A DNA stretch of 64,000 nt from a virus (Duplodnaviria > Caudoviricetes): the IMG/VR virus record IMGVR_UViG_3300021978_000001, positions 96,001 through 160,000 of that record; one strand, written 5' to 3'. A program made the translations under genes and the position numbers. How positions within the stretch are numbered: the first letter of the stretch is position 1; the number at the start of each line of letters is the position of its first letter. The notes under the pieces were generated by a model, which was not told where the DNA came from, did not search any database, and saw only the letters and a list, made by a program, of their open reading frames with translations. This document shows positions 1-64,000 of the stretch, piece after piece.

Positions 1-242
1 TCCAGGACACCGACCGCCTCACACCACTGCTCGGGCGTCTCGGGGACTTGTCCATACTCGTTAGCATAGAACGCGCTCGCTTGAGATACGAGGTAAGGCG
101 CGGGTGTCCCGGGACAGAGCTTGAGCATGCGGCGCGCGCAGATCTGGAAATACTCGCGGCAATCCCCCATACCGACGATGGCTGGGTTGTTACGAGGCTC
201 GTGGCGGACGGATTCGAGGAGGGTCTGATAACGGGTAGGCAT
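1..242 (-). CDS. hypothetical protein, runs off window edge
   Basis: ATG at 242 with GGAG RBS and upstream promoter motif; open frame MPTRYQTLLESVRHE... to position 1 (not in ORF track). Confidence 0.55.
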   Translation of the reverse strand, partial: MPTRYQTLLESVRHEPRNNPAIVGMGDCREYFQICARRMLKLCPGTPAPYLVSQASAFYANEYGQVPETPEQWCEAVGVL

Positions 243-272
243 GATGTGGTCTCCCTTGTGTGTTAAACGCTA

Positions 273-298
273 CACGTAAGGTATACCACAAAAGGAGA
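273..298 (-). promoter_or_regulatory. phage promoter motif TTTACG-N17-TATACC with extended TGTGG
   Basis: One of about 13 copies of TTTAC(G/A)-N12-TGTGG-TA upstream of minus-strand genes. Confidence 0.6.
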
Positions 299-392
299 GG
301 GGCGTAAATAAAAAGGCCCCACCTGCACCCACGCAGGTAAGGCCCCTCCAAGTCAGGACGTGCCCGACTCAGGCCATAATCTAAGCACGTGA

Positions 393-710
393 TCAGTTCA
401 AGGAAGGCATCTGGCGCATCATCGAGTCATCTTCGTCGAGCATCTGCGCGAACATTTCATAAGCGTCGTCGATGTGCCCGAGGTTCTCCTCAGAGAGAAA
501 CTTGTGCGTCTTGTGTTTCCCATCAGGTCCGATAGTGAGCAGCTCGTTCTTGTTCGGGAGGCACTGGAGCGCTACACCAGGGGGGACCATCACGAGACGT
601 TCATACTCGGGTCCGAGGTCTTCGAGAGGAATCACGACCAAATCCCTGGAAGTGTTCTCCCACACAGGATGCTCGATGTCCTTGATAAAGCGCCATTGCA
701 CAGGTGTCAT
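393..710 (-). CDS. hypothetical protein
   Basis: ORF track, tight packing with neighbours. Confidence 0.6.
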   Translation of the reverse strand: MTPVQWRFIKDIEHPVWENTSRDLVVIPLEDLGPEYERLVMVPPGVALQCLPNKNELLTIGPDGKHKTHKFLSEENLGHIDDAYEMFAQMLDEDDSMMRQMPSLN

Positions 711-712
711 GG

Positions 713-1465
713 TTACTCCAGGTAAGTGCGCGCCTCCGTGTCTGTCAAGACCTGGAGGCTATACGTGTGTAGCTTGTGGCGTGGTTCGATAACCTCGATC
801 CCCTCATCGGTATGCTCGACCACTGCCAGGTGTGTATCTTCCATCAGGAGATAGCTGCTCAAAGGCACAGCCTCGGGAGGGATACTTCGATCCCCTCGTG
901 TGTACCTCCAATCAGAAAGGATATAAGCCTGTTTTGAGTCTTCCTCGAACGCGCGCACGAGCTTGTATCTCGATTGCCCGATCACCACCGCCTCCGGGTC
1001 CTTCTCAGGGAAGCCCACGCTCGTGGCGCTCAAGGTTACCATACCTTCGTCAAAGAGCGAGTAAAAGGGGCGAGAGTAGAACTTGGGCGGGGGGTGCGGC
1101 AAGGGTTGCTTCCCATCCAGGAGCCTCGCCAGGAGTGATGAATGGTCTGCATCCACGAAGAAGGAGTACCAGGACTTGGGCCACGTGTCCTCTGGGGCAC
1201 GGTCCCGCAAGGCAAACTCATAGGTGCGGCATTCGAGCCAGGAACACACCGCGTTGACAAGCTGACCTGCCTCATCCGGTGTGAAGGGTTCGAGGTCTGC
1301 GAGCCTTTCGATCTCGCCTGCTGCCATCACCTCGCGTGCATGATCCAGCGCATCCATCAATGCCTCGCGTAACTCCTCTTGCGGGGGGAAAGGAGTGAGA
1401 GCATCCATCGCGCTCGCATACATCACTTGTTGCAAGGCTTTCAGGGCGTTACTTGCCTGTCTCAT
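713..1465 (-). CDS. hypothetical protein
   Basis: Long ORF; start moved to the ATG with GAGGA RBS to avoid overlap with the upstream gene. Confidence 0.65.
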   Translation of the reverse strand: MRQASNALKALQQVMYASAMDALTPFPPQEELREALMDALDHAREVMAAGEIERLADLEPFTPDEAGQLVNAVCSWLECRTYEFALRDRAPEDTWPKSWYSFFVDADHSSLLARLLDGKQPLPHPPPKFYSRPFYSLFDEGMVTLSATSVGFPEKDPEAVVIGQSRYKLVRAFEEDSKQAYILSDWRYTRGDRSIPPEAVPLSSYLLMEDTHLAVVEHTDEGIEVIEPRHKLHTYSLQVLTDTEARTYLE

Positions 1466-1496
1466 CGAAGTCCTCATGTCGGTTATGAGTTGGAGG

Positions 1497-2594
1497 TTAT
1501 AGGGTCGCATCCATCGGAATGTATTCGCCTTCGCTTTCCGGGTTGGCGCGCATCTTCGCCAGATACTTTCGGTACGCCTCGACACGTTGCTCGCATCGAG
1601 AAGCAGCCTGCTTTTCGATGTAGTAATCTTGTGTGCTCATGTAGTCGTGGTCTTTCCCATCATCCACAGGGAGGTTGATATGCCAGGGCACCTCTCCCAT
1701 CAACACGAGACGCTCACCAAAACGACCCCACAGGTACGACGCACACTCTCGACACTTGAGCCGGATTGAAGCCTCAGAGCCACGCGTTGCTGCCAGATGC
1801 AATGCCTCCCAGCCCGCAGACAACCAATCATCCTCCACGTCGTCAGGCATCATCCAGATGTTGCACGGCTTGGAGAAGGGGTAGACACGGAGCCAGCCGT
1901 CTGGCAAGGGGAGCGGGCGGGGCTGCGTGTCATACCAGGAACTCAGACCGATCCCATAGTAACGTTCCGAGGTGTCCTTGACGTGTTGGATGAGGGTATC
2001 ATCATCCGGGATGCCCGCGATAGTCGAGGGTCGCCACCACAAACGTTCGAGGTTGCACCAGGTTTCCAAGGTCTTCTCGATCATCGAGGAAACCTTATTT
2101 CCTTCCCTCTCGTCATGCTCTCTCATGGCTGCCTCGTGCCGCACGTACTCCTCTCGAAGCTGGCGCGAACCCTCCACCACATCTTCCATCGCGATCAGGG
2201 AGACGTCTCTGGGGACAAGCTGGCCATCGAGCCACTCGATACCATTGCCCAGGGTAAAGAAGAGGTGGTCGAGGACGCTCCATCGCGTGGGGCTGATTCC
2301 GGGGTATGCGCGAAAGCTGTACTGCATCTTCCACTCGACCGTGAACGGCTTTTTCTGTTGCAATACGATCCAACGTCGCCCAAGCTCGAAGGCTTCTGCT
2401 CTCGTAGAAGCGTACCCCGCCGTATAGTGCTCGACCGAGCCTTGCCCGTAACAATCAGGGGGATCTTCTTTCGACCCCCAATGGTAGGTGTACCCTTTGG
2501 GATAGGACACTTCGATGTAGCAACGATAGTGGTCCTCGCTGTAGTCTTCGGTGTGTATCGTGTAACGCCCGTGCTTTTCTGATTCAGTGGCCAT
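1497..2594 (-). CDS. hypothetical protein
   Basis: 365-aa ORF, GGAG RBS before MATESE. Confidence 0.7.
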   Translation of the reverse strand: MATESEKHGRYTIHTEDYSEDHYRCYIEVSYPKGYTYHWGSKEDPPDCYGQGSVEHYTAGYASTRAEAFELGRRWIVLQQKKPFTVEWKMQYSFRAYPGISPTRWSVLDHLFFTLGNGIEWLDGQLVPRDVSLIAMEDVVEGSRQLREEYVRHEAAMREHDEREGNKVSSMIEKTLETWCNLERLWWRPSTIAGIPDDDTLIQHVKDTSERYYGIGLSSWYDTQPRPLPLPDGWLRVYPFSKPCNIWMMPDDVEDDWLSAGWEALHLAATRGSEASIRLKCRECASYLWGRFGERLVLMGEVPWHINLPVDDGKDHDYMSTQDYYIEKQAASRCEQRVEAYRKYLAKMRANPESEGEYIPMDATL

Positions 2595-2640
2595 GGCTCC
2601 CCCTTGCATAGTCTAGTGAGGCGAGGAAATGGAAAACAGG

Positions 2641-2916
2641 TCAAGACTTGGGCGACAGCGCGAACTGTATGCCGGTCCTGTCTGGGTTCATATCGGTCTG
2701 AACCTCGACATGCCACTCCAAACCTTCGAGGTAAGCCTTGAGCGCGTCTACGTCAGATTGATAGATGCCGGTGAGGTACAGGGGAAACTCTGTACTTGCT
2801 TCGATCACCAGCTCCAACTCGCGCATGTAACGGTCGATGGTCTCTTGCTCTTGTCGTTTGGCTTCCGCACGCTTTTGTGCGTGGACCGCTGCAACGTCAT
2901 CGGGTGTCCAGGGCAT
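2641..2916 (-). CDS. hypothetical protein
   Basis: GAGG RBS and upstream promoter motif at about 2966-2990. Confidence 0.6.
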   Translation of the reverse strand: MPWTPDDVAAVHAQKRAEAKRQEQETIDRYMRELELVIEASTEFPLYLTGIYQSDVDALKAYLEGLEWHVEVQTDMNPDRTGIQFALSPKS

Positions 2917-3012
2917 AAAAAACCTCCTCATGTTGTCGTGTCGTCTTCGAGTGACTGTCCACTCTTGTTACCACAACATAAGGAGGCTGTAAACCTAAAA
3001 ATCAGCGGCCCA

Positions 3013-3708
3013 TCAAGGCGTGCTTTGCGATGCGTCTTGCGCATCTGCATTCGAGGTGTTGTTCGCGTTCGCGAGGCGGTCGGTCTCCTGCTTCACCTCC
3101 TCATCGGAGATGTTGTAGCCGCCACCCTTACGCCACGCACGCACGGCGCTGGAGTTGGCGCTGTAGAGCGCGCGAGCACCATCACTGCTCGCCTCATAGT
3201 TCGCGGAGAAATTGATGTTGAGGTCTTGCGCAGCGGCGTGTGCATCCATGTTCGCAGCAAGGAAGACAAACTTCCAGTTGTACTTGTCCTGCTGGTGCTC
3301 GATCATCTCGCTCACCTGCTGCTGCGTGTATTCCCTGGACGAGTTCTCCGCACCGTCCGTGATGATCACGACCATCACACGACCAGGACGCTCTGCTTCC
3401 TCCATGGCGCGGTAACGCTCTCCCATGGAGTCGATCGCGCCTCCCACCGCATCGTAAAGCGCCGTACCCCCCGAGCAGCGATAAAGCGCTTCGGTCAACG
3501 GCTCAAGCGCCTGCACATCGCTCAAAGGGTACAGCTCGGTTACCTCCGTGTTGAACGTGATCACACCCAGACTACAGTCATCCGCGTCTTCCTCTTGCTG
3601 CTCCGAGAGGAAGCTGTTGAACCCTTCGATGGCATCAATCTTGATGCGGTTCATCGAACCTGAAGCATCGAGCACACACATGATCTCGGTCTTGTTCTCG
3701 TTTGGCAT
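3013..3708 (-). CDS. von Willebrand factor A (vWA) domain protein
   Basis: MIDAS motif VLDASGSM, GGTALYDA, VVIITDGAEN. Confidence 0.9.
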   Translation of the reverse strand: MPNENKTEIMCVLDASGSMNRIKIDAIEGFNSFLSEQQEEDADDCSLGVITFNTEVTELYPLSDVQALEPLTEALYRCSGGTALYDAVGGAIDSMGERYRAMEEAERPGRVMVVIITDGAENSSREYTQQQVSEMIEHQQDKYNWKFVFLAANMDAHAAAQDLNINFSANYEASSDGARALYSANSSAVRAWRKGGGYNISDEEVKQETDRLANANNTSNADAQDASQSTP

Positions 3709-3840
3709 GTAGACTCCTTTGTGGTTGTACAAGTACGATCTGCCATAAAAAAGGGCACCTCCCCTATGGGGGTGCCCATCGGTCAGCTCAGTGTACCCGA
3801 GCCGCGCGCTCACGTCTATATGTGTTTTGTGTTTTGAGAG

Positions 3841-3929
3841 AAGAGGGTAGGGGACTCGAACCCCTGTACCGCACTCAAGCGATGCCTCACCGTTCCAAGG
3901 TGGCCGTTTACCAACTCACGCAACCCTCC
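3841..3929 (-). tRNA. tRNA-Ser(GGA)
   Basis: Cloverleaf with long variable arm, loop TTGGAAC, T-loop TTCGAGT. Confidence 0.8.
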
Positions 3930-3979
3930 GCGTGAGATTGAAAACCCACAACATAGCGGTGATATTCCTGGTGCGAGGC

Positions 3980-4216
3980 TTACTGGCTACGTGACTTGAG
4001 ATCACGATACGCCGCGAGCGCATCACGAAGGCCCATGGTGTGGTTTCCCGACCCAGGTTTCGAGGTATACAACTCGAAGCCATTGCGACACACCGCGTAG
4101 AAGGGCAAGCGTTCCTTGATGTACTCGCACCGCCAGACCTCTTCCCCGTCTTCAAGCGTTTGAATCCGGGTGGCGTAAAGGTCATCGCGCTCATTGATCT
4201 TCCTGGCAACTTGCAT
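3980..4216 (-). CDS. hypothetical protein
   Basis: ORF with RBS and upstream TTGACG promoter. Confidence 0.5.
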   Translation of the reverse strand: MQVARKINERDDLYATRIQTLEDGEEVWRCEYIKERLPFYAVCRNGFELYTSKPGSGNHTMGLRDALAAYRDLKSRSQ

Positions 4217-4293
4217 GGGTTATCCCTCTTGTGATGCTGAGTTGGCGTGCTACATTGAGATACAGCTATAGATACCCCAACACACTGTTACCG

Positions 4294-4668
4294 TCAAGAT
4301 TTATCTTCGAGCGAAGACGCCTCCTGCGCGGCGTTTGCGAGGCGCTGCGCCTGGGAAAGCTCGACGCGCACCTGTTGGTACTGATTGTCTCGACGGCGCC
4401 AGAGCCACGCAGGGATGCCTGTATATTGGAACAGGCGCAGGCACACTTCGTCACTCAACACAGCTTCCCCCGCGAGGATGCGCTTGATGTACGCGAGTTC
4501 GATATGCGTCTTGGTGGCGAACTGCTCCTGGGTGATGTATGTCTTCTGCAAATATTCATGCAGCATGTCACCCGGGCACTGGACATGCTCGTTTTTATAG
4601 GTGCGCTCCCGATCACGATCATCATGATTGGCGAACCCACTTGCATCCACATTCTTTTCGCGTGCCAT
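4294..4668 (-). CDS. HigA-like XRE/HTH antitoxin
   Basis: PGDML.EYL...ITQEQFA...HTH...LRL...TG.PA.LW...NQY pattern of the HigA family. Confidence 0.75.
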   Translation of the reverse strand: MAREKNVDASGFANHDDRDRERTYKNEHVQCPGDMLHEYLQKTYITQEQFATKTHIELAYIKRILAGEAVLSDEVCLRLFQYTGIPAWLWRRRDNQYQQVRVELSQAQRLANAAQEASSLEDKS

Positions 4669-4669
4669 A

Positions 4670-5446
4670 TTACTTCCTCTTGGTCAGGGTAGATAACTCT
4701 TCTGGAGTAAACAACGGAGTGAGCCCGAGGTCTTCGCGAGTCCACATGCAGACAGTGTGGTAGTCTTCACAGATCTCCTCTTCAGGAGCGAGCCACCCCC
4801 ACACGTGACAGGAAGCGTGACTCCACATGACATCGAGACCTGGTGCGTTATGGTAAAACCACTGAAACATCTCGGTCCGGGACTCCGCGCCACAGAACTC
4901 CTGTTCGACCTGCTCGATGACTTCCATAATCGAAACGGTCTCACCCTCGAACTCGATAGAGACGCCATCTGCTGGTTTCTCAGCGAGCAAGAGCACCAGA
5001 CGCAGCTCACCCTCGCCATCCTCTGCGATCGTAAATTCACGTCGGATCGCGAGCACACGCTCACCCAATACCTCGAAGAACCTCGCCGCCAGTTGACGGT
5101 CCGCGCCTTCGTATCCCGAATGAGCCCATTCGATTTGAGCATAACGGAGTTGAGATGAAAGCACCACCAAAGTGTTCATCGACACGCGATGAAAGATGCC
5201 CTGGTCATCCACGATATGAAACCGATTGGTGGTCTCGTCATGCATCCAGACCATACCTTCACTAAGCTCGACATCACGCACAGACAACCTCCTCTTCGGG
5301 CCGGGAATCAACTCGGGCTTGAGCGCCCCCAGGCGACGCATACGATGCTCCTGTAGTGTCGCGTGAGCATAGATCATCGCCAGAAGCAAAAAGATCCCCA
5401 CGCCACCTGTCATCACGCCCATAAGGAAGGCAATATTCACGGCCAA
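4670..5446 (-). CDS. hypothetical protein with N-terminal TM helix
   Basis: Hydrophobic N-terminus, 258 aa. Confidence 0.65.
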   Translation of the reverse strand: MAVNIAFLMGVMTGGVGIFLLLAMIYAHATLQEHRMRRLGALKPELIPGPKRRLSVRDVELSEGMVWMHDETTNRFHIVDDQGIFHRVSMNTLVVLSSQLRYAQIEWAHSGYEGADRQLAARFFEVLGERVLAIRREFTIAEDGEGELRLVLLLAEKPADGVSIEFEGETVSIMEVIEQVEQEFCGAESRTEMFQWFYHNAPGLDVMWSHASCHVWGWLAPEEEICEDYHTVCMWTREDLGLTPLFTPEELSTLTKRK

Positions 5447-5472
5447 ACTCCCACTTCATTCCGGGTTGCTTC

Positions 5473-5745
5473 CTAACTGCGGTTCAGCGGATCATCCACG
5501 ACCGGGATGAACTTCTTGTGCAGGTCACGCTCGATAAGCAAGCGCAACACATCCGTCGCGCAGGACATCGCCGCCCATACATCCTCGGATGTAAGCTGCG
5601 GCATCTCTTCCAGGATTTGTTCGAGTGTCCAACCACTGGAAAGCAGCGACAGGATGAACTCCACGCTAACGCGCGTCCCCTGAATCGTCGGACGGCCATT
5701 CAACACAGCCTTATTCGATACAATACGCTTTCGCCAGTCTTGCAC
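5473..5745 (-). CDS. DUF433 family antitoxin-like protein
   Basis: IVSNKAVLNGRPTIQGTRVSVEFILSLLSSGWTLEQILEEMPQLT.EDV is a typical DUF433 pattern. Confidence 0.9.
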   Translation of the reverse strand: MQDWRKRIVSNKAVLNGRPTIQGTRVSVEFILSLLSSGWTLEQILEEMPQLTSEDVWAAMSCATDVLRLLIERDLHKKFIPVVDDPLNRS

Positions 5746-5823
5746 GTTCCACCTCGCAAATGCAACAGGAGCACACTGTCTCTGGCTAAAGCTAGAATAC
5801 CGTAGACGGGGTAAGTGGTAAAG

Positions 5824-6366
5824 TCAAGAGGTTTCTTTGGGGGGAGAAGGCGCCGTCAAGCCCATCAGATCACGACAAGTGTCACAAGCGACAAACATCC
5901 ACGATCCCCGATGCGCGCGGGAGCCATGCTGTCCGCACCATTCGCACATACAACGCGACGCTTGTTCCGCCATCAGGACGGCCCCATCGAGGCGGTCCGT
6001 GCTGTTCATCGTATAGATGCGCAGTGACCCGAGCTTGCTCTTGATGGTCGTGATCTCGAAGTCCTGCATCGGATTCTCGGGGTACTTCTCGAAGTAGGCG
6101 TTGACCCAGGTGTAGGGGTGCTGTGTCAAGTCATAACCATCTTCGAGCATACCCTCGCGGAGCTTGACGTTCTCTTGCCACCGACCATAAGCGTGATCCG
6201 CGATGGCGAGATAGCTCTCGACAAGCGGGAGCCACCCAAGCGGGGCGTACACACCCGTATCTTCCCCGAGCAGATGCGCATACTTCTCTTCGAGACGCTC
6301 GCGCCACTCCAACGCCTTTGCCTCACATTCCTGTCTAAACGCTTTCCTCTCTTCGGGCTCTTGCAT
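5824..6366 (-). CDS. hypothetical protein with C-terminal Cys motifs
   Basis: KSKLGSLRIY...CEWCG...CDTC. Confidence 0.65.
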   Translation of the reverse strand: MQEPEERKAFRQECEAKALEWRERLEEKYAHLLGEDTGVYAPLGWLPLVESYLAIADHAYGRWQENVKLREGMLEDGYDLTQHPYTWVNAYFEKYPENPMQDFEITTIKSKLGSLRIYTMNSTDRLDGAVLMAEQASRCMCEWCGQHGSRAHRGSWMFVACDTCRDLMGLTAPSPPKETS

Positions 6367-6385
6367 AGCTTATCCTCTGAGTCTG

Positions 6386-6781
6386 TTATAGGTACCAATC
6401 GACGGGAGGTAGGCCGGTCTTCTGATTGAGCGTGCCATCCCTGGGCACCCAGGCCCACTCGGGGTCCACTGTAGCAGCCGACACGCTCAAGATAAAGCCT
6501 GTGGGTGAATCTGTATCCGTTGTGACATCAGAAACAAACGCGAGGCTCTCCAGCATGCGAATGTAGTATTGGAAGTAAGGCTTGTACAGCTCCGATGCCT
6601 GGCTCTCATAGCTTTTCAGGAGATAGAGCGCATCACCATAACGAAGTCGGGGAGGATAGTTGGATGCTTCCTGCACCTGACCGATCACCTTGAGGAGATA
6701 GTCCACCTTGGCGCGCGCTTCCCGTAGCTTCTCCTCTTTGTCATGTTCTTTCTTCCAGGCACGAAAGGTGTTCTCGATCAC
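6386..6781 (-). CDS. hypothetical protein
   Basis: Start overlaps the upstream stop. Confidence 0.6.
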   Translation of the reverse strand: MIENTFRAWKKEHDKEEKLREARAKVDYLLKVIGQVQEASNYPPRLRYGDALYLLKSYESQASELYKPYFQYYIRMLESLAFVSDVTTDTDSPTGFILSVSAATVDPEWAWVPRDGTLNQKTGLPPVDWYL

Positions 6782-7032
6782 GTCTCTATGCTCCTATCTA
6801 TCATCTCATCCCAGGCATCGTCGAGACTTTTGCGATGCTCTTTCGCGCGTCGCAGGCTTCGCCTTGCTTGCTTCTCGCCAAGAAGATCCAGGCGTATGGC
6901 TGCCAGGAAATCAAAATCCGCTGCCGCCCGAAGACGCTCCTCGCGCGCCAACTGCTCTCGCGCCTGCACGGCACGTTTCTCCTGTTCTTCAGGGAGATTG
7001 AAGCGCCACTTCTTGAAGAGGTTGATGATCAT
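6778..7032 (-). CDS. hypothetical coiled-coil protein
   Basis: ATGA overlap with upstream gene. Confidence 0.55.
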   Translation of the reverse strand: MIINLFKKWRFNLPEEQEKRAVQAREQLAREERLRAAADFDFLAAIRLDLLGEKQARRSLRRAKEHRKSLDDAWDEMIDRSIET

Positions 7033-7355
7033 GGCGAGTCCCCAAGGCTCTCTTCGCTCTGTGTCTGCTCGGCATGCGTCAGGATGCGCAACATCTCCTC
7101 TCGTGAGAGCAGGTTCCTGGCGGCGCCCACGAAGTTGTTGGCGTCTTGCCAGGAGGTCTTGAGCTTGCCGTACAAGACCTGGAGATCCTTGTTCACAATG
7201 AGGAGCGAGAAGCGACCCAACCCTATGTCGAGCTGTTTGCCACGCACGTCCACGTAATACCCCACATTGTGCGCACCGAAGCACACCTGCAAGGTCGCGC
7301 CCGCCGTACTCGCATCTGCTGGAGCGGGTTTTGGCTTACCGAAACAACGCCACAT
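7029..7355 (-). CDS. hypothetical protein
   Basis: AGGAGG RBS; TTGACA promoter upstream. Confidence 0.6.
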   Translation of the reverse strand: MWRCFGKPKPAPADASTAGATLQVCFGAHNVGYYVDVRGKQLDIGLGRFSLLIVNKDLQVLYGKLKTSWQDANNFVGAARNLLSREEMLRILTHAEQTQSEESLGDSP

Positions 7356-7441
7356 GATTCCTCCTATGAAAAAACCTCCATGCCCATCATCGAACATGGA
7401 GGTTCCTTTCTACCTCAAAAGAAGTAACCCTGTCAAGTGTA

Positions 7442-8416
7442 TCAGGGTTTGAAGCTCTTGAACTTCTCGTGCACATAGTAAAAGTGCTCTCGCAAGGCTT
7501 CGCTCGGTACCCCTTGTAAGATGCCCATGAGATTCTGGAAGCCTTCATGCGGGAGCATCTCCGCCTGGAAACGCGAGACAGGCGGCGCATAGGTCATCGC
7601 CTGTATACGCGCACGTTCCTGGGCACGCTCGCGCGACGCAGGAGTACGGTGATGGAACGTGCGCACCTCTTCGGCCTCTTTGAGGTAGAACAACCCTCCA
7701 CGCACATTAACCCACCAGGGGAACCGTCTGGTCGTGAAAGAATACCCCCGGCTCGGGGTTTGCCAGGGTCTCACATACACCACACCTCCCAGAGGTGAGA
7801 CGTATGAGATGGTGCTGTCGATCTGTTGAAAGCACACCACTTCGCCCGCTTTCCCCCCTTCTGGACCCTTCGGGGTGTCATCGGGATGGTGGGTCCAGTC
7901 GATGTTCATCTGCATCATATACAGGAGACGGGTGGCGTCTTCCCGCTCAAGCGTCACCCCCTTCGAGGAGGTCACGGCCTTGTAACAGTGGTACGGGTCA
8001 TCCGTTCCATACGCAGGAACCAGGCACACCGCCCACACAAGCTCGGGCTCTTCTGCGGTCGCGAACATCGCCCACTCGCGCTCCATAGCCTTGGCCCACA
8101 GTGACGTGACTGTCCAATCCAGCAACGCATACAGCGGATCACAAGGCGAGGTGTACGCCACAAACAAGGCATCTGTGAGGGACTGGAGCGTCTCTGCGGC
8201 AAGCTCAGGCGATTCACGGCGCAGGGTAGGGTAGTACCAGTCCCAGTGCTCTGTGCGGTCAGGGTGGAGCCAGGGGAGCGCTGTGAGCGCAGAATACGCA
8301 CGAGCATAGCAACTGGGATATTGCTGCTGGGTAGAAGATCGCAGCTCACCGAGCAACGTGGCGTACACCCTGGCCAGGTGCGGATACCCTTCGAGCGTTC
8401 GGTGGTCGAGTTCCAT
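7442..8416 (-). CDS. hypothetical protein
   Basis: 324-aa ORF, TGATG coupling to the radical SAM gene. Confidence 0.7.
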   Translation of the reverse strand: MELDHRTLEGYPHLARVYATLLGELRSSTQQQYPSCYARAYSALTALPWLHPDRTEHWDWYYPTLRRESPELAAETLQSLTDALFVAYTSPCDPLYALLDWTVTSLWAKAMEREWAMFATAEEPELVWAVCLVPAYGTDDPYHCYKAVTSSKGVTLEREDATRLLYMMQMNIDWTHHPDDTPKGPEGGKAGEVVCFQQIDSTISYVSPLGGVVYVRPWQTPSRGYSFTTRRFPWWVNVRGGLFYLKEAEEVRTFHHRTPASRERAQERARIQAMTYAPPVSRFQAEMLPHEGFQNLMGILQGVPSEALREHFYYVHEKFKSFKP

Positions 8417-9891
8417 CACACACACTCCAAATACACAGTCGGTTCATACACGCGCATCTTATCCCATGCCTCTTGCATGCGTTCCTGCACATCGAACCAA
8501 CGTCCGTTCGTGTCTGCGAGGGGCACGCTGTATTCAGCGGGCGCGTAAGATGAGGGGCGAAGCTCCATCTCCATCAAATCGAGGTAACCCGAACGTGACC
8601 CTTCGAGCGTGTAGAAGTAAGTGTCGAGGTTGTTGGCGCGCAGCCCCTCTTCCCACGCCTTGGCGAGCTGGGTGTCGATCCCGAGGTACCTCCAGGGGCC
8701 ACTATCGCGCCACCCTGCGGTCTCGACAGACGTGATGATGCGCTCGTACAAGCCCGTCATATCATGCGTCTCGAAGTCTTTACCAAAGCCCACAGGCTTG
8801 TACCCGAGCAAGAGCACTTCGAGCTTGTGCTCTTGTGCGCGAGCCACGATCTCCACGATGTCATCGAGAGGCATCGTCCCCACCACCACATGCAAACGGA
8901 TCGAAGGTGCTCCAGGGAAGGTAGGCCGCGCTGCTGCGACCTTGAAGACTTCCTCCGGGCTGTGGCAAGAGAACCCCACGGCGCGGATGTGGCAGCCGAT
9001 GTCTGGCCCGAGGGAACGCAACCATGCCAGATTCCGCGTCGTCAAGCTCACGTTGAGGTTGGCCTTGCGCGCTTCATCGATAAACGTGTTGAGCCCTGGA
9101 TGCAACGTCGGCTCTCCCCCTCCCAGGGCCACCTCGAAGACACCCCATCTCGCGAGAGAGCGCGCCCACGAATGACGGAAGAGATCCGCATGTGAGCCAT
9201 CCATCGTCGAGCTTTGAGAACAGAACGCACACCCGAACGGGCAGTATTGGTTGATCTTGATGTCGAGAAGCTCGGGCACGGGCGCGCGCTCTCGCGGCTT
9301 CGGGTTCTTCTCGAAGCTGATCGTGACCTTGTTCCCGAACACAGGATCGAAGGTGACCCACCAGTCCCCCTCCTGACGCGCGTACACCACCCTGCTGAAG
9401 TGTTTCTCCATATCAAAGCGCTGCACGCTCCAATCACTGGTGCTCGTTTCTGCCTGTTCTCGGAGCGGATGGGTACCGCCGTTATCGTTCCCTCCGAGGA
9501 TCACAACATCTTCGCGCCCAAAGTAAGCTGCGACCGCACGCGCGAAGCCTTCATGCACATGCCCCGTGCTCATGTCACGAGGGAGATTCCACATGCTCTG
9601 GTGGTCGATAAAACCATCAGGGTCATAGGGGATACCCGTGATGCCTTCGACGGCTTGCGGCTTGATCCAGGCGGGCACATCCAACGCGTTGGCGAGGATC
9701 TGGTTGAAGTAGCGGAGCTTGTCTTCGGTTTCGGTCAAGGTGAATTGATCCCACCCAAACTGCTGGAGCCCCATATCCGGGGCGACAGGAGAGATACCTT
9801 GCTCTTGCGCGGACCCAGGCAACACGAGGATCGAGTGTGTGGAGGATGAGTTACTGGCGTGTCCCAGCCGGATGTTGTCTACGTGAATCAT
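8416..9891 (-). CDS. radical SAM protein
   Basis: CxxxCxxC (YCPFGCAFCSQ), ALGGGEPTLHP; N-terminal RLGHASNSSSTHS. Confidence 0.9.
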   Translation of the reverse strand: MIHVDNIRLGHASNSSSTHSILVLPGSAQEQGISPVAPDMGLQQFGWDQFTLTETEDKLRYFNQILANALDVPAWIKPQAVEGITGIPYDPDGFIDHQSMWNLPRDMSTGHVHEGFARAVAAYFGREDVVILGGNDNGGTHPLREQAETSTSDWSVQRFDMEKHFSRVVYARQEGDWWVTFDPVFGNKVTISFEKNPKPRERAPVPELLDIKINQYCPFGCAFCSQSSTMDGSHADLFRHSWARSLARWGVFEVALGGGEPTLHPGLNTFIDEARKANLNVSLTTRNLAWLRSLGPDIGCHIRAVGFSCHSPEEVFKVAAARPTFPGAPSIRLHVVVGTMPLDDIVEIVARAQEHKLEVLLLGYKPVGFGKDFETHDMTGLYERIITSVETAGWRDSGPWRYLGIDTQLAKAWEEGLRANNLDTYFYTLEGSRSGYLDLMEMELRPSSYAPAEYSVPLADTNGRWFDVQERMQEAWDKMRVYEPTVYLECV

Positions 9892-10340
9892 GTGTCTTCT
9901 ACCTCTTCTGTTTCTTCGGCTGGCTCTTTGGCTACAGAGCGTCCTATCTTTTCTTTCCACGCCTTCAAGCGCACGAGCATTATCTCGTTTTGCAAGGTAC
10001 GCAGCTCTTTCAAGTGCGTGACCAACTCTTCGAGGCTCATGGGCATCTCGGATGAAGGCGGCCCGCACAACCCACATGTGCTAACCCCATAGCGCAAGCG
10101 GCACATCTGCTGGTAACGCTTGGTCCACCGTTTGGTGTCTTCACCTTCCCACTCAAGACCATGCGCGACCCAGTAGTAGCGCAACGTCAAGAGATACGCA
10201 GCCTCGACCTCTTGAGGCGTGATGCCGTGCATATGGGGGCGTTCTTCCATCGAGTCGAGGTGCGCTTTCATCTCGCGGATGACCGCGAGTAACGCCTCTG
10301 CTGAATCGACGGCGCTAAAGTCCCATGTGAGTATGTCCAT
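9888..10340 (-). CDS. hypothetical protein
   Basis: ORF with TTGACT-N18-TATGCT promoter upstream. Confidence 0.6.
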   Translation of the reverse strand: MDILTWDFSAVDSAEALLAVIREMKAHLDSMEERPHMHGITPQEVEAAYLLTLRYYWVAHGLEWEGEDTKRWTKRYQQMCRLRYGVSTCGLCGPPSSEMPMSLEELVTHLKELRTLQNEIMLVRLKAWKEKIGRSVAKEPAEETEEVEDT

Positions 10341-10409
10341 ACAACGGTCTCCAGGTTCAGGTTATCGAACCCGGAGAGCATACCTTGACGTCATGAGAAG
10401 AGTCAAGCC

Positions 10410-10754
10410 TTACATCCACTGCGGCCCTGTATCGCCACGTAGACGCGAGAGACACGCGCAGGCGAAGTCCCTGGCCTCGGTATCGGCAGAACCGAAGATG
10501 ACGTTCTCTGGAGCGTGGAGCGCGTCGAACAGAATGTTCCGTGCCTCTCCAGGCGTCTCCGCGTTGGCCGCCTCATCCATCGCTTTGGTCAAGCGACAGG
10601 CGACAGCCTCCCAGCCTTCCTTGATGGTGAACAGGGACCAGTATTCGTGCGCGACAAACTCGCGCTTTCCGGTGTGGTCACACAAAACCTCGAACCCTTC
10701 CATCACGCGGTCGCGAAAGAAGGGGTGGGCGATCTCTTGTCGGGTCATGGCCAT
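10410..10754 (-). CDS. hypothetical protein
   Basis: ORF track, packing. Confidence 0.6.
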   Translation of the reverse strand: MAMTRQEIAHPFFRDRVMEGFEVLCDHTGKREFVAHEYWSLFTIKEGWEAVACRLTKAMDEAANAETPGEARNILFDALHAPENVIFGSADTEARDFACACLSRLRGDTGPQWM

Positions 10755-10757
10755 GGT

Positions 10758-11045
10758 TCACTTCTCCTCAAGGCATTGGTCCACGAACTGCTTGCAGCGC
10801 TTGAGGCTTCCGGGGTAGTGCTCGCGGCGCTGTTGAATCATGCGCACTTTCCAGTCCCCGTCTGCGAGGCGGTTGATGCGCTGCTCGCGGTAGTACCAGT
10901 AGGTGGTGCCGTTGGTGTAGGTCACCTTGACCGTGCCTGCGCTCATGCGGAGCGTGACCTGGCCCTGTTCGAGCTGGCGCTCGATGGTGTTCGCGATATG
11001 TTGAGGAAGGTGCTCGGTGTACTTTGGTGCGATTTGGTCCGTCAT
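10758..11045 (-). CDS. hypothetical protein
   Basis: RBS plus own promoter at 11101-11130. Confidence 0.6.
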   Translation of the reverse strand: MTDQIAPKYTEHLPQHIANTIERQLEQGQVTLRMSAGTVKVTYTNGTTYWYYREQRINRLADGDWKVRMIQQRREHYPGSLKRCKQFVDQCLEEK

Positions 11046-11204
11046 GGTGTCCCTCTCTATCGTGTCGTGCTGTTTCGTTGTCGTCTTGTCCGTACACTTA
11101 CTGATACCACAAGGGTAAGGTACCGTAAAAACTTTCTTCAAGATTTCTCGAAGAAAGTCCTTACAGCCCCGTGAGAGAGAGGCTACATGCGGGTGAGAGG
11201 TGCC

Positions 11205-11480
11205 TCACTTTTTGGGGTCGAGGTCATCGGGGCAGGGAAACACCACCTGATGCCAGGGGTAAATCACCGCCTCCACGTCGGGGTCTCCGACTCCGAGCGC
11301 CTTGCCAAGCTCCGAGAGCTTCCCGCGAAGGTGCATGATATTTGGGCTCAGGATGAGGACCGAGATGCCTCGGGTCCAGCCCCCCTCGCGCAAGGGGGAG
11401 TTGGCGGGCAGGTCGATGAACTTCACTGCCTCGCGGGGAGCGTCGATGTAGGTGTCGAGGAGGTCGTCAATGTAGGCCAT
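11205..11480 (-). CDS. hypothetical protein
   Basis: RBS AAGGAAGTGATACCATG. Confidence 0.6.
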   Translation of the reverse strand: MAYIDDLLDTYIDAPREAVKFIDLPANSPLREGGWTRGISVLILSPNIMHLRGKLSELGKALGVGDPDVEAVIYPWHQVVFPCPDDLDPKK

Positions 11481-11484
11481 GGTA

Positions 11485-11655
11485 TCACTTCCTTGCTTTG
11501 CGAGTCATGCAACGTGCGGCAAATTCAGCTTCCTCTCGCGACCTGTAGGTCACGACGCCCCCTTGTGGCATCCTCAAGGGTTGCCCGTTCTTCTCGACCC
11601 AGTGGGTCTCGCGAGTCTTGACGTCAGGGTGCGTTCCGCTCTTGGCTTTATACAT
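11485..11655 (-). CDS. small hypothetical protein (56 aa, MYKAKSGTHPDV...)
   Basis: Below ORF-track cutoff; same AGGAAGTGATACCATG leader as the next gene. Confidence 0.5.
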   Translation of the reverse strand: MYKAKSGTHPDVKTRETHWVEKNGQPLRMPQGGVVTYRSREEAEFAARCMTRKARK

Positions 11656-11702
11656 GGTATCACTTCCTTATCTAAGGTTGGGTTGGTGTGTCCGCGAGGC
11701 TC

Positions 11703-11912
11703 TCAGAGGATCTCCATGTACCACTCGTAAGAGGTCTCGCCGTGGAAGTAGACGTGGGTAACTCCGTTGGGGTCAATCTCGGCAGCTTCGCAGGCTGCCT
11801 TGACGATGGCTCGCGCTTCTGCCCTTGTCGCTTTCGCGTCACACTCGACCGCGATCTTCCAACCTTCGTCATACACTTCGCACTCGATGCCGTTCACTTT
11901 AACTTCCGTCAT
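11703..11912 (-). CDS. hypothetical protein
   Basis: GAGG RBS; own promoter at 11971-12002. Confidence 0.55.
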   Translation of the reverse strand: MTEVKVNGIECEVYDEGWKIAVECDAKATRAEARAIVKAACEAAEIDPNGVTHVYFHGETSYEWYMEIL

Positions 11913-12082
11913 GATGTCCCTCATATCGTTTCGTGCCGTGGTGTGTTGTCGTCTTCCGTTCCGTACATTTACTGATACCACAAGGCATGAGGGGCGTAAA
12001 AACTTTCTCGAAGAAAAAACGAAGAAAGCTCTTACGCCGCCAGGACAGGTAGGCGACATACGGTCGAGAGGGTCTGACGTTT

Positions 12083-12610
12083 TTACACGAGCGAACGGAA
12101 CGTCAGGTTGATACGAGGCTCGGTCACTCTCTTGCGCGCGGGCAAGGAATGCTCCCAGGTGCGCTGCATGCCTCTCGGCATCACGAGCAAGCTCCCGTGA
12201 GTCAAGGTGAGATCGGTCTGCTCGCTGCGGTCCTTACGGCGCAGCTTGAAGTCACGCGCGGCGCCAAAGGACAGGGACGCGATGACGGCATCCTCCCCGA
12301 ACAGCTCCTCATCATCCGCATGCCACCCGATCTTGTCGGAGCCATCACGGTAAAGGTTCGCGAGCACCGTGGGGAGTCGCTCTCCTACGTGCGCCTGGAC
12401 CGCCTCCTGTAGCTCCAGGAGCAAGGGGGGAAGTTCGCGCGCCTCCCAGGTCAGGTTGGAGTACGTGTAGTCTACAGGGCCGTACCACGCGGTCAGGCGA
12501 GGTTGTGGGTAGCGCTTGCCATAGACCGTGACCGAGCGTTGCTCGAAGTCGATGGCGTCTCGGAGCTGGTCGAGGCTCACGTCGGTGAAGTTTTCGATGA
12601 ACTCGTGCAT
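12083..12610 (-). CDS. alkB: AlkB-family 2OG-Fe(II) dioxygenase
   Basis: QPRLTAWYG, NLYRDGSDKIGWHADDE, IASLSFG, WEH, RINLTFR. Confidence 0.92.
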   Translation of the reverse strand: MHEFIENFTDVSLDQLRDAIDFEQRSVTVYGKRYPQPRLTAWYGPVDYTYSNLTWEARELPPLLLELQEAVQAHVGERLPTVLANLYRDGSDKIGWHADDEELFGEDAVIASLSFGAARDFKLRRKDRSEQTDLTLTHGSLLVMPRGMQRTWEHSLPARKRVTEPRINLTFRSLV

Positions 12611-12692
12611 GGGAATACCTCTTGTCGTGTCAGTCTGTGTTTTCATCATCGTGCACTTGCTGATACCACAAGGATTAGGAGGTGTAAAACTC

Positions 12693-12941
12693 TCATCGGG
12701 GTGAAGGGAACACGTACTCATCCCCTGGCGCATGGTGAACGTGCTCATCCTCGGGGAAGTGTTTGTGAGCACCGAGCCAGGGCACGTACTGGAGGGCGCC
12801 TTCGTCGTCTTCGAGTTCGTAATAGAGCTTGCCTGTCACATCAATCATCGGCGCCATGACCTCGCGGGTCTCGGTTTCGACGATCATGTGGGTCCGGTTC
12901 CACGCGTAGCCCCGGACCATGTGGTATTTGGAAAACGTCAT
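12693..12941 (-). CDS. hypothetical protein
   Basis: ORF track. Confidence 0.5.
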   Translation of the reverse strand: MTFSKYHMVRGYAWNRTHMIVETETREVMAPMIDVTGKLYYELEDDEGALQYVPWLGAHKHFPEDEHVHHAPGDEYVFPSPR

Positions 12942-12995
12942 CTCATGCCTCTCCAGGTGTGTAGGCTGTTTGGGGGGTGCCTTTCTGACAACCTT

Positions 12996-13712
12996 TTAGT
13001 TAGTAGGGGCGTAGAACTCCGGCATCCCCTCGACGGTGTACCCGAGCGGGACGTACACGTCTGACAGGAGCGTGTCGAGGGCTTCCTTGAAATAAGACGC
13101 GAGAGGCGGCCCTCCAATCACATTCAAGCCCAACTCTTCTCCCTCCTCATTCAAGGCAGTGAGAGACTCGTGGTGCTCTCGAATCAGGCGCGCGAAGCCT
13201 TCCTGCACCTCATCATACGTCAGAGCCTCTTCGAGCATGCACTCGAAGTCTCGAATAAGCTCTTGCACGACCGTGGCGATACGCGCGCCATGGGCGGCGG
13301 CGTGCGGCTTGAAAGTCTTGGGTTTGCCCTGAAGCTCCGCAGTGAGGATGAGTACCCACAACGGGTTGAGAGACAGCGCCAGCGTGAGCGCGACCATGGC
13401 ATTGGGTGGCGCCAGCGTGTCATGGAACGCATTCAGAATGTCAAAGCCCAGTTCCGTATCCGACAGCTCTACCACGCTCTCGGGGATCTGCATATGCGTC
13501 GCGGTAGGCAAGTTTGGCGCGAGGCTCTGGAGAAGCGCGACCGCGCGCACCCATCCGCAGACAGGTTGAAAATCCAGCTCCATGGTGAGCTTCAGCGCTT
13601 GCCGGTCTGAAATGACCCAGGACTTTTCGGTTTCGAGCTTGCGCCCTGCGAGCAGGCGCGCGGCCTTGATAAGATCTTGTGGCATGATTGACTCCGTTGT
13701 CGTGTGTGCCAT
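12996..13712 (-). CDS. hypothetical protein
   Basis: ORF with upstream promoter motif at 13723-13750. Confidence 0.65.
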   Translation of the reverse strand: MAHTTTESIMPQDLIKAARLLAGRKLETEKSWVISDRQALKLTMELDFQPVCGWVRAVALLQSLAPNLPTATHMQIPESVVELSDTELGFDILNAFHDTLAPPNAMVALTLALSLNPLWVLILTAELQGKPKTFKPHAAAHGARIATVVQELIRDFECMLEEALTYDEVQEGFARLIREHHESLTALNEEGEELGLNVIGGPPLASYFKEALDTLLSDVYVPLGYTVEGMPEFYAPTN

Positions 13713-13760
13713 TGGAGTCTCTTGTTACCACAAGCGCTAGAAGGTGTAAAGACAGAAAGC

Positions 13761-14051
13761 TCAAGACGGATAACGAAACTCACGCACATTATCCCAATAC
13801 GTCTCTTGCGAGTACCGGATCACGCGATGAGAAACCCCGTATTCACTCTGAAGAACCTCGATCACTGCCAACAGCTTCCAGGCACCTATCCCTTCACAGC
13901 TCGCCATGGCATACATATCCCCGCGCCACACCCCACCACTTGCCCTGATGATCTGGAGAAAGTGCAGCGCTTGTGCGTGGATCATGTTCTGAGGCCACTT
14001 GCGTGCCTTGTTTACGGTACGCAGCTCATCATGGAACGCATTAATCAACAT
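13761..14051 (-). CDS. hypothetical protein
   Basis: ORF track; starts MLINAF like two genes at 46-47 kb. Confidence 0.55.
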   Translation of the reverse strand: MLINAFHDELRTVNKARKWPQNMIHAQALHFLQIIRASGGVWRGDMYAMASCEGIGAWKLLAVIEVLQSEYGVSHRVIRYSQETYWDNVREFRYPS

Positions 14052-14062
14052 AGAGCACCTCG

Positions 14063-14143
14063 ATATTCATTATAATGCATATCAAGACCTTTCGAGCTAC
14101 TTTCGAGACCCGAATTGCACAGAATATGCATTATAATGAATAT
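14063..14143. repeat. perfect 20-bp AT-rich inverted repeat with 41-bp spacer
   Basis: ATATTCATTATAATGCATAT (14063-14082) and its reverse complement (14124-14143). Confidence 0.9.
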
Positions 14144-14145
14144 GG

Positions 14146-14400
14146 TCACAGGATAGTGTAGCCCTGCTCGGTGAGCCACGCGCGCAACGCGGTAACGTCC
14201 CGGTCGGGGAAGGGGCTGAGACGCACGGTCCGGCCATCTTCGAGCGTGGCCGTCGCCAGGACGTGACTATACCCTGGAAACAGATCACCGACCGCGTATG
14301 CTCCGAGATCCGGGAGCACGAAGCAACTCTGCTGTCGTGGCGGCGTCGCGTACACGGCATGAACGCGGTTTCCCGCTGTGACTCGCATAAAATGATACAT
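14146..14400 (-). CDS. hypothetical protein directly downstream of the CRISPR array
   Basis: GGAG RBS just after the terminal degenerate repeat; 84 aa. Confidence 0.6.
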   Translation of the reverse strand: MYHFMRVTAGNRVHAVYATPPRQQSCFVLPDLGAYAVGDLFPGYSHVLATATLEDGRTVRLSPFPDRDVTALRAWLTEQGYTIL

Positions 14401-14407
14401 CTCTTTT

Positions 14408-14730
14408 CTCCTAAGCCCCGCATGCGCGGGGAACCTGGTTTGTGCTATCTGGCACGGCGGGCCATCCCCGCATACGCGGGGAACACTCTCTCTTGTCGTC
14501 TCAGTCAACGCCAGGTGTGGGGCCATCCCCGCATACGCGGGGAACACTGCGTGTAGAGTGAGCCCCTCTCTTCCCAAACGGGACCATCCCCGCATGCGCG
14601 GGGAATACGCGAATCAAAATCGAGGTCAAGCCCTTCTTGGCGGACCATCCCCGCATGCGCGGGGAACACTGCGCTTCCTTGTCTTTCTCGTCCTTCGAGC
14701 GCGGACCATCCCCGCATGCGCGGGGAACAC
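14408..14730 (-). CRISPR. orphan type I-E-like mini-array: 5 full repeats plus 1 degenerate, four 33-nt spacers and one 23-nt spacer
   Basis: Repeat GTGTTCCCCGCGCATGCGGGGATGGTCC at 14459, 14520, 14581, 14642, 14703 (61-nt period); leader and TTGACA promoter at 14731-14840; no cas genes in window. Confidence 0.95.
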
Positions 14731-14803
14731 TCTGAGACATCTTGTCACAGTTCAGCACGCCGATGACCTCGAACAACACCCATTCCCGAGTGTCAGAGAC
14801 AGA

Positions 14804-14840
14804 AATACCCTACTTGATGGGTGATGTCAAGTAGGGTATT
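14804..14840. promoter_or_regulatory. palindromic promoter/operator of the CRISPR array
   Basis: 14-bp arms AATACCCTACTTGA / TCAAGTAGGGTATT, 9-bp spacer; contains TTGACA-N17-TATTTC on the minus strand. Confidence 0.75.
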
Positions 14841-14876
14841 GAGGATCAGCGCAGGTATTCTTTACTGAGGTACTCC

Positions 14877-16577
14877 TTACTGAGGACCGCGCAGGACATC
14901 GGTGCCGCCGAAGTTATTGACCGAGAACGTCACAGGGTCACCGACCTTCCATTGCTCATAGGTCTCCAGGGATACCTCGAACTCTCTGGAGTACCCATGT
15001 TCAGGCTTGAACGCCTTCGGGTCCTTATCATACCCGAGGGTGACGTAGTAGCTCCCCTTTGTACGCGTGCGCTCGTGGACACCAGGGGACGCCTCGGGCC
15101 AACGGGGCTCGTTGGTACCGCTCAGGTTGTACGTCCCCGCAGAAGCCCAACGCTGCGTCTTGTACTGGCACCAGGGGCGTGTCACGGAGCGCTCGCACAT
15201 GCGGTCCACCACGTCGTGGTCATGGATAGGCTCCTGGTGCGACTTCGTGCATGTCGAGTCTTCCATGGTGTAGGTGATGTCCGTGCACGTCGTGTTCTCC
15301 CAGGTGCGCACGCGCTTACGGCACGTCGAATCCACCATCTTGGTGCAATAGGTAGTCACGCAAGAGCGCTTGGCCGATCCGTTGGATTTGCGCTTCGTCG
15401 AGCACTTCTCTCCACAGGCCACGCGCTCCGCCTTGCGACAGGACACCATCTTGGTCTCCCAGATCGGCTTCTTGCATGGCTTGACCTTCTCGTGTCGGAC
15501 ACGCTTTTTACACGGCTCCTCGGTGACCACGGTCTTCATGTGGCGGCATGCCACCTCACGCTGGCCACACACATACTGCTCGTTGTGGTGATGCTTGGGC
15601 GCGCATGACACGATATGCACACCCGCGCGCTCACCTGTGCCTTTCGTGGGCGGCACCTCGGGGATCTCTCGGATGTTCTCTTGCCAGTCTTCCTTGTACA
15701 CGTTCTCCCAACGCTCGACGTACAACGTGCGCTCCCAACGCATGGCTTCGACGTTGCCGTCCACCTCGTGTGAGGTACATCCCCACCGCAAGAACAGGAT
15801 GAGCCCCGAGATCATGCCTCCCCAGAAGAGGACGAACATCACCCGGTGAGGGATGTACCGAACCTGTGACGTGGACTTCGGCGCCACGGGTTCGATCCGT
15901 GGGATCTTCATCTCGGGCGGATCTTCGGGTGTCTCGTGCGCTTCTGCCTCCTGCGCTTCTGCCTCCTGCGCGTCAGCATTCTGAGCATCATACTCGACCG
16001 AACTCGGGAGGTCGGTATCTTCCCACTCGGGGCGCGCTTCATGCGTCTCTTCTTTCATCTGCGCCTTGAACGCAGAGCGCCCTTCTTGTGCGCGTTCGAG
16101 CTGACTCGCATGCGCATCGTCCATGTCAAAGGACAGCCCTTGCGCCGCGCGCATTCCGGCATACTCACCAAACTGTTCCACAAGGAACGCAGACACGCCC
16201 TGGTCCCCGTCCATGTAAGCCTGGAAGGTCTCGTAATCGAGCGCGTCTCTCAGGTCATCATCGGAAGCTCCACGGCTCGCATGACAATGATGACACTCGC
16301 GCTCATCGGCGTAGTTATCCGCCTGACAGTTGGTGCAGAACCAGCTCGCCCCGAGGTCCCCGAAGCGCGCTTCCTCTTCAGGCGTGAACGCGCGCTCCTC
16401 GTGGTTCCACTCATCCCAGGACTCATCATCACCCGGGAGATAGGCGTTATCGAACTCGACGAAGGTTCTTGTATGGCCACACTCCGGGCACGAACGGTGG
16501 CGCGGGCTACAGGGTATCCCTTGCAGTCCGCAGTCCGTACAATCCCAGAGCATCCAATAGGAGGTATCTCTACTCAT
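14877..16577 (-). CDS. membrane protein: N-terminal Zn ribbons, one TM helix, Cys-rich C-terminal domain
   Basis: WDCTDC..CPECG, WFCTNC..CHHC; TM VMFVLFWGGMISGLILFL; about 16 Cys in the C-terminal part. Confidence 0.75.
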   Translation of the reverse strand: MSRDTSYWMLWDCTDCGLQGIPCSPRHRSCPECGHTRTFVEFDNAYLPGDDESWDEWNHEERAFTPEEEARFGDLGASWFCTNCQADNYADERECHHCHASRGASDDDLRDALDYETFQAYMDGDQGVSAFLVEQFGEYAGMRAAQGLSFDMDDAHASQLERAQEGRSAFKAQMKEETHEARPEWEDTDLPSSVEYDAQNADAQEAEAQEAEAHETPEDPPEMKIPRIEPVAPKSTSQVRYIPHRVMFVLFWGGMISGLILFLRWGCTSHEVDGNVEAMRWERTLYVERWENVYKEDWQENIREIPEVPPTKGTGERAGVHIVSCAPKHHHNEQYVCGQREVACRHMKTVVTEEPCKKRVRHEKVKPCKKPIWETKMVSCRKAERVACGEKCSTKRKSNGSAKRSCVTTYCTKMVDSTCRKRVRTWENTTCTDITYTMEDSTCTKSHQEPIHDHDVVDRMCERSVTRPWCQYKTQRWASAGTYNLSGTNEPRWPEASPGVHERTRTKGSYYVTLGYDKDPKAFKPEHGYSREFEVSLETYEQWKVGDPVTFSVNNFGGTDVLRGPQ

Positions 16578-16945
16578 GTGTCTTCCTTGTGATAAAGGCA
16601 CTTGCTCAGTGCGTGCGGATGCCTCAACCAATCCTCAGAACCCACCATGCACTGCACATGGTAGTGGTACGCGGTCGAGTCATCTTCCGGGTGCGTGTAC
16701 GTGCCGCTCAGGTGCCACAGGAGCGTGCTGTCCTTCTCGTGGGATACACGCTCAAGGATCTTGTGGTTGGCGATCCCGAGGCTCCCGAGATACCCGAGCG
16801 CGTCGAACACACCATCGAAGGTACCGAGCCACGCGGTAGGCGCTTCAGGCGTCCCGAGATAGAGCTGCCACACCATGGGGGTTTGCTTCAAGTAGCGTTC
16901 CCAGGCGAGCGCCTCTTCACGGGTTCGTTCCGTCTTTTCGCTCAT
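16574..16945 (-). CDS. hypothetical protein
   Basis: Stop/start overlaps on both sides. Confidence 0.6.
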   Translation of the reverse strand: MSEKTERTREEALAWERYLKQTPMVWQLYLGTPEAPTAWLGTFDGVFDALGYLGSLGIANHKILERVSHEKDSTLLWHLSGTYTHPEDDSTAYHYHVQCMVGSEDWLRHPHALSKCLYHKEDT

Positions 16946-17385
16946 CACATCTCCGGCAAGCGTCCGATACGGCACGCGTTGAGGGTCAAGACCCCCTGCG
17001 TATCGTTTCGTTGGATATGGAAGTAAAACGCGGTCGCGAGCAAGCCTTCCTCGACCTGCTCGTACTCCATGTCATACATCGACATGGCGCCGTAGGTCAA
17101 GTAACACGCCTCGACCACATCGAAGAACCCTTCGCTTGCCTTGACGATCTCTCCTGTGGGGTCTCCTGAACCGCCGCGCGCTACCGCCACCCAGAGCCAA
17201 TGCGGGCGTTGCAACCCTGGCTTGGGTTCACGCGGCTCTCCTACATGGTCCTCGAAGAAAGCCTGCACGCTGACGCCCTCGAACTCGTCGAGTTCATCGG
17301 GTTCGAGACCTTGTGTAATGGTCGGGTCCAGCTCCACGATCGGGAGCTGTTCGATTCGGAACTGCTTTTTGGGGTCACGGATCAT
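16945..17385 (-). CDS. hypothetical protein
   Basis: GGAG RBS, upstream promoter motif at 17422-17450. Confidence 0.6.
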   Translation of the reverse strand: MIRDPKKQFRIEQLPIVELDPTITQGLEPDELDEFEGVSVQAFFEDHVGEPREPKPGLQRPHWLWVAVARGGSGDPTGEIVKASEGFFDVVEACYLTYGAMSMYDMEYEQVEEGLLATAFYFHIQRNDTQGVLTLNACRIGRLPEM

Positions 17386-17453
17386 GGTCGATCTCCTGTC
17401 GTGTTGTTTCGTCACCACAAGTATCTACCATATTTGACGGGAGGCGTAAAGAC

Positions 17454-18155
17454 TTATCTCCAGACGCAGTGCTTGTAGGTATCGAACACCAGGTTCCCGG
17501 CGAGGGTGGTATCCTTACGCGGACTCTTGGCGCGCACCACACCCTTGAGCGTGATCTGGTCTACCGCGTAAGGCGCCAGGTCGATCGAACCGTTTACATT
17601 GAGCGCAGTCGTGACTCCAGCCTGGTCGATGTCAGAACCCCAGGCAACACGGTAGTCAGGCAAGCCCTTCTGCGCGATGTCGAGTGTTGCCCAGGAAAGA
17701 AAGGACAGATCACCACCCTCTGCATACAGGATAGCGTGCTTGAGGTGGATGTGATCTGCGTTGCGGAACGCGCGTGGGAGGTAGAACTTGTCCGTAAACT
17801 CGATGGTCGAATACACCCCCTGGAGCTTCACCGATTCGATCTCTTCCGGGTTCACCTTGTGGATGACCTCCTCGTACACACACTGCTCGGTTTTAGGTGC
17901 CGTGCCCATATCAGCATCAAGGCTCATATCAGGAGACGTCAGAACCCATCCAGCGTCACGCTCAGGGTCTTCATGCTCTCGTGGAGGGGGTAGAGTAGGC
18001 GCGTAGGACACGCGACCCGTAGAATCAGGCTCCGTAACCTCTGGAGGTGCGATCGTTTCGGCGTCAGGAGCGCCTTTGTCTGCGCGGGACCATCCACACC
18101 CCACCACAAAGGCCATCAAGATGGCGATCATCGTCAACGGGGCGAGGTGGTTCAT
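17454..18155 (-). CDS. putative lipoprotein
   Basis: Signal peptide with lipobox-like FVVG-C. Confidence 0.65.
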   Translation of the reverse strand: MNHLAPLTMIAILMAFVVGCGWSRADKGAPDAETIAPPEVTEPDSTGRVSYAPTLPPPREHEDPERDAGWVLTSPDMSLDADMGTAPKTEQCVYEEVIHKVNPEEIESVKLQGVYSTIEFTDKFYLPRAFRNADHIHLKHAILYAEGGDLSFLSWATLDIAQKGLPDYRVAWGSDIDQAGVTTALNVNGSIDLAPYAVDQITLKGVVRAKSPRKDTTLAGNLVFDTYKHCVWR

Positions 18156-18202
18156 GGCATCCTCCTTTCGTTATGTGCCACAAAACACGGATCATAAACA
18201 GG

Positions 18203-18937
18203 TTATGTGGCCCAATCATCTTCTGGCAAGGCCATCTCCCACACGAGCGAAGCATCCTCACACAGGGGGTTCACCCGGTAGTGCTCACCACGTACTTCAA
18301 TCACACCCTCATCCACGAGTTCATCGAGACAGGTCCAGGCACCATAGCGTTCAGTGAGGTCGAAGTTGAACGCGAGGCGAAGCTCTTGCAACGGGTAAGG
18401 CTTCCACAGATCACAATCCACGAGCCCCGACGTCAGGAGATCCTGCGCGCCCTTGCCCACCGTGATCGTCCCCCCATCGGTGTGCCATGGGCCGTGATCA
18501 TAGTAGTAGTCATGGATGTTCTGGCGAATGCGCGCGTCCACGTCCTCTTGTGGCACAGGGGTGGGTGGGAGGCGCTCGAAATGCTCTGCCAGGACGAAAG
18601 GTGGCAAGAGCTGCGCCACAGGGTCCAGGGTCTCTTCGAGCTGTGGGGGATGCACCCCTTTACGCGTGATCTCCTCGATCAACACACACGGGGTGAGCTT
18701 GTACCATTCCTTACCGCCGTCACCACGCCAGGGAGTGAGCAGCCTGTGCATACGCTGCTCTTGCTCCCAGGTTCCGGGCCACCACGTCACCACACGCAGC
18801 TTGTCATAGTTGGAACCTTGCATGTCCCGACGCCGGTGTTCTCCCGAGCGCCCCGTGTGCCCCAACTTGTATCGCCAGGTCTCCCCGGCGCGGATAAGAT
18901 ATATCACTTCCAACCTCCTCACCCCTGTTCTACGCAA
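18203..18937 (-). CDS. T5orf172/GIY-YIG-like domain protein
   Basis: VIYLIR..YKLG.T...R..DMQGSN..KL.V...E.RMH.LL...R...EWY. Confidence 0.75.
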   Translation of the reverse strand: MRRTGVRRLEVIYLIRAGETWRYKLGHTGRSGEHRRRDMQGSNYDKLRVVTWWPGTWEQEQRMHRLLTPWRGDGGKEWYKLTPCVLIEEITRKGVHPPQLEETLDPVAQLLPPFVLAEHFERLPPTPVPQEDVDARIRQNIHDYYYDHGPWHTDGGTITVGKGAQDLLTSGLVDCDLWKPYPLQELRLAFNFDLTERYGAWTCLDELVDEGVIEVRGEHYRVNPLCEDASLVWEMALPEDDWAT

Positions 18938-18956
18938 AGAAGGCGGGACGCGTTCG

Positions 18957-19805
18957 TCACCCCTTGTAAAGGCGAAGCCTGCGCGTCAAGGGGTCGAGGT
19001 CTTCTGGATAATGAGGACCGATCGCGAGCGCGGTCACGGTAGGCTCATCGAACACCGTGCGCCCTTCATCCTCGATCAAGGCTACACGCAGCCCTTTCGC
19101 GACCGCTTTCGCATGCAAGTTGCGGAGCGCCTCTTCACTCTTGACGCCCACCACGATCTTGGCATACGAGCCTTCGCGCCATGCGACATCCTCCGCGCGC
19201 ATGTTCATCTGGAGCTGGCCATGCCCCGCGTGCGGTCCTGCGGTGTTCCCGCTCCCCTGGACGGCACCCTGGAGGAACGCTTCGAGAGACGCATGCGCGG
19301 CTTGCGCGGCTGCTTTCCCGGGGGGCATCTCCAGGTCCTTTCGCAAGACGATCACTTGTTTGGGCTCACCTTTGACCTCGCGCGCGGGCTTTGCTTCGGG
19401 CGCGGGGTTACGTCGAGCTTGCGCCATGGCATCAGCAGACACATTTTTCATGCACAGGTGCGAGGTGAGCCCTCCCAGGAGTCTCCCTGCTTCGTTGGTA
19501 TGCGTACACACCGTCCCTACCACCCTGGCGGGCTTGGTCAGGGAAGCGAACTTCTGCCCCTCTACGGGTTCTGTGCAGTCGTTCCACGACCCTTCGAGCG
19601 CGACAAGGTACACCCCCGCGCCCGCCCATGTACCATCGACCATCTTGAGCGCGCCCTTGATGTAAATGAGGTACTGCAAGGCGCTCTCCAACGTGGGCCA
19701 CACCGAACCTCCCACATCTTTATAGAAGGGCGTATGCTTCCATTGCTCGTATTGCGGGAGGTTTCCAATCGTGTAGGCTTGCTTGCCCGGCCATGTGTCT
19801 TCCAT
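18957..19805 (-). CDS. unknown N-terminal domain fused to Pth2-type peptidyl-tRNA hydrolase
   Basis: KQVIVLRKDLEMPPGKAAAQAAHAS...AKIVV...IEDEGRT...TALAIGP. Confidence 0.85.
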   Translation of the reverse strand: MEDTWPGKQAYTIGNLPQYEQWKHTPFYKDVGGSVWPTLESALQYLIYIKGALKMVDGTWAGAGVYLVALEGSWNDCTEPVEGQKFASLTKPARVVGTVCTHTNEAGRLLGGLTSHLCMKNVSADAMAQARRNPAPEAKPAREVKGEPKQVIVLRKDLEMPPGKAAAQAAHASLEAFLQGAVQGSGNTAGPHAGHGQLQMNMRAEDVAWREGSYAKIVVGVKSEEALRNLHAKAVAKGLRVALIEDEGRTVFDEPTVTALAIGPHYPEDLDPLTRRLRLYKG

Positions 19806-19846
19806 TTACTTGTTCTCCTCTATAAAACTCAGACGTTGTGTGCAGT

Positions 19847-20539
19847 TCACGTGCAGGAAGTCCAGGTCCCTCTCTTGACGCGGCGCGCGCGAGATGATGC
19901 CGCGAGATCTCGCAAGACTGTCGAGATCGCGGACCTGGGGTTACTATAGCACGACGCGTAATGAGGCACACGCTCGAACAGCTCCCTGGTCGTGACCTCC
20001 TCGTGGCCCTTCAGTTGGGCCTCGACCCAGGCAAGCAAGAGCTTGTAATGCGTGTGATACTCCTGAGCCCCACTCGGGTACCCCGCGAGAACGTCCCTGT
20101 TCTCATCACACAGCAGGAGCTTCCTGGTGTTTCGATGCAGGTATCTGTCATCGAGGCGCTCCGCTTCGATGTGTGTCGTGAAACCTTCACCATTGAAACT
20201 CATCAGACCTTGCTTGGTCCAGCGACCCCCCTTGTAAGCCTCGTCCCACTTTTTGATGGTCGCTTCGCGCGGTGTCGCGATCGTGGCACCCCAGATCTCA
20301 TCTGCGACGTGGTAGATGTCGAGCTTCCACGCCTGACGTCTCAAGGTTTTATCCGAGCGTCGCTTCATCTCGACCGCCACCACATACTCGGGGCAGTTGC
20401 AGGGACCTGTATGCCCCACGTGGTCGATGAAGATACTCTTCCCAAACATGGCTACCTCGCCATGCACGCACAACCCGCGCGCTCGCAGGTGTGCAATAAC
20501 ATGGGGCGATAGCTCCAACTCTGTTGTCAACTTGGTCAT
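19847..20539 (-). CDS. putative PD-(D/E)XK nuclease-like protein
   Basis: EV...IDHVG...AVEMK pattern; weak. Confidence 0.5.
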   Translation of the reverse strand: MTKLTTELELSPHVIAHLRARGLCVHGEVAMFGKSIFIDHVGHTGPCNCPEYVVAVEMKRRSDKTLRRQAWKLDIYHVADEIWGATIATPREATIKKWDEAYKGGRWTKQGLMSFNGEGFTTHIEAERLDDRYLHRNTRKLLLCDENRDVLAGYPSGAQEYHTHYKLLLAWVEAQLKGHEEVTTRELFERVPHYASCYSNPRSAISTVLRDLAASSRARRVKRGTWTSCT

Positions 20540-20622
20540 GCGCTCTCCTTTCGCGTAAGCCGTTTATACCACATGTTATAAGAGGTGTATAGTGCAGTAC
20601 ACGTTATGTCGCGAGAAAGGAG

Positions 20623-20913
20623 GTGTGCATGTGGCGTACAACGTTGGTTTTGGGAGTCCTGACGTTCTTCTGTGTTGGCGTGATCTGGTGGTGGCTTCCG
20701 ATCAAGGAAGGCTCTGCACCGCAAGAGGAAGAGGTGATCACGTTTAGCCCCGCGCAGCTCGTGCCCAAATACTCCGATGAGTACCTGGAGTATTGCGCGG
20801 ACCCCGCACCGGATGGCGCGCTCATGTCCATGGTCAATGGCACCTGGGTCGAGGGTGATCCCGACTTCTGCATGGGCGAGAAGAGCGAAGCCGAGATCTT
20901 CGGGTACCGCTAA
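20623..20913 (+). CDS. small membrane-anchored protein (rare plus-strand gene)
   Basis: AGGAGG RBS, N-terminal TM helix, divergent from 19847-20539. Confidence 0.65.
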   Translation: MCMWRTTLVLGVLTFFCVGVIWWWLPIKEGSAPQEEEVITFSPAQLVPKYSDEYLEYCADPAPDGALMSMVNGTWVEGDPDFCMGEKSEAEIFGYR

Positions 20914-21375
20914 TCACTCGTCCATAAAGGGGTTACCCAGAACACGGTTAAGGTCTGCTTCCTGTCGCCGTATCATAGTCTTGAGTTCATCCTGGGTGAG
21001 TTGTTCGACCACCTTCGAGTGTAACAACATCAGCACGGCATACAGCCCACACGCCGTTTCCTTCCAATGCGGACATTCAGTCAAGCATCCCTCTGTATAA
21101 GGACCCCGACCGGATGGCACATGATCGAAGCGTACCACAAAAAGGTCGTCTGGACGCTTGATCACGCGGCAGCTATACACCATCGTGTCCGCGAGATCCA
21201 AACTGTCGAGCATGGTCGGAAAGTACCTGCGGCTGCATGGGATACCCCGATGCGCGGGCCAATGCTCATGCCCCCATGCCGCGAGAAAAGCGTGCAGGTT
21301 ATTGACGTAGCGCACCAGGTCTGGGTGCTTCTCCATGGTGAGAAACGCCTGGAAGCTCTCAGACCGGGTTATCAT
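20914..21375 (-). CDS. hypothetical protein
   Basis: ORF track; start inferred. Confidence 0.55.
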   Translation of the reverse strand: MITRSESFQAFLTMEKHPDLVRYVNNLHAFLAAWGHEHWPAHRGIPCSRRYFPTMLDSLDLADTMVYSCRVIKRPDDLFVVRFDHVPSGRGPYTEGCLTECPHWKETACGLYAVLMLLHSKVVEQLTQDELKTMIRRQEADLNRVLGNPFMDE

Positions 21376-22369
21376 CACTGTCCTCCCCGCTCGCGTCTTG
21401 TGCTGTAAGGTTATGCAAGCCCCAGACAGACGATGCCACGACCGCTTCGATGAAGTCTCCCGAGGTGTCCCCAGGTTCTTCCTCTTCTTCCGAGGTGTCC
21501 AACGTGATGCCCATCTCTCGCAGCAGGTGTGCATTCTGACGCAGCAAGTTTATCGCTTGCTCTCGGGTCGCTTCCCTGGCCTCACGCATGCGATCTGGGA
21601 TCACGTAACCCTCGGGGCGCTCTCCATCACTCGCGGGAACTGCTACACCATCACGAATCACAACCCCCGTTGTACTGTAGACCGCAGGGTCGATGTCATC
21701 ACTTGAGTACGTCGTTGGTACAGTCGTTGGCACAGTCCCGAGAGACCCCGCGAAGATCTCACCACAAGGGTTCTGGTCGATGCGTCCGGGGCGGGTGACC
21801 TCCCACCGAGGCCCCTGATCACGTGGACCCCACGCACGCTCATCCTCTGGAAGCTCTGTAGCATTCCTGTCCAGAAAACCATCGCGCATGATGGAAGCAA
21901 GCCAGCGCTGGAATTGGGTATGATTTATGGTAGACGCGTTCGCGTTGGTCTTGAACTCCGCTACCATGGTGGGGGCCGCGTGAACCTCGGAGCGATCATC
22001 GAGCTTCAAACGAGGAGCCTCCCCTTCATTCATGCATAGGTGCAAGAGACGCAGCTCTTCAAGAAGATACGCCCCCACACGTTGCCATGTCGCATGGTTT
22101 CCGAAATAAGTGATGTGGCCGCAATCTCTCCGCGCCACCAGCACAGAGTCGTACATCACCGTCAATACGCGCGCACCTTCGATGCACGCGGGTCTCTCCT
22201 GTGCTTCTCCCATGATGCAAGCACCCAGGGGGTAGATAAGAGGCTGGCCTTCCTCCTGTTCCACAAAGGCCGCCGCTGCCTCGAAGAGATGCATGGTATG
22301 TTGCACTTGAATGGGATGTGCCTGGACATGCGCGAGAGCTTGCCAGGATGCGGAACGTATCAGTGTCAT
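21359..22369 (-). CDS. hypothetical protein
   Basis: 336-aa ORF, ATGA overlap. Confidence 0.65.
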   Translation of the reverse strand: MTLIRSASWQALAHVQAHPIQVQHTMHLFEAAAAFVEQEEGQPLIYPLGACIMGEAQERPACIEGARVLTVMYDSVLVARRDCGHITYFGNHATWQRVGAYLLEELRLLHLCMNEGEAPRLKLDDRSEVHAAPTMVAEFKTNANASTINHTQFQRWLASIMRDGFLDRNATELPEDERAWGPRDQGPRWEVTRPGRIDQNPCGEIFAGSLGTVPTTVPTTYSSDDIDPAVYSTTGVVIRDGVAVPASDGERPEGYVIPDRMREAREATREQAINLLRQNAHLLREMGITLDTSEEEEEPGDTSGDFIEAVVASSVWGLHNLTAQDASGEDSDDNPV

Positions 22370-22887
22370 GCTATCTCCTCACCGTTATCTCGTGTACGCA
22401 AGACCATGGCGGCACGAAACACGGGCTTGTAGTCTCCCTTATTAAACACAGGAGGCTCCTGAGCGCGTGTGGGCGCTTCTGAGCGCTTCGTTTTCGTGAG
22501 CGTGACTCGGAGCTGCGTAGGGCTTAAACGTTCAACAGGGGGGCCACACGGAAACCTGCGGTGGTGTCTCGACAGCTCCGTGAGAAAGTATTGCGCCAAC
22601 TCTTTCCAGTGATACTCGATCCTGCAATAGAACGCGCGGCTTTTCCCGGGAGAAGCATCGAGACCTACAGGCACACCAGCCCTCCACACGATCTTGTGAG
22701 CGTGCTTGAGAAACGAAGGAAGCACCGTCTCGCCCTCTCGTCTCGCCGGATATGTAGGCTCCACACCCTCGGGTAGCTCCACGAACATCATCAAAGCATC
22801 GAACAAGTGCTTGATATGCTTTACATGCTCGGGGTGATTCTCAGCATAGGCCAGGGCAAGCATTTCATCGGAGCGCGTGAGCGTCAT
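22366..22887 (-). CDS. hypothetical protein
   Basis: ATGA overlaps. Confidence 0.65.
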   Translation of the reverse strand: MTLTRSDEMLALAYAENHPEHVKHIKHLFDALMMFVELPEGVEPTYPARREGETVLPSFLKHAHKIVWRAGVPVGLDASPGKSRAFYCRIEYHWKELAQYFLTELSRHHRRFPCGPPVERLSPTQLRVTLTKTKRSEAPTRAQEPPVFNKGDYKPVFRAAMVLRTRDNGEEIA

Positions 22888-23993
22888 TTGGACCCCTTCT
22901 CTTTCATACGCGCGGTCCAGTCCTGATACTTGCGCAGGTTCTTCTGCATGTCTTCGCAGCCTTCGAGCGCCCTGGCGACGATTTGAAGCGTCTCCTCACA
23001 CTTCGCATCGAAATCCTCCGAGGCTTGGATGCGGTATCGAGTTGCCCAGGTGAACGCGTCAGGCCAGTGCAGCATGCAACGCGTCCAACCATCCCAAACC
23101 TGATCACACACTGCAATCGCTTCTGCCTCGGTCTCACGCCGCGCCGCGTTGTTCGCGGTGGTATAGCCCGAAGCGCGCGCGGCGGTGTCGAGATGCAGGA
23201 TCAGATCATATCCCTCCCGCCAGTCCTCACTGCTACGGTACAGGGGGCAGTAATCAGATTCCTCGTAACGAAAAATGTGCTTCCAGAACTGCGGGGCCAC
23301 GTAAGAAAGGATGTCAGGGATCGAGCGGTCCAGGAGAATCACCGTCGGTCCCGGAAACGGCATCCTCGTGGTTTGCTCTTCGAGCGTCGTTTGCATCTTG
23401 AGCAGGGAACGCTCGAACTTGATCAATCCTTCATGCGTCGAAAGCATCTCTCCGATAGGGAACCCGGACTCCACGAGCGCGGTGACCGTCTCCGGGACCA
23501 CGACAGCATGAAAGCCCATATCCTGGATCATCTCGGTAAGGTAAGGGATCAACGTGCTCTTGCCGCTCCCTGGACCCCCCGTCAATGCGATCGTGTACGT
23601 CTGGAACACGTCCTGGCGCCAGCACACGAAATTCGAGAGCTTCTGGTCGAGGTCGAGGCGCACAAGGGGCGTGTCCACATGTGAGACCTCTTCGTAGACT
23701 TCGACGTAAGGCCCACCCTCCTCTTCCCCGACCGCCATGACCCTGAACTCACCGTAACGATTACTCCCGGGATCGTAAGACCCCAGGAGTTTGGGTAAGG
23801 GCGCCTCTCCCCAGGCATAGTCGCTGCCATCTTCCTGGAGGGGCATGTAACGCAAGGTCATCCCGGGTCGCAGCGCCTTCAGTGCTTGCGTGAGGTCATC
23901 TGACAGACGAAAAGGGGCAGGCCACGTGGACTCACGCTCCTGCAAATCAGCAAAGGACACTTCTTTTTGCTCGGGCGTGTCGGACATGTGCAC
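22884..23993 (-). CDS. P-loop NTPase (NadR/Ttd14 AAA_28-like) with extra N-terminal domain
   Basis: IALTGGPGSGKST, VVVPETVT, ILLDRS. Confidence 0.8.
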   Translation of the reverse strand: MHMSDTPEQKEVSFADLQERESTWPAPFRLSDDLTQALKALRPGMTLRYMPLQEDGSDYAWGEAPLPKLLGSYDPGSNRYGEFRVMAVGEEEGGPYVEVYEEVSHVDTPLVRLDLDQKLSNFVCWRQDVFQTYTIALTGGPGSGKSTLIPYLTEMIQDMGFHAVVVPETVTALVESGFPIGEMLSTHEGLIKFERSLLKMQTTLEEQTTRMPFPGPTVILLDRSIPDILSYVAPQFWKHIFRYEESDYCPLYRSSEDWREGYDLILHLDTAARASGYTTANNAARRETEAEAIAVCDQVWDGWTRCMLHWPDAFTWATRYRIQASEDFDAKCEETLQIVARALEGCEDMQKNLRKYQDWTARMKEKGSK

Positions 23994-24038
23994 CTCTTGA
24001 GACTGACACTAAGAATGAATGCGAACCCTGAAGGAAAG

Positions 24039-24110
24039 TGACCGTGGGGGGAATCGAACCCCCAACCATGGCTTTTAGAGAGCCTTGCTCTGCCGTTGAG
24101 CTACACGGTC
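24039..24110 (-). tRNA. amber suppressor tRNA (anticodon CTA)
   Basis: Full cloverleaf GACCGTG/CACGGTC, D-stem GCTC/GAGC, loop CTCTAAA, T-arm GGGGG-TTCGATT-CCCCC. Confidence 0.85.
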
Positions 24111-24213
24111 ATGTGTGATGGAAGGTGTCTTCTAGTGTTTGCCGGACCAGAAGCAAGCGTATAAGCCAAAGCAAAGTACGATTCACCTTCCACCACAAAG
24201 GTGGAGACAGATA

Positions 24214-24241
24214 GGTACATCCCCGCAGGTGCGGGGAGCCT
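24214..24241 (-). CRISPR. solitary, diverged I-E-like repeat
   Basis: AGGCTCCCCGCACCTGCGGGGATGTACC; CCCCGC-N4-GCGGGG hairpin in the same register as the array repeat. Confidence 0.6.
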
Positions 24242-24459
24242 CCAACCTGATTCCTGTCCCGGCATCTCCGGCTTCCCTGGACAGGATGAACGTACCTTAC
24301 CCCAATGTTGGGAGCGTTGTCAAGCTGACCTACGCATTTTACTGTACCAACCCGAGTTTTTTCAGTTGGTGGCCTTGTGTCGCGGCCAACGCGTCTCGTT
24401 CCTCGGGGGTCATGCGCGCCCAAAAGCCTCGACCCTGATCCTTGAACTCGTGCATGGGG

Positions 24460-24936
24460 TCATGCACTTCCTCTCAATGCAATGGCGAGCTTCTCAAGCT
24501 CTTCCTTGTCTATACTGTATCCTCGACCCGTGTACTTGATGAGCGTCTTGAGTGCGCCTACCGGACTCCACACCTCACCTGCTATCACGAGTCGCTTCTC
24601 TCTTCGGTCTCGCACCGCATCGACACACGACGCGACCAGGTTCCCTTCACGGTCCCGGGCCACCTGCATACACCGAAACAACGTCTTCGCGAACCAGGCA
24701 TCGAGTGCCATGGGTGCGATGACATCGACCGCGAGCGCGTTCTCTTTCTGGTAAGTCGCGCGCCAACGTTTGCTGTTGGCGAGCACATACCCTTCATGCT
24801 CCAGGAGTCTCGCGAGGTGATTCAAGGCGGTCTCCGAGGTCGGTAACACGTCAATGTCCCGGGCATCCTCGAAATCCAGATAGCTCCCCACGACCACGCA
24901 CCCCACAGGGAGCACGAACGGTACTGTATTCTCCAT
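24460..24936 (-). CDS. putative nucleotidyltransferase-fold protein
   Basis: VVGS...DID motif near the N-terminus. Confidence 0.55.
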   Translation of the reverse strand: MENTVPFVLPVGCVVVGSYLDFEDARDIDVLPTSETALNHLARLLEHEGYVLANSKRWRATYQKENALAVDVIAPMALDAWFAKTLFRCMQVARDREGNLVASCVDAVRDRREKRLVIAGEVWSPVGALKTLIKYTGRGYSIDKEELEKLAIALRGSA

Positions 24937-24959
24937 CGAGAACCTCTCACTACAAAAAA

Positions 24960-24998
24960 GGGTACCTTACTTGATGTCTCCTGTCAAGTAAGGTACCC
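24960..24998. promoter_or_regulatory. palindromic promoter/operator, second copy
   Basis: 15-bp arms GGGTACCTTACTTGA / TCAAGTAAGGTACCC, 9-bp spacer; TTGACA on the minus strand. Confidence 0.75.
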
Positions 24999-25048
24999 GC
25001 ATCCCCATGATTGCTTTCACAGGGAGTTACATATAGACAGGGTAGCGA

Positions 25049-25693
25049 TCACACACCCACCTCGATCTTCTCGGGCACTTCCGCAGCCTCAGTCTCCGCC
25101 TGGAGCTTCTCCGCCTGAGCCTTTGCGGCTTCGCGCTCACGGCGCGCCTTGTAGCGTGCGTCGCGAGCATCGACGCGCTCGCGATGGATCTTGGGGAACG
25201 TCGCGACGGTCGCCTTGGCGTCCTCGACCCACGCTTCCCAGTCCGCCTCGATGCGCGCCTTCTCCGCCTCCAGGATCTCAAGGCGCTGCTTCCAGAACAC
25301 ATGGTGCGTCCCCGGACCCCAAGGTGAGGGCTTGTAGGCGTCGATGTAGTGCTTGACGCGCGCCATCACGATCCCGAACCCCACCTCATGGGTGATGTCC
25401 TGCCCGGGGTGAGCGTAAGCGATCATATCCGAGAACTTACGACCGCGCAAGAACCCGTAAGCCAGGTACATGTGGCGCAAGCGCTCGCGGATGTTCCCCA
25501 CCTCCTTGAAGGACGCACCACATCCGTAGCGACGCTTGTGCTCGCGCTGGAAGGCTGCCCAGCATGCGATCTCGCTCTGGAAGGCGCGCATGTTCACGAA
25601 GTAGTAGCGACCCTTCAGGGTACACGCTTCTGCGCGCAAGGTCTTGTTGTCGAGGTAGTTCGAGGTTTCGGTCTGTTCGGTTTCTTTCGTCAT
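25049..25693 (-). CDS. hypothetical protein (YLAYGFLRGR motif)
   Basis: 214-aa ORF downstream of the Pth2-like gene. Confidence 0.7.
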   Translation of the reverse strand: MTKETEQTETSNYLDNKTLRAEACTLKGRYYFVNMRAFQSEIACWAAFQREHKRRYGCGASFKEVGNIRERLRHMYLAYGFLRGRKFSDMIAYAHPGQDITHEVGFGIVMARVKHYIDAYKPSPWGPGTHHVFWKQRLEILEAEKARIEADWEAWVEDAKATVATFPKIHRERVDARDARYKARREREAAKAQAEKLQAETEAAEVPEKIEVGV

Positions 25694-25760
25694 GGTATCT
25701 GTATCCTTTGGTGTGTTCTTCACGTTCTCTCTTCACTTCTCCTGTACGCTCGGGTCAGGA

Positions 25761-26123
25761 TCACGAAGGGGGAGGGCGCGAAGACAGCGCCAAGGGCAGC
25801 TCACGTACCAGATCACGCACGACCTCATCACACGGTTCTCCGCAAAGAGGGCGCAAGGCTACAGCCGTCAGCGCTCCCTCATAGAAGGGCTCGTGGAATG
25901 CTTTGTGCGGGATGTCTTCGGTACGGAGCGTTTGGACCGCATCTGCGAGGGTCGCAGGGTCCGCAGCAAGCAACACAATACGATTCGAGATCTCGTGCCA
26001 ACACTGAACATGCTCTGGATAGTCGAGCGTGAACTCGATCGCAGCATGCAGCGCTTGAGAGGCTTGCTGTCCCGGAGACAGGTCGTCCCGGGTGATGACG
26101 TAGAATTTAGCGTTCTACAACAT
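25761..26123 (-). CDS. Pth2-like peptidyl-tRNA hydrolase with in-frame TAG at codon 3
   Basis: AGGAG-N7-ATG TTG TAG AAC GCT AAA TTC TAC GTC ATC ACC CGG GAC GAC CTG = ML*NAKFYVITRDDLSPGQQASQALHAAIEF, in frame with track ORF 25761-25976. Confidence 0.75.
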
Positions 26124-26192
26124 GTCAAAGCTCCTGTGTGGGTAAGAGCAACACACCATGCGTTGCTTCATGTGAAAGACTATGCACACAAA

Positions 26193-26218
26193 AAAAGGAG
26201 CCGTCAAGCTCCTTTTTA
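26193..26218. terminator. intrinsic terminator overlapping a TTGACG promoter
   Basis: AAAAAGGAGC-cgtcaa-GCTCCTTTTT. Confidence 0.7.
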
Positions 26219-26236
26219 CGTTCGAGGTGTTTTTTA

Positions 26237-26515
26237 TCACCTCATGTTCGAGATGTCCACAACCTTGCCGCGAGGTTCAGGGTCATCACCAGGGGTCAAG
26301 CGCTCGACCATGAAGCCCGCCATCGCACCACCACCGAGGCGAATCTCATCTCCTCGATTCTTGAGGTTCTTGAAGTCCTCTCGGGTCATGTCCTCATTGG
26401 CGTCGATCAATTCATCGAGTCCGCCGCGCCAGACCATCTCCATCTGGACGTTGCCCCAGTTGTCCTCGAAGATGTCGAAAACTTGCACTTCAAAGTTCGT
26501 CGTTGCGTCCGTCAT
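26237..26515 (-). CDS. hypothetical protein
   Basis: Own promoter motif at 26570-26600. Confidence 0.6.
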   Translation of the reverse strand: MTDATTNFEVQVFDIFEDNWGNVQMEMVWRGGLDELIDANEDMTREDFKNLKNRGDEIRLGGGAMAGFMVERLTPGDDPEPRGKVVDISNMR

Positions 26516-26600
26516 GGTATCCCTCTCTTATCGTGATCATTCAGTGTTGGTGTCTTGTCCGTACACTTCCTGATACCACAAGGGTTAGGGCGCGTAAAAG

Positions 26601-27308
26601 TCAGTTCGATAAAAACTGATCTTTTTGTCGAACGATCTCGCGCGCGATATGCACCGCGAACGCCACCGGCTTGATCACCTTGCACCCATAACGGGGCGAT
26701 TCGGAGAGCATCTCAGGGTCGTACTCATTGAGGCACTCATAGAACTTGTCCTCGCTGTCGATCGCGTGCCACAGCTCGAACCAATCAGGCTCGGAAAGCT
26801 CCTCCTCTTCGTCCAACTCCTCGCCCTCTTCGAGATCATCGAGCAGTTCCTTGTGTGCGGCAACCTCGTGATCCCACCAATCCAGGATGTCATGCGCGGC
26901 GAGCTGTCCGTCATATGCATAGGGAGAGCGCACGGGGTTGTTCCCACAGTGATACTTCTCTTCGAGGTAGCGACCCCATGCATGCTGGTCGATGAAGCGC
27001 GCGGCATCCCAGACATCCGTGCCGCGATACCGGAAACGCATGCAGCCAAACGACCAGGTATCGACGTAGATGTAGCCGTTCTTGATGTAGAACTCGCTTC
27101 CGGTCGAGAGAGATCCCTGTGAGAGCGTGATCACGGTCCCGTATGGGCCTTCCTTGACCTTGGTGATGGGGTACTCGCCTTGAAAGGTCGGGAGCACTTC
27201 AGCGTCCGCGTGCGAGCGCAGGCGGGTGAGGTATTCATTCTCGGACATACATAACTCCTGAACGCAGATGAAACGTAAAAACGGCGTGTCGAACAAGGGG
27301 TGGGTCAT
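26601..27308 (-). CDS. hypothetical protein
   Basis: 235-aa ORF with GGAGG RBS. Confidence 0.65.
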   Translation of the reverse strand: MTHPLFDTPFLRFICVQELCMSENEYLTRLRSHADAEVLPTFQGEYPITKVKEGPYGTVITLSQGSLSTGSEFYIKNGYIYVDTWSFGCMRFRYRGTDVWDAARFIDQHAWGRYLEEKYHCGNNPVRSPYAYDGQLAAHDILDWWDHEVAAHKELLDDLEEGEELDEEEELSEPDWFELWHAIDSEDKFYECLNEYDPEMLSESPRYGCKVIKPVAFAVHIAREIVRQKDQFLSN

Positions 27309-27374
27309 GGATAAAGCCTCCAGGAATTTCTGCCTGGCTTCGCCTTACACGCAGAGTGGCTACGTGTAAGGTAT

Positions 27375-27485
27375 AGGAGGTTGCACGGGATTGAACCGTG
27401 CTATCGCTCATGTCAGCCCGAAGGCACCACGCGCGAATTATCCGAGAACCATAAACCCGGCATTTCGACACGCCGTTTGGTCTCC
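27375..27485 (-). ncRNA. tRNA-like structured RNA of unknown class
   Basis: Ends in T-arm CACGG-TTCAATC-CCGTG then ACCTCC; several hairpins including GCC-TTCG-GGC; no standard cloverleaf. Confidence 0.4.
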
Positions 27486-27514
27486 TGAATGTCGATGTGG
27501 TTGCATGCGAGGCG

Positions 27515-27542
27515 GGACCATCCCCTCATACGAGGGGAACAT
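27515..27542 (-). CRISPR. solitary I-E-like repeat with compensatory stem change
   Basis: ATGTTCCCCTCGTATGAGGGGATGGTCC (CCCCTC/GAGGGG stem). Confidence 0.8.
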
Positions 27543-27578
27543 ATTTCTCGCACCATTCGCAATGGAGACCGTTCTCAG

Positions 27579-27650
27579 TGGAGCTTGAGAGACTCGAACT
27601 CTCAATTCAACCTTGCAAAAGTCGTGTGATCCCAGTTTCACCAAAGCCCC
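27579..27650 (-). tRNA. tRNA-Ala(TGC)
   Basis: Cloverleaf, G3:U70. Confidence 0.9.
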
Positions 27651-27654
27651 AAAA

Positions 27655-27737
27655 GAAGTGAGGGTGGTCAAGGTGGTGCATATGGGGGTCCTTGTTTGCT
27701 ATAAGATAACCCATGTGCGGCATACCACCCCCACTTC
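27655..27737 (-). ncRNA. hairpin cassette copy 1, near-empty
   Basis: GGTATGCCGCACATGGGTTATC-about 15 nt-ACCCCCATATGCACCACCTTG within an outer stem. Confidence 0.6.
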
Positions 27738-27762
27738 TGACATCTTCCTGGGAAGAAGATAG

Positions 27763-27835
27763 TGGAGCCAGGGGGTCTCGAACCCCCGACCTCGACGCTG
27801 CCAGCGTCGCGCTCTCCCAACTGAGCTATGGCCCC
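27763..27835 (-). tRNA. tRNA-Ala(GGC)
   Basis: Canonical cloverleaf. Confidence 0.95.
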
Positions 27836-27855
27836 GTTCGTACTATGAACGCCCC

Positions 27856-28218
27856 TCAACCGAGGGTCATTTCCCCATCACAGAGTTCGTCGATCAGCGC
27901 ATCGAGTTCCAGGGGGACTTTGCCCTCATAGAACTCGATGCGCCTTTCCTGACCGACAGCATCTCTCCACACCACCTGGTATCTCATACCATCACAGATA
28001 GAGAAACCAGGTGGAATCGGAATCTTGGGGTCGATAGGTGGAGGAAGGGTGAGAGTTTCGAGGCCCTCACCCTGGTCCAATATACCTTCCAACCGTTCAA
28101 GCATCTGGAGAGATGCAGGAGAGAGGTTCGTCTTGAGCGAAGAAAAGGTCTGCTTCAAGAGAGGAAACAACCCGCCTTCGCGGATGTACTGCACTTGAAG
28201 ATGCTTGTCTTTGCTCAT
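27856..28218 (-). CDS. hypothetical protein
   Basis: ORF between RNA genes. Confidence 0.5.
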   Translation of the reverse strand: MSKDKHLQVQYIREGGLFPLLKQTFSSLKTNLSPASLQMLERLEGILDQGEGLETLTLPPPIDPKIPIPPGFSICDGMRYQVVWRDAVGQERRIEFYEGKVPLELDALIDELCDGEMTLG

Positions 28219-28240
28219 CAGTTGAACCTCGCTATGTAAA

Positions 28241-28379
28241 TCTGAGCCGAACAAGGTGTGGATCTGGGGGTTTAGCGTGCTACCATTACACTACCCTGGG
28301 GGTTAACCCAGGGCCGGGACTCGAACCCGGACCGCCTGATTTGCATTCAGATAACCCATCTCCGGCATCTCGGCTCAGA
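28241..28379 (-). tRNA. circularly permuted tRNA-Cys(GCA) (28275-28350) inside hairpin cassette
   Basis: Order: anticodon arm, T arm, CCCTGGG, TTAACC, CCCAGGG, D arm; U73; joining restores C27-G43. Confidence 0.8.
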
Positions 28380-28407
28380 ACTGTGCTCTCTCTTGTTACG
28401 AGAGAAG

Positions 28408-28736
28408 ATCAAAGGTGTGTCCACCAAGGCTGCACCCGAGTAAGGGTATATAGGTGGCATCGTTGTGTGGCCGCCGTCTACGCGCCAACTCGTGGCCTAT
28501 CGCCGTGGAGAAGGTTCGCGCACCGGGCTGGCGGGCGCCCTCATGATCGAGATTGCTCTCGACCTTAGCCTTGAGCCTTCGTGGGGAAGGGACTCTCAAG
28601 GGAGGGTGAGCTTGGCCTGACAGGTGTAACCTCGATAGGAGACTACCCCGTTTCGCTAGACCCCTCACGGGGATTCACTACCTTCGGACCGTTATTGGGA
28701 TAACCCACCTACGGCAGCTCAGGCACAGCTCTTGAT
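28408..28736 (-). ncRNA. hairpin cassette enclosing an about 249-nt structured RNA (28451-28699)
   Basis: GCTGCCGTAGGTGGGTTATC 5' arm, TATACCC 3' arm; GNRA hairpins inside. Confidence 0.6.
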
Positions 28737-28825
28737 GAACACACCTTTGGAGACCTCGGAGCTTCCGAGCGCGCACCACCCCGCTAAAGATAAAGCGGCT
28801 CGGTGCTCCGAGATCCCAAAGAAAA

Positions 28826-28891
28826 GTCACGGTCAAAGTGATGTATATGGAATATTCTATCTCCGATAATCCATACACGGCATACCGTAAC
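28826..28891 (-). ncRNA. hairpin cassette, near-empty copy
   Basis: GTTACGGT-ATGCCG-TGTATGGATTATC-short loop-TATTCCATATACA-TCACTTTG-ACCGTGAC. Confidence 0.55.
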
Positions 28892-28892
28892 A

Positions 28893-28973
28893 AGCGAGCG
28901 ACGGGACTCGAACCCGCATGCGTTAAAGCGACAGCTTGGAAGGCTGTTGTCCGACCAGTTGGACCTCACTCGC
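28893..28973 (-). tRNA. tRNA-Gly(TCC) with unusually long variable region
   Basis: ACAGC-CTTCCAA-GCTGT, U73, 13-nt variable region. Confidence 0.8.
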
Positions 28974-29172
28974 GCATACTCGTCTCTCCGAGCTGTCACC
29001 CGGTCTGTCCCAGGTTCGTCATGCGTCACACTCTCGGGCCGCATCGCCGCACGAGGGGATCTTCAGATCGCGTGACCCCTCGTGAATCACATGCGACCTC
29101 CGGCGTCTGGTCTCGCCGGGCCACGGGATTGTGCACGCGCATCTGCGCGGATGGAATCCTCGGGCGTCAGGT

Positions 29173-29315
29173 ATTGCGTGGTCAAACGGAGCGTAACAGG
29201 AGTGTTGACTCGTGCTCTGCCGGTTGAGCTAGAAGTGCCACTCGTCATGACACAACCCGGGACTCGAACCCGGAACCACAAGTTTGGATAACCCTATCAC
29301 TGCATACCACGCAAT
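29173..29315 (-). tRNA. degenerate circularly permuted tRNA (Gly/His-like) in hairpin cassette
   Basis: T arm precedes D arm; acceptor has 2 mismatches; anticodon loop would be non-standard. Confidence 0.55.
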
Positions 29316-29437
29316 CATGGTCCTTCTCCCTAAGATCTCCCTGAGAAGAAGGTTTGGGTTGGATGAACCTCTCACTGACACCTTGATCGACCGAAATTGA
29401 CGACAACGACAGACAAGAGGATGAGAGGTTCATCCAG

Positions 29438-29512
29438 CGACTCCTACGGGATTTGAACCCGTGGTCTCCTGCGTGACAGGCAGGCGTCCACTCCAGACTG
29501 GACCGAGGAGCC
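29438..29512 (-). tRNA. tRNA-Asp(GTC)
   Basis: Canonical cloverleaf, G73. Confidence 0.93.
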
Positions 29513-29589
29513 GAAAGTGCTCTATCCGAGCGCTTTTGTATGATACCATGGAAACCTTATCCTGGAAACCAAGGTAGCGTCAAGTACCA

Positions 29590-29661
29590 ATCCGGGAGCA
29601 GGGCTCGAACCTGCATTGCGAGGATCAAAACCTCGTGTCCTGCCAATTAGACGATCCCGGA
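29590..29661 (-). tRNA. tRNA-Gln(TTG)
   Basis: Canonical cloverleaf. Confidence 0.93.
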
Positions 29662-29720
29662 GTAATCGTGGCCCAAGCACTGCTTCGTGCAGTGAACATC
29701 CCGAGTGCTTGAGCCACGAT

Positions 29721-29924
29721 TCACGCATGTTCGGTGCCCGTGGCTTCCTCGATAAACGAGGAAATCACATGACGTTGAACCACCGCGTGGGGTGTCGCTT
29801 GTGACTGTGACCACACCTCGATAGTGCTCATCGAAACCTCGAAACGATCGGCAAGCTCTCTGCTGCTATGCAATTCTCGCAAGTAATGCAAGGCGAACAG
29901 GAAGAGTTTATGCGTCTCATTCAT
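29721..29924 (-). CDS. small HTH protein
   Basis: SSRELADRFEVSMSTIEVW helix-turn-helix pattern. Confidence 0.6.
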   Translation of the reverse strand: MNETHKLFLFALHYLRELHSSRELADRFEVSMSTIEVWSQSQATPHAVVQRHVISSFIEEATGTEHA

Positions 29925-30007
29925 CGAAACCTCGATCAGTGTCGTGTCGAGTGCAGGGTCCGAAGTCAGCGAACACCGCTTCTCCCTGCACGAGCAGGGA
30001 AGATAGA

Positions 30008-30152
30008 GTACACCGGATAAGGGATGAGAGTGGATGTTTTTGGCGCTTTACCACTAAGCTACACAGCCGTAAACGATGGCTGTGGGTTGGAATCGAACCA
30101 ACCGATCTCCCCGTTAAGAGCGGATAACCCACGGCTCTTCAGCCCGATGTAC
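30008..30152 (-). tRNA. circularly permuted tRNA-Lys(CTT) (30042-30123) inside hairpin cassette
   Basis: CCG-CTCTTAA-CGGGG, T arm, CACAGCC-A-TCGTTTAC-GGCTGTG, D arm, GCC; joining gives a perfect 5-bp anticodon stem. Confidence 0.85.
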
Positions 30153-30154
30153 AG

Positions 30155-30227
30155 TACCACAGGTGGGGGTCGAACCCACAACATCCTGGTTTTGAACCAA
30201 GCGCCTCTTCCATTGGGCCACTGTGGC
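30155..30227 (-). tRNA. tRNA-Leu(CAA), short variable loop
   Basis: CTTGG-TTCAAAA-CCAGG; 5-nt variable region. Confidence 0.75.
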
Positions 30228-30421
30228 AGGCGGAGTTGCATACGTCAAGGGTTTTCTGCTGGGCAGGATCGCCACCGTCGTGGATGGATCTGCCTGACCT
30301 TTACACCTATGCAACAACCCTGGAGTTCCCATCTCTCCGGTCTCTACGCGTCGTCACGCACCCTGTAGGAGCTACCCCACAAGATACAGCCTCGTGACGT
30401 GTGAGGCTACGCGCTGGGAAA

Positions 30422-30494
30422 TCGACATGCCAGGACTCGAACCTGGACCACCTCTTTCGTAGAGAGGCACTCTATCCAATTAAGTTACACGTCG
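30422..30494 (-). tRNA. tRNA-Arg(ACG)
   Basis: Canonical cloverleaf. Confidence 0.92.
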
Positions 30495-30609
30495 AGAATG
30501 CCTCCCAGTGTACGGTGTCGAGCACACCGAGAGGACTTTTCACTGTGGTCGTCGAGCGATCTCAGTGAGAGCGTTATGCCACACCTTACGAGAAGGTGTC
30601 AAGACAATT

Positions 30610-30825
30610 TCATTTTTTCTTGAGGTCAGCGTCGGTGAGGCTCTTTTTCTGCCAAGCCGCCTCTTCCTCTTTAGCGCATCGCTTGCTGTACCGCCACGCG
30701 ATGGCATGGTCAATACGATCAAGCTCCTCACGCTCCTCGACGGTCAAGGTGCCTTGTGCTTCGAGCGCACGTTGTTGAGCTTTGAGCCTTTCGATGTGTT
30801 TCCGATCTGCATCTTCATCAGTCAT
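30610..30825 (-). CDS. hypothetical protein
   Basis: GAGG RBS, helical composition. Confidence 0.5.
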   Translation of the reverse strand: MTDEDADRKHIERLKAQQRALEAQGTLTVEEREELDRIDHAIAWRYSKRCAKEEEAAWQKKSLTDADLKKK

Positions 30826-30944
30826 GCTTACCTCGTCTGAAAAGTACCCTGCCGTAAGTTCGCTTCTCATGCGCCCTCGTCTTAAAGGCGCACAGAATAC
30901 CCCTCCCCAGAGGTAAAGTTTAGAATGATGAACCCGACAGGGTA

Positions 30945-31017
30945 TAGCGGGTGAGGGAATCGAACCCCCAACTGTAGGTCATGAGCCTACCGAGATATAC
31001 CGTTTCTCCAACCCGCA
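30945..31017 (-). tRNA. tRNA-Met(CAT), 1:72 mismatch (initiator-like)
   Basis: GTAGG-CTCATGA-CCTAC. Confidence 0.88.
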
Positions 31018-31051
31018 ACAAATGAGTGTGCTGTTCCTGTGCCCCGGCGCC

Positions 31052-31195
31052 GGACCATCCCCGCATACGCGGGGAACACGCTCCACAACACACTCGGGCG
31101 CCTGGGTATACCCACGACGCAGATCCGCTTGACGGTGGAGCGACAGGCGGAAGTGGTACGGCAAGGCGAACCATCCCCGCGCACGCGGGGAACAT
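31052..31195 (-). CRISPR. two I-E-like repeats (31052-31079, 31168-31195) separated by 88 nt, between tRNA-Ile and tRNA-Met
   Basis: Near-identical to the array repeat. Confidence 0.85.
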
Positions 31196-31235
31196 GGACC
31201 TCACGGATGCATCGACGCGAGATCTCACCATACCA

Positions 31236-31309
31236 TAGCTGGACGCGGACTCGAACCGCGAACCTCAGCCTTATCAAGACTGCGCTCTAACCTGTTGAGC
31301 TATCCAGCT
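31236..31309 (-). tRNA. tRNA-Ile(GAT)
   Basis: Canonical cloverleaf. Confidence 0.93.
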
Positions 31310-31313
31310 TCAA

Positions 31314-31387
31314 GTGCTTGCCCCTGGACTCGCACCAGGATCTCTCGCGTGATGGCGAGCAGGTTACATACGGCTACCATGGATACC
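31314..31387 (-). pseudogene. degenerate tRNA-like sequence
   Basis: CCTGG-TGCGAGT-CCAGG T-arm, 6-nt anticodon loop, poor acceptor pairing. Confidence 0.45.
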
Positions 31388-31406
31388 TTGACCCCAGACA
31401 AGCAAG

Positions 31407-31555
31407 TGTACATGAATCGAACAAGGTAGTGAGCAAGGGGTTTTTACGAGTGCTACCGTTACACCACATGTCCGGGTGGACATGCTGGGACTCGAACCCA
31501 GACCACGCGCTCCGCTGGCGATAACCCTTATCTCGGTCATCTCGATTCATGTACA
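31407..31555 (-). tRNA. circularly permuted tRNA-Arg(GCG) (31447-31520) inside hairpin cassette
   Basis: CGC-CAGCGGA-GCGCG, T arm, CATGTCC-ACCC-GGACATG, D arm, TCG; joining gives a perfect CGCGC/GCGCG stem. Confidence 0.8.
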
Positions 31556-31556
31556 G

Positions 31557-31630
31557 TAGGGCTGACAGGAGTCGAACCTGCGACCATCTCCGTGTAAGGA
31601 AGCTGCTCTGACCAACTGAGCTACAGCCCT
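31557..31630 (-). tRNA. tRNA-Val(TAC)
   Basis: Canonical cloverleaf. Confidence 0.9.
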
Positions 31631-31666
31631 GTGATGTGCTTGCTCGGATAAGGGAAGTGGCGAGCG

Positions 31667-31757
31667 GCGCCATCCCCGCATGCGCGGGGAACACTAAATC
31701 TGAACAAACACAAGCAGAGCGCCCGAGATGAACCATCCCAGCATATGCAGGGAAATC
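31667..31757 (-). CRISPR. repeat-spacer-repeat unit (31667-31694 and degenerate 31730-31757, 35-nt spacer) upstream of tRNA-Val
   Basis: GTGTTCCCCGCGCATGCGGGGATGGCGC plus a degenerate copy. Confidence 0.75.
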
Positions 31758-31839
31758 AACGTATGCCTTTCGCGCTCTGTGGTGAAAGGTAGCTGGGTAC
31801 CGTTGACTCTCCCGTAGGAGCGGCCCCTGCTTGCCTCTC

Positions 31840-31960
31840 ACGCTTTGTTATGCGTGCGTTCCTATTCACTTGTCAAAGATCTTGAGTCGTTGGCGTTGTG
31901 CGTTGCACCGTCGCCGTGACATCAACCGTTATGCCTTGTTCAAATCATGCTGTCAAGCAT
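31840..31960 (-). promoter_or_regulatory. tandem TTGACA...CATAAC promoters heading the tRNA/ncRNA cluster
   Basis: TTGACA-N17-CATAAC near 31928-31956 and TTGACA-N18-CATAAC near 31846-31875. Confidence 0.6.
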
Positions 31961-32009
31961 TTTCTTCCTGAACCGGGCAAAAAGTTCGATCGGAGTGCAT
32001 CCGATCCAG

Positions 32010-32086
32010 AGCAGCCAGTGGGAATCGAACCCACAACCTCCTCGGGACCATCACCACAGATGTGGTGAAAATTGAGCCATGGCTGC
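32010..32086 (-). ncRNA. tRNA-CRISPR repeat chimera
   Basis: Acceptor GCAGCCA/TGGCTGC and intact T arm; the D/anticodon region is a 28-nt repeat variant at 32045-32072. Confidence 0.75.
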
Positions 32087-32165
32087 TTGCTCGTGAAGGG
32101 CGTTGCCGTTCACGAGAGACACAACTAGGTGACGTGGAGAGTTATTCCACACCACCACGCGCGTG

Positions 32166-32771
32166 TCAAACGTTCTGTGGGAATTGAGCCAGGAGATCCT
32201 GATCCTGACCTGCAACACGCTGAACAGGGATGGCCGTAAACGTGGACCGCAGGCTCGCCGCGTAAGGCGTCTCGACCAGGAATTGGTATGCAGGCGCACA
32301 CTTGATCGACTTCTGATCGCCCACACGTTGGCATTCGATCACGATGTCCTTTCCGACGCGGTTGGTGACCGAGGCGACACGCTCGACCTTCCCGACCTGC
32401 AACCCCGCACCCATCACGCGATCATCCGTCACGACCTTGCGCGCGATCTTGGTGACGTAGAACAACCCTTCAGCGTCGAGGAAGAGCGCCGCCATGCGGT
32501 CCTCGAAAGCGCTCTTACAGGAACTCTTGCGGTGATGGGAAAACGCACATTCGAGCTTGCGCAAACCATACACCACACCAAAGCCATCACCTTGGTGCGC
32601 GTACTTGACGAGGATGGCGCACGCTTCCTGAATAGCCTTGCGGGTCTCTCCCGCCGAAGAGGAGACCCACGCGTCTACTTGCGTGGCAAGGGTATGTGCC
32701 TGGAGAAAGTAGGAGAGCGCGGTTTGGGGAACGATGATCGCGGACATGATAGACACCTCGTGGTCAGTCAA
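32166..32771 (-). CDS. hypothetical protein
   Basis: Promoter motif at 32808-32836. Confidence 0.6.
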   Translation of the reverse strand: MTDHEVSIMSAIIVPQTALSYFLQAHTLATQVDAWVSSSAGETRKAIQEACAILVKYAHQGDGFGVVYGLRKLECAFSHHRKSSCKSAFEDRMAALFLDAEGLFYVTKIARKVVTDDRVMGAGLQVGKVERVASVTNRVGKDIVIECQRVGDQKSIKCAPAYQFLVETPYAASLRSTFTAIPVQRVAGQDQDLLAQFPQNV

Positions 32772-32841
32772 AGATTGAGTGCGCGTTGCTCGCGCCGACA
32801 GATCTGTATACCACGAAGTAGGGTAGGCGTAAAAGGGAAAA

Positions 32842-33342
32842 TCAATTCAAGTGCGCAGATACCGCAAAAAGGTCCACGTGGAAAAACGAACGAAGATTTT
32901 CCGTGAACGCTTCGAGTTCGGCCTCGACCCCCGCCAGGGTCGCCTCGCTCGGTGTCATGATCGGAATGCGCAAGTGGATGTGCACATGCGGCATCTCACG
33001 CAGCTCGTCCCACACCAGGCTCTCGATGTAGGGTAGACCACGCCCGAGGAAATCCCCGTGAGCCTGGCAAAACGAGCGCAAGGTTTGCTCCAGCTCCAAC
33101 ACCGAGATGTCCGGCTCCCAACACACAGGGCGCGTTGAAGGTTCGTCGAGGGAATGGTAAGGTGTGCCCTCGTAAGTCGTGCGTTTGACGCGAGGCTTGG
33201 AAGGGGCAGGAAGGTTTTCGTAATACTCTGGAGGGAAGGGAATCGGCTGCGGGAGCATGGGCGTGAAGGCTTCGTCAGCTTCCTCAAGCGCGTCGCTCTC
33301 CTCCGTTGAGAGAATAGGGGGCTGGTGATCATGCTCGGACAT
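32842..33342 (-). CDS. hypothetical protein
   Basis: ORF track. Confidence 0.6.
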   Translation of the reverse strand: MSEHDHQPPILSTEESDALEEADEAFTPMLPQPIPFPPEYYENLPAPSKPRVKRTTYEGTPYHSLDEPSTRPVCWEPDISVLELEQTLRSFCQAHGDFLGRGLPYIESLVWDELREMPHVHIHLRIPIMTPSEATLAGVEAELEAFTENLRSFFHVDLFAVSAHLN

Positions 33343-33357
33343 GAGGAAGCTCTATAG

Positions 33358-33654
33358 TCAATGCTCCTCAAGGAACTCCACGACATGCTCAAGGAGCTTT
33401 TCGCGACCACCAGGGGAGAGGTTCACATGATCGAGACGCCAGAGCCTTAGACGTTCCGTAGGCGTCAACAGCTCCTTGAGCGTCTCTTCCTGAAGGACAT
33501 GCTCCAGGGCAGCATCAAAGACTTTGGAGAGCCCACGGATGTCTTCATCATAGAGAGGCAACGTGCTCTCCCCGAAGAACTCCTTGAGCGTCTCTTTGTG
33601 GGCACACTGGAGCCGCTCACGCCACTGCTGATACAAACGCTCTCGATGACTCAT
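33358..33654 (-). CDS. hypothetical protein
   Basis: ORF with RBS. Confidence 0.6.
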   Translation of the reverse strand: MSHRERLYQQWRERLQCAHKETLKEFFGESTLPLYDEDIRGLSKVFDAALEHVLQEETLKELLTPTERLRLWRLDHVNLSPGGREKLLEHVVEFLEEH

Positions 33655-33687
33655 CTTACTTCCTTGCCTTAGCGTCTTGCCTTGTCA

Positions 33688-34671
33688 TCAAGGCGTGACG
33701 GGATCTCCGAGGTCTGTTGCCCAGGGATGCAGGTAGCCCCGCAAAATGAACGTGAACACCTCTTCTGGCGCGCCTCCGAGGAACCGCCTACCATAAGGCG
33801 TCAGGAGGTTTGGCCACTCGCGCATGAACCGTTGATCGAAGTTGATGAACTGCCCATAGTCTGGTCCATCCTGTGGGATGACAATCGCAAGAGGCATCCT
33901 ACGCGAGCTGTAATCCCCTGCAATAGGGAAATGCGCATCATCAATGCCTGTGATCGCTCCGAAGAACCCGGGATACTGCTCGCCCTGGTAAGGACCATCC
34001 AGTTTCTCGGGAGCAAAGACCCACTGGTACGTCCTGCTCGCAGAAGGCACCCCGCTCGTGATCACGCCAGGATCGAACGCCGCGACACCTTGTGTTTGCC
34101 AGGTAAACTCGGGCGTCACCGCGAGCGGAGTCCTGGTCAAATCGAAGCAGTTCTCCGAGAACGCCCACATGCTCGGATAAACCGTACCTGAAGAGACCAT
34201 GAAGATCAACTCGGGGTAGTCATCATTCTCGATCAGATACAGGTTCAAGGTACCCGCGCCTGTATCGTAATCGTCGATGGTCTTCATGGGCGTCGAATCG
34301 GTCGGAAAGAACGCGGCATCAGCAGAGGGATCGAGCCCCCCGACAAACGAAGCAGCATATCCTCCGCCGTTGGCGTACCCGAAGCTAAGAGCGCCGTTCC
34401 CTTCGGTGTCATTGGTCACCCGAGCGCTCACCTCGATCTGGTCCGCGTAGCTTTGCTGGTAACCATTCGGAATCGCCACGAGGATCTCGTGAGCCCCTTG
34501 CGTCAACACGAAGTAGTTGTTCTCCGTGTTGCCTGTACCAAACGACTCCAGCGCGGAGACCGTCCATGTGGTGAGGTTCGTTGCAAAGAAGTTTTGCATG
34601 AACGTCCCCTCACCATTGGTGGTACCTGCGCCATACGGATCTCGCGTTGTCGTGTATCCAATACGTGGCAT
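33688..34671 (-). CDS. putative virion structural protein
   Basis: Beta-rich G/T/P/D composition, coupled to downstream-facing structural ORFs. Confidence 0.6.
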   Translation of the reverse strand: MPRIGYTTTRDPYGAGTTNGEGTFMQNFFATNLTTWTVSALESFGTGNTENNYFVLTQGAHEILVAIPNGYQQSYADQIEVSARVTNDTEGNGALSFGYANGGGYAASFVGGLDPSADAAFFPTDSTPMKTIDDYDTGAGTLNLYLIENDDYPELIFMVSSGTVYPSMWAFSENCFDLTRTPLAVTPEFTWQTQGVAAFDPGVITSGVPSASRTYQWVFAPEKLDGPYQGEQYPGFFGAITGIDDAHFPIAGDYSSRRMPLAIVIPQDGPDYGQFINFDQRFMREWPNLLTPYGRRFLGGAPEEVFTFILRGYLHPWATDLGDPVTP

Positions 34672-35753
34672 CAGGGGAGTCCTGTAGGATCAGGGTAAGG
34701 GAACGACGGTTGATTGAGCGCATAGGGGAAGCAGAGCTGATCGTGGAGCTTGATGAACAAGCCACCATCGAACTGGGTATAGAGCTGACGCTCCGTCGCA
34801 CCCATCACGCGCACCACATCCGAATCCAGGTAACCCTTGTAGTACGTCGCGGAAGCGAGCGTCACGACATCCCAGGGGTAGCGTCCGTCCTCGAAGGGCA
34901 CGTTGAATTGCGTGAAATCCTGGTCGAAGTTGTCTTCCATGAGAAGCACCACACCGCCGTCATCCATCACGTAGTGCGTATCCGCGATAAGAGCAGCCGA
35001 AGTATTAAACCCGATACCAAACGACCCTGTGGTGAAGGTGTCTCCAGCACGATAAGGCACGACCACCTCACCGAGACCCATGATCCCACCGATCACATTC
35101 ACCTCTCCGAGCGACATGTAGGCAACCACGAAAGGCTTCACATCATCGAAGATGTACACCATACGTGAGCCCAAAACCTGGTTCGATGTACCCCCATATG
35201 CACCATCCGCGACGTAGCCATACACCGACCCTGCCGAGATAAACGCTGCGATGCCCGAAACCCATGGGTTTACCGCAGGCGTATCGAGGTCCCCACCAGG
35301 GAGCGAGCCATCAGCGTTCAAGCCTGCGCCATAAGGACTGACCGTGCCCCCTGTGGGGTGATAATGGATCGACACACCACCATCGGTGCCGAAGGTCGTA
35401 CCTCCGTCGATGTTGCGGTAGAAATCAGAGATCGTACCCGAGAACATATCCTCGTGCTCGGTCTCCGAGGTGCTGATCGCATACCCAGGGTAGGTGAACA
35501 ACCAGGCTGGACCCACGCGTGACGAAGGCGCGCCCCCATCCATCAGGAACACGATGAAGCCATATCCCTTATAGTTGGAACGACCCGGCCAACGGAACAC
35601 ATCCGAGACTTGCCAGTTGGTCTGGTTGGTATCAGGATCGAGCACATCACGGAAACGATCACGAATACGCACGACCTCGACGTCTGCGTCCGCATCACTC
35701 GAACAACGGCTGTTCGGGTCCCAAAGTCCAATGTCCACAAGATAACGCGCCAT
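34671..35753 (-). CDS. putative virion structural protein
   Basis: Beta-rich, TGATG coupling. Confidence 0.6.
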   Translation of the reverse strand: MARYLVDIGLWDPNSRCSSDADADVEVVRIRDRFRDVLDPDTNQTNWQVSDVFRWPGRSNYKGYGFIVFLMDGGAPSSRVGPAWLFTYPGYAISTSETEHEDMFSGTISDFYRNIDGGTTFGTDGGVSIHYHPTGGTVSPYGAGLNADGSLPGGDLDTPAVNPWVSGIAAFISAGSVYGYVADGAYGGTSNQVLGSRMVYIFDDVKPFVVAYMSLGEVNVIGGIMGLGEVVVPYRAGDTFTTGSFGIGFNTSAALIADTHYVMDDGGVVLLMEDNFDQDFTQFNVPFEDGRYPWDVVTLASATYYKGYLDSDVVRVMGATERQLYTQFDGGLFIKLHDQLCFPYALNQPSFPYPDPTGLP

Positions 35754-35809
35754 GGTATCCTCATCTTTGATGTGACAACGTTTGCCAAAGACACCAGGCT
35801 ACAAACAGA

Positions 35810-36325
35810 TTACGGGATCAACGTTACCGTAAGCTCATCCCGAAGCTCGAACGCGTTCGAGTCTGGAGAACCATCAGGCGTTACCTCCTCCACAGGTGTC
35901 AACACCACCGTATCGCGAGGCGAAAAGAACCTCGGATGGGACAGCGTATCGGTGTTCGCAGGGGTGCTCTCCAGGTACACGATCGGGAGGGAGTTGAACC
36001 CATAAAGCACGTTCAGATCTCCCTGAATCGTGATCGGGCCATCAGGGGAGTTATCCGCGAACAGGTTGAAGTTATCCGCCTTGTTGTCGAGCACCAGAAA
36101 CGAAGCCTCACCATTGACCAGGGTCTTCTGGTTGTCGATCAAGGTAAACGTCCCATCCTCGTCCGCGTCGAACAGGAGATCGAGATCTGCGCTGGTCAGC
36201 TCGACCACGGTCGTGTTGTCATCCGTGATCACGTTCCCGAGCGCATCGAGCGCGCGCACGATCACCGTGAAGGTCTCTCCTACTTGCACCGAGGAGGGCA
36301 CCAGGACTTGAAAGCTGTCAATCAT
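35810..36325 (-). CDS. Ig-like structural protein
   Basis: Paralogous to the C-terminus of 36670-40494 plus 36337-36660. Confidence 0.7.
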   Translation of the reverse strand: MIDSFQVLVPSSVQVGETFTVIVRALDALGNVITDDNTTVVELTSADLDLLFDADEDGTFTLIDNQKTLVNGEASFLVLDNKADNFNLFADNSPDGPITIQGDLNVLYGFNSLPIVYLESTPANTDTLSHPRFFSPRDTVVLTPVEEVTPDGSPDSNAFELRDELTVTLIP

Positions 36326-36336
36326 GGTCGTGTCTC

Positions 36337-36660
36337 TTAGATGATGGTCACGGTGAGTTCATCCCGAAGCTCGAACGCGTTCGAGTCCGGGGAACCATCA
36401 GGCGTCGCTTCATCGACAGGCGTGAACACCACCGTATCTCTCGCCTCGAAGAACCTTGGGTGGTCGAGCGTCTCGGTGTCGATCGGCGTACTGTCCTCAT
36501 ACCGCAACGCGGCCCCTGCGACTCGCTGGAAGGTCCTGGAGTCTGTGGAGGGGGTACCCCCGGGGGCAACCGCTGCGGTGACCACCAGGTTGCCGTTGGA
36601 GGCATCACGCGCGCGAATCGTTACCTCCCCCTGAACCAATGTCTTTACATTATCAGGCAT
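36337..36660 (-). CDS. structural protein paralogous to the C-terminal half of 35810-36325
   Basis: Shared HPRFF..RDTVV.TPV.E.TPDGSPDSNAFELRDELTVT; about 110-bp DNA repeat. Confidence 0.7.
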   Translation of the reverse strand: MPDNVKTLVQGEVTIRARDASNGNLVVTAAVAPGGTPSTDSRTFQRVAGAALRYEDSTPIDTETLDHPRFFEARDTVVFTPVDEATPDGSPDSNAFELRDELTVTII

Positions 36661-36669
36661 AACTACCTC

Positions 36670-39600
36670 TCAAGGTTCATCGAAGATGCCGTCATTGTCC
36701 CCATCGAACTCGATGTCATCATCCGAGGTCAGGAGCACCTGCGTCGTATTATCCGTCTTGACCGTCTTCCCGGTCACATCACGCGCCTGCACGCGGACAT
36801 CAAACTCATCCCCCGCCTGAATCCCCTCGGGGGCTGAAAGCTCGAAGTAAGAGACCGGCCCGAGCGCTTCGAGATAATGAGATTGAATCGTCACGGGGTC
36901 GAGCGCGCGGTCATAAATCGCGAGGTTCGCCACCGCGCCCTGCATCCCCTGCCCCACGCCGATCGAGAAGGGAAGCTGGACATCACCTGTGTAGGGCGTC
37001 GAAGCCACGACCTCACTGTCAATGTAAGCGCGCATCCAGGAGCCGTCATACGTGAGCACGATGTGGTAGAACTCTCCGATCTCACGATCAGGCAAGAGCA
37101 AGGTCTTCTGTCCCGTGCCCGTGGTCAAGGTCCACTGATACACCGTCGCATTGTTTGCTACCGTGAGGATGTCCGGGATGATCGCGGTCGCGGTATCAAA
37201 CCTCACGCGCGCCCACAGCTCAAGGGTAAATCCATTTGTGATCAAACCCGCGAGCGCATTGGTCGGTACGCGGACGTACCCCGCATCCACGTTAGCAGCA
37301 TTCTCCAGGTCCTTGGCGAGCGGTCCCAGGATATTGCGTGGTGCGTTCCCGAGGTAGGTGCCGTTGATCTGGAGCGGTCGCACATCATACGCCACCACAC
37401 CGCTCGCCTCGTTGAGCGGGTAGTACACCAACGGGGTATCATCGTAGACAAGCGCGGGATAGAACTGCCCGAAGACGCTCACGGTCACTTGTGAGGTGTC
37501 AGGGTTCGCGAAGGTATCCTCGATCGTATAATCGAACGTCGAGACTCCCAGGAAGGAAGTCGCGGGGGTAAACTGCAAGACGTTGTTTGGCCCTGCCCCC
37601 ACGATCGTGACCGCGCCTTCTGTGGGATTCGGCGCCACGAAACTCACCACCGTGAGGTCATCACCCTCGGGGTCTGTCGCATCTGCCAGGACATCGACCA
37701 CGGTCGCGCGCTCGAAGACGGTAGGCTGAAACACCGCCGCCGCTTGAGGAGGCTGGTTTGCCTCGATCGTCACTGTGACCGTGGCGGTGTCCTTGAGACC
37801 AAACTCATCCGAGATCTCATAGTCGAACGTGTCCACGAAAGGCGTGGGCAACAAGGGGTGCACGTAGGTGATGAAATCGTCGTAGACATCACCCGGGGTA
37901 CCCGCGTTGTTGATCGCGACCGTGCCCCCAAACTGACTCGTAGCATCCGCGTCCGAGATGAAGATCTGATCCCCATCCGGGTCACTGTCATTGACCCTCG
38001 GGTCCACGTTCAAGACCTGACCTTCTGCGACCGTCGCGGCGAAGTTATTCGCCACAGGGCGTTGGTTGGCGCCTACCTGGACACTGACTTGCGCGGACTC
38101 CACCTGGCCATACGAATCACGCGTGGTGCATGTCACGAGGAATGTCCCCACCCCTGTGAATTGATATACTCCAGACGCCGCCGTCGAGGTACCATCACCG
38201 CCAAAGTCCCAGAAGTATTCGTAGGACTTGTCAAAGCCGCTCTGCGCCGTGACCGTCGCAGAATACGAGATCTGCTCCGTGACGGGCAACACGAGGGGCG
38301 TCACCGAGATCGCCAGCTCGTAGCTCACCGCGACCTGAATCGTGTAGTCCCGTTGATTGCCGAAGGTGTCCTCGATCGTATACGAGAACGATGCAATGCC
38401 CACAAAGCCCGGCGAAGGCGTGAAGAGCAACGTATCATCCGTGAGATCACCAGGCGTGCCATTCTCGACGCGCGTAACCGTTCCGCCCGATGCGGGTTGA
38501 GTAAACGACACCAGCGAGATGGCCTCGCCTTCGGGATCACTCGCGAGTGCCAGCGGGTCCACCTCACGCGGTGTATCGAGCGGGGTCGAGACACGAAGGT
38601 TCGCGGCGCTCGGGCCAAAGTTGTTCACCGTGACGGTCACGGTACCTGTGTCAGTGCGCGTCCCGTCTTCGAGCGTGTACGTGAACGAAGTCGTCCCGGC
38701 AAAGCCTACATCCGCCGTGTACGTGATCGTGTTGTCTGCTTCGAGCACGACCGTCCCTTCTCCCACGGGCGGTTGTGTCACCGCTGTCACATCAAGGGGA
38801 TCAGGAAACGGCGTGGTGTCATTGGCGAGGACATTGATGTTGGTTGTCCCCTCGAACGGACATACCGCGTTGTCTGCGATGGCCGCGAACGCTTCCTGTT
38901 GCACGAGGATCGAGATCGACGCAGACGCGAAGAGACCATCCTCATCCTGGACCTGGTAAACGAACGTATCGGTCCCCAGGAAATCCGTGGGAGGAGTATA
39001 CTGCACCTGATTTGCGATAATAACCGCAGAGCCTCCCTGGTCCGTAGGCGTCTGCACATCGGTCAAGGTGAGCAGTTGGCTTGGGGGATCGGGGCGGTCA
39101 TTGGCTTGCGGAGAAAACGTCAGTGGCGTATTCGGCTCTGTCGTTCTGAAATCATTGACGGCCTGGATAGGCTGCTTGGGCGCGACCACCACCGTGACCA
39201 GAGCTTCATCCGTGGCTCCCGCGCCGTTGGTGATCTCGTAGGTGAAGGTGTCTTCGGCATCCTGAAAGTCATCGTCAGGCGTGTAGAGAAACGTCGCTGC
39301 CTCTCCTGCACCCTGAATCACCACAGTACCATTCGCAGGCTGCGTGAACGCACTGATCGACCCTGAGCCCCCAGGAGGGAAGCTGTCGTTGGCCAGCACT
39401 GTCAACGTTCGTGGGGTCTGGTAGGTCGTGGTATACAGATCATTGAACGCCACGAGATCCGGCACAGGGTCCACATTCACCGTCGCGAACGGCGTCGAGC
39501 GATTCGCAGTTCCATCAGTCACGAAGCCCACCGGCTGGAAGATGCCAACCTCGGTGTACTGATAGGTCGTACTGTTCGCGAGCTGCGGGCCAATCGAGGG

Positions 39601-40494
39601 GATGAACCCATCCGGGCTGAACGAATACTGGAGCGTGTCGTTATCGGGATCGGTGGCCGTGATCTCGAAGGTCACCGTCTCACCCTCGAAGATATTCAGG
39701 GTGCTCGACGGGCCGATGCCATTGGCGGTCGCGTTCTGAATCTCGGGGGGACGATTGTTGTTGGTGTTGAACGTCGAGCGCTGCTCACCATCAACCTCCA
39801 CGCCGTCCCCATACAATGCCACCTCGTCGATCAAACCATCGAAGCGCTGTGCGTTGTTGTACGCACCAACCTGAACATTCTCTGTACCGAGCGCGGGCGC
39901 AGGTGCGTTCGCGACCACAACCCCTTGCTCCCCGTTCAAGAAGACCGCGTTGGTCGTACCATCCCAGTTCCCCAGGACGTAGTAGTACGTGTTGGGCGTG
40001 ATCACCGAGGGACTGAAGGCGAGCTTGGCAGCAGCGGAGTCATTGTACCAGAATTTGATGCGACCATCAGGCAACAGGGAGAGCTGGAAGTTGTTAGCGC
40101 CCACGTTGTCTCCGCGCGACACCAACGTCTCCTCAGAGACGGGGAGCGCATCGACCTTGATCCAACATTCGACCGCGAATTGACTGAATGCCTGGTTGAG
40201 TGCGGCATTCGCGGTCACGTTAACAAAGCCATCGACACCATCGAGTTCGATCGCCGTGTCGAGCTGATCATTGGTCAGCGGGCTCTCGGCTTCGAGCGTG
40301 ATCCCTTGAGCAGTGAAGGTTCCGTTCGTTCCGTTCGGGGAGGAATCGAACGCCGTCAGCCCCTCAGTTTCCTGGAAACGAAGGTACATCAACGGATTGT
40401 CCCGCAACACAAAGGACGAGTAACGCAACCCACCCGGAACGAGTCGGTTGAAGTCAAACACCAGGTTGGGGTTCAGGTTGTTGAAATCGGCCAT
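36670..40494 (-). CDS. large tail-fibre/adhesin-like protein: LamG, multiple Ig/cadherin-like and PKD repeats, LamG
   Basis: LamG motifs (YLRFQET, FAVECW, FDGLIDEVALY; YYPLNE, FTLELW, FYHIVLTYDG) flanking repeated A.ND...NVLAND...F.Y.I.D units. Confidence 0.85.
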   Translation of the reverse strand: MADFNNLNPNLVFDFNRLVPGGLRYSSFVLRDNPLMYLRFQETEGLTAFDSSPNGTNGTFTAQGITLEAESPLTNDQLDTAIELDGVDGFVNVTANAALNQAFSQFAVECWIKVDALPVSEETLVSRGDNVGANNFQLSLLPDGRIKFWYNDSAAAKLAFSPSVITPNTYYYVLGNWDGTTNAVFLNGEQGVVVANAPAPALGTENVQVGAYNNAQRFDGLIDEVALYGDGVEVDGEQRSTFNTNNNRPPEIQNATANGIGPSSTLNIFEGETVTFEITATDPDNDTLQYSFSPDGFIPSIGPQLANSTTYQYTEVGIFQPVGFVTDGTANRSTPFATVNVDPVPDLVAFNDLYTTTYQTPRTLTVLANDSFPPGGSGSISAFTQPANGTVVIQGAGEAATFLYTPDDDFQDAEDTFTYEITNGAGATDEALVTVVVAPKQPIQAVNDFRTTEPNTPLTFSPQANDRPDPPSQLLTLTDVQTPTDQGGSAVIIANQVQYTPPTDFLGTDTFVYQVQDEDGLFASASISILVQQEAFAAIADNAVCPFEGTTNINVLANDTTPFPDPLDVTAVTQPPVGEGTVVLEADNTITYTADVGFAGTTSFTYTLEDGTRTDTGTVTVTVNNFGPSAANLRVSTPLDTPREVDPLALASDPEGEAISLVSFTQPASGGTVTRVENGTPGDLTDDTLLFTPSPGFVGIASFSYTIEDTFGNQRDYTIQVAVSYELAISVTPLVLPVTEQISYSATVTAQSGFDKSYEYFWDFGGDGTSTAASGVYQFTGVGTFLVTCTTRDSYGQVESAQVSVQVGANQRPVANNFAATVAEGQVLNVDPRVNDSDPDGDQIFISDADATSQFGGTVAINNAGTPGDVYDDFITYVHPLLPTPFVDTFDYEISDEFGLKDTATVTVTIEANQPPQAAAVFQPTVFERATVVDVLADATDPEGDDLTVVSFVAPNPTEGAVTIVGAGPNNVLQFTPATSFLGVSTFDYTIEDTFANPDTSQVTVSVFGQFYPALVYDDTPLVYYPLNEASGVVAYDVRPLQINGTYLGNAPRNILGPLAKDLENAANVDAGYVRVPTNALAGLITNGFTLELWARVRFDTATAIIPDILTVANNATVYQWTLTTGTGQKTLLLPDREIGEFYHIVLTYDGSWMRAYIDSEVVASTPYTGDVQLPFSIGVGQGMQGAVANLAIYDRALDPVTIQSHYLEALGPVSYFELSAPEGIQAGDEFDVRVQARDVTGKTVKTDNTTQVLLTSDDDIEFDGDNDGIFDEP

Positions 40495-40519
40495 GGCACC
40501 ATCTCGGGTGGAAAGGGTC

Positions 40520-41029
40520 TCACGCCCCTGTGAATATAGATGCACTATGGAGCGCGAGCACTACCGAAGCGAGGACAATCGAGAAGCCCATGAGCCGGAA
40601 CCACCACACTGACCAACCAAGCGTCTCCGAGGCTCGCATGAGGTCTGACCGAGGGGTGATAGCAATAGAGTTCGTGATCATATCCACCACACCACCCCCC
40701 ATAAGCACGAGCCACAACAAGAGCAGGTAACCCTGCAACCCGAGCACAACACCCACCGGCAAGAGCACACAAGCAAGGAGGCTCGGAAGGCGTGGTGCGC
40801 ACAGGATCGCGACGCGTTGCCACTTCGTGGGTGGGCGGATCATGTAGTAGCGCGTATGCGCCCACTGGAACCCGCCAGGGATACGGCGAGGGCGCAAGTC
40901 AATCGTGTAATGCACCACACCGACCAGACGGTCTGCGGTCCACACATGCGAATACTCGTGCACGAAAGCCCACAACAAGTAGACCAACGGTGCGAGATAG
41001 AAAAGATGCAAGAGAAGCCAGGGGGACAT
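40520..41029 (-). CDS. membrane protein, possible HExxH peptidase
   Basis: FVHEYSH plus several TM segments. Confidence 0.6.
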   Translation of the reverse strand: MSPWLLLHLFYLAPLVYLLWAFVHEYSHVWTADRLVGVVHYTIDLRPRRIPGGFQWAHTRYYMIRPPTKWQRVAILCAPRLPSLLACVLLPVGVVLGLQGYLLLLWLVLMGGGVVDMITNSIAITPRSDLMRASETLGWSVWWFRLMGFSIVLASVVLALHSASIFTGA

Positions 41030-41087
41030 ACGCGCCTCCTTGTAAGGTCGTCCATAGGACAAGGTTTACAAGGAGGCTATGCGAGAG

Positions 41088-41312
41088 TCACTGGAGCGTG
41101 ACCTCATCGACCAGCGTGATTTGCATGGTCAGACGGTAGGGGATCGTGAGCGCGATATGGCAATGGGCACACAAGCAGTAAAACTCGTTGGTCTCGTTGA
41201 TCTCGGGGTACGAAAGATGTTGCTCGCTGAAATCAATCTCGAAGTCTTGTTTGCACACAGGACACGTCACTGTGCGCTGCTCATCGAGGTATACGCGTTT
41301 GCCAAGTTCCAT
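41088..41312 (-). CDS. small Zn-ribbon protein
   Basis: CPVC...CAHC. Confidence 0.6.
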   Translation of the reverse strand: MELGKRVYLDEQRTVTCPVCKQDFEIDFSEQHLSYPEINETNEFYCLCAHCHIALTIPYRLTMQITLVDEVTLQ

Positions 41313-41389
41313 GAGGTTCTCCTTGTGATACAGGTGAAGTGAACGAACCATTCACACTTCCTATACCACAAGAAAGACTTGACGTAAAC

Positions 41390-41908
41390 TCAAAGTCGGC
41401 ATACCTGCCAGTGCAAGGGAGATGCCTCGAACAAACGCGCGGCGCCTTCCTCATCGTAAACAGGGTCCCGCTCCCAACCCAACCCACCGAGACCACACCC
41501 TACAGGGACCGTCACGTAATGATCGTATTCGAGACCATCCTTGACCAGGAGGCGCTGGAGCTGCAAGAGCGCCTTTTCGATCGCCTCATACGACGCATGC
41601 TGTGTCCCTGGCATACTAGCACGTGTCGCGTAGCGGTGTTGCGTGATCGCATTGACCACCGTGAGCTGTGGTGTCACTGGCACGAGTTGCACATCCCCGA
41701 CAAACATCTCGCGGAGCTTTTGGTTGGTGACCCCATCGAAGAGCTGTTGGTAGACGCGAAAGGCTTTCGGCCAGCGCTGCTTGACGATCTTTGCCACGCC
41801 CGCGCCCATAACACCTTGGGCGTTGCAGCCATGCATGAAGAGGATGTTCCCCTCCAATCCATTCATGTACTCGAAGACATCGGTGTTCTCGTGCAGCGTA
41901 AAAGGCAT
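41390..41908 (-). CDS. macrodomain (ADP-ribose processing) protein
   Basis: HGCNAQGVMGAGVAK...VVNAITQ...VPVGCGLGGLGW. Confidence 0.88.
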   Translation of the reverse strand: MPFTLHENTDVFEYMNGLEGNILFMHGCNAQGVMGAGVAKIVKQRWPKAFRVYQQLFDGVTNQKLREMFVGDVQLVPVTPQLTVVNAITQHRYATRASMPGTQHASYEAIEKALLQLQRLLVKDGLEYDHYVTVPVGCGLGGLGWERDPVYDEEGAARLFEASPLHWQVCRL

Positions 41909-42109
41909 GGCCTCTCCTCTCCGTATGTAAGCCGGGGCTTTCTGTGTAGTAAGACAGCTCAAAGCAAAATATCCTATCCTATATCAGTGATGACAAGGGA
42001 TAGGATATTTTGTTGTGTACGATGGAAGTTGTGTACCACACGAACCTCGCAACGCCCATATATCGTGCACAGATTACAGTTGTGATGCATAGGTTGTCAA
42101 GAAGAAAAA

Positions 42110-42185
42110 TCGTGGTGGTGGGGGTCGAACCCACGACGGACCGGCTTTATGAGAGCCGCGCTCTAGCCATCTGAGCTACACCACG
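42110..42185 (-). tRNA. tRNA with CAT anticodon (Met or Ile2)
   Basis: CGGCT-CTCATAA-AGCCG. Confidence 0.9.
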
Positions 42186-42199
42186 TCGGGAACTGGGGT

Positions 42200-42751
42200 T
42201 CAAGAAGAGAGCTTCCTGAGTCGTCTTACGAACGACCCCCAGGGTGCCCATAATTCCCTCGGTGCCACATAAAAATCAGTCGTGAACCCGCGCAAGCGAT
42301 CATGTCGCTTCTCGATACCCCAATGCTCCTGGGTCCCGCTGGACAAAACCATGACCTGGTGTGTGAACTGACTGACGCAGATCACAGCAGCAGGGCGCGG
42401 GTTCTTCGCATCCCAACCGGACACTGTATCGACGAAGATATGCTCGTAGGGAAAGTCACGAGGCGTGCGGAACATCACCTTGCGTGATTTGACCTCGAAG
42501 CTCAATTCGCGCTCCCAGGGATTCCCCTGATCATCCACGCTAGGGAGCTTCACGATCACATCCGAGTCTTCGAGGTATTCAGGAGCTTCGCTGACATGCT
42601 CGCGGAGCGTTTGCTTGGGCGTGTCCGCGTCAAAGCCCTCACGCCGCAAAAGCCCTGCAATGTAGCGCTCCCAGCGATGCCCCTCCGCGCATTCACGCAA
42701 GAACAGCTCATCGTTCTCGAACCAATCAGGTTGTTCCGCTGAATCCGACAT
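42200..42751 (-). CDS. putative PD-(D/E)XK nuclease-like protein
   Basis: E...DSDVIV...FEVKSR. Confidence 0.6.
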   Translation of the reverse strand: MSDSAEQPDWFENDELFLRECAEGHRWERYIAGLLRREGFDADTPKQTLREHVSEAPEYLEDSDVIVKLPSVDDQGNPWERELSFEVKSRKVMFRTPRDFPYEHIFVDTVSGWDAKNPRPAAVICVSQFTHQVMVLSSGTQEHWGIEKRHDRLRGFTTDFYVAPRELWAPWGSFVRRLRKLSS

Positions 42752-43140
42752 CAGGACTCCCCGTCCTGTTGGCCCGATTGACCAGAGGACGCGCGACGAC
42801 CGAGGAGATCACGCTCGCGAATCAAGAGGTACTTGGCGCCCTCAAGTTCGATTTCGGTGCCGGAGCGCGGGCGGAACAGCACCACATCCCCAGCCTTGGT
42901 CATGAGCGGATCGTACTTGGGACCACAAGGCACCTCGATGACCGTCGAAGCGGACTCTTCGTAACGGATCTTCTGGCCTTCACGCTGGTGACCAGGACCC
43001 ACGGCGAGCACTTCCCCGAAGTACGCGGCGTTGGGGTCTTCCGTGATATTCACGACGAGACCTGAAGCAGTAGAGGTCTCGGGATCAGGGCGTTCGACCA
43101 GGACGTAATCGTGCATCGGCTCGAAGTTCAACTCAGACAT
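42751..43140 (-). CDS. groES: co-chaperonin GroES
   Basis: FEPMHDYVLV...TASGLVV...GEVLAVGPG...GDVVLF...GTEIELEG.KYLLIRE.DLLG. Confidence 0.92.
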   Translation of the reverse strand: MSELNFEPMHDYVLVERPDPETSTASGLVVNITEDPNAAYFGEVLAVGPGHQREGQKIRYEESASTVIEVPCGPKYDPLMTKAGDVVLFRPRSGTEIELEGAKYLLIRERDLLGRRASSGQSGQQDGES

Positions 43141-43155
43141 CTCTTCCTTCCTTTG

Positions 43156-43467
43156 TTAGTTCTGTTGGTTCTTGCGAGCGAGCGCGCTAGACAGGGCGCA
43201 CGCCGTTTCAGGGTAAGTCCCACCAAGCGTTTCCTGCATCACAAACAGGTCCTCGCGTCGGATACCAACACCGTTGTCCTGTCCTGCACAGGTGTCACGA
43301 GCGCGAGCCTTTTCCAACTCGACCTGGAGAGCTTTCGCATGATCACGAATACCAGGACTGATCGCGTCCCCGAGCATGAAAAACACATCCTCGAACGCGT
43401 TGGGATCATCGACGATGATATTGACAAGCGTCTGGAGCTGATTGTGCGTTTTGGAATCCATCATCAA
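43156..43467 (-). CDS. hypothetical protein
   Basis: ORF track. Confidence 0.55.
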   Translation of the reverse strand: MMMDSKTHNQLQTLVNIIVDDPNAFEDVFFMLGDAISPGIRDHAKALQVELEKARARDTCAGQDNGVGIRREDLFVMQETLGGTYPETACALSSALARKNQQN

Positions 43468-43488
43468 AGCCTCTTGGTGGGTGTCGGA

Positions 43489-43743
43489 CTATAACAGCTC
43501 GACCTCTTCAGGTAAACACATCGAAGCGGTACCTGTCAAGTCAAAGCGTATGGTAGGCAAGATCGCACCATCATGGTAGTGCCCCACGTATACCACCGTA
43601 CCCGTATCCCCGGCCAACGCATGTACCCACCCCGACTCTCCAGGGGAGGCCAGGGGGTCAATAGGCACATCCTGCTCTACAATCGCACAGACAGCACGCA
43701 CACGCTGTCCCTCTTCCCACGCTCGCATATTCGTCTCTCTCAT
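43489..43743 (-). CDS. hypothetical protein (SH3-like)
   Basis: GQRVRA...GDTGTVVYV. Confidence 0.55.
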   Translation of the reverse strand: MRETNMRAWEEGQRVRAVCAIVEQDVPIDPLASPGESGWVHALAGDTGTVVYVGHYHDGAILPTIRFDLTGTASMCLPEEVELL

Positions 43744-43806
43744 CCGTTGGGTAAATCTATAAGACCAGGATAAGAATAATGCGAAAAGCCGTCAAGAAAG
43801 AAGTGG

Positions 43807-44283
43807 TCATACCAGGCGCCATTTCTGAAGAAACAGAAGATCGTCTTGCCTCATCAAGACCACAAACGGGTCCCGCATATAGCACATCATAACATGCGTC
43901 TCCCAGCACTGCACCTCGTGACCACAGTGCAGCTCCATGGATTGCCCATGGGTATCCATCCAGGTATTCACCACGTAGGGCATAAACGAGTTGATGATGG
44001 ACTGGGACTCCGCGTAAGGGCACAGGATATGCGTGACCGCGAGATCCTCAAGCATCTTCACCGTGTCAGGAGCATACGTGAGGAAATCACCCATGCAAGG
44101 CGCCTCGCCTTGTGTCCGGTATAGAGCATCGACAACTTGAGACAGGGGCGAGATCTCGGGGTCCAACCCATGTTGCATCTTGAGACGACACTCGAAGGTC
44201 CCGAAGTAATTCTCGATGGCCACTACAAGGCCCTCCAACGTAGCAAGAACTGAGGCTCCTCTTTCGTACCCGTGCGCTGGCAA
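43807..44283 (-). CDS. hypothetical protein (true start probably GTG near 44222)
   Basis: ORF track; overlaps next gene. Confidence 0.5.
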   Translation of the reverse strand: MPAHGYERGASVLATLEGLVVAIENYFGTFECRLKMQHGLDPEISPLSQVVDALYRTQGEAPCMGDFLTYAPDTVKMLEDLAVTHILCPYAESQSIINSFMPYVVNTWMDTHGQSMELHCGHEVQCWETHVMMCYMRDPFVVLMRQDDLLFLQKWRLV

Positions 44284-44732
44284 TAGCTGCGCCAGACCTT
44301 TTCTTTCCAGGAAGCGATCTCGATGTCATCGAGGTCGCCCTCATGCTGTCCCACGCACCCGATGGCGGTTCCGAAGAAGACAGTGTTCTCATCGTCGGGA
44401 TACAAGAAGCGGAGCTTCATACCAGGAAAGAGTTCTTCATCCTGTGCATTATCAAGGAAGTTGTCCTTGTACACCCTGCCATCAGGAACTCCGAGGTTTT
44501 CACGCAGGCTTGTCTGTAGGAGGGAGGGGAAAGGAGCCAGATCGAGGTAGATCTTGACCTTGGCGATCGACATTCCACAGAAGGAACAGAAACGTTCGGC
44601 GTCAGTGGGTGTCCGCTCGGGGAGCACACAGACGGCCTTACCACATCGCTTGATGTGGTGGTGTACTTCCTCACACCAGTGCAGTTTCAGGGGGATGCCT
44701 GCATAGACCAGGGCGCTGTATCGGGTACTCAT
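44223..44732 (-). CDS. hypothetical protein with Zn-ribbon
   Basis: CGK...CSFCG. Confidence 0.6.
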   Translation of the reverse strand: MSTRYSALVYAGIPLKLHWCEEVHHHIKRCGKAVCVLPERTPTDAERFCSFCGMSIAKVKIYLDLAPFPSLLQTSLRENLGVPDGRVYKDNFLDNAQDEELFPGMKLRFLYPDDENTVFFGTAIGCVGQHEGDLDDIEIASWKEKVWRSYCQRTGTKEEPQFLLRWRAL

Positions 44733-44750
44733 GATCGACTCTACGGGAAG

Positions 44751-44823
44751 CCGGGGCGACAGGACTCGAACCTGCGACCTCTTGATTCGGAATCAAGTGC
44801 TCATCCAACTGAGCTACGCCCCG
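44751..44823 (-). tRNA. tRNA-Arg(CCG)
   Basis: Canonical cloverleaf. Confidence 0.93.
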
Positions 44824-44826
44824 AAG

Positions 44827-44900
44827 CGAGGGTGGCAGGACTCGAACCCGCACCGCCGTGGTTAGAAGCCACGCATCCTATCCGGTTGGACCACACCCTC
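44827..44900 (-). tRNA. tRNA-Arg(TCT)
   Basis: Canonical cloverleaf. Confidence 0.93.
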
Positions 44901-44925
44901 GGGATAGAAACGCGGCGCGATTGCT

Positions 44926-45657
44926 TTACATTTCCCCGCTGCCACCACACGCGCGACAGGGGCTTACTTCGACGAGACCAACATACTTGCCACTGCCCTT
45001 GCAATCCCCACATCGCTGGTAAGTGGAGGGGATGAGTTCGGAAGTCTCCGGGAGAGAGGGAAACACCACCTTATTCACCAACCCATAAGGGTCAACCGCC
45101 AAAGCGTAGCGTCCCGTTCTACCTAGCGCGTGAGAGGCATACATCCAACCCATAGCCCTGGAGCCTAGATCATTGCCAAAAGGTGTACCGTTGAGATGCA
45201 CCACATACGCTACATTGTGAGGACACTCGATGGCCAGATGTCGTTCCACATCGAGCGAGATGCCCTGAGCTTCCAATTCAGAGCGCAACCCTTCGGACAA
45301 GATGATCGCATGGTCAGCATGAGCCGTCAGGTGTGCGAGGATATTGTCAGGTTCCCACTCCCATGCATCTCGTCCACGTTGGTTAGCCACCACTTGAAAG
45401 CACCCTTCCATCACTCCCTCAGAGAGAAGCGACTTCAGCATATGCGGTCTTTCTCTAAATGGGCGGTCACGGTCCGGCGCCAGGTAGGGCGCGTCACGCA
45501 AGGTCAACTGCAACTCCTGGATACCATTACAATCCATGTGAAGGTGGCAACCATTGGCATCACATGTCACCAACGCCTCGGGATAAGGCGACTTCACAGA
45601 AACGATGATGTCAGCGGACAGAGTGAAACACGTTTTTCCGTTAAGCAAAGAACCCAT
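44926..45657 (-). CDS. hypothetical protein with C-terminal DnaJ-like Zn finger
   Basis: CGDCKGSGKYVGLVEVSPCRACGGSG. Confidence 0.65.
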   Translation of the reverse strand: MGSLLNGKTCFTLSADIIVSVKSPYPEALVTCDANGCHLHMDCNGIQELQLTLRDAPYLAPDRDRPFRERPHMLKSLLSEGVMEGCFQVVANQRGRDAWEWEPDNILAHLTAHADHAIILSEGLRSELEAQGISLDVERHLAIECPHNVAYVVHLNGTPFGNDLGSRAMGWMYASHALGRTGRYALAVDPYGLVNKVVFPSLPETSELIPSTYQRCGDCKGSGKYVGLVEVSPCRACGGSGEM

Positions 45658-45716
45658 ACCAGAACCTCTCGTGTGGTTTGTTCATGAGACACAAGAGGCT
45701 ATAACACTAGGTAGGA

Positions 45717-46235
45717 TCATTCGTCAAGTAAATAAAGGATAGAAGACTGCTGCGGCGCGGTGAGGTCTCGGTTTTTTGTACAGACAAGAGCAAACCCACG
45801 AAGAGGTGTGGGGAGGTCCACCTTGACCAGCCACAAGGCGGCGCCCCACCATGTACCCTCGGTATATCGAGAAGCAGGCGCTTGGGAGGCGTGGAGGCTC
45901 TCAAGACAGGGAGCGGCAGCGCCTATGTGCACACCAATCGTGCTCTCCTCACACCAGGAACAGCTCATAATGACATGAGTAACGCGCTGGTCATGTTGCT
46001 CCACATCGGAAAAGAGGTCCGCCAGCATGCCCAGACCGGCTGTATAACGGAAGCGGTCTGCTGAACGAATATGAGAAGGAAGGTTAGGAGTGAAAGAGAA
46101 GGGACGCGCGCGCGTCTCCCGGGTCTGGTTGAGCGCATGCACACAGTCTGTCAGCACAGAAGGGAGCCAGGTGTCCAAGGCTTGTCCGAGGCGAATGATC
46201 TTCGCCTCCTCTTCGGTCACCCAATACAAGGGCAT
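45717..46235 (-). CDS. hypothetical protein
   Basis: ORF with GGAG RBS. Confidence 0.55.
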   Translation of the reverse strand: MPLYWVTEEEAKIIRLGQALDTWLPSVLTDCVHALNQTRETRARPFSFTPNLPSHIRSADRFRYTAGLGMLADLFSDVEQHDQRVTHVIMSCSWCEESTIGVHIGAAAPCLESLHASQAPASRYTEGTWWGAALWLVKVDLPTPLRGFALVCTKNRDLTAPQQSSILYLLDE

Positions 46236-46266
46236 AACTCTACTCCTGTACGTTACTCAGGAAAAG

Positions 46267-46341
46267 GGTGACTGACGGGGATCGAACCCGCGACCTCTGG
46301 TACCACAAACCAGCGCTCTAACCAACTGAGCTACAGCCACC
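46267..46341 (-). tRNA. tRNA-His(GTG)
   Basis: G-1:C73, loop TTGTGGT. Confidence 0.93.
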
Positions 46342-46372
46342 ATGTGATCAGACAATACCGACCATCGAGACT

Positions 46373-46828
46373 TTATGCCTCATCTTCGAGAGCCGGACCT
46401 TCGAGAAGTTGAACAAAAGCGTCCCAATCATTCACGTCGCGCTTGTGCTTCTGGATAAGCGTGGCGGTCCTGGCCCGCTCACGCGGCGACACAAGAGACG
46501 CAGGGTGAGCACCTCTCCATTTCCTCACGACCAGATGCATGGGGATCGTGAACCACAGATACTCTTCCGAGTCCTGCGAGAATTGAACAGAGAATCCAAT
46601 TCTGTTCCAACCAGGGTGATCAGCCGACAGGAGGATATAAGGTGCAGTCGGATGACAAGTGTAGATACCCTCGAATAGCTCTAATACCGAAGTGCATAAC
46701 ACCTCATGAGCGTCCATGAACGGAAGACCCAGGCCCGGATCAATGGACAACCCTTCCCTGGCCGCCCGACACCGTACCTGCACGTCAGATGCATCTGCAT
46801 CCCAATAGCGAAACGCGTTGATAAGCAT
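46373..46828 (-). CDS. hypothetical protein, paralogue pair member
   Basis: MLINAFR...ELF.G.YTC...RIGF.VQ.S. Confidence 0.65.
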   Translation of the reverse strand: MLINAFRYWDADASDVQVRCRAAREGLSIDPGLGLPFMDAHEVLCTSVLELFEGIYTCHPTAPYILLSADHPGWNRIGFSVQFSQDSEEYLWFTIPMHLVVRKWRGAHPASLVSPRERARTATLIQKHKRDVNDWDAFVQLLEGPALEDEA

Positions 46829-47271
46829 CAGGTAGTCTCCTCTGGGTTCTCCAACCCCAACATCCTCGCGAACAGCACCCAGGAGTTGTGATTCTTCTTA
46901 TGCTCCAAGATCATCTGCGCAAACTGTTGACGTCCATCTGCCGTGCGAAACTGCACCGCGCGTCCATGACCCCAAGCCTTGAGCACGGTGAGAGGCACCT
47001 GAAACGTCATCTCGTGATCTTGTGTATGAGAGAGCTGTACGTGAAAACCGATGCGACGTGCGCGCGGATCATCACGCGACTCGACACTCACAAAGTGCCC
47101 ATCCTGGCACGTATAGACGCCCTGGAACAACTCGTGCATCGCCTGACAAACGATAGTGACGCCTGATCCTTCACGATTCAGGGCAAAGTAATCCGGGTGC
47201 CAGCGATGCGGAGTGTTTTCGTGAGCATACTCTTCGGGGTAGCCCCACCGACGAAACGCGTTGATAAGCAT
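46828..47271 (-). CDS. hypothetical protein, paralogue pair member
   Basis: MLINAFR...ELF.G.YTC...RIGF.VQ.S. Confidence 0.65.
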   Translation of the reverse strand: MLINAFRRWGYPEEYAHENTPHRWHPDYFALNREGSGVTIVCQAMHELFQGVYTCQDGHFVSVESRDDPRARRIGFHVQLSHTQDHEMTFQVPLTVLKAWGHGRAVQFRTADGRQQFAQMILEHKKNHNSWVLFARMLGLENPEETT

Positions 47272-47330
47272 GCAGGAACCCTGTGCTATTGGACCTTGTA
47301 ATACTGGACCGTGTGATCTGTGATTTAGAG

Positions 47331-47404
47331 AGGTGAAGGTGGGAGTCGAACCCACAACAAACCAGGGTTGCAATCTGGCGCCCCGCCACCGGGACATCTT
47401 CACC
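47331..47404 (-). tRNA. tRNA-Cys(GCA)
   Basis: Loop TTGCAAC, U73; atypical D arm. Confidence 0.75.
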
Positions 47405-47437
47405 TCAGCATGGCGTGATCAGGAAAACCAGCCAAAG

Positions 47438-47510
47438 TATCGCCACGGGGACTCGAACCCCGACCTTGAACGTGAAAGGCTCATGTCCTGACCAGTTAGA
47501 CGATGGCGAC
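47438..47510 (-). tRNA. tRNA-Glu(TTC)
   Basis: Canonical cloverleaf. Confidence 0.9.
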
Positions 47511-47541
47511 GTCGAGGTCTACAACACGAGCAAAGCCACCC

Positions 47542-47949
47542 TCATTCCCCCGCGTCGGGGGATGTGCCCTTGATCTTGACGGGGCGAAGCTCCAAGGTCG
47601 TATGCACATAGGGTCTGTAATCGAAAGGCGCAAGGCTCGTGTTCGGAGTCTGCACCATGAGACGCAGGGTAGGTGTCTTTCCAGGGTCCGATAAAGCATG
47701 ATCACACAGCTCGCGCAACTTCCTTGCATCAAACCCTACCTCATCCCAGGCAGAAGAGTCTGTCCTGGATACAAACGCGTTCGCGGTAAAGAACACCCGC
47801 ACGTCTTTCCCTTCCATTTCAGGAATCGCACAACGATCTCGGAGTCGATTGAGATACGCTTCGAGCGCCTCGAACGCAGACCACCACACCTCACAGGGAT
47901 ATGCAGGGTGTTTGGGTTGAATAAACGCTTCGACGAGCCAGGCCATCAT
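47542..47949 (-). CDS. hypothetical protein
   Basis: ATGA overlap. Confidence 0.55.
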   Translation of the reverse strand: MMAWLVEAFIQPKHPAYPCEVWWSAFEALEAYLNRLRDRCAIPEMEGKDVRVFFTANAFVSRTDSSAWDEVGFDARKLRELCDHALSDPGKTPTLRLMVQTPNTSLAPFDYRPYVHTTLELRPVKIKGTSPDAGE

Positions 47950-48257
47950 GCTTTTCCCCGATCGTCTGTGTCTTCTGTATGGAGCGTGCGACTCGTGCGG
48001 CCCTGGTACCAATCCTCAAGGATCATGTATGTGAACCCACCGACCAGCATGGGCATCGTCAAGGTGACCGCACATGCCGTAGCAACGCTCTCGCCCGCAT
48101 CGAGACACTTGGCCTTGATATGAGGGCGCAAGGGCTTGGGAGAAATCGCTGCGGCGCCTATGGCCATGAGCTTCGAGGTCTCCTGGATGAGGTAGGGGAC
48201 CGTGGTGTAGAACTTCTCCGAGAAGGCCGTATCATCGAAGGGTGACCTGAACTTCAT
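47946..48257 (-). CDS. small hydrophobic hypothetical protein
   Basis: Overlapping chain of three small membrane-like ORFs. Confidence 0.55.
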   Translation of the reverse strand: MKFRSPFDDTAFSEKFYTTVPYLIQETSKLMAIGAAAISPKPLRPHIKAKCLDAGESVATACAVTLTMPMLVGGFTYMILEDWYQGRTSRTLHTEDTDDRGKA

Positions 48258-48616
48258 AATTCTTCCTGATTTGCAGGGTTAGGGTTGCGAGGGCTTCGGA
48301 TACGATCACGCTCGCGTCTATGACGGTTGCCGATCTTGTCAAGCACTGTAGCATACCCGTACATCCCGACCCCCACAGGGATCATCGTGGCACAGTACAC
48401 CGACAAGGCCAGTCCCGTCCCTAGACCGAGCGCCGCGAAATCCACGACATACCCGAACTCATCTTTGGTGGCCTTGTTGAAACCATAAGCGGCCATCGCA
48501 AAACCGCGTTGGATGCAGAAGGGTACAAACGAAGTGACCGCATCGAGCGGTCCGTTCGCCTCTTTGGGAGAAGGAAAGAAGACAAGCATGAACACCTCTC
48601 GTGATGAACAGTTCAA
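48254..48616 (-). CDS. small membrane protein
   Basis: Hydrophobic segment; overlap coupling. Confidence 0.55.
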   Translation of the reverse strand: MNCSSREVFMLVFFPSPKEANGPLDAVTSFVPFCIQRGFAMAAYGFNKATKDEFGYVVDFAALGLGTGLALSVYCATMIPVGVGMYGYATVLDKIGNRHRRERDRIRSPRNPNPANQEEL

Positions 48617-48867
48617 TCACGTACTGCGTCATACACCATCACTGCGGTCATCGCAGGAAAGGCACAGACACCGTATGCTATCACAGAGAGGGTACCTCCC
48701 ACAAACGAAACCGTAAAGCCCAGTGCCTCTCCTACGATAGGCACTGGGTCGAGCTGTTTGGCAGCGGCCTTGCTCACGCTCCCGATCACCCAGGAAGGCG
48801 CAGGTGCAATGTGATCGAGATAGAAACGCAGACCTGCATCCACGCAATCGTCCAACTTCTCTGCCAT
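48613..48867 (-). CDS. small membrane protein
   Basis: Hydrophobic C-terminus; GGAG RBS. Confidence 0.55.
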   Translation of the reverse strand: MAEKLDDCVDAGLRFYLDHIAPAPSWVIGSVSKAAAKQLDPVPIVGEALGFTVSFVGGTLSVIAYGVCAFPAMTAVMVYDAVRD

Positions 48868-48895
48868 AGCTCTTTACTCCTCATGGATATGCTGC

Positions 48896-50431
48896 TTACG
48901 CGCCCGCATCACGAGTGATGGTCGCGCCACCAAGCGAGTTATCTACCGTGCCACCATACACCGTACCACCCAGGACGTTGACCGTCGCGGCGCCGTTGAC
49001 GATGAGCCCTCCCATGATCTCACAACCACGGAAGTTTACGGTGCCATCGGTATCCAGGGTCACCGATCCCACAAAGACGACCCCGTTGAAGTCCGCGTTC
49101 CCATCTGTGATGACTGTATCACCGCGCACGGTGCCCCCGTTCACAGTAAGGGTCGTCCCTTCCTTGGTGAGATCATTACACTGCAAGGTATCGACAACGA
49201 AGCGGTTACCCCCAAAGATCGTGAGGTTGCCCCCAACGTTCAAGTGCTGGAAGCGCACGGGATAGTTGGGGCTATCCATCTTGAAGTAACGGAAGAACGC
49301 ATCACGATGAACATCAAGTCGCTGCGGGCTGAACAACGCAGTGCTGTTCCCCGCGTGCCCATCAAAAGCAAGGGTACCTGGAATCACACGAGGGCCTGAA
49401 TCCAGCAACCCCCAACCCGAATTTGACGATGCAGGTCCGAGAGTTGCGTCGTTTTTATTTGCAATCACCCAAACATCACGATCGCTGGCATCTACCGTCG
49501 AAGCGATCTGGCACTCAGCATCCCAATCCACACGAGACTCTGCAAAGGCAAAGCCCTTGGCCTGAGGAATCACCGTCACATCCTTCCCAAAGTAAGCGGA
49601 ATCCACGCTCTGGAACCAGACGTTACGCAAGAGGCACGCATCGATCTCCAGATCTTCTACATCCTCCCCGAGCACGCCAAAGGCATACAGCTCGTTCGGG
49701 TAAAGGTTGCGCAGATAAACCTCTTCTACTGGAGACAGCGAATCATCGGTGAACACCGTGAAGTCTTCTCCCGTGTACGTGTAAACGCCATCTCCATCCA
49801 CATCCCAAGTAGGCCCGCCTGCGGTATACCAGGCAAAGGCTTCTGCCTGTGTTGCGTTGGTGATCAGTATCGCCGTAAACAGGTTGAAGGTGCTCTTGTG
49901 TACGGGAAGCTCGGCACCGATCACGCGGGTATTGGAGCGGTTTACCACCAAAACCGAATCCTCCAGCGTATCTCCGTAAACAGGTGACCACCCATTGTTC
50001 ACACTGAGAGGGGGACCCACATCGACGACCTGCTTACCAATCACCACTTCAAGCGTGATCACAGGGTCGAGCACCTCTCTACCCCAGTCGATTGCAGCTT
50101 GCGGGTGAGCAAACAGGGTATTCAAGGGGTCGAGGACCGCAGCTTCGTTATCCCCCAACATCTTGTCCACGTTCACGCGGACCACATTGTACATGTTGGA
50201 GTCTTGCTCCTGGACGGTCAGGAAGCCCGCTTCGAGGAAGCCACGCAGGGTACCCTGAGAGTAGGAGTAGTACACCACAGGATCGTTGAGGTCGAACGCG
50301 ACGCTCTCACCAGGTGCAATATAACGCGGCGTCTCAGGGTTCGCGTCCTTTTGCTCGTCATCGCGATCGAGATCATTGACATAGAGAGTAGAATCAACCG
50401 TGGACGTGTGCTTTACAAGAATCATCGACAT
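48896..50431 (-). CDS. putative virion protein with C-terminal beta-helix-like repeats
   Basis: 511 aa; G/V/T/N-rich periodic C-terminus. Confidence 0.65.
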   Translation of the reverse strand: MSMILVKHTSTVDSTLYVNDLDRDDEQKDANPETPRYIAPGESVAFDLNDPVVYYSYSQGTLRGFLEAGFLTVQEQDSNMYNVVRVNVDKMLGDNEAAVLDPLNTLFAHPQAAIDWGREVLDPVITLEVVIGKQVVDVGPPLSVNNGWSPVYGDTLEDSVLVVNRSNTRVIGAELPVHKSTFNLFTAILITNATQAEAFAWYTAGGPTWDVDGDGVYTYTGEDFTVFTDDSLSPVEEVYLRNLYPNELYAFGVLGEDVEDLEIDACLLRNVWFQSVDSAYFGKDVTVIPQAKGFAFAESRVDWDAECQIASTVDASDRDVWVIANKNDATLGPASSNSGWGLLDSGPRVIPGTLAFDGHAGNSTALFSPQRLDVHRDAFFRYFKMDSPNYPVRFQHLNVGGNLTIFGGNRFVVDTLQCNDLTKEGTTLTVNGGTVRGDTVITDGNADFNGVVFVGSVTLDTDGTVNFRGCEIMGGLIVNGAATVNVLGGTVYGGTVDNSLGGATITRDAGA

Positions 50432-50571
50432 GATGGTGCCTCATTTGGGAAGTAGGAAGGACATCAACTCCCACCTTTACACCACTGCGACTATATAAAT
50501 AAAAAAAGCCCGGCGAAGCGTGTAGCTTCAGTGCAAGACCAAAACCAAACGCATCACCGGGCGGGTTAGAA

Positions 50572-50643
50572 TCTGGATGGCAGGAATCGAACCTGCGTGG
50601 ACGTGCTCCCAAAGCACGTGGACAACCATTATCCCACATCCAG
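50572..50643 (-). tRNA. tRNA-Pro(TGG)
   Basis: Canonical cloverleaf. Confidence 0.9.
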
Positions 50644-50801
50644 TTATGTGGTCGCGGACACTGCCTGTTGATTCAGGTGCTCGACCAGGTTCGATCGCAG
50701 TGAGGTTAGAAGCCTGTGCGCGTCGTCTTTGCCAAGAGTTGAAGAGTGATGAAGTCCTCAACGTGGCCCCGGTCATCACTCCGGGACTCCAGATCCGCGA
50801 G

Positions 50802-50875
50802 TCGGGATAACAGGATTTGAACCTGCGACCTCTGGTCCCCCAGACCAGCGCGCTGCCAAGCTGCGCCATATCCCG
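50802..50875 (-). tRNA. tRNA-Pro(GGG)
   Basis: Canonical cloverleaf. Confidence 0.92.
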
Positions 50876-50906
50876 ATCGAGAGGTACAACCACCTCTCAT
50901 AGTCGT

Positions 50907-51584
50907 CTATTCCGCGTCCGCCGCAAGAAGTCCCAGCACGCGCGATAGCATGACAGCTTCAGGTATACGCACCTGATTGAACATCCTGAGCCAGAGGTGC
51001 ATGTATCCTTCGGCATGCAACGCGATAAGAAGTGCTGCCAGTGCCGCTTGCTTCGGGAGCTGATAACCTTCCTCATGCTCCACGAAGACTTCACGCAACC
51101 AGATCTCAGCGTCATGCATCGTCAAGTCACCTGATTGCAAGGCTTGACGAAGCTCAGACACATACTCAGAACGCTGGAGCGCCACCAGGATGCCGCGCGG
51201 CGAAGAAAGGTAGATGAAGGTGCTCGTGAGATCGTTGAGGCTCTCACAAGCCGCGTCAAGACGTTGCAAGCACTTTGGGGTCTCATAGCCGAGACGCCTT
51301 CGGTGCTGTGTGTTGATGGGAAAAGGCGTAAGCTCTTCCAAGGCTACGGAACGTCCGAGCCTCTCCTCGAAACATCCCAGGCAAATGATACCTCCCAGAC
51401 GGTCCGCAGGTTGCATGACTTCGAGCCACAGGTCATTGCGGACCATGAACTCGTCTTCGATCTCGGTATCTCGCTGACACACCTGACAACAGAACACATA
51501 CTCGTCATCCTCACCTGCATCACGTCGCCAAACACCAGGTCGGACGCGCTCCCAACCCTGAGCTTCTCTTTCTTCTGCACGCAT
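50907..51584 (-). CDS. hypothetical protein with N-terminal Zn-finger-like motif
   Basis: CQVC..FMV...LW...G.ICLGCFEERLGR. Confidence 0.65.
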   Translation of the reverse strand: MRAEEREAQGWERVRPGVWRRDAGEDDEYVFCCQVCQRDTEIEDEFMVRNDLWLEVMQPADRLGGIICLGCFEERLGRSVALEELTPFPINTQHRRRLGYETPKCLQRLDAACESLNDLTSTFIYLSSPRGILVALQRSEYVSELRQALQSGDLTMHDAEIWLREVFVEHEEGYQLPKQAALAALLIALHAEGYMHLWLRMFNQVRIPEAVMLSRVLGLLAADAE

Positions 51585-51658
51585 CGCTTACCTCCGAGCG
51601 TCGGTTCCCTCATGTTATAGAGGATGCATACCACAAAAGCAAGACCGTGTAAAAGGAG

Positions 51659-52102
51659 TTATTCGGTATCGAGATCTGGATTGAGATCAGTCTCGGGGAG
51701 GGACTCGACCGTGAAGAGGCGACGCCCGATAGAGTGATAGTCCATGCGCCTACGAAGGGGCTCGACCATGCGCTCTGCAATATGCTCACGTCCATGGTGA
51801 TTCGCGATCATGCGACTTAACCAGCTCTGCCATTCATGATCGCGACGCTCTGCTTGAGGCAATGTGCCGATGCCTTGCGCGAGCGCGTCTCCGAGCACGG
51901 TGCGCACGTACACATCCCGAACGTAATGCCTATGCCGTGACATCGCAGGAGAGTCGAAAGGCTCATCGCTGTCGAGCCAGATCGCCTCATCCAAAATACC
52001 CGCAAGCGTCAGAGCTTGATCCCACAAGCCTCGGTTCATCATCGAACGCAGATCCCCGAAAGTCAGCGCACGCACGTCTTCGGCTGACCAGAGGTCACTC
52101 AT
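51659..52102 (-). CDS. hypothetical protein
   Basis: ORF track, adjusted start. Confidence 0.6.
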   Translation of the reverse strand: MSDLWSAEDVRALTFGDLRSMMNRGLWDQALTLAGILDEAIWLDSDEPFDSPAMSRHRHYVRDVYVRTVLGDALAQGIGTLPQAERRDHEWQSWLSRMIANHHGREHIAERMVEPLRRRMDYHSIGRRLFTVESLPETDLNPDLDTE

Positions 52103-52775
52103 CGCTTCCGTCGCTTTCCGTAATCTCGAAGAGAGGAGCAAAGACGCGATGAAACTTAACTGGTTGCTCTTGTAGGGACTGCTTCGTGACTTGGCGTAGA
52201 CGATCGGCCTCCCTCATTTCAGCGTTGGCGCGAATGCGTTGCTGCACGGTGAGCACTTCTGAGGGAGCAGGGATGCAAACCGCGTCGGGATACCTCTCGG
52301 AGCGCCAACGTGCGAGCGCCTCGCGCAACCCAGTGACGTAATCCTCCATATCCTCGGGAGAAACGTTCGTCACGCAAGAGGTGCTTGGGATACGCGAAGT
52401 CGTCACGTTCTTACACGTCACGTTCTCAGCAAGCCAACACTTGCGCGCTTTCTGTTGCCTTTCCACGTAGGAAAGCTCCTTGCTTGCTTTCTCGCTGGTC
52501 TCATCGTTGACTTCCGCACACGTATCCGAGAGCTTCGCAGAGAAAGCCTTTGTGGCCTCGGTCGCACCCGAAAACGAAAAACCCCAGCATTCCATGGCAC
52601 GTGTTGCGATCTCTAGCGATAAACGCCTGACCGCTTCAGGGTTTGAGACCTTGCCCTCACCTTCGCAACCCGTGCAAGGATTCTCGACGGTCACCAAGCC
52701 CACATACTTACCCTGACCATCGCAACGGTCACAACGTTTATACAGATCCTCAAGCTCCCAACTACCCTTACCCAT
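52095..52775 (-). CDS. hypothetical protein with N-terminal DnaJ-like Zn finger
   Basis: CDRCDGQGKYVGLVTVENPCTGCEGEG. Confidence 0.65.
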   Translation of the reverse strand: MGKGSWELEDLYKRCDRCDGQGKYVGLVTVENPCTGCEGEGKVSNPEAVRRLSLEIATRAMECWGFSFSGATEATKAFSAKLSDTCAEVNDETSEKASKELSYVERQQKARKCWLAENVTCKNVTTSRIPSTSCVTNVSPEDMEDYVTGLREALARWRSERYPDAVCIPAPSEVLTVQQRIRANAEMREADRLRQVTKQSLQEQPVKFHRVFAPLFEITESDGSDE

Positions 52776-52805
52776 AACTATCCTCCGCGTTTCATGTGAT
52801 CAAAA

Positions 52806-52896
52806 AGAGCCGGGTGGGACTCGAACCCACGACATACCGCTTAAAAGGCGGATAGGACCATCCCCGCATGTGCGAGGAACAATAGCCCCACCCGGC
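52806..52896 (-). ncRNA. tRNA-Lys(TTT)-CRISPR repeat chimera
   Basis: Repeat TTGTTCCTCGCACATGCGGGGATGGTCC (52855-52882) in place of the D arm, followed by CCGC-CTTTTAA-GCGG, T arm and acceptor 3' strand. Confidence 0.75.
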
Positions 52897-52922
52897 AGCG
52901 TGCCTCACAAAGAGGCACCACC

Positions 52923-53315
52923 TTAGATGCTCGTTTCTGTGCTTCGCTCAAGGCGCCAGGGGTGATTGTCCCTGCGCAACAGAGGATACCCTGTCCCCGC
53001 TTCATCCTGCAACCAGAAGTGAGCATAAGGCACAGACACCATGTCGAACGTCAACCAAAGCGGACCCGACACAGGTTCTTCGCCCGTTGCCTCGTGGCGT
53101 GAAATCCCGCATTCGAGATCCCGTCGCGCCTTGATGCCCATACGCCCGAGGTCTGTCGAGGCTGTGCGGGCCAGCCAGATCACTGCAAGATCCTGTGCGT
53201 CTTCGAGTGTGGCACATTCTCCCAGCGCGTGAACAGGACGATGCCGCTTGCGCTCGGAGCGCTTGGCGCCCTCGGTCGTGTCACGGCGGGAGAGATCGAC
53301 GATGTGATACTTCAT
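52923..53315 (-). CDS. hypothetical protein
   Basis: ORF track. Confidence 0.55.
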   Translation of the reverse strand: MKYHIVDLSRRDTTEGAKRSERKRHRPVHALGECATLEDAQDLAVIWLARTASTDLGRMGIKARRDLECGISRHEATGEEPVSGPLWLTFDMVSVPYAHFWLQDEAGTGYPLLRRDNHPWRLERSTETSI

Positions 53316-53582
53316 GGTGATGTTGTGCTAGAAGGTGAGAAAAGTGAGCGCGCTCCTCGCCGCAATTTCAAGGTGCATACACACCAGGAAACCTGTAGAC
53401 CGCTTCAAGGTCGTCGGAAGCCACACCGGCGTACTGTCGATCAAACAAGTAACGCAGGCTATCTAGGAGAACCAGGTTACTCACCTGGGGGCTTTCCCGA
53501 CGAGGAGCAAACGCTCGGTGTCTCCTGATCAATGGAGACACTACCTGTATACCAGAAGAGGCGCAGACCGTAAAAGGAAAGT

Positions 53583-53909
53583 TCAACCTTTCTTGAAAAA
53601 ACCTGCGAACATGCTCGCGTGTGCCAGGTTCTTCCCCACGAGCGTCACCTCGCGTGGATCTCCCCCACGGTCCACATCGCGATCATCGTAGAGACAGATC
53701 AGGGCCTCTTCCATGCTCTCGATCACACCGAGCTGGTCGAGCGTCTCGCGATCCTTGCCCGTGCGATACGCGAAGCTCACGAACATGCCGTCATCCTCGA
53801 ACTCACACGAGACCACAGCGGCGGGCCAGAGCGTGCGCACGAAGGCGACCCACTCGCGGACCGTGTAGTCTCTCGGGTCTGAGATGACGTAATCGAAGCC
53901 TCCGATCAT
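53583..53909 (-). CDS. hypothetical protein
   Basis: ATGA overlap. Confidence 0.6.
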   Translation of the reverse strand: MIGGFDYVISDPRDYTVREWVAFVRTLWPAAVVSCEFEDDGMFVSFAYRTGKDRETLDQLGVIESMEEALICLYDDRDVDRGGDPREVTLVGKNLAHASMFAGFFKKG

Positions 53910-54475
53910 TCCTCTTCTCCGTGTAACTCATCCCATAACTCGGGGAGCTGTCGATTCAGTTCGTAATGCATGAGCGCCTCGCGCCCCGCCAGGGTGATGT
54001 ACTGGAAGTTGTCGTTTCGGATCTCACTCAACCCCGCCTGGAGCAGCTCACCCACCACATGGTGGATAGGCTTGAGCGGGAACCCCGCCGCCGCGTTGTA
54101 GAACGCCCACTGCCCATCCTCATAGACATGAACATGCTGCTTGTGCTCCGTCTCCTCGACGAGGGCACACAGCGTCTCGCTATCCAAGCCTCCATGCTGA
54201 TAAAGGAAGCCAAGGACCTTGTAATGTACAGGGAGAGGATCACGAAGCCCGTCTTGTCCCTCGGGTTTGGACTCGTCTTGAGGCTCGATCAAGGTCATAT
54301 CTCCCGCGTCCGCAGGAGGATCGTCATTGGGATCGAGCAGCGTGAGCTTACCCTTGTCCCAGTTGAGCTGGCGGACACGCTTCACGAAGCGCTGGCGCGT
54401 CCTGGGCATGTAAATCCCCATCCCCACCGCGACAAGGAAGATCAGCAATACGGCACATGCCAGGATAGGCGTCAC
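53906..54475 (-). CDS. hypothetical membrane-anchored protein
   Basis: N-terminal TM helix. Confidence 0.6.
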   Translation of the reverse strand: MTPILACAVLLIFLVAVGMGIYMPRTRQRFVKRVRQLNWDKGKLTLLDPNDDPPADAGDMTLIEPQDESKPEGQDGLRDPLPVHYKVLGFLYQHGGLDSETLCALVEETEHKQHVHVYEDGQWAFYNAAAGFPLKPIHHVVGELLQAGLSEIRNDNFQYITLAGREALMHYELNRQLPELWDELHGEEE

Positions 54476-54490
54476 GATCGCACCTCTAAA

Positions 54491-54946
54491 TCAGAACGAG
54501 CACTCAAAGCGATAATGCTTGACCTCACCCTCATGACTGACAAAGGTACAGAACGTACCTGACGCTGCTTCAGCTCCGAAATACGCGAGGTATACCTCCG
54601 CATCACCGTAACCATCCTCCTCATAAAAGCGGTTCTTCAGTTCCACATAAGGGTCTCCGCTTTTGCGATCTGGGTCCGATGAGGGCACCAGGATCAAGGT
54701 GTTGCGCCCCAAACGCCTTATCCAAGCGTATTGCGCGACCGAAACCAGAATCAGATAAGGAGGACAGCTTCGGATTTCTTCGAGAAACCCAGAGAGCGTC
54801 ACCAACTCAGGAAGCGCCTCGGGATTTTCGGCAGTCATCAAAAGACGAGCAAACTCCAGATCGGAGTACACCCTCCCTTGCGCGTTCTCTACGTTGGACT
54901 TGTGTAGCTGAAAATGGTTCATATTGAACTCCTGTAATATGCCCAC
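54491..54946 (-). CDS. hypothetical protein
   Basis: ORF track. Confidence 0.6.
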   Translation of the reverse strand: MGILQEFNMNHFQLHKSNVENAQGRVYSDLEFARLLMTAENPEALPELVTLSGFLEEIRSCPPYLILVSVAQYAWIRRLGRNTLILVPSSDPDRKSGDPYVELKNRFYEEDGYGDAEVYLAYFGAEAASGTFCTFVSHEGEVKHYRFECSF

Positions 54947-54965
54947 CCTTCCGAGGGGCGATGTA

Positions 54966-55040
54966 TGGGCTAGGTGGGAATCGAACCCACAACCTTCGGA
55001 TTAAGAATCCGCTGCTCTGACCTAATTGAGCTACCAGCCC
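54966..55040 (-). tRNA. tRNA-Lys(CTT)
   Basis: Canonical cloverleaf. Confidence 0.93.
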
Positions 55041-55141
55041 TCGGGGAAATGTACCATACCAATCGGCATGGCGTCAAGCGGTATCGAACTTATAAGCAAC
55101 CTCATTAACCAGCAAGGTTAACTCATAGTAAGAGGTTCGAG

Positions 55142-55762
55142 ATGCCAAGCAAAAACAATACACAACATGTCGCTGAATGGCGCCGTCGCACAAAAGAGAA
55201 AGCAACCATCTACAAAGGAGGCGCTTGTATCGTGTGCAACTACAATCGTTGCCCCGCAGCAATGGATTTTCACCATCTGGATGAGGCTCAAAAATCCTTT
55301 TCGATAAGTCGCTCCGGCTTGTGCCGGGCCTGGCTCACCACAAAGGCCGAACTCGACAAGTGCGTCTTGCTTTGTAACCGCTGTCACGCCGAACATCACC
55401 ATGGTGATTTAGACTTGAGCGAACACCTCCACAAATCACCAACCATCGAAGAGGGAGATCAGGCGCTCCGTGACGCAGGGTATGACCCTTATTATGCCCT
55501 TGGCATGAAAGTCAGCTTCCACGAAGGGACTCTTCATGTGGCCCCAAAAGGGCCGAACACCTGTGTGGACTGCTCGGTGAGCATCACGAAGGGTTCTACC
55601 CGATGTCGAACATGCGCAAGCTACAAGCAACCCACAAAGATCACCTGGCCTTCCATCAGCGAATTGAAAAGCCGCCTCGCTTCTACCTCTTACAGCGCGC
55701 TCGCGCGTGAGTTGGGAGTGAGTGACAATGCTATACGCAAGCGTCTCAAGAATCATCAGTAG
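55142..55762 (+). CDS. free-standing HNH homing endonuclease with C-terminal HTH
   Basis: GGACIVCNY...MDFHH...ELDKCVLLCNRCHAEHH; SYSALARELGVSDNAIRKRL; antisense between two tRNA genes. Confidence 0.88.
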   Translation: MPSKNNTQHVAEWRRRTKEKATIYKGGACIVCNYNRCPAAMDFHHLDEAQKSFSISRSGLCRAWLTTKAELDKCVLLCNRCHAEHHHGDLDLSEHLHKSPTIEEGDQALRDAGYDPYYALGMKVSFHEGTLHVAPKGPNTCVDCSVSITKGSTRCRTCASYKQPTKITWPSISELKSRLASTSYSALARELGVSDNAIRKRLKNHQ

Positions 55763-55835
55763 CTCTGGGAGCAGGACTCGAACCTGCAACCTCTGTGTTA
55801 ACGGCACAGCACTCTACCAGTTGAGTTATCCCAGA
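55763..55835 (-). tRNA. tRNA-Asn(GTT)
   Basis: CTGTG-CCGTTAA-CACAG. Confidence 0.9.
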
Positions 55836-55843
55836 ATAAAACA

Positions 55844-55926
55844 TGCGCCGGGCAGGACTCGAACCTGCACGCTCCTAAGAGACCTGATTTACAGTCAGGG
55901 GGGCCAGCCGATTGCCCAACCGACGC
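55844..55926 (-). tRNA. tRNA-Tyr(GTA)
   Basis: Long variable arm, loop CTGTAAA. Confidence 0.92.
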
Positions 55927-56478
55927 TCAAGCGCTAACCACGTTGCTCGCGACGTTACCCGCGACCTCGCTCTCTTCCTGAGCAGGCGCCACATGTTGCC
56001 GAATGACCTCGATCAATCGAACCTGTGATGCCGTCAGGATGCGGTTGTCCTCCAGGTACTTGAGGATGACCCGCGTCGATTCCTTGTAGGACTCGGTGGG
56101 CGCATCCATCACATTGGAGAGACGATCTGCGAGCTTGATGGTTAACGCATACTTGCTCATCGCGGCCATCTTCTTGCAGAGATACGGCGTCTTGCCAATC
56201 TCCTTGATCTCCTCCGGGTCACTCGTCAACTCCGCCACGAGTTGCGCCACGAGGGGTGTAAACTCCCTCGCGAGTTCCTCGATCGTCGTATCCGTGTCCT
56301 CGACCGTATCGTGGAGCAGGCACGCGGCCATCAGCTCCTCGATGCGTTTCGAGGTCTTGTGCTCCTGGAGAAGAAACGCCACGGTGGTGGGATGCACGAC
56401 ATAGGGCAAGCCTGTGACCTTGCGTACCTGGCCATCGTGACGTTCTGCTGCGAATTGAAGCGCTTTGAGCAAGAGCAT
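55927..56478 (-). CDS. stand-alone HD-domain (SpoT/Mesh1-like) hydrolase
   Basis: AAERHDGQVRK...PYVVHP...LLHDTVEDT...LT...KLADRLSN. Confidence 0.88.
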   Translation of the reverse strand: MLLLKALQFAAERHDGQVRKVTGLPYVVHPTTVAFLLQEHKTSKRIEELMAACLLHDTVEDTDTTIEELAREFTPLVAQLVAELTSDPEEIKEIGKTPYLCKKMAAMSKYALTIKLADRLSNVMDAPTESYKESTRVILKYLEDNRILTASQVRLIEVIRQHVAPAQEESEVAGNVASNVVSA

Positions 56479-56596
56479 GTCTTATCCTCCGTTGAAAGGG
56501 TTCAAGACCTGCTCTCGATGCGTCAGGTCCACCTACATTCATAGGTGTACCGTATTACTATTAACTTGTCAAAGAACATTCTTACAAAGAATGCAG

Positions 56597-56668
56597 TGCC
56601 CTCTCGGGGAGTCGAACCCCGTCCTCAAGCTCTTCAGGCAAGCGCTCTTCCAGTTAAGCTAAGAGGGC
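56597..56668 (-). tRNA. tRNA-Phe(GAA), weak anticodon stem
   Basis: Loop CTGAAGA; two stem mismatches. Confidence 0.75.
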
Positions 56669-56905
56669 ATGAAAAAACCCGGGCCACCTTGTTCCTCTTC
56701 TGTAGAGAGGTTGGGGTGGCCCGGGTCTAAACACGCTGTGCAACATCGTACAACAAGGCGTCAGGAGATCGGGCCTCCCGTAAAGTATACCTTATTGTAT
56801 TTATAGCTGCGCATGACTTGTGTTCCTTCCTTTGCAGGATACGTTCGTGAATCGAAAGGTATAACGCGCCCTACCCAGGGTCTATTCCGTGGACTCGAAC
56901 TTTTT

Positions 56906-57640
56906 TCAGTCTGTCGAATCTTCAGACGTATCTTCGGGCGTGTCTTCGGGTAAGGGCATGTCCGCGACCGCGTTGCAGTGCATGACGTAACCAAGCTCCC
57001 AACGCGCGGCATCTGCCGTGGCCCCGTGGCCCGACAACCAACCAGACTTCGCGACGTAGCACTGGTCTTCCTCGCTCCACCCGCACTCATGGTCGCCCAG
57101 CATCTCGATGTACTCGGGGCGGACCGAGGTTTTGGGGAAGCATTGCGAGTCACCACAGAAGTCGCAGGATTCCATCAGCTCGAACCACGCCACACGACGA
57201 CGCACCTCCCAGGCATCCGGTCCTGTGAGCGAGATGAGGCTTGCAGGGAAATTCTCCGCCTGCGCGCGGAACGCGATCTCTTCGCCGGGCACCTCAGAGA
57301 CATCGACACCGATCTCATCCGCCAGCGCGTCGAGGTAGTCATCGGAGACCATCTCACGGGTGAGCTGCGGACCGAGATACGTGAAGCGCCATCCCGTATA
57401 CAGCTCGCCGTTCTCCAGCTCCTTGTCTTCCAGGTGCTCGTACCACATGTGAACAGGGCGGACCCACAGCGTGTCCAGCTCATCGAAAGGGCGGTAAGCC
57501 ACCAGGGGCGTCTGGTCTTCGCTGTGCTTGCCTACCCCCTCGCTCCAGTAGAGCTGCCCCTTGAAGTGGCGGTAGTAACCGCGTGGGATATTCTCGGGAC
57601 ATTGCGGGGTCAACTCATCAAGTGCCTTGTACTCGGTCAT
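56906..57640 (-). CDS. DUF1653-like N-terminal domain protein
   Basis: YYRHFKG.LY...HSE...LVAYRP...WVRP..MW.E. Confidence 0.75.
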   Translation of the reverse strand: MTEYKALDELTPQCPENIPRGYYRHFKGQLYWSEGVGKHSEDQTPLVAYRPFDELDTLWVRPVHMWYEHLEDKELENGELYTGWRFTYLGPQLTREMVSDDYLDALADEIGVDVSEVPGEEIAFRAQAENFPASLISLTGPDAWEVRRRVAWFELMESCDFCGDSQCFPKTSVRPEYIEMLGDHECGWSEEDQCYVAKSGWLSGHGATADAARWELGYVMHCNAVADMPLPEDTPEDTSEDSTD

Positions 57641-57669
57641 GATCTTCCTCTTTTCCTCTGTCAGGGTCG

Positions 57670-58092
57670 TCACTCTTTCCAATCGTCGTAGAACTCGAAC
57701 GTGTAGTACATGTTCCCTTCGGGGTCGTAGACGGGCGCCGGGTCGAAGATCACGCGATACAAGCCCGCGAGCTGTACCAGATCCTCCAGGGTGTTGATCT
57801 CCACGTAATGCGTCCCATGTGACTCGGGCCACTCGTGCAGTCTGCGTGGGTTTCCCGTGGCAGGATCAGGTGTCTCCTCGACATCACCCTTTTTGGCCCA
57901 CTGTTTGTAGTAGGTGCTGTTCGGCCTGTAGGGTCTGAAGTCCCCGAACTTGGAAACGCCATACACATCATAGTAGTAACACCCCGCAGGGAGCGCGTGA
58001 CGCTCCAGGGGCAGGCTGTCCAGATGCTCGAACGACGCTGCGGTGGGCGTGCCAGAGAGAATGAGACGGACGGGGGGCTTGGATGCAGACAT
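57670..58092 (-). CDS. hypothetical protein
   Basis: GAGG RBS. Confidence 0.6.
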   Translation of the reverse strand: MSASKPPVRLILSGTPTAASFEHLDSLPLERHALPAGCYYYDVYGVSKFGDFRPYRPNSTYYKQWAKKGDVEETPDPATGNPRRLHEWPESHGTHYVEINTLEDLVQLAGLYRVIFDPAPVYDPEGNMYYTFEFYDDWKE

Positions 58093-58101
58093 GGGGCCAC
58101 C

Positions 58102-58527
58102 TCACGTAAAGGGCGCAGAGAATGAAACAGGGTGGTAGACCTCTCCGTCTGGCCCATAAAGGCGCACGAACCAGAAGTCCACCGAAGTGTAAGGGGGCAT
58201 ATTGGACATGAAGGTCTCGAAGTCTTCGACCTTGCTATACAAAAAGCTATGCCGAGAGGAGGGTGAGGCAATCACATAAGGAATCCCCCACTGCTCACAG
58301 ATCTCGATCTTGCGACCTTCCTTTTCCGCCTCTTCAACCCAACGACGGTAAAGGCGTACCGACTTCGCATCGGCATCTTCGCGATAACCCGAACCCGCAT
58401 GATAGTCCTTGCGGGTCAGCGTCGAAAGGTCCAGCTTCTCGACCGGGAACGGCCAGGGCACATCCCCTGCATAGTCCTTCCAATATTCGGGTCCTTCCTC
58501 GGAATCAAAGTACACGTAAAACATCAC
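58102..58527 (-). CDS. hypothetical protein
   Basis: GAGG RBS. Confidence 0.6.
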   Translation of the reverse strand: MMFYVYFDSEEGPEYWKDYAGDVPWPFPVEKLDLSTLTRKDYHAGSGYREDADAKSVRLYRRWVEEAEKEGRKIEICEQWGIPYVIASPSSRHSFLYSKVEDFETFMSNMPPYTSVDFWFVRLYGPDGEVYHPVSFSAPFT

Positions 58528-58569
58528 TGCCTCTTGTTCGTTATGCGGATTCGTTATGCGGGGTGCGGC

Positions 58570-59073
58570 TTATTCACCGGGTTCCTTGACCCTACCGAGG
58601 GGGCGATCGACAACGCGTCGGATTGCACGTGTCTCCTCATTCTCGGCTTTGTTCGCCTGGATCTCAGGGCTGAAATCCAGGGCACGGTTCCCGCCCGCGA
58701 GGAACGCCTCCAGAGGGTCCCATCCCAGGACCTCGATCGAGTAGGGTCCTCCCGGTTCACCCTTGGTCACATCGAAGACGTGCAAATCAGGGTCTTGTTG
58801 AGGGGTCACCTGAACCTCGGTCCCGTCCTCATCAGAGGTCCAGATGTGCGTCCCTGGCGTGGGTCCAGGCGCCCATGTCGCGCCCGGGAAACCGAAGTCG
58901 ATCTCGGGAGGAAGGGGCTTGCACTGGTCGATCGCGCGCATCAAGGATACGAACTTGGCATCATCCCAGTCAATGTCAGGGTTGGTGAATGCCACGAAGC
59001 GTTTGAAGTGATCGAACTGCTCGGGCGTGGGGAGCTTGGCTTGTTTGGTCATGATGTACCTCTTTGGGGTCAA
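58570..59073 (-). CDS. hypothetical protein
   Basis: TTGACA promoter upstream. Confidence 0.6.
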   Translation of the reverse strand: MTPKRYIMTKQAKLPTPEQFDHFKRFVAFTNPDIDWDDAKFVSLMRAIDQCKPLPPEIDFGFPGATWAPGPTPGTHIWTSDEDGTEVQVTPQQDPDLHVFDVTKGEPGGPYSIEVLGWDPLEAFLAGGNRALDFSPEIQANKAENEETRAIRRVVDRPLGRVKEPGE

Positions 59074-59114
59074 TGTAGGTCACAGGGGACCCTACCCCAA
59101 AGAGGTACAAGGTG

Positions 59115-59423
59115 TCAAGTGAGCGGGAAGTATTTTGCCGAGTCGCGAAGTGTCCCCAGCAAATCCAGGAAGCAAGCGAACAGCGTCACCTGAAACACAC
59201 AGGTCTGCATCGCCTTCCCCGCCTCCGTCTCCAGGTCTTCGCGCTCGAACGTGACACCATAGAGAAGATGCGTGACCTCGGTGGCACCCGAATCGAAGGC
59301 TTCCTCGGGGCTGCTGTAGAGACCATTCTCGCACAGATAGTAACGATGCAAGCCGTGGCTCGTCCCCGTAAGAAGGAACACTTGCTGGGGGGTGTAGCGA
59401 TCGAGGTTTGCTTGCTTGAACAT
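59115..59423 (-). CDS. hypothetical protein
   Basis: GGAG RBS, promoter motif at 59465-59493. Confidence 0.6.
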   Translation of the reverse strand: MFKQANLDRYTPQQVFLLTGTSHGLHRYYLCENGLYSSPEEAFDSGATEVTHLLYGVTFEREDLETEAGKAMQTCVFQVTLFACFLDLLGTLRDSAKYFPLT

Positions 59424-59507
59424 GAGACTCTCCTTCCCATAGGGGGTTTAAAGGTTGCCTCTTTGTCTACCACAAGCCTGGTGGGGTGTAAAAGGAAAGT
59501 GCGTTTT

Positions 59508-59843
59508 TTACTCGAAAAGATCAGGATCGAACGACGGGACATCACGCTCTACGGGGCCGATCCTGCGCCAGCCCAGGCCCGCGCGCGAGGTAGGAGGGAG
59601 GCGTTGATCACCGGGTTCCATGGTTACTTGACGGTAGGGCATCGAAGCGAACCCATCCGAGGTGACTTCGGCGTACTCACCAGGAAGGCGCGGGACTTCA
59701 CCAGGCTTTTGCACGAGCCATACATTCTCTTCAGTCATGATCGCTTCGAGCGCATCATTCTCCATATGTTCGAGCCATGCCCAACGCGCGACATAGACGC
59801 ACACGAGCGCGAGAATCATCAACAAAAAGATCAAGCCTGTCAT
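59508..59843 (-). CDS. small membrane-anchored protein
   Basis: N-terminal TM helix; ATGA overlap. Confidence 0.6.
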   Translation of the reverse strand: MTGLIFLLMILALVCVYVARWAWLEHMENDALEAIMTEENVWLVQKPGEVPRLPGEYAEVTSDGFASMPYRQVTMEPGDQRLPPTSRAGLGWRRIGPVERDVPSFDPDLFE

Positions 59844-60925
59844 GAGAGCACCTCGTGCGCCTCGGAGATTTGACGAAAGGCTTGCGCTTCGAGCTTGTCT
59901 TGCGATACTGCTTCCAGCTCATACGCGCATGCCAGCAACTCCTCACTCCCAATACCCTGCTCATCGGTCAACAATTCCAGAACCTTGAGAGGCATTTGAG
60001 CGCTCCCATTGTGGATACCGCTCAGGGCACCTGCAAGCGCCGCGATGGAATCCACATCACCCCCAGGCAGGAGCGCGCACTGAATCGTTGCCCAGAAGTT
60101 GTACGGCGTCTTCAGGAAAGCATACAATGCCCACAAGGTACTCGATACACAGTACGGACTGATACCAGGCCAACCCTCTGTATCCGATTGGACCTCTTCC
60201 AGGAGATACTGCATGCACCTGTGATCACTGTCGAGCATCTCCCTGACGTCCTTGCGAAGATACCCTGCCACTTTACGCAAATGTGCAGCCATCTCCTCGT
60301 CCTCATCCTCGATGTGCACCGAGAGACGCTGCATAAATTGATACGCGCTCATGTCCACGTCGAGCAGCACACGCGAAGCGTAAAAGCTCGCAAGCCCCAC
60401 GACCACAGAGCATATTTGAGACACATGGGAAGCATGCGTAATCACCGATTGCAGCTTCGACGCCGCAGCAACCTCTTCACTCGACCCGTACACGAGGCCC
60501 ATCCAGGTCGCGCGTGTACATGCGCCGTTCCCTGCCGAGTACAGATCTCCCGAGTCTCGCCACGAGCTACCCGCAGAGAGACGACCCAACGCAGTATGCG
60601 TGGTACCACCCATGCCCGAAAGCTGATCACGTCGGTACAAGTCCAGGAGACGGTCGGCATAGTCCTGTACGTCGAAATGAGCACCCGTCGAAACCAGAGA
60701 CAGCGCGAGCTGGTACATGAACTGTGTGTCGTCCGTGTAATGCCCAAAAGGTCTCTCACCGTAGAAGGTAGGTGGTGCGTCATCGAACTCCAGTGGACGC
60801 ACATAAGCCTCGACATATGCGCGCGCAACATGGGCAGGTTGCTTCTCGACAGGAGCACCTACAGCGTCTCCCACCGCACAACCCAACATGCACCCCTGGT
60901 AAGTGCCTGGTTTCTTGTCGGTCAT
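59840..60925 (-). CDS. ADP-ribosylglycohydrolase (DraG/ARH family)
   Basis: GCAVGDAVG, YTDDTQ, GNGA, GGDVDSIAALAGALSG. Confidence 0.92.
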   Translation of the reverse strand: MTDKKPGTYQGCMLGCAVGDAVGAPVEKQPAHVARAYVEAYVRPLEFDDAPPTFYGERPFGHYTDDTQFMYQLALSLVSTGAHFDVQDYADRLLDLYRRDQLSGMGGTTHTALGRLSAGSSWRDSGDLYSAGNGACTRATWMGLVYGSSEEVAAASKLQSVITHASHVSQICSVVVGLASFYASRVLLDVDMSAYQFMQRLSVHIEDEDEEMAAHLRKVAGYLRKDVREMLDSDHRCMQYLLEEVQSDTEGWPGISPYCVSSTLWALYAFLKTPYNFWATIQCALLPGGDVDSIAALAGALSGIHNGSAQMPLKVLELLTDEQGIGSEELLACAYELEAVSQDKLEAQAFRQISEAHEVLS

Positions 60926-61254
60926 GAACATGACTCTTTGTCCGAAAGAAGTGCAGCCAGAGACATGCGCATGACCTCCTGGAGAGCTTTCTCGAAGGCG
61001 CGCCAATCATAGGTGATGTCAAGCTCCCCGTCCGAATCTTCCGACACCTCCACGACGATCTCAGGGAAGTACGGGATCATGGTCAAGGCGAGGTGGTGCG
61101 CCCACTCGACACCTCCAACACGATCGGGCAAGCGCTTCGCACCCAGGCCCGCGCCAAAAATCTGGATAAGCCACTCCTGTGCAGAAGCAGGCAACCCCTC
61201 GTCCTCGAAGGATGCCCGAAGCCAGGCATGGATCTGTTCTTTTCGAGAAGACAT
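60922..61254 (-). CDS. hypothetical protein
   Basis: ATGA overlap. Confidence 0.6.
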   Translation of the reverse strand: MSSRKEQIHAWLRASFEDEGLPASAQEWLIQIFGAGLGAKRLPDRVGGVEWAHHLALTMIPYFPEIVVEVSEDSDGELDITYDWRAFEKALQEVMRMSLAALLSDKESCS

Positions 61255-61264
61255 GGTTTTGACC

Positions 61265-61594
61265 TCAAGGTTGGAGCTGTTGTACGAGGACCACGGCGCC
61301 ACGCGTTGCATTCGACCAACGCATCATCGGAGACGCGTGATCAGACAACAGATGTTCTCCGTGTTGAAAGGACCACGCGTACACCTGGTGCCCTTCTACA
61401 CGCAACATAAGTCCATATGCACGCAAGTAGTTTTCCAACTCCCGACGCGTTCGCCACACAAACCTCGAATCCTCGGGCCAGGCAAGATCTCTCAAGCGCC
61501 AATGCCTCTCGCGGCCCCACGCTCCCATACGCCAAAACATCCACGATGTCACATAATACAACAACCGCCATGACCAGAGTTTCACGCATTGCAT
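61265..61594 (-). CDS. hypothetical protein
   Basis: GGAGG RBS. Confidence 0.5.
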   Translation of the reverse strand: MQCVKLWSWRLLYYVTSWMFWRMGAWGRERHWRLRDLAWPEDSRFVWRTRRELENYLRAYGLMLRVEGHQVYAWSFQHGEHLLSDHASPMMRWSNATRGAVVLVQQLQP

Positions 61595-61644
61595 GACCTC
61601 CCCCTGGGCACCTAGACACTCTGTCTGCTATATCAATGAAGTAT

Positions 61645-62382
61645 TCAAGGAGCGAGCAAGTTCAAGGGCTCCCCTGGTGATTCGATGTCGTAAGCGTCGG
61701 TATCAATGATGTGACAAAGGAGATCCTGGTACCCCCCGAGAGCATGCTCTTTCGTGAGGCCCATCCTGCGCAGGGTTGCCCAGACGTGCTTCTCCTCCCT
61801 CGAATAGGGATTCACGCTGCCTCGCGTGATGAGACCTTGCTCGGCATAGTGGCGCGCCGCTAACAGCGTCAGATACACGTAGATCACGAGGTCCTGCGGG
61901 CTTAGATGCTCACTGAAGGTGTCCGAGTAATAGTCCGTATACGCATAACCAACGAGCGTCGCACGGGTGCGTTGATACTCATCTATCATGCGTGGGTTGA
62001 AGTGGAAGTAAGTGTCGATAGCCTCGCGAATCTCCTCCTCGGTTAATGCCATACGCTGCTTGTGAGACATGTTCAAGAACCGAGGAAAGTACCTGTAGAC
62101 CTGGTGGAAGATCTCGACCTCGCTCATCTCGCTCGGGTCAGTGACGCACCACCCACGCGTGGCTTTGTAGTGCAAGACCGTCGAATTGTACCGCTCCCAT
62201 GACTCCTCAGTCACGAAGCTCATTTTGAGCTTGTAGCGCATGGTGGAGGGAGAGCCATCGTAGCGAGTACCCCTGTGCATGTACAACGTCTCAGTCTGGT
62301 AGCCCTTGTTCCAACCCAGGGAATCGACCCCCACAGGGTCCCAGCAGAAGACATGATCACGAGGCGCTTCGATAAGCATCAA
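61645..62382 (-). CDS. hypothetical protein
   Basis: 245-aa ORF. Confidence 0.65.
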   Translation of the reverse strand: MMLIEAPRDHVFCWDPVGVDSLGWNKGYQTETLYMHRGTRYDGSPSTMRYKLKMSFVTEESWERYNSTVLHYKATRGWCVTDPSEMSEVEIFHQVYRYFPRFLNMSHKQRMALTEEEIREAIDTYFHFNPRMIDEYQRTRATLVGYAYTDYYSDTFSEHLSPQDLVIYVYLTLLAARHYAEQGLITRGSVNPYSREEKHVWATLRRMGLTKEHALGGYQDLLCHIIDTDAYDIESPGEPLNLLAP

Positions 62383-62861
62383 GAGTCCCCCTGAGAGTTG
62401 AGAGTCCAGGACACCTGTATATCACGCTGCACCCACTCCCCTGAAGGGTCCTCGAACTCCACCAGCCCGACCCGACGCCCCTGCGCGCAATCGGGGTCCT
62501 CATGCGCCTCCTCCCTGATCCAGTTGTTCACGATATGCGCGCCCTCTTTCCAGCAAGGGAAAGACTTTCCGGGGAAATACGCGAAGAACCACCACCCGCC
62601 CGCCAACTTGCGAAAGGGTGCGCTCAATGCGAGGATTTCCGCGAGGCACTCAAACACCACCGACAGCATAAACAAAGGGAGTACGACAATCAACCCCACC
62701 AACACCCCCAGTGCATACCGAATAACCTGTGGCAGCACGCGCGAATCGGTCATCCAATCCATGAGCGCAGACGCTAGGTTTACTGGGATGTACTCCATAT
62801 ACCTCAAACCATGATACAGCTTGAGATACATGTTCCGGGATTCTTTCTTCTCCTCTGCCAT
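62379..62861 (-). CDS. hypothetical membrane protein
   Basis: Central hydrophobic segment. Confidence 0.6.
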   Translation of the reverse strand: MAEEKKESRNMYLKLYHGLRYMEYIPVNLASALMDWMTDSRVLPQVIRYALGVLVGLIVVLPLFMLSVVFECLAEILALSAPFRKLAGGWWFFAYFPGKSFPCWKEGAHIVNNWIREEAHEDPDCAQGRRVGLVEFEDPSGEWVQRDIQVSWTLNSQGDS

Positions 62862-62863
62862 GC

Positions 62864-63136
62864 TTATTCGTGCTCCCGGGCTGTTTTGTGTTGGAGGCGT
62901 ACTTGCGACAACAACACGCGCTTGCGTTGTGACACCACATGCGTTCGGACCATGTAGTGTCCCTCACGCATGCGCTGCTGCGCGCGTAAGAAGCGCTGGT
63001 AAACATCCTCGGGAGCTTGAGACTCTTGGTCGGGCGCCGGTACTATCGTCGTGTTCATTAGACTTCCTCGTATTCGTTCGTACCACGTTCGGTTGTGCAG
63101 GCTACCACAGGGAAAGGGTTGCGTCCAGAAGGTCAT
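62864..63136 (-). CDS. hypothetical protein
   Basis: ATGA overlap with orn. Confidence 0.45.
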   Translation of the reverse strand: MTFWTQPFPCGSLHNRTWYERIRGSLMNTTIVPAPDQESQAPEDVYQRFLRAQQRMREGHYMVRTHVVSQRKRVLLSQVRLQHKTAREHE

Positions 63137-63687
63137 ACCTTGAAATAGTGATCTCGGAAAAAAGACAGCTCTCGTATGGTGTTACGCAAGTCCCCCAACA
63201 CCCTGTGATCTGGGTCTTTCTCGTGTTCGAGGATAGGCAGTCCCCACACCTTGCACGTCTCTCGCATCGAAGAGACGTCGATGTTCCTGAAATGGAAGAG
63301 GCTGTTGAGCCTGGGCATCTTCTCCTGGATGAACTGGCGATCGAAATGCACCGAGGACCCTCCCATGCAATACAACCCTAGCCTCGCCTCGGGGTCAGGC
63401 TTGAGCAAGGGTTGGTAGAGCGTACAGATCTCTTCCTCCACTTCCGCCATCGTCTGCGTCGCTTCGAGGCTTGCCTGAGTCAAGCCGCTCTCTGCATGCA
63501 CCCGGATACACCATTCATCCATGGCGTCCAGCACCTCTTTCGGGTGGTGAATCACCCAGGAACGCGCGGATTGCTCCTGGAGATCATCGTCTGTGATCAC
63601 GATCCCAATCTCCAGGATCGGGATCTCATGAATGGGGCGGTTGGTCGGGAGATCCCCCGTCTCAATATCCACGAAGACAAACATCAC
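63133..63687 (-). CDS. orn: oligoribonuclease (DEDDh)
   Basis: VDIETG, ILEIG.VITD, MDEWC..H..SGL, FDRQF, RNIDVSS, HR.LGD. Confidence 0.92.
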   Translation of the reverse strand: MMFVFVDIETGDLPTNRPIHEIPILEIGIVITDDDLQEQSARSWVIHHPKEVLDAMDEWCIRVHAESGLTQASLEATQTMAEVEEEICTLYQPLLKPDPEARLGLYCMGGSSVHFDRQFIQEKMPRLNSLFHFRNIDVSSMRETCKVWGLPILEHEKDPDHRVLGDLRNTIRELSFFRDHYFKV

Positions 63688-64000
63688 GCCTCCTCTTCAG
63701 GTAGAGCGGAAACGTAAGCCATCTCCTCCAGCTTGTGATCGACCAGAGAGATGAGCTGCGCGCGCGCGTGATCCAGATTGTCGTTGACAATGATGGCGTC
63801 GAAAGCGTCCCACGTCGAATACATCTCCTCCTGCGCAGTCTCGATGCGCTTGAGCGCTTCCTCCTGTGTACGGTCTTTGAGCAAGCGATCCTGGAGCGTC
63901 TGCTTATTGGGGGGCAACAAGAGCACCGCGAAGATCTCGACCCCTGCATACTTCCCTCGTGGGAAGCTGCGTGTGGTAGGGAAACGATACTTGCGAAACT
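63684..64000 (-). CDS. gmk: guanylate kinase, C-terminal part (runs off window)
   Basis: IFAVLLLPP...L.DRL...E...KRIETA.EE...FDAIIVNDNLD.A. Confidence 0.8.
   Translation of the reverse strand, partial: FRKYRFPTTRSFPRGKYAGVEIFAVLLLPPNKQTLQDRLLKDRTQEEALKRIETAQEEMYSTWDAFDAIIVNDNLDHARAQLISLVDHKLEEMAYVSALPEEEA

What the first reader, a model, noticed from the sequence alone, without database searches (positions are those of the whole stretch)
52806..52896. Second chimera: CRISPR repeat fused in place of the D arm of tRNA-Lys(TTT)
The repeat at 52855-52882 is followed directly by the anticodon arm, T arm and acceptor strand of a tRNA-Lys(TTT). Its stem variant CCUCGC/GCGGGG pairs only on the minus strand (U-G), matching tRNA orientation. 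The 5' flank GCCGGGTGGG is perfectly complementary to the 3' CCCACCCGGC. No intact tRNA-Lys(TTT) is present in the window. A second, independent fusion 20 kb from the first makes accident less likely.
Basis: partly seen in the sequence, partly recalled or inferred. Interest (0 to 1): 0.8.

Follow-up and report, generated by a model that had tools for sequence, protein, structure and literature searches.

The report
tRNA-Lys gene rebuilt around CRISPR repeat
In a 437-kb marine phage that carries its own CRISPR weapon, one lysine tRNA gene has been rebuilt around a single CRISPR repeat, so it can no longer be a tRNA but could yield a guide RNA that exactly matches the intact tRNA gene of sister phages.

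Summary
At 52806-52896 (minus strand) a copy of the phage's own type I-E repeat lies inside a former tRNA-Lys(UUU) gene. Three sister phage lineages keep an intact tRNA-Lys(UUU) at the same spot (Rfam 66.9 bits against 30.5 here). So the chimera is derived and specific to this lineage. It is also present in a second sample, so it is not an assembly error.

The change is more than a D-arm swap. The 5' third was rewritten into a 13-nt strand that pairs with the tRNA 3' end. This helix encloses exactly 62 nt: one repeat plus a 32-nt spacer-length segment. It excludes the T arm (-42.8 against -31.9 kcal/mol).

A Cas6e-type cut would release an RNA of about 60 nt: an 8-nt handle, a 32-nt guide and a U-tract. 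The guide matches one sister allele 32/32, and there it is preceded by AAC, a functional type I-E PAM in Streptomyces mobaraensis. The phage encodes Cas3, Cas7e, Cas6e, Cas5e and a Cse1-Cse2 fusion, but no Cas1 or Cas2.

My best reading (about 0.4) is a single-repeat guide against relatives. A recombination scar (about 0.3) is not excluded. No expression data exist.

The scan had already noted this same stretch (e1-5379126, follow-up report withheld) and related repeat-tRNA units in this genome. On other DNA it noted a repeat inside a gene of a Cas12j phage.

The parts
52900..52918 (-). 7-bp hairpin (GTGCCTC / GAGGCAC, loop TTTGT) just after the stop codon of the upstream ORF. It is absent from the sister phages and is part of the replaced segment. 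It is not followed by a T-run.
52884..52896 (-). 5' strand of the closing helix (GCCGGGTGGGGCT). Its first 5 nt (GCCGG) correspond to ancestral acceptor positions 3-7. The remaining 8 nt were rewritten to pair with the T-stem 3' strand and T loop.
52855..52882 (-). Solitary type I-E CRISPR repeat (28 nt; the 29th nt is T at 52854). It replaces the D loop and the 3' strand of the D stem.
52862..52877 (-). Cas6e-type hairpin (6-bp stem with one U-G, loop ACAU). By analogy with E. coli and T. thermophilus Cas6e, the cut is predicted between 52862 and 52861.
   Evidence: position of the cut is inferred from established Cas6e biochemistry
52854..52861 (-). Predicted 8-nt 5' handle (AUGGUCCU)
   Evidence: inference
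52822..52853 (-). 32-nt guide-length segment, equal to tRNA-Lys(UUU) positions 27-58 (anticodon arm, variable loop, 5' half of the T arm). It matches L039 32/32 and L040/L168 30/32.
52809..52821 (-). 3' strand of the closing helix (AGTCCCACCCGGC), made of the T-loop end, the T-stem 3' strand and the acceptor 3' strand of the old tRNA
52800..52808 (-). TCT plus a T-run: a likely 3' end or terminator tract. It would give an RNA of about 60 nt measured from the predicted Cas6e cut.

Best explanation
This is a derived allele of a phage tRNA-Lys(UUU) gene, converted into a single-repeat unit resembling a crRNA. It is no longer a tRNA. The transcript runs in the same direction as the flanking genes and is predicted to fold so that a new 13-bp helix encloses exactly one repeat plus one 32-nt segment (shown by sequence and folding). 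The phage's own Cas6e is expected to cut at the 3' base of the repeat hairpin (inferred). That cut would release an RNA of about 60 nt with an 8-nt handle, a 32-nt guide and a U-tract end. The 13-bp helix would keep the Cas6e-bound hairpin tied to the guide's 3' end. In effect a single repeat would then supply both ends of a crRNA (inferred). Loaded into the phage's Cascade, the guide would direct Cas3 to intact tRNA-Lys(UUU) genes of co-infecting relatives. In those relatives the match is preceded by AAC. The phage's own locus would be spared because the repeat sits where the PAM should be (inferred). The junction at a PAM also fits an origin by recombination between a tRNA-derived spacer and the phage's own tRNA gene.
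For: (1) Three sister lineages carry an intact tRNA-Lys(TTT) at the syntenic site. The allele here is therefore derived.
(2) The 3' 50 nt are 50/50 identical to L039, while the flanks are 93% and 76% identical. By contrast the 5' part is rewritten, and every new base pairs with the 3' end.
(3) The 13-bp helix has pair probability near 1 and the T stem near 0. The closed form scores -42.8 kcal/mol against -31.9 for a cloverleaf-like fold. A helix of this length occurs at 1.2-1.9% of control positions.
(4) The helix starts 1 nt before the repeat and resumes exactly after guide nucleotide 32, enclosing 62 nt. The array period is 61 nt.
(5) The genome encodes Cas3, Cas7e, Cas6e, Cas5e and a Cse1-Cse2 fusion, but no Cas1 or Cas2.
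(6) The repeat variant lies within the variation seen among array repeats.
(7) The intact sister alleles have AAC at positions -3 to -1. AAC is the experimentally functional PAM of the Streptomyces mobaraensis type I-E system, which also has 29-nt repeats and 32-nt spacers, and AAN is the general type I-E consensus (PMC13572051).
(8) The chimera is found again in run X2, from another study.
(9) Three other solitary repeats in this window are also bracketed by 11-12-bp flank helices: 4 of 8 units against a 5-7.5% background.
Against: No RNA data exist, so transcription, Cas6e cutting and Cascade loading are all untested. The PAM of this phage's divergent Cse1-Cse2 fusion is unknown. Two other lineage-specific solitary repeats (L039:6012 and L040:9326) abut sequences whose uninterrupted alleles carry TTT and AGT (or CAG), not AAN. 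None of the roughly 55 array spacers matches the sister loci I hold or this genome, so warfare between relatives is not otherwise documented. Conservation of the 3' part is weak evidence, because the event may be recent. A quasi-palindrome template switch could create the 13-bp helix in one step without selection. Unrelated phage solitary repeats show no such closing helix. The helix is not a known substitute for a 3' repeat hairpin.
Confidence: 0.4

Rival explanations
1. It is a recombination scar or dead tRNA gene. A CRISPR repeat, with or without a tRNA-derived spacer, recombined into the tRNA-Lys gene. One route is spacer-protospacer recombination of the kind described by Varble et al. 2019. 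Another is escape from targeting by relatives. The tRNA was lost and the remnant has no function, even if Cas6e happens to cut it.
For: The chimera occurs in one lineage only, while three sister lineages keep the tRNA. Solitary repeats appear at different, lineage-private places in the sisters as messy replacements: 12 nt replaced by 30 nt, and 42 nt by 41 nt. The junction at an AAC-flanked site is what spacer-protospacer recombination would give. Zero changes in 50 nt is compatible with a recent event. No promoter-like site lies upstream.
Against: A neutral scar does not predict a newly written 13-nt complement of the 3' end whose borders coincide with one repeat-plus-32-nt unit. It also does not predict the recurrence of flank helices at other solitary repeats. 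No donor copy of the inserted 43 nt exists in the genome or in any fetched locus. The allele persists in samples from different studies.
Confidence: 0.3
2. It is an RNA-processing or structural module. Cas6e binding and cutting at the repeat takes over the punctuation role that the tRNA (through RNase P and RNase Z) plays in the sisters between the two flanking ORFs. Alternatively it regulates those ORFs. The closing helix insulates or stabilises the cut ends. No DNA targeting is involved.
For: The element sits 27 nt after one ORF and about 30 nt before the next, on the same strand, exactly where the sisters have a tRNA. The phage scatters repeats among cas genes and tRNA genes. Several solitary repeats are enclosed by flank helices that partly cover the would-be guide.
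Against: It does not explain why the junction lies at an AAC-flanked site. It does not explain why exactly 32 nt are left free between handle and helix, or why the tRNA 3' part was kept unchanged. No natural case of Cas6e used for mRNA punctuation turned up in the papers searched.
Confidence: 0.17
3. It is an RNA anti-CRISPR (Racr-like) decoy. The solitary repeat soaks up Cas6e and Cas7 of a host type I-E system that uses a similar repeat.
For: Solitary repeats in viruses can act this way, and two I-E candidates were active (PMC10651486). Repeats of this type are common in bacterial genomes.
Against: The repeat is that of the phage's own complete interference system, which a decoy would poison equally. 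No promoter lies directly upstream. Racr candidates are described as not associated with cas genes. The host is unknown.
Confidence: 0.06
4. It is still a working tRNA-Lys(UUU), with a Cas6e-binding hairpin in place of the D arm.
For: The anticodon arm and T-arm sequence are intact. Rfam tRNA scores 30.5 bits, just over the 29-bit cut-off. The genome has no other tRNA-Lys(UUU).
Against: ARAGORN does not call it. The Rfam alignment needs repeat bases as the acceptor strand and deletes the D arm. The true 5' strand is 2 nt out of register. The acceptor plus T stack would be 10 bp, not 12. The T stem has pair probability near 0. The sisters' intact gene scores 66.9 bits.
Confidence: 0.03

Closest known systems
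Viral solitary repeat units / RNA anti-CRISPRs (Racr; Camara-Wilpert et al. 2023, PMC10651486)
   Same: A single CRISPR repeat standing alone in a viral genome, with the repeat hairpin kept.
   Different: The repeat here belongs to the phage's own complete type I-E interference system, not to a host system. No promoter lies directly upstream. It is fused into a tRNA gene, is followed by a perfect 32-nt match to relatives, and is closed by a 13-bp helix.
Virus-borne CRISPR mini-arrays used in conflicts between related viruses (Medvedeva et al. 2019; reviewed in PMC11656645)
   Same: The guide-length sequence matches a closely related virus rather than the host.
   Different: Mini-arrays are repeat-spacer-repeat units that use host Cas proteins. 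Here there is one repeat, the guide is the phage's own resident gene remnant, and the Cas proteins are phage-encoded.
CRISPR-Cas systems of huge phages lacking Cas1, Cas2 and Cas4 (Al-Shayeb et al. 2020, PMC7162821)
   Same: A huge phage with compact arrays and an interference module but no adaptation genes. Some phage spacers target other phages.
   Different: I found no mention of repeats embedded in tRNA genes, or of single-repeat units closed by a helix, in the passages I read.
Type I-E CRISPR-Cas of Streptomyces mobaraensis (PMC13572051) and E. coli
   Same: 29-nt repeats with the same hairpin, 32-nt spacers and an 8-nt handle geometry. The AAC (AAN) PAM equals the flank of the sister allele.
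   Different: The phage's large and small subunits are fused and divergent. It has no Cas1 or Cas2. The PAM of this system has not been determined.
Delocalised, atypical crRNAs of CRISPR-associated transposons that home next to tRNA genes (reviewed in PMC11656645)
   Same: A guide encoded outside any array, with an atypical repeat context, directed at a tRNA locus.
   Different: No transposase is present. The guide lies inside the former tRNA gene itself, and the Cas3 nuclease is present.
Spacer-protospacer recombination between phages and CRISPR arrays (Varble et al. 2019; cited from memory and from earlier finding e1-4556133)
   Same: It would produce a repeat joined to phage DNA exactly at a protospacer start next to a PAM.
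   Different: It explains the origin only. It does not explain the rewritten 5' strand or the unit-length helix.

Membership tests
tRNA (Rfam RF00005) | Score over the curated cut-off with a full cloverleaf alignment | tested here: inconclusive
   30.5 bits against a cut-off of 29. This is reached only by deleting the D arm and using repeat bases GGGAUGG as the acceptor strand. ARAGORN makes no call. The sisters score 66.9 bits.
tRNA (Rfam RF00005) | D arm present | tested here: not met
   The D loop and the D-stem 3' strand are replaced by the 28-nt repeat.
tRNA (Rfam RF00005) | 7-bp acceptor stem stacked on a 5-bp T stem | tested here: not met
   The 5' strand is 2 nt out of register. The 13-bp helix consumes the T stem, whose pair probability is near 0. 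The cloverleaf-like fold is 11 kcal/mol worse.
Type I-E crRNA / CRISPR array unit | Repeat of 28-29 nt with the I-E hairpin and an 8-nt handle, matching arrays of the same genome | tested here: met
   3 mismatches to the consensus. The same variants occur in array repeats.
Type I-E crRNA / CRISPR array unit | Cognate Cas6e and Cascade-Cas3 genes in the genome | tested here: met
   Cas6e 94-96 bits, Cas5e, Cas7e, Cas3 and a Cse1-Cse2 fusion.
Type I-E crRNA / CRISPR array unit | Spacer flanked by a second repeat (61-nt periodicity) | tested here: not met
   No repeat lies downstream. A 13-nt helix strand and a T-run follow the 32 nt.
Type I-E crRNA / CRISPR array unit | Guide matches a foreign target flanked by a functional PAM | tested here: inconclusive
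   32/32 match to L039 with an AAC flank. AAC is functional in S. mobaraensis type I-E. This system's own PAM is unknown.
Type I-E crRNA / CRISPR array unit | Processed by Cas6e and bound by Cascade | not testable with these tools
   No RNA run is listed as holding the stretch.
Racr / solitary repeat unit | Solitary repeat in a viral genome | tested here: met
   The nearest other repeats are 4.4 kb and 20.8 kb away.
Racr / solitary repeat unit | Own promoter directly upstream and no association with cas genes | tested here: not met
   No sigma-70-like site in 52000-54000. The genome carries cognate cas genes.
Racr / solitary repeat unit | Inhibits a CRISPR-Cas system | not testable with these tools
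   Needs a plaque or plasmid interference assay.
Virus-borne mini-array | Repeat-spacer-repeat structure | tested here: not met
   Only one repeat is present.
Virus-borne mini-array | Spacer targets a related virus | tested here: met
   32/32 to L039 and 30/32 to L040/L168. No match in 185,579 species genomes, even with every sixth base left free.

The most novel reading that the evidence does not exclude
A phage without Cas1 or Cas2 makes new guides by planting single repeats into its own conserved genes. Each repeat turns the next 32 nt of resident sequence into a crRNA against relatives that still have the uninterrupted allele. A short helix ties the one Cas6e-bound hairpin to the guide's 3' end, giving a self-closing, circularly permuted crRNA. 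Attack followed by recombinational repair could then copy the repeat into the victim, so the repeat would spread like a homing element through phage tRNA genes.
Probability: 0.15. Interest if true: 0.85.

Novelty: new variant of a known kind. Interest (0 to 1): 0.65.

Why it matters
Solitary CRISPR repeats in viruses are currently read as decoys against host immunity. Here the repeat belongs to the phage's own complete Cascade-Cas3 system. It sits in a gene that relatives cannot easily mutate, and it is followed by a perfect, AAC-flanked match to those relatives. If it works as a guide, three things would follow. It would show a way to create guides without spacer acquisition. It would show a natural crRNA built from one repeat. 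And it would show tRNA genes as battlegrounds between competing huge phages. A 60-nt single-repeat guide closed by a helix would also interest designers of compact type I guide cassettes. If it is only a scar, it still records recombination between CRISPR repeats and phage tRNA genes, and the loss of a phage tRNA.

Tried and rejected
- **RNA evidence:** two run searches listed no RNA holder. One metatranscriptome of the source sample holds next to none of the words. This says nothing about expression.
- **Same chimera elsewhere, IMG/VR:** a handle-to-T-loop pattern gave only two chance hits, L004 and L005. The tRNA pattern gave two intact tRNA-Lys genes in unrelated phages, L002 and L003.
- **Same chimera elsewhere, JGI metagenomes:** five intact tRNA-Lys genes and no chimera.
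- **Protein-based search of IMG/VR** with the downstream ORF found nothing.
- **Donor of the inserted 43 nt:** no second copy in the genome or in any fetched locus.
- **PAM from real targets:**
  - The array spacers hit nothing in the sister loci or in the phage's own genome.
  - A spacer kept in two diverged copies has no IMG/VR match.
  - An array searched against cultured phages hit only repeat-like mini-arrays of Streptomyces phages.
- **Host as target:** no species genome matches the guide. The repeat type is widespread, mostly in Actinomycetota, and does not identify a host.
- **Sister records could not be searched whole**.
- **Closing helices as a general feature:** solitary repeats of unrelated phages do not show them.
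- **Covariation test on the helices:** more distant relatives (L171, L174) have no repeats in their tRNA clusters, so no such test was possible.
- **D-armless tRNA-like fold after cleavage:** rejected on energy, -14.6 kcal/mol.

Full report
**Context.** The window is positions 96001-160000 of a complete 437,490-bp phage genome with direct terminal repeats.
- The genome has 33 tRNA genes, all on the minus strand.
- It has about 60 copies of a type I-E-like repeat (consensus GTGTTCCCCGCGCATGCGGGGATGGTCC). They form roughly a dozen small arrays of 61-nt period plus several solitary copies, again on the minus strand.
- It encodes Cas3, Cas7e, Cas6e, Cas5e and a fused Cse1-Cse2 protein. It has no detectable Cas1 or Cas2.
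- This composition is typical of huge-phage CRISPR systems (PMC7162821).

**The observation.**
- On the minus strand, 52855-52882 is a repeat copy with 3 mismatches to the consensus. The pattern has 0 expected chance matches.
- Its stem change (CCTCGC, giving a U-G pair) and its loop (ACAT) are both found in true array repeats of this genome.
- The repeat is followed directly by 50 nt that form the anticodon arm (anticodon UUU), variable loop, T arm and 3' acceptor strand of a tRNA-Lys.
- ARAGORN does not call a tRNA here.
- Rfam's tRNA model reaches 30.5 bits (cut-off 29). It does so only by deleting the D arm and borrowing repeat bases as an acceptor strand.
- No other tRNA-Lys(UUU) exists in the genome.

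**What the relatives show.** The two flanking ORFs have homologues on Logan contigs of three sister lineages: L039, L040 and L168/L169.
- All three carry an intact tRNA-Lys(TTT) at the same position, scoring 66.9 bits. The intact gene is ancestral and the chimera is derived.
- The alignment shows that about 36 nt of the sisters are replaced here by about 68 nt. The lost part is a 9-nt spacer, the 5' acceptor strand GGGCCGG and the whole D arm.
- The new part consists of a 7-bp hairpin, GCT, the 13-nt string GCCGGGTGGGGCT, one A, and the 28-nt repeat plus T.
- From the first base of the anticodon stem onward the sequence is 50/50 identical to L039. The flanks are 93% (upstream) and 76% (downstream) identical.
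- Only GCCGG of the old acceptor strand can still be recognised. The next 8 nt differ from the ancestral D-stem region, and every one of them now pairs with the old T-stem 3' strand and T loop.

**Is it real and stable?**
- A Logan contig of the probable source sample covers the stretch without a difference.
- A 525-nt contig from a seawater sample of another study (X2) spans 52404-52904 with 9 substitutions and no gaps, so it carries the chimera.
- The 69-kb contig of X5 (L039) shows the alternative intact allele as a replacement joint.
- All 11 sampled words of the chimera also occur in X14, a sediment run of a third study. I did not lay that run, and it is flagged as a possible source.

**Structure.** The 91-nt RNA folds at -47.7 kcal/mol (z = -4.5).
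- A 13-bp helix forms between 52884-52896 and 52809-52821, and the repeat hairpin stays intact.
- The helix pairs have probability near 1 and the T stem near 0. A fold that keeps the T arm is 11 kcal/mol worse. The RNA is therefore not expected to be tRNA-shaped.
- The helix begins 1 nt before the repeat and resumes exactly after the 32nd nucleotide beyond the 29-nt repeat. It encloses 62 nt, against the 61-nt array period.
- A helix of 13 bp or more between such flanks occurs at 1.2-1.9% of control positions in this window.
- From the cut predicted by analogy with Cas6e of E. coli and T. thermophilus (established biochemistry, not tested here) to the end of the T-run is about 60 nt: 8-nt handle, 32-nt guide, 13-nt helix strand and U-tract.
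- After the cut the two pieces are predicted to stay annealed (-47.6 kcal/mol). The Cas6e-bound hairpin would then remain attached next to the guide's 3' end. This step is my inference.

**Target side.**
- The 32-nt segment matches L039 32/32.
- It matches L040 and L168 30/32. The two differences (guide positions 3 and 17) are the two sides of one compensatory base pair in the anticodon stem.
- In all sisters the match is preceded by AAC. AAC is the experimentally validated PAM of the Streptomyces mobaraensis type I-E system, which has the same 29+32 geometry, and AAN is given there as the general type I-E consensus (PMC13572051). S. avermitilis uses AAG (PMC4762764).
- In this phage's arrays the base after the 28-nt repeat is G 20, C 16, T 8 and A 1. 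If that base is PAM-derived as in E. coli, this fits AAB. That is an inference.
- No genome among 185,579 prokaryotic species matches the guide, even with every sixth position left free. The only known targets are therefore sister phages.
- The phage's own locus has repeat sequence where the PAM would be.

**Cautions.**
- Two other lineage-private solitary repeats exist in this region. One is in L039 before tRNA-Phe, replacing 12 nt present in this window at 56782-56793. The other is in L040, replacing 42 nt present here at 53434-53475. They show that repeat entry is recurrent. Their uninterrupted alleles carry TTT and AGT (or CAG), not AAN.
- The array spacers hit neither the sister loci nor this genome, and I could not find their targets.
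- Conservation of the 3' part may only mean the event is recent. The closest strain with the chimera differs by 1.8% in the flank.
- A single template-switch event in the old acceptor palindrome could have written the 13-nt complement without selection.
- There are no RNA data.

**Wider pattern.**
- Of 8 solitary or isolated repeats in this window, 4 are bracketed by flank helices of 11 bp or more, against a background of 5-7.5%. These are this one (13 bp) and those at 31168 (12 bp), 31052 (11 bp) and 31667 (11 bp). In three of the four the 5' strand ends 1-7 nt before the repeat.
- This suggests selected RNA architecture rather than random scars. In two of the other units (at 31052 and 31667) the helix covers the distal part of the would-be guide, and at 31168 it begins 2 nt beyond the repeat, so their function need not be the same.
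- Solitary repeats of unrelated phages lack such helices.
- More distant relatives (L171, L174) have no repeats in their tRNA clusters.

**Comparison with known systems.**
- The nearest descriptions are viral solitary repeat units and Racrs (PMC10651486) and virus-borne mini-arrays aimed at related viruses (PMC11656645).
- It fails defining features of both. It is not promoter-proximal and not free of cas genes. It is not a repeat-spacer-repeat unit.
- It also fails the tRNA definition.
- It works most like a crRNA unit of the phage's own type I-E system, made from one repeat.

**Verdict.**
- The descriptive part is well supported: a derived, lineage-specific rebuild of a tRNA-Lys gene around an own CRISPR repeat, no longer a tRNA.
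- The guide function is a reasoned but untested inference (about 0.4). A non-functional scar (about 0.3) and an RNA-processing role (about 0.17) are the main rivals.
- Earlier notes of this scan on the same genome (e1-5379102, e1-5379116, e1-5379080) reached compatible readings for neighbouring units. I re-derived the cas inventory and the sister-phage comparison independently for this locus.

Noticed in passing
L039:6012-6039 versus window 56782-56793: Sister phage L039 has a private solitary repeat with compensatory stem changes (CCCTGT/GCAGGG). It replaces 12 nt by 30 nt inside a 17-codon ORF upstream of tRNA-Phe, and the replacement keeps the reading frame. The following 32 nt match this window 31/32.
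   Followed up: partly
L040:9326-9353 versus window 53434-53475: Sister phage L040 has another private solitary repeat. It replaces 42 nt of the intergenic region upstream of the homologue of ORF 52923-53315. This phage and L039 have the uninterrupted form.
   Followed up: partly
L040:9896-9970 and L168:3409-3483: The intact tRNA-Lys(TTT) of L040 and L168 differs from that of L039 by a single compensatory pair in the anticodon stem (C-G to T-A). The change falls at positions 3 and 17 of the would-be guide, so position 3 lies in the type I-E seed. It could be an escape change, but with two alleles this cannot be told from chance.
   Followed up: no
window 31052-31079, 31168-31195, 31667-31694: Three other solitary repeats in the tRNA operon are enclosed by 11-12-bp helices formed by their flanks. 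At 31052 and 31667 the 3' strand ends 4-6 nt before the next tRNA.
   Followed up: partly
window 24214-24241: A degenerate repeat-like hairpin (handle ATGTACC) lies about 100 nt upstream of the amber-suppressor tRNA at 24038-24110.
   Followed up: no
L046:1651-3828 (genome 13651-15828, minus strand): The large and small Cascade subunits appear fused in one 725-aa protein. The N-terminus matches Cse1 and the C-terminus matches Cse2, and both matches are weak.
   Followed up: no
genome arrays at about 26.3, 29.0, 31.2, 405.8 and 408.6 kb: Five arrays share a conserved leader of about 80 nt ending in ...aacatttgaaga. Five others share a shorter ...gtgacaagatgtctcaga leader. The arrays therefore seem to have multiplied by duplication of leader-plus-array units. 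Two spacers (at genome positions 25950 and 28906) are diverged copies of each other.
   Followed up: no
L021:4773-5010 (IMGVR_UViG_3300048687_000113): An unrelated 109-kb viral contig carries five I-E-like repeats, the last four at a 49-nt period, which leaves spacers of only about 21 nt.
   Followed up: no
window 32009-32086: The first chimera also has a hairpin 3 nt upstream of its 5' strand. Its 7-8-bp acceptor helix likewise encloses 62 nt, and a terminator hairpin begins 5 nt after guide position 32.
   Followed up: partly

Follow-up and report, generated by a model that had tools for sequence, protein, structure and literature searches.

A solitary type I-E CRISPR repeat joined to the 3' two-thirds of a tRNA-Lys(UUU) gene in a complete phage genome

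What is a single CRISPR repeat doing inside a tRNA gene? The question is raised by a locus in a 64,000-nucleotide stretch of phage DNA (the window), which comprises bases 96001-160000 of a 437,490-bp virus record. Terminal repeats are present in this record, it represents a complete phage. A first-pass annotation of the window described two fusions of a repeat with tRNA sequence, and the second of them (chimera 2, window 52896->52806, minus strand) is considered here. The annotation held that the repeat is fused in sense orientation to the last two-thirds of a tRNA-Lys gene; this was borne out, the elements listed below all lie on the minus strand (window coordinates).

53574-53549, minus: promoter-like motif TTTACG-N17-TGGTATA, kept in this phage and both sister phages
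52923-53315, minus: upstream ORF, 130 aa, no Pfam family, stop codon at 52925-52923
52883-52921, minus: unmatched flank, 39 nt, no counterpart in the sister phages by alignment
52918-52900, minus: 7-bp hairpin within the 39-nt flank, just past the stop codon of the upstream ORF
52896-52884, minus: GCCGGGTGGGGCT, complementary to 52821-52809 and followed by ATT before the repeat
52855-52882 (read 52882->52855), minus: solitary type I-E repeat, 28 nt, 25/28 to the genome consensus
52877-52872 / 52867-52862, minus: repeat hairpin stem CCUCGC/GCGGGG, 6 bp, loop ACAU, one U-G pair
52861-52855, minus: 3' handle ATGGTCC, 7 nt, identical to the consensus
between 52862 and 52861, minus: predicted Cas6e cut, from known type I-E biology
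52854, minus: one T linking the repeat to tRNA position 26, at position 29 of the repeat unit, which varies; C in the sister phages
52806-52853, minus: tRNA-Lys(UUU) 3' two-thirds at the spacer position, 48 nt, the same as positions 26-73 of the L038 tRNA
52852-52836, minus: anticodon arm of the remnant, with A26 before it, anticodon TTT at 52845-52843 and the variable loop after it
52830-52814, minus: T arm of the remnant
52813-52807, minus: 3' acceptor strand CCGGCTC of the remnant, followed by the discriminator T
52800-52806, minus: T-rich trailer TCTTTTTG, ancestral, TCTTTTCG in the sister phages
52095-52775, minus: downstream ORF, 226 aa, weak DnaJ-type zinc-finger match, ribosome-binding site 30 nt past the chimera

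By this arrangement chimera 2 sits between two ORFs inside one transcription unit. The nearest promoter-like motif of the phage lies ~650 nt upstream, ahead of the preceding ORF; no sigma-70-like promoter was found in 52000-54000 or directly upstream of the chimera. The same promoter-like motif (TTTACG, 17 nt, TGGTAT) is repeated ahead of minus-strand ORFs of the window, at 53549-53574, 51628-51653, 26573-26598, 11975-12000, 283-308 and other sites, and is kept in the sister phages L038 and L039. The trailer TCTTTTTG is a possible 3'-end former, as a match to a terminator-like consensus only.

The repeat itself is unlikely to be a chance match. A search with its 23-nt core, allowing up to 3 mismatches, found 11 sites in the window, where 0.00 were expected (none in 100 shuffles). 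The stem variant CCUCGC/GCGGGG was said to pair on the minus strand alone, by means of its U-G pair, and this is what is seen; the other repeats of the phage are on that same strand. The U-G pair is also present in a true array repeat at genome 26133, and the array repeat nearest to that of chimera 2 is at genome 26072. An array consists of at least two repeats with a ~33-nt spacer, and no second repeat was found within 4 kb of chimera 2. Chimera 2 is not an assembly artefact, for an independent public assembly (L167) agrees with the window at 100% over 6.4 kb. There is no other copy of the 39-nt flank in the phage genome or its relatives. The flank was also considered as a spacer followed by the tail of a further repeat, this was rejected as the similarity is too weak.

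The phage carries the CRISPR system to which such a repeat would belong. Its 437-kb genome contains ~65 type I-E repeats, which without exception lie on the minus strand and have a 61-bp period. They are grouped in about a dozen short arrays, and further lone copies are found within the tRNA cluster. The arrays and the interference module are located as follows (genome coordinates).

13-31 kb; 110 kb (window 14459-14730); 405-409 kb, minus: arrays
G000:C1:13165-31211, outside the window (loci L011, L012): type I-E interference module, with Cas8e-Cas11 fusion, Cas5e, Cas6e, Cas7e and Cas3
13651-15828: Cas8e-Cas11 fusion
19718-22339: Cas3

Short arrays sit between the cas genes, and Cas1 was not found in the phage genome. 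Cas6e (PF08798, 94 bits) aligns to E. coli CasE across the catalytic His motif and the C-terminal glycine-rich loop, which makes it a plausible catalyst. Variants of the repeat stem within the arrays retain pairing (CCCCGC/GCGGGG, CCCCAC/GTGGGG, CTCCGC/GCGGAG, CCCCTC/GAGGGG), therefore the hairpin is under selection as an RNA on the minus strand. The first nucleotide after the 28-nt repeat, the 29th position of the unit, is variable across arrays. Judged by these features, the repeat of chimera 2 belongs to a phage-encoded type I-E system with all of the parts needed for processing and interference.

The array spacers were compared with ~80 kb of loci, including 78 kb of kin DNA, and with the phage's own genome; none of the ~55 had a target or a near-copy there, and none matched a tRNA. 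Targeting of kin or of tRNAs is consequently not apparent as a theme of the arrays. As no spacer found a target, the spacers yielded no PAM for the system. Two spacers from different arrays, G000:C1:25917-25949 and 28873-28905 (after the repeats at 25950 and 28906), are 28/33 identical and look as if two alleles of one target were sampled; a search of IMG/VR returned no target for them. The region of the cas genes and arrays has no match in cultured phages. The repeat type is common in bacteria, many of them Actinomycetota together with one Burkholderiales MAG, and is too widespread for the host to be identified through it. Other IMG/VR contigs with this repeat type carry 1-10 repeats and are unrelated to the phage; no nearby tRNAs or chimeras were found in them.

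Where did the fusion come from? The 226-aa ORF downstream of chimera 2 has two homologues in a large protein index, and looking up their contigs led to two sister phages, L038 and L039. Both contigs are syntenic with the window at ~90% DNA identity. Each carries a normal 75-nt tRNA-Lys(UUU) exactly at the site of chimera 2. Between tRNA position 26 and the start codon of the ORF that follows, the three phages align base for base. The remnant has no differences from L038 and differs from L039 at two paired, compensatory positions in the anticodon stem. Upstream of position 26 the relatives have ~35 nt (an 8-nt leader and tRNA positions 1-25), where the window has ~68 nt, made up of the 39 unmatched nt, the 28-nt repeat and one T. 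With the intact tRNA at the same site in both sisters, we conclude that the fusion is a derived, lineage-specific event in which the tRNA was destroyed. It may have arisen by recombination or gene conversion between an array unit and the tRNA-Lys locus, although the support for this step is weaker.

The ancestral acceptor stem, as preserved in the sister phages, is GGGCCGG/CCGGCTC, and the 5' flank found today is therefore a different sequence from the former acceptor strand. The first-pass annotation, which placed the repeat where the D arm would be and noted the complementarity of the flank to the 3' end, is corrected in this respect; the ancestral GGGCCGG is gone, with the entire 5' third of the tRNA and the 8-nt leader replaced, and at most five flank bases (GCCGG) could be left from it. 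The same annotation regarded occurrence in one genome only, as a one-off recombination, as telling against a functional fusion, and the fusion is indeed seen in a single phage strain, its close relatives L038 and L039 having the uninterrupted tRNA. Searches of IMG/VR and JGI metagenomes with a degenerate junction pattern found no further copy, and searches of the same collections with the shared 3' part of the tRNA-Lys found nothing; no relatives were found in IMG/VR by protein, using the neighbouring ORF and Cas7e. The fusion is too young for a test of selection, and the absence of changes relative to L038 has no power as the event may be recent.

The remnant no longer has the form of a tRNA. 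Rfam scores it at 30.5 bits, just above threshold, where the genuine tRNAs of the window score 51-70 bits, and in the alignment the D arm is deleted and the 5' acceptor strand is poorly paired, with mismatches. ARAGORN makes no tRNA call at the site. When the T arm is formed the acceptor is GCCGG/CCGGC, which is 5 bp and falls short of a 7-bp stem, and the D arm with its G18-G19 loop is absent, the repeat stands in its stead. The anticodon arm, the variable loop and the T arm do have canonical form, and none differs from its counterpart in the L038 tRNA-Lys(UUU). Chimera 2 is a derived pseudo-tRNA. There are 33 tRNA calls in the whole genome and no intact tRNA-Lys(UUU) among them; its absence, asserted previously for the window, extends to all 437 kb. 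AAA makes up 25% of the Lys codons of the phage and tRNA-Lys(CUU) is retained, so the loss of tRNA-Lys(UUU) should be affordable. The phage also has an amber suppressor tRNA (window 24038-24110, minus, anticodon CTA, labelled tRNA-Pyl by ARAGORN), which is kept in the distant relatives L040 and L044, and TAG is the rarest stop codon among long ORFs (60/443).

The RNA of chimera 2 is predicted to be highly structured. Its minimum-energy fold is -47.7 kcal/mol (z = -3.7), in this fold the 5' flank and the 3' end are closed by 13 bp, the T arm is lost, and the repeat hairpin and the anticodon hairpin form branches. The complementarity of flank and 3' end is thus longer than was first claimed; it had been called perfect, and it includes one G-U pair. 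The flank pairing extends into the T stem and T loop and competes with the T arm. Among shuffles of the flank 0.6% attain at least 13 pairs, the complementarity is beyond chance and not overwhelming. If the T arm is forced, a cloverleaf-like fold of -43.3 kcal/mol results, 4.4 kcal/mol above the minimum, in which the flank pairs with the handle. The idea that the repeat replaces the D arm holds for this fold, where the repeat hairpin occupies the topological place of that arm.

Chimera 2 is not the only lone repeat in this group of phages. In the ~20 kb common to the window, L038 and L039, every phage has a single lone repeat that the other two lack, and no two of the three sites coincide; a more distant relative, L044, has a further one.

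L038 6012-6039: lone repeat before tRNA-Phe
L039 9326-9353: lone repeat in the 5' UTR of the homologue of the 130-aa ORF
L044 14013-14040: lone repeat, lineage-specific, replaces native non-coding sequence and abuts conserved native sequence

At the lone repeats of the window, L038 and L039 a native stretch has been replaced, and conserved native sequence resumes one nucleotide past the 28-nt repeat, where a spacer would start. The trinucleotides found in kin at the PAM position of these three repeats are AAC, TTT and AGT, which have nothing in common. For chimera 2 the bases ahead of the match in kin read GAAC, giving AAC or GAA as the trinucleotide.

The tRNA cluster of the window contains additional lone repeats, at 31052-31079, 31168-31195, 27515-27542 and 24214-24241 (minus), of which the one at 24214 is degenerate. 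Lone repeats precede tRNA-Met by 33 nt, the length of a spacer, and tRNA-Val by 36 nt, and one lies 35 nt past tRNA-Ala(UGC). A two-repeat mini-array is present at 31667-31757 (minus) with tRNA-Val 36 nt further on; L040 and L044 have tRNA-Trp at this position. The phage is without any tRNA-Trp and the tRNA-Gly(GCC) of its relatives is also missing, the cluster shows much turnover. A weak repeat-like match with 7 mismatches (window 57247-57274, minus) lies within a DUF1653 ORF and is kept in L038 and L039; most probably this is coding sequence rather than a CRISPR repeat.

The other fusion of the window also lies among these tRNAs.

32009-32086, minus: chimera 1, with a 7-bp acceptor stem, the start of a D stem (GCTCAATT) and a diverged repeat hairpin

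Its hairpin, CACCAC/GTGGTG, has compensatory changes, the ATGGTCC handle is exact, and there is no anticodon arm. The variable loop and T arm are those of tRNA-Lys(CUU), the acceptor resembles that of tRNA-Ala(GGC), and the distant relatives L040 and L044 have a tRNA-Gly where chimera 1 is located. An ARAGORN call of tRNA-Gln(ctg) at this site was rejected, the repeat hairpin had been misread as an anticodon arm. The 201-aa ORF adjoining chimera 1 has no homologue on record, no close relatives were found for the region, and two contigs tried for it (P0006 and P0007) are differently organised or too short. The two chimeras had been treated as independent fusions. The motif GGCT(C)A(A)TT is found immediately 5' of the repeat in both, which makes their independence doubtful.

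What could such an element do? We tentatively favour a reading, to which we give somewhat less than an even chance, in which the RNA of chimera 2 is cut by the phage Cas6e to give a single-repeat crRNA whose guide matches the tRNA-Lys of kin, with the phage's own copy shielded. The repeat would be transcribed with the operon and bound by Cas6e, which would cut it where the hairpin ends on its 3' side. Downstream of the cut the RNA would consist of a normal 5' handle and 48-55 nt of tRNA-Lys, and would stop near the former 3' end of the tRNA or the T-run; with a total of 56-62 nt it would be similar in length to an ordinary crRNA of 61 nt. Once in the phage Cascade, it would present a guide identical to the intact tRNA-Lys(UUU) of sister phages and could direct Cas3 at co-infecting kin, at a site that is not easily mutated. 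The own copy would be shielded by repeat sequence at the place of the PAM, as in arrays. As there is no other tRNA-Lys(UUU) gene in the genome, there should be no self target. The steps differ in strength: transcription and cutting of chimera 2 are probable, and loading of a cut RNA in a form able to interfere is evenly balanced.

Several observations argue for this guide reading. The phage has the interference module and ~65 repeats on the same strand, and in chimera 2 both hairpin and handle are intact. The sequence at the guide position matches L038 at 32/32 positions and L039 with one mismatch over 29 nt, so that a match to a related virus, the first feature looked for in kin targeting, is present. 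Private lone repeats next to conserved native sequence are found in all three sister phages. The known targets of viral mini-arrays are mostly related viruses (PMC11656645), type I-E systems work with unit-sized crRNAs that are made without Cas6e through transcription termination (PMC4499155), and PAM reading in E. coli type I-E is loose, with 17/64 trinucleotides supporting interference (PMC6568314).

Other observations count against it. Since no repeat follows downstream, the RNA would end without the 3' hairpin that Cas6e holds in a typical type I-E crRNA, and the Cas6e-independent crRNAs mentioned above were still unit-sized (PMC4499155). The guide is predicted to be strongly structured, and the flank might prevent cutting or loading by pairing with either the 3' end (13 bp) or the handle. 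The spacers gave no PAM, the three PAM-position trinucleotides are unlike, no array spacer matches 78 kb of kin DNA or any tRNA, and the fusion is in one strain.

The chief alternative is that chimera 2 is a young recombination scar with no selected role, in which a piece of array with its repeat was copied into a dispensable tRNA-Lys(UUU) and killed it. Action of Cas6e or Cascade on the transcript would then be incidental or slightly costly, and the element would decay. This explanation is a serious one, almost as likely as the guide reading although itself well short of even. A scar accounts readily for a fusion found in one strain whose two close relatives keep the tRNA, for a remnant that is non-functional in form (no D arm, a 5-bp acceptor, no ARAGORN call), for a codon, AAA, that is the minor one for Lys, and for a tRNA cluster whose turnover has also cost the phage tRNA-Trp and tRNA-Gly(GCC). 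It also fits the absence of a second repeat, the lack of a common PAM among the three lone repeats and the lack of any constraint beyond what youth explains. It fits less well with three independent gains of a lone repeat in ~20 kb of 90%-identical phages, which is a high rate in the absence of homology to the target and thus gives a hint of selection or of a dedicated mechanism. Hairpin and handle are both intact, an RNA that has them should bind Cas proteins as Racr RNAs do (PMC10651486), and in a phage dependent on those Cas proteins a truly neutral state is therefore unlikely. The 13-bp complementarity of the 5' and 3' ends, reached in 0.6% of shuffles only, also counts against a scar. Rather unlikely, in our view, is a Cas6e-dependent RNA element that is not a guide: either a processing or insulating site between the ORFs, replacing excision by RNase P and RNase Z, or a Cas6e-binding scaffold that tunes free Cas6e or Cascade. 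The chimera lies between two ORFs of one unit where the relatives have an excisable tRNA, and with arrays between every cas gene Cas6e would already cut the transcripts of its own operon. The closing stem or the cloverleaf-like fold would provide a compact, stable RNA; chimera 1 retains only acceptor stem, T arm and repeat hairpin, and Y-RNA-like tRNA mimics with a protein-binding stem are found in the cluster of a phage that has a TROVE/Rsr gene. Against such an element, natural type I-E repeats are not known to serve in processing outside arrays, a decoy would weaken the CRISPR system of the phage itself, and it offers no reason for a kept handle or for a junction placed exactly at the end of the repeat.

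Two further explanations seem less probable again. As an RNA anti-CRISPR (Racr), chimera 2 would be a repeat mimic that ties up the type I-E Cas proteins of the host. A solitary repeat in a viral genome is the defining form of Racr candidates (PMC10651486), and the repeat type is common in bacteria (mostly Actinomycetota, with the one Burkholderiales MAG). We consider this improbable: the same Cas6e, Cas7e and Cas5e are encoded by the phage, which presumably depends on them, so that a mimic would poison its own system; a promoter directly upstream was not found, and Racr loci are described as having no association with cas genes (PMC10651486). Least probable of all, to the point of being nearly dismissed, is a still-working tRNA-Lys(UUU) with an oversized D arm. 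Its canonical anticodon arm, variable loop and T arm, equal to those of the sister tRNA, a cloverleaf-like fold at -43.3 kcal/mol and an Rfam score just above threshold would be in its favour. Against it, the acceptor in register with the T arm is only 5 bp and has lost the first two ancestral base pairs, a D loop with G18-G19 is missing, ARAGORN makes no call, the score of 30.5 bits compares with 51-70 for the genuine tRNAs of the window, and Cas6e would cut the molecule in two.

How does chimera 2 compare with known systems? Racr RNAs (Camara-Wilpert et al. 2023, PMC10651486) are likewise single viral repeats outside an array with an intact hairpin, expected to bind Cas6 and Cas7. In contrast to them the phage studied here has the matching cas genes, the repeat is part of an operon, with no promoter of its own, and is joined to a kin-matching tRNA remnant, and inhibition would be self-harming. 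The mini-arrays of viruses that take part in conflicts between related viruses (PMC11656645) are similar in being short elements in which the sequence at the spacer position matches close relatives. They differ in having a repeat-spacer-repeat structure, where chimera 2 has one repeat, and in borrowing their effector from the host, where here it is phage-encoded; also the guide of chimera 2 would not have been taken up from elsewhere, it would be a gene of the phage itself that stayed where it was and was destroyed by the change. In CRISPR-associated transposons that home to sites beside tRNA genes, delocalized or atypical crRNAs (PMC11656645) resemble it as off-array guides with an off-consensus repeat that recognise a conserved tRNA gene. 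Those crRNAs guide transposition and avoid cleavage, whereas this phage has Cas3 and no transposase, and here the guide would be the tRNA gene itself.

In CreA and crlRNAs a stand-alone repeat and flanking sequence also yield a cr-like RNA (bioRxiv 10.1101/2023.03.03.530964). These act through partial matches to promoters in the same locus. For the guide of chimera 2 no second match of at least 14 nt exists in the 437-kb genome. Engineered tRNA-guide RNA arrays and tRNA scaffolds combine both kinds of RNA in one transcript, whose ends are defined by tRNA-processing enzymes and the Cas nuclease. In contrast, chimera 2 is natural, its tRNA part is incomplete and that part would itself be the guide. 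Open-access text yielded no description of a tRNA gene into which a natural CRISPR repeat had been fused.

The Y-RNA-like mimics of bacteria and phages (YrlA, Rfam RF02553) also combine a tRNA-like module with a stem for a dedicated protein, and several lie in the same cluster. Their partner, Rsr, is a different one, and they are conserved in relatives with compensatory changes, which the chimera is not. The mimics are structured elements of 130-150 nt with a long terminal stem, an anticodon-like hairpin, a T arm, a loop-closed acceptor-like hairpin and a D-arm-like hairpin. They occur at about 28240-28380, 29210-29330, 30045-30160, 31420-31560 and 27318-27403 (minus) of the window, and in the relatives at L040 12910-13340 and 14880-15080 and L044 14725-14925. 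The acceptor-like hairpin has compensatory changes between phages, and matches to the Rfam YrlA family are below threshold. A tRNA-Cys(gca) called by ARAGORN at 28306-28380 is part of one of these YrlA-like elements. The gene for a TROVE/Rsr protein is at genome 295346-296269. Among the classes considered, chimera 2 falls outside those of tRNA, array, Racr and crRNA-like regulator by the features that define them, and it has those of the phage's own repeat family; any function is inferred.

More broadly, the lone repeats of the clade could act as a CRISPR 'homing' or kin-exclusion device, a speculative and rather doubtful reading. A repeat would land in, or be copied into, conserved native sequence such as a tRNA gene. 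The carrier would lose the PAM side, and the adjoining sequence would become a guide against relatives with the uninterrupted allele, so that Cascade and Cas3 of the phage would destroy co-infecting kin. Repair from the carrier genome could then spread the repeat, much like a homing endonuclease gene. The three sister phages would be snapshots of this process, in each the sequence next to the private repeat matches the other two.

Even if chimera 2 is a scar, its comparison with the sister phages shows that lone CRISPR repeats move rapidly, and in a lineage-specific manner, into native genes for non-coding RNA. Should the RNA be cut and loaded, it would reveal a route to a CRISPR guide that does without spacer acquisition by Cas1-Cas2. 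The phage would make a guide by placing a repeat beside a conserved gene of its own, and would trade that gene for a weapon against kin; tRNA genes would be targeted because they are not easily mutated. This would be a concrete and testable case of CRISPR competition between near-identical huge phages that carry their own Cascade-Cas3.
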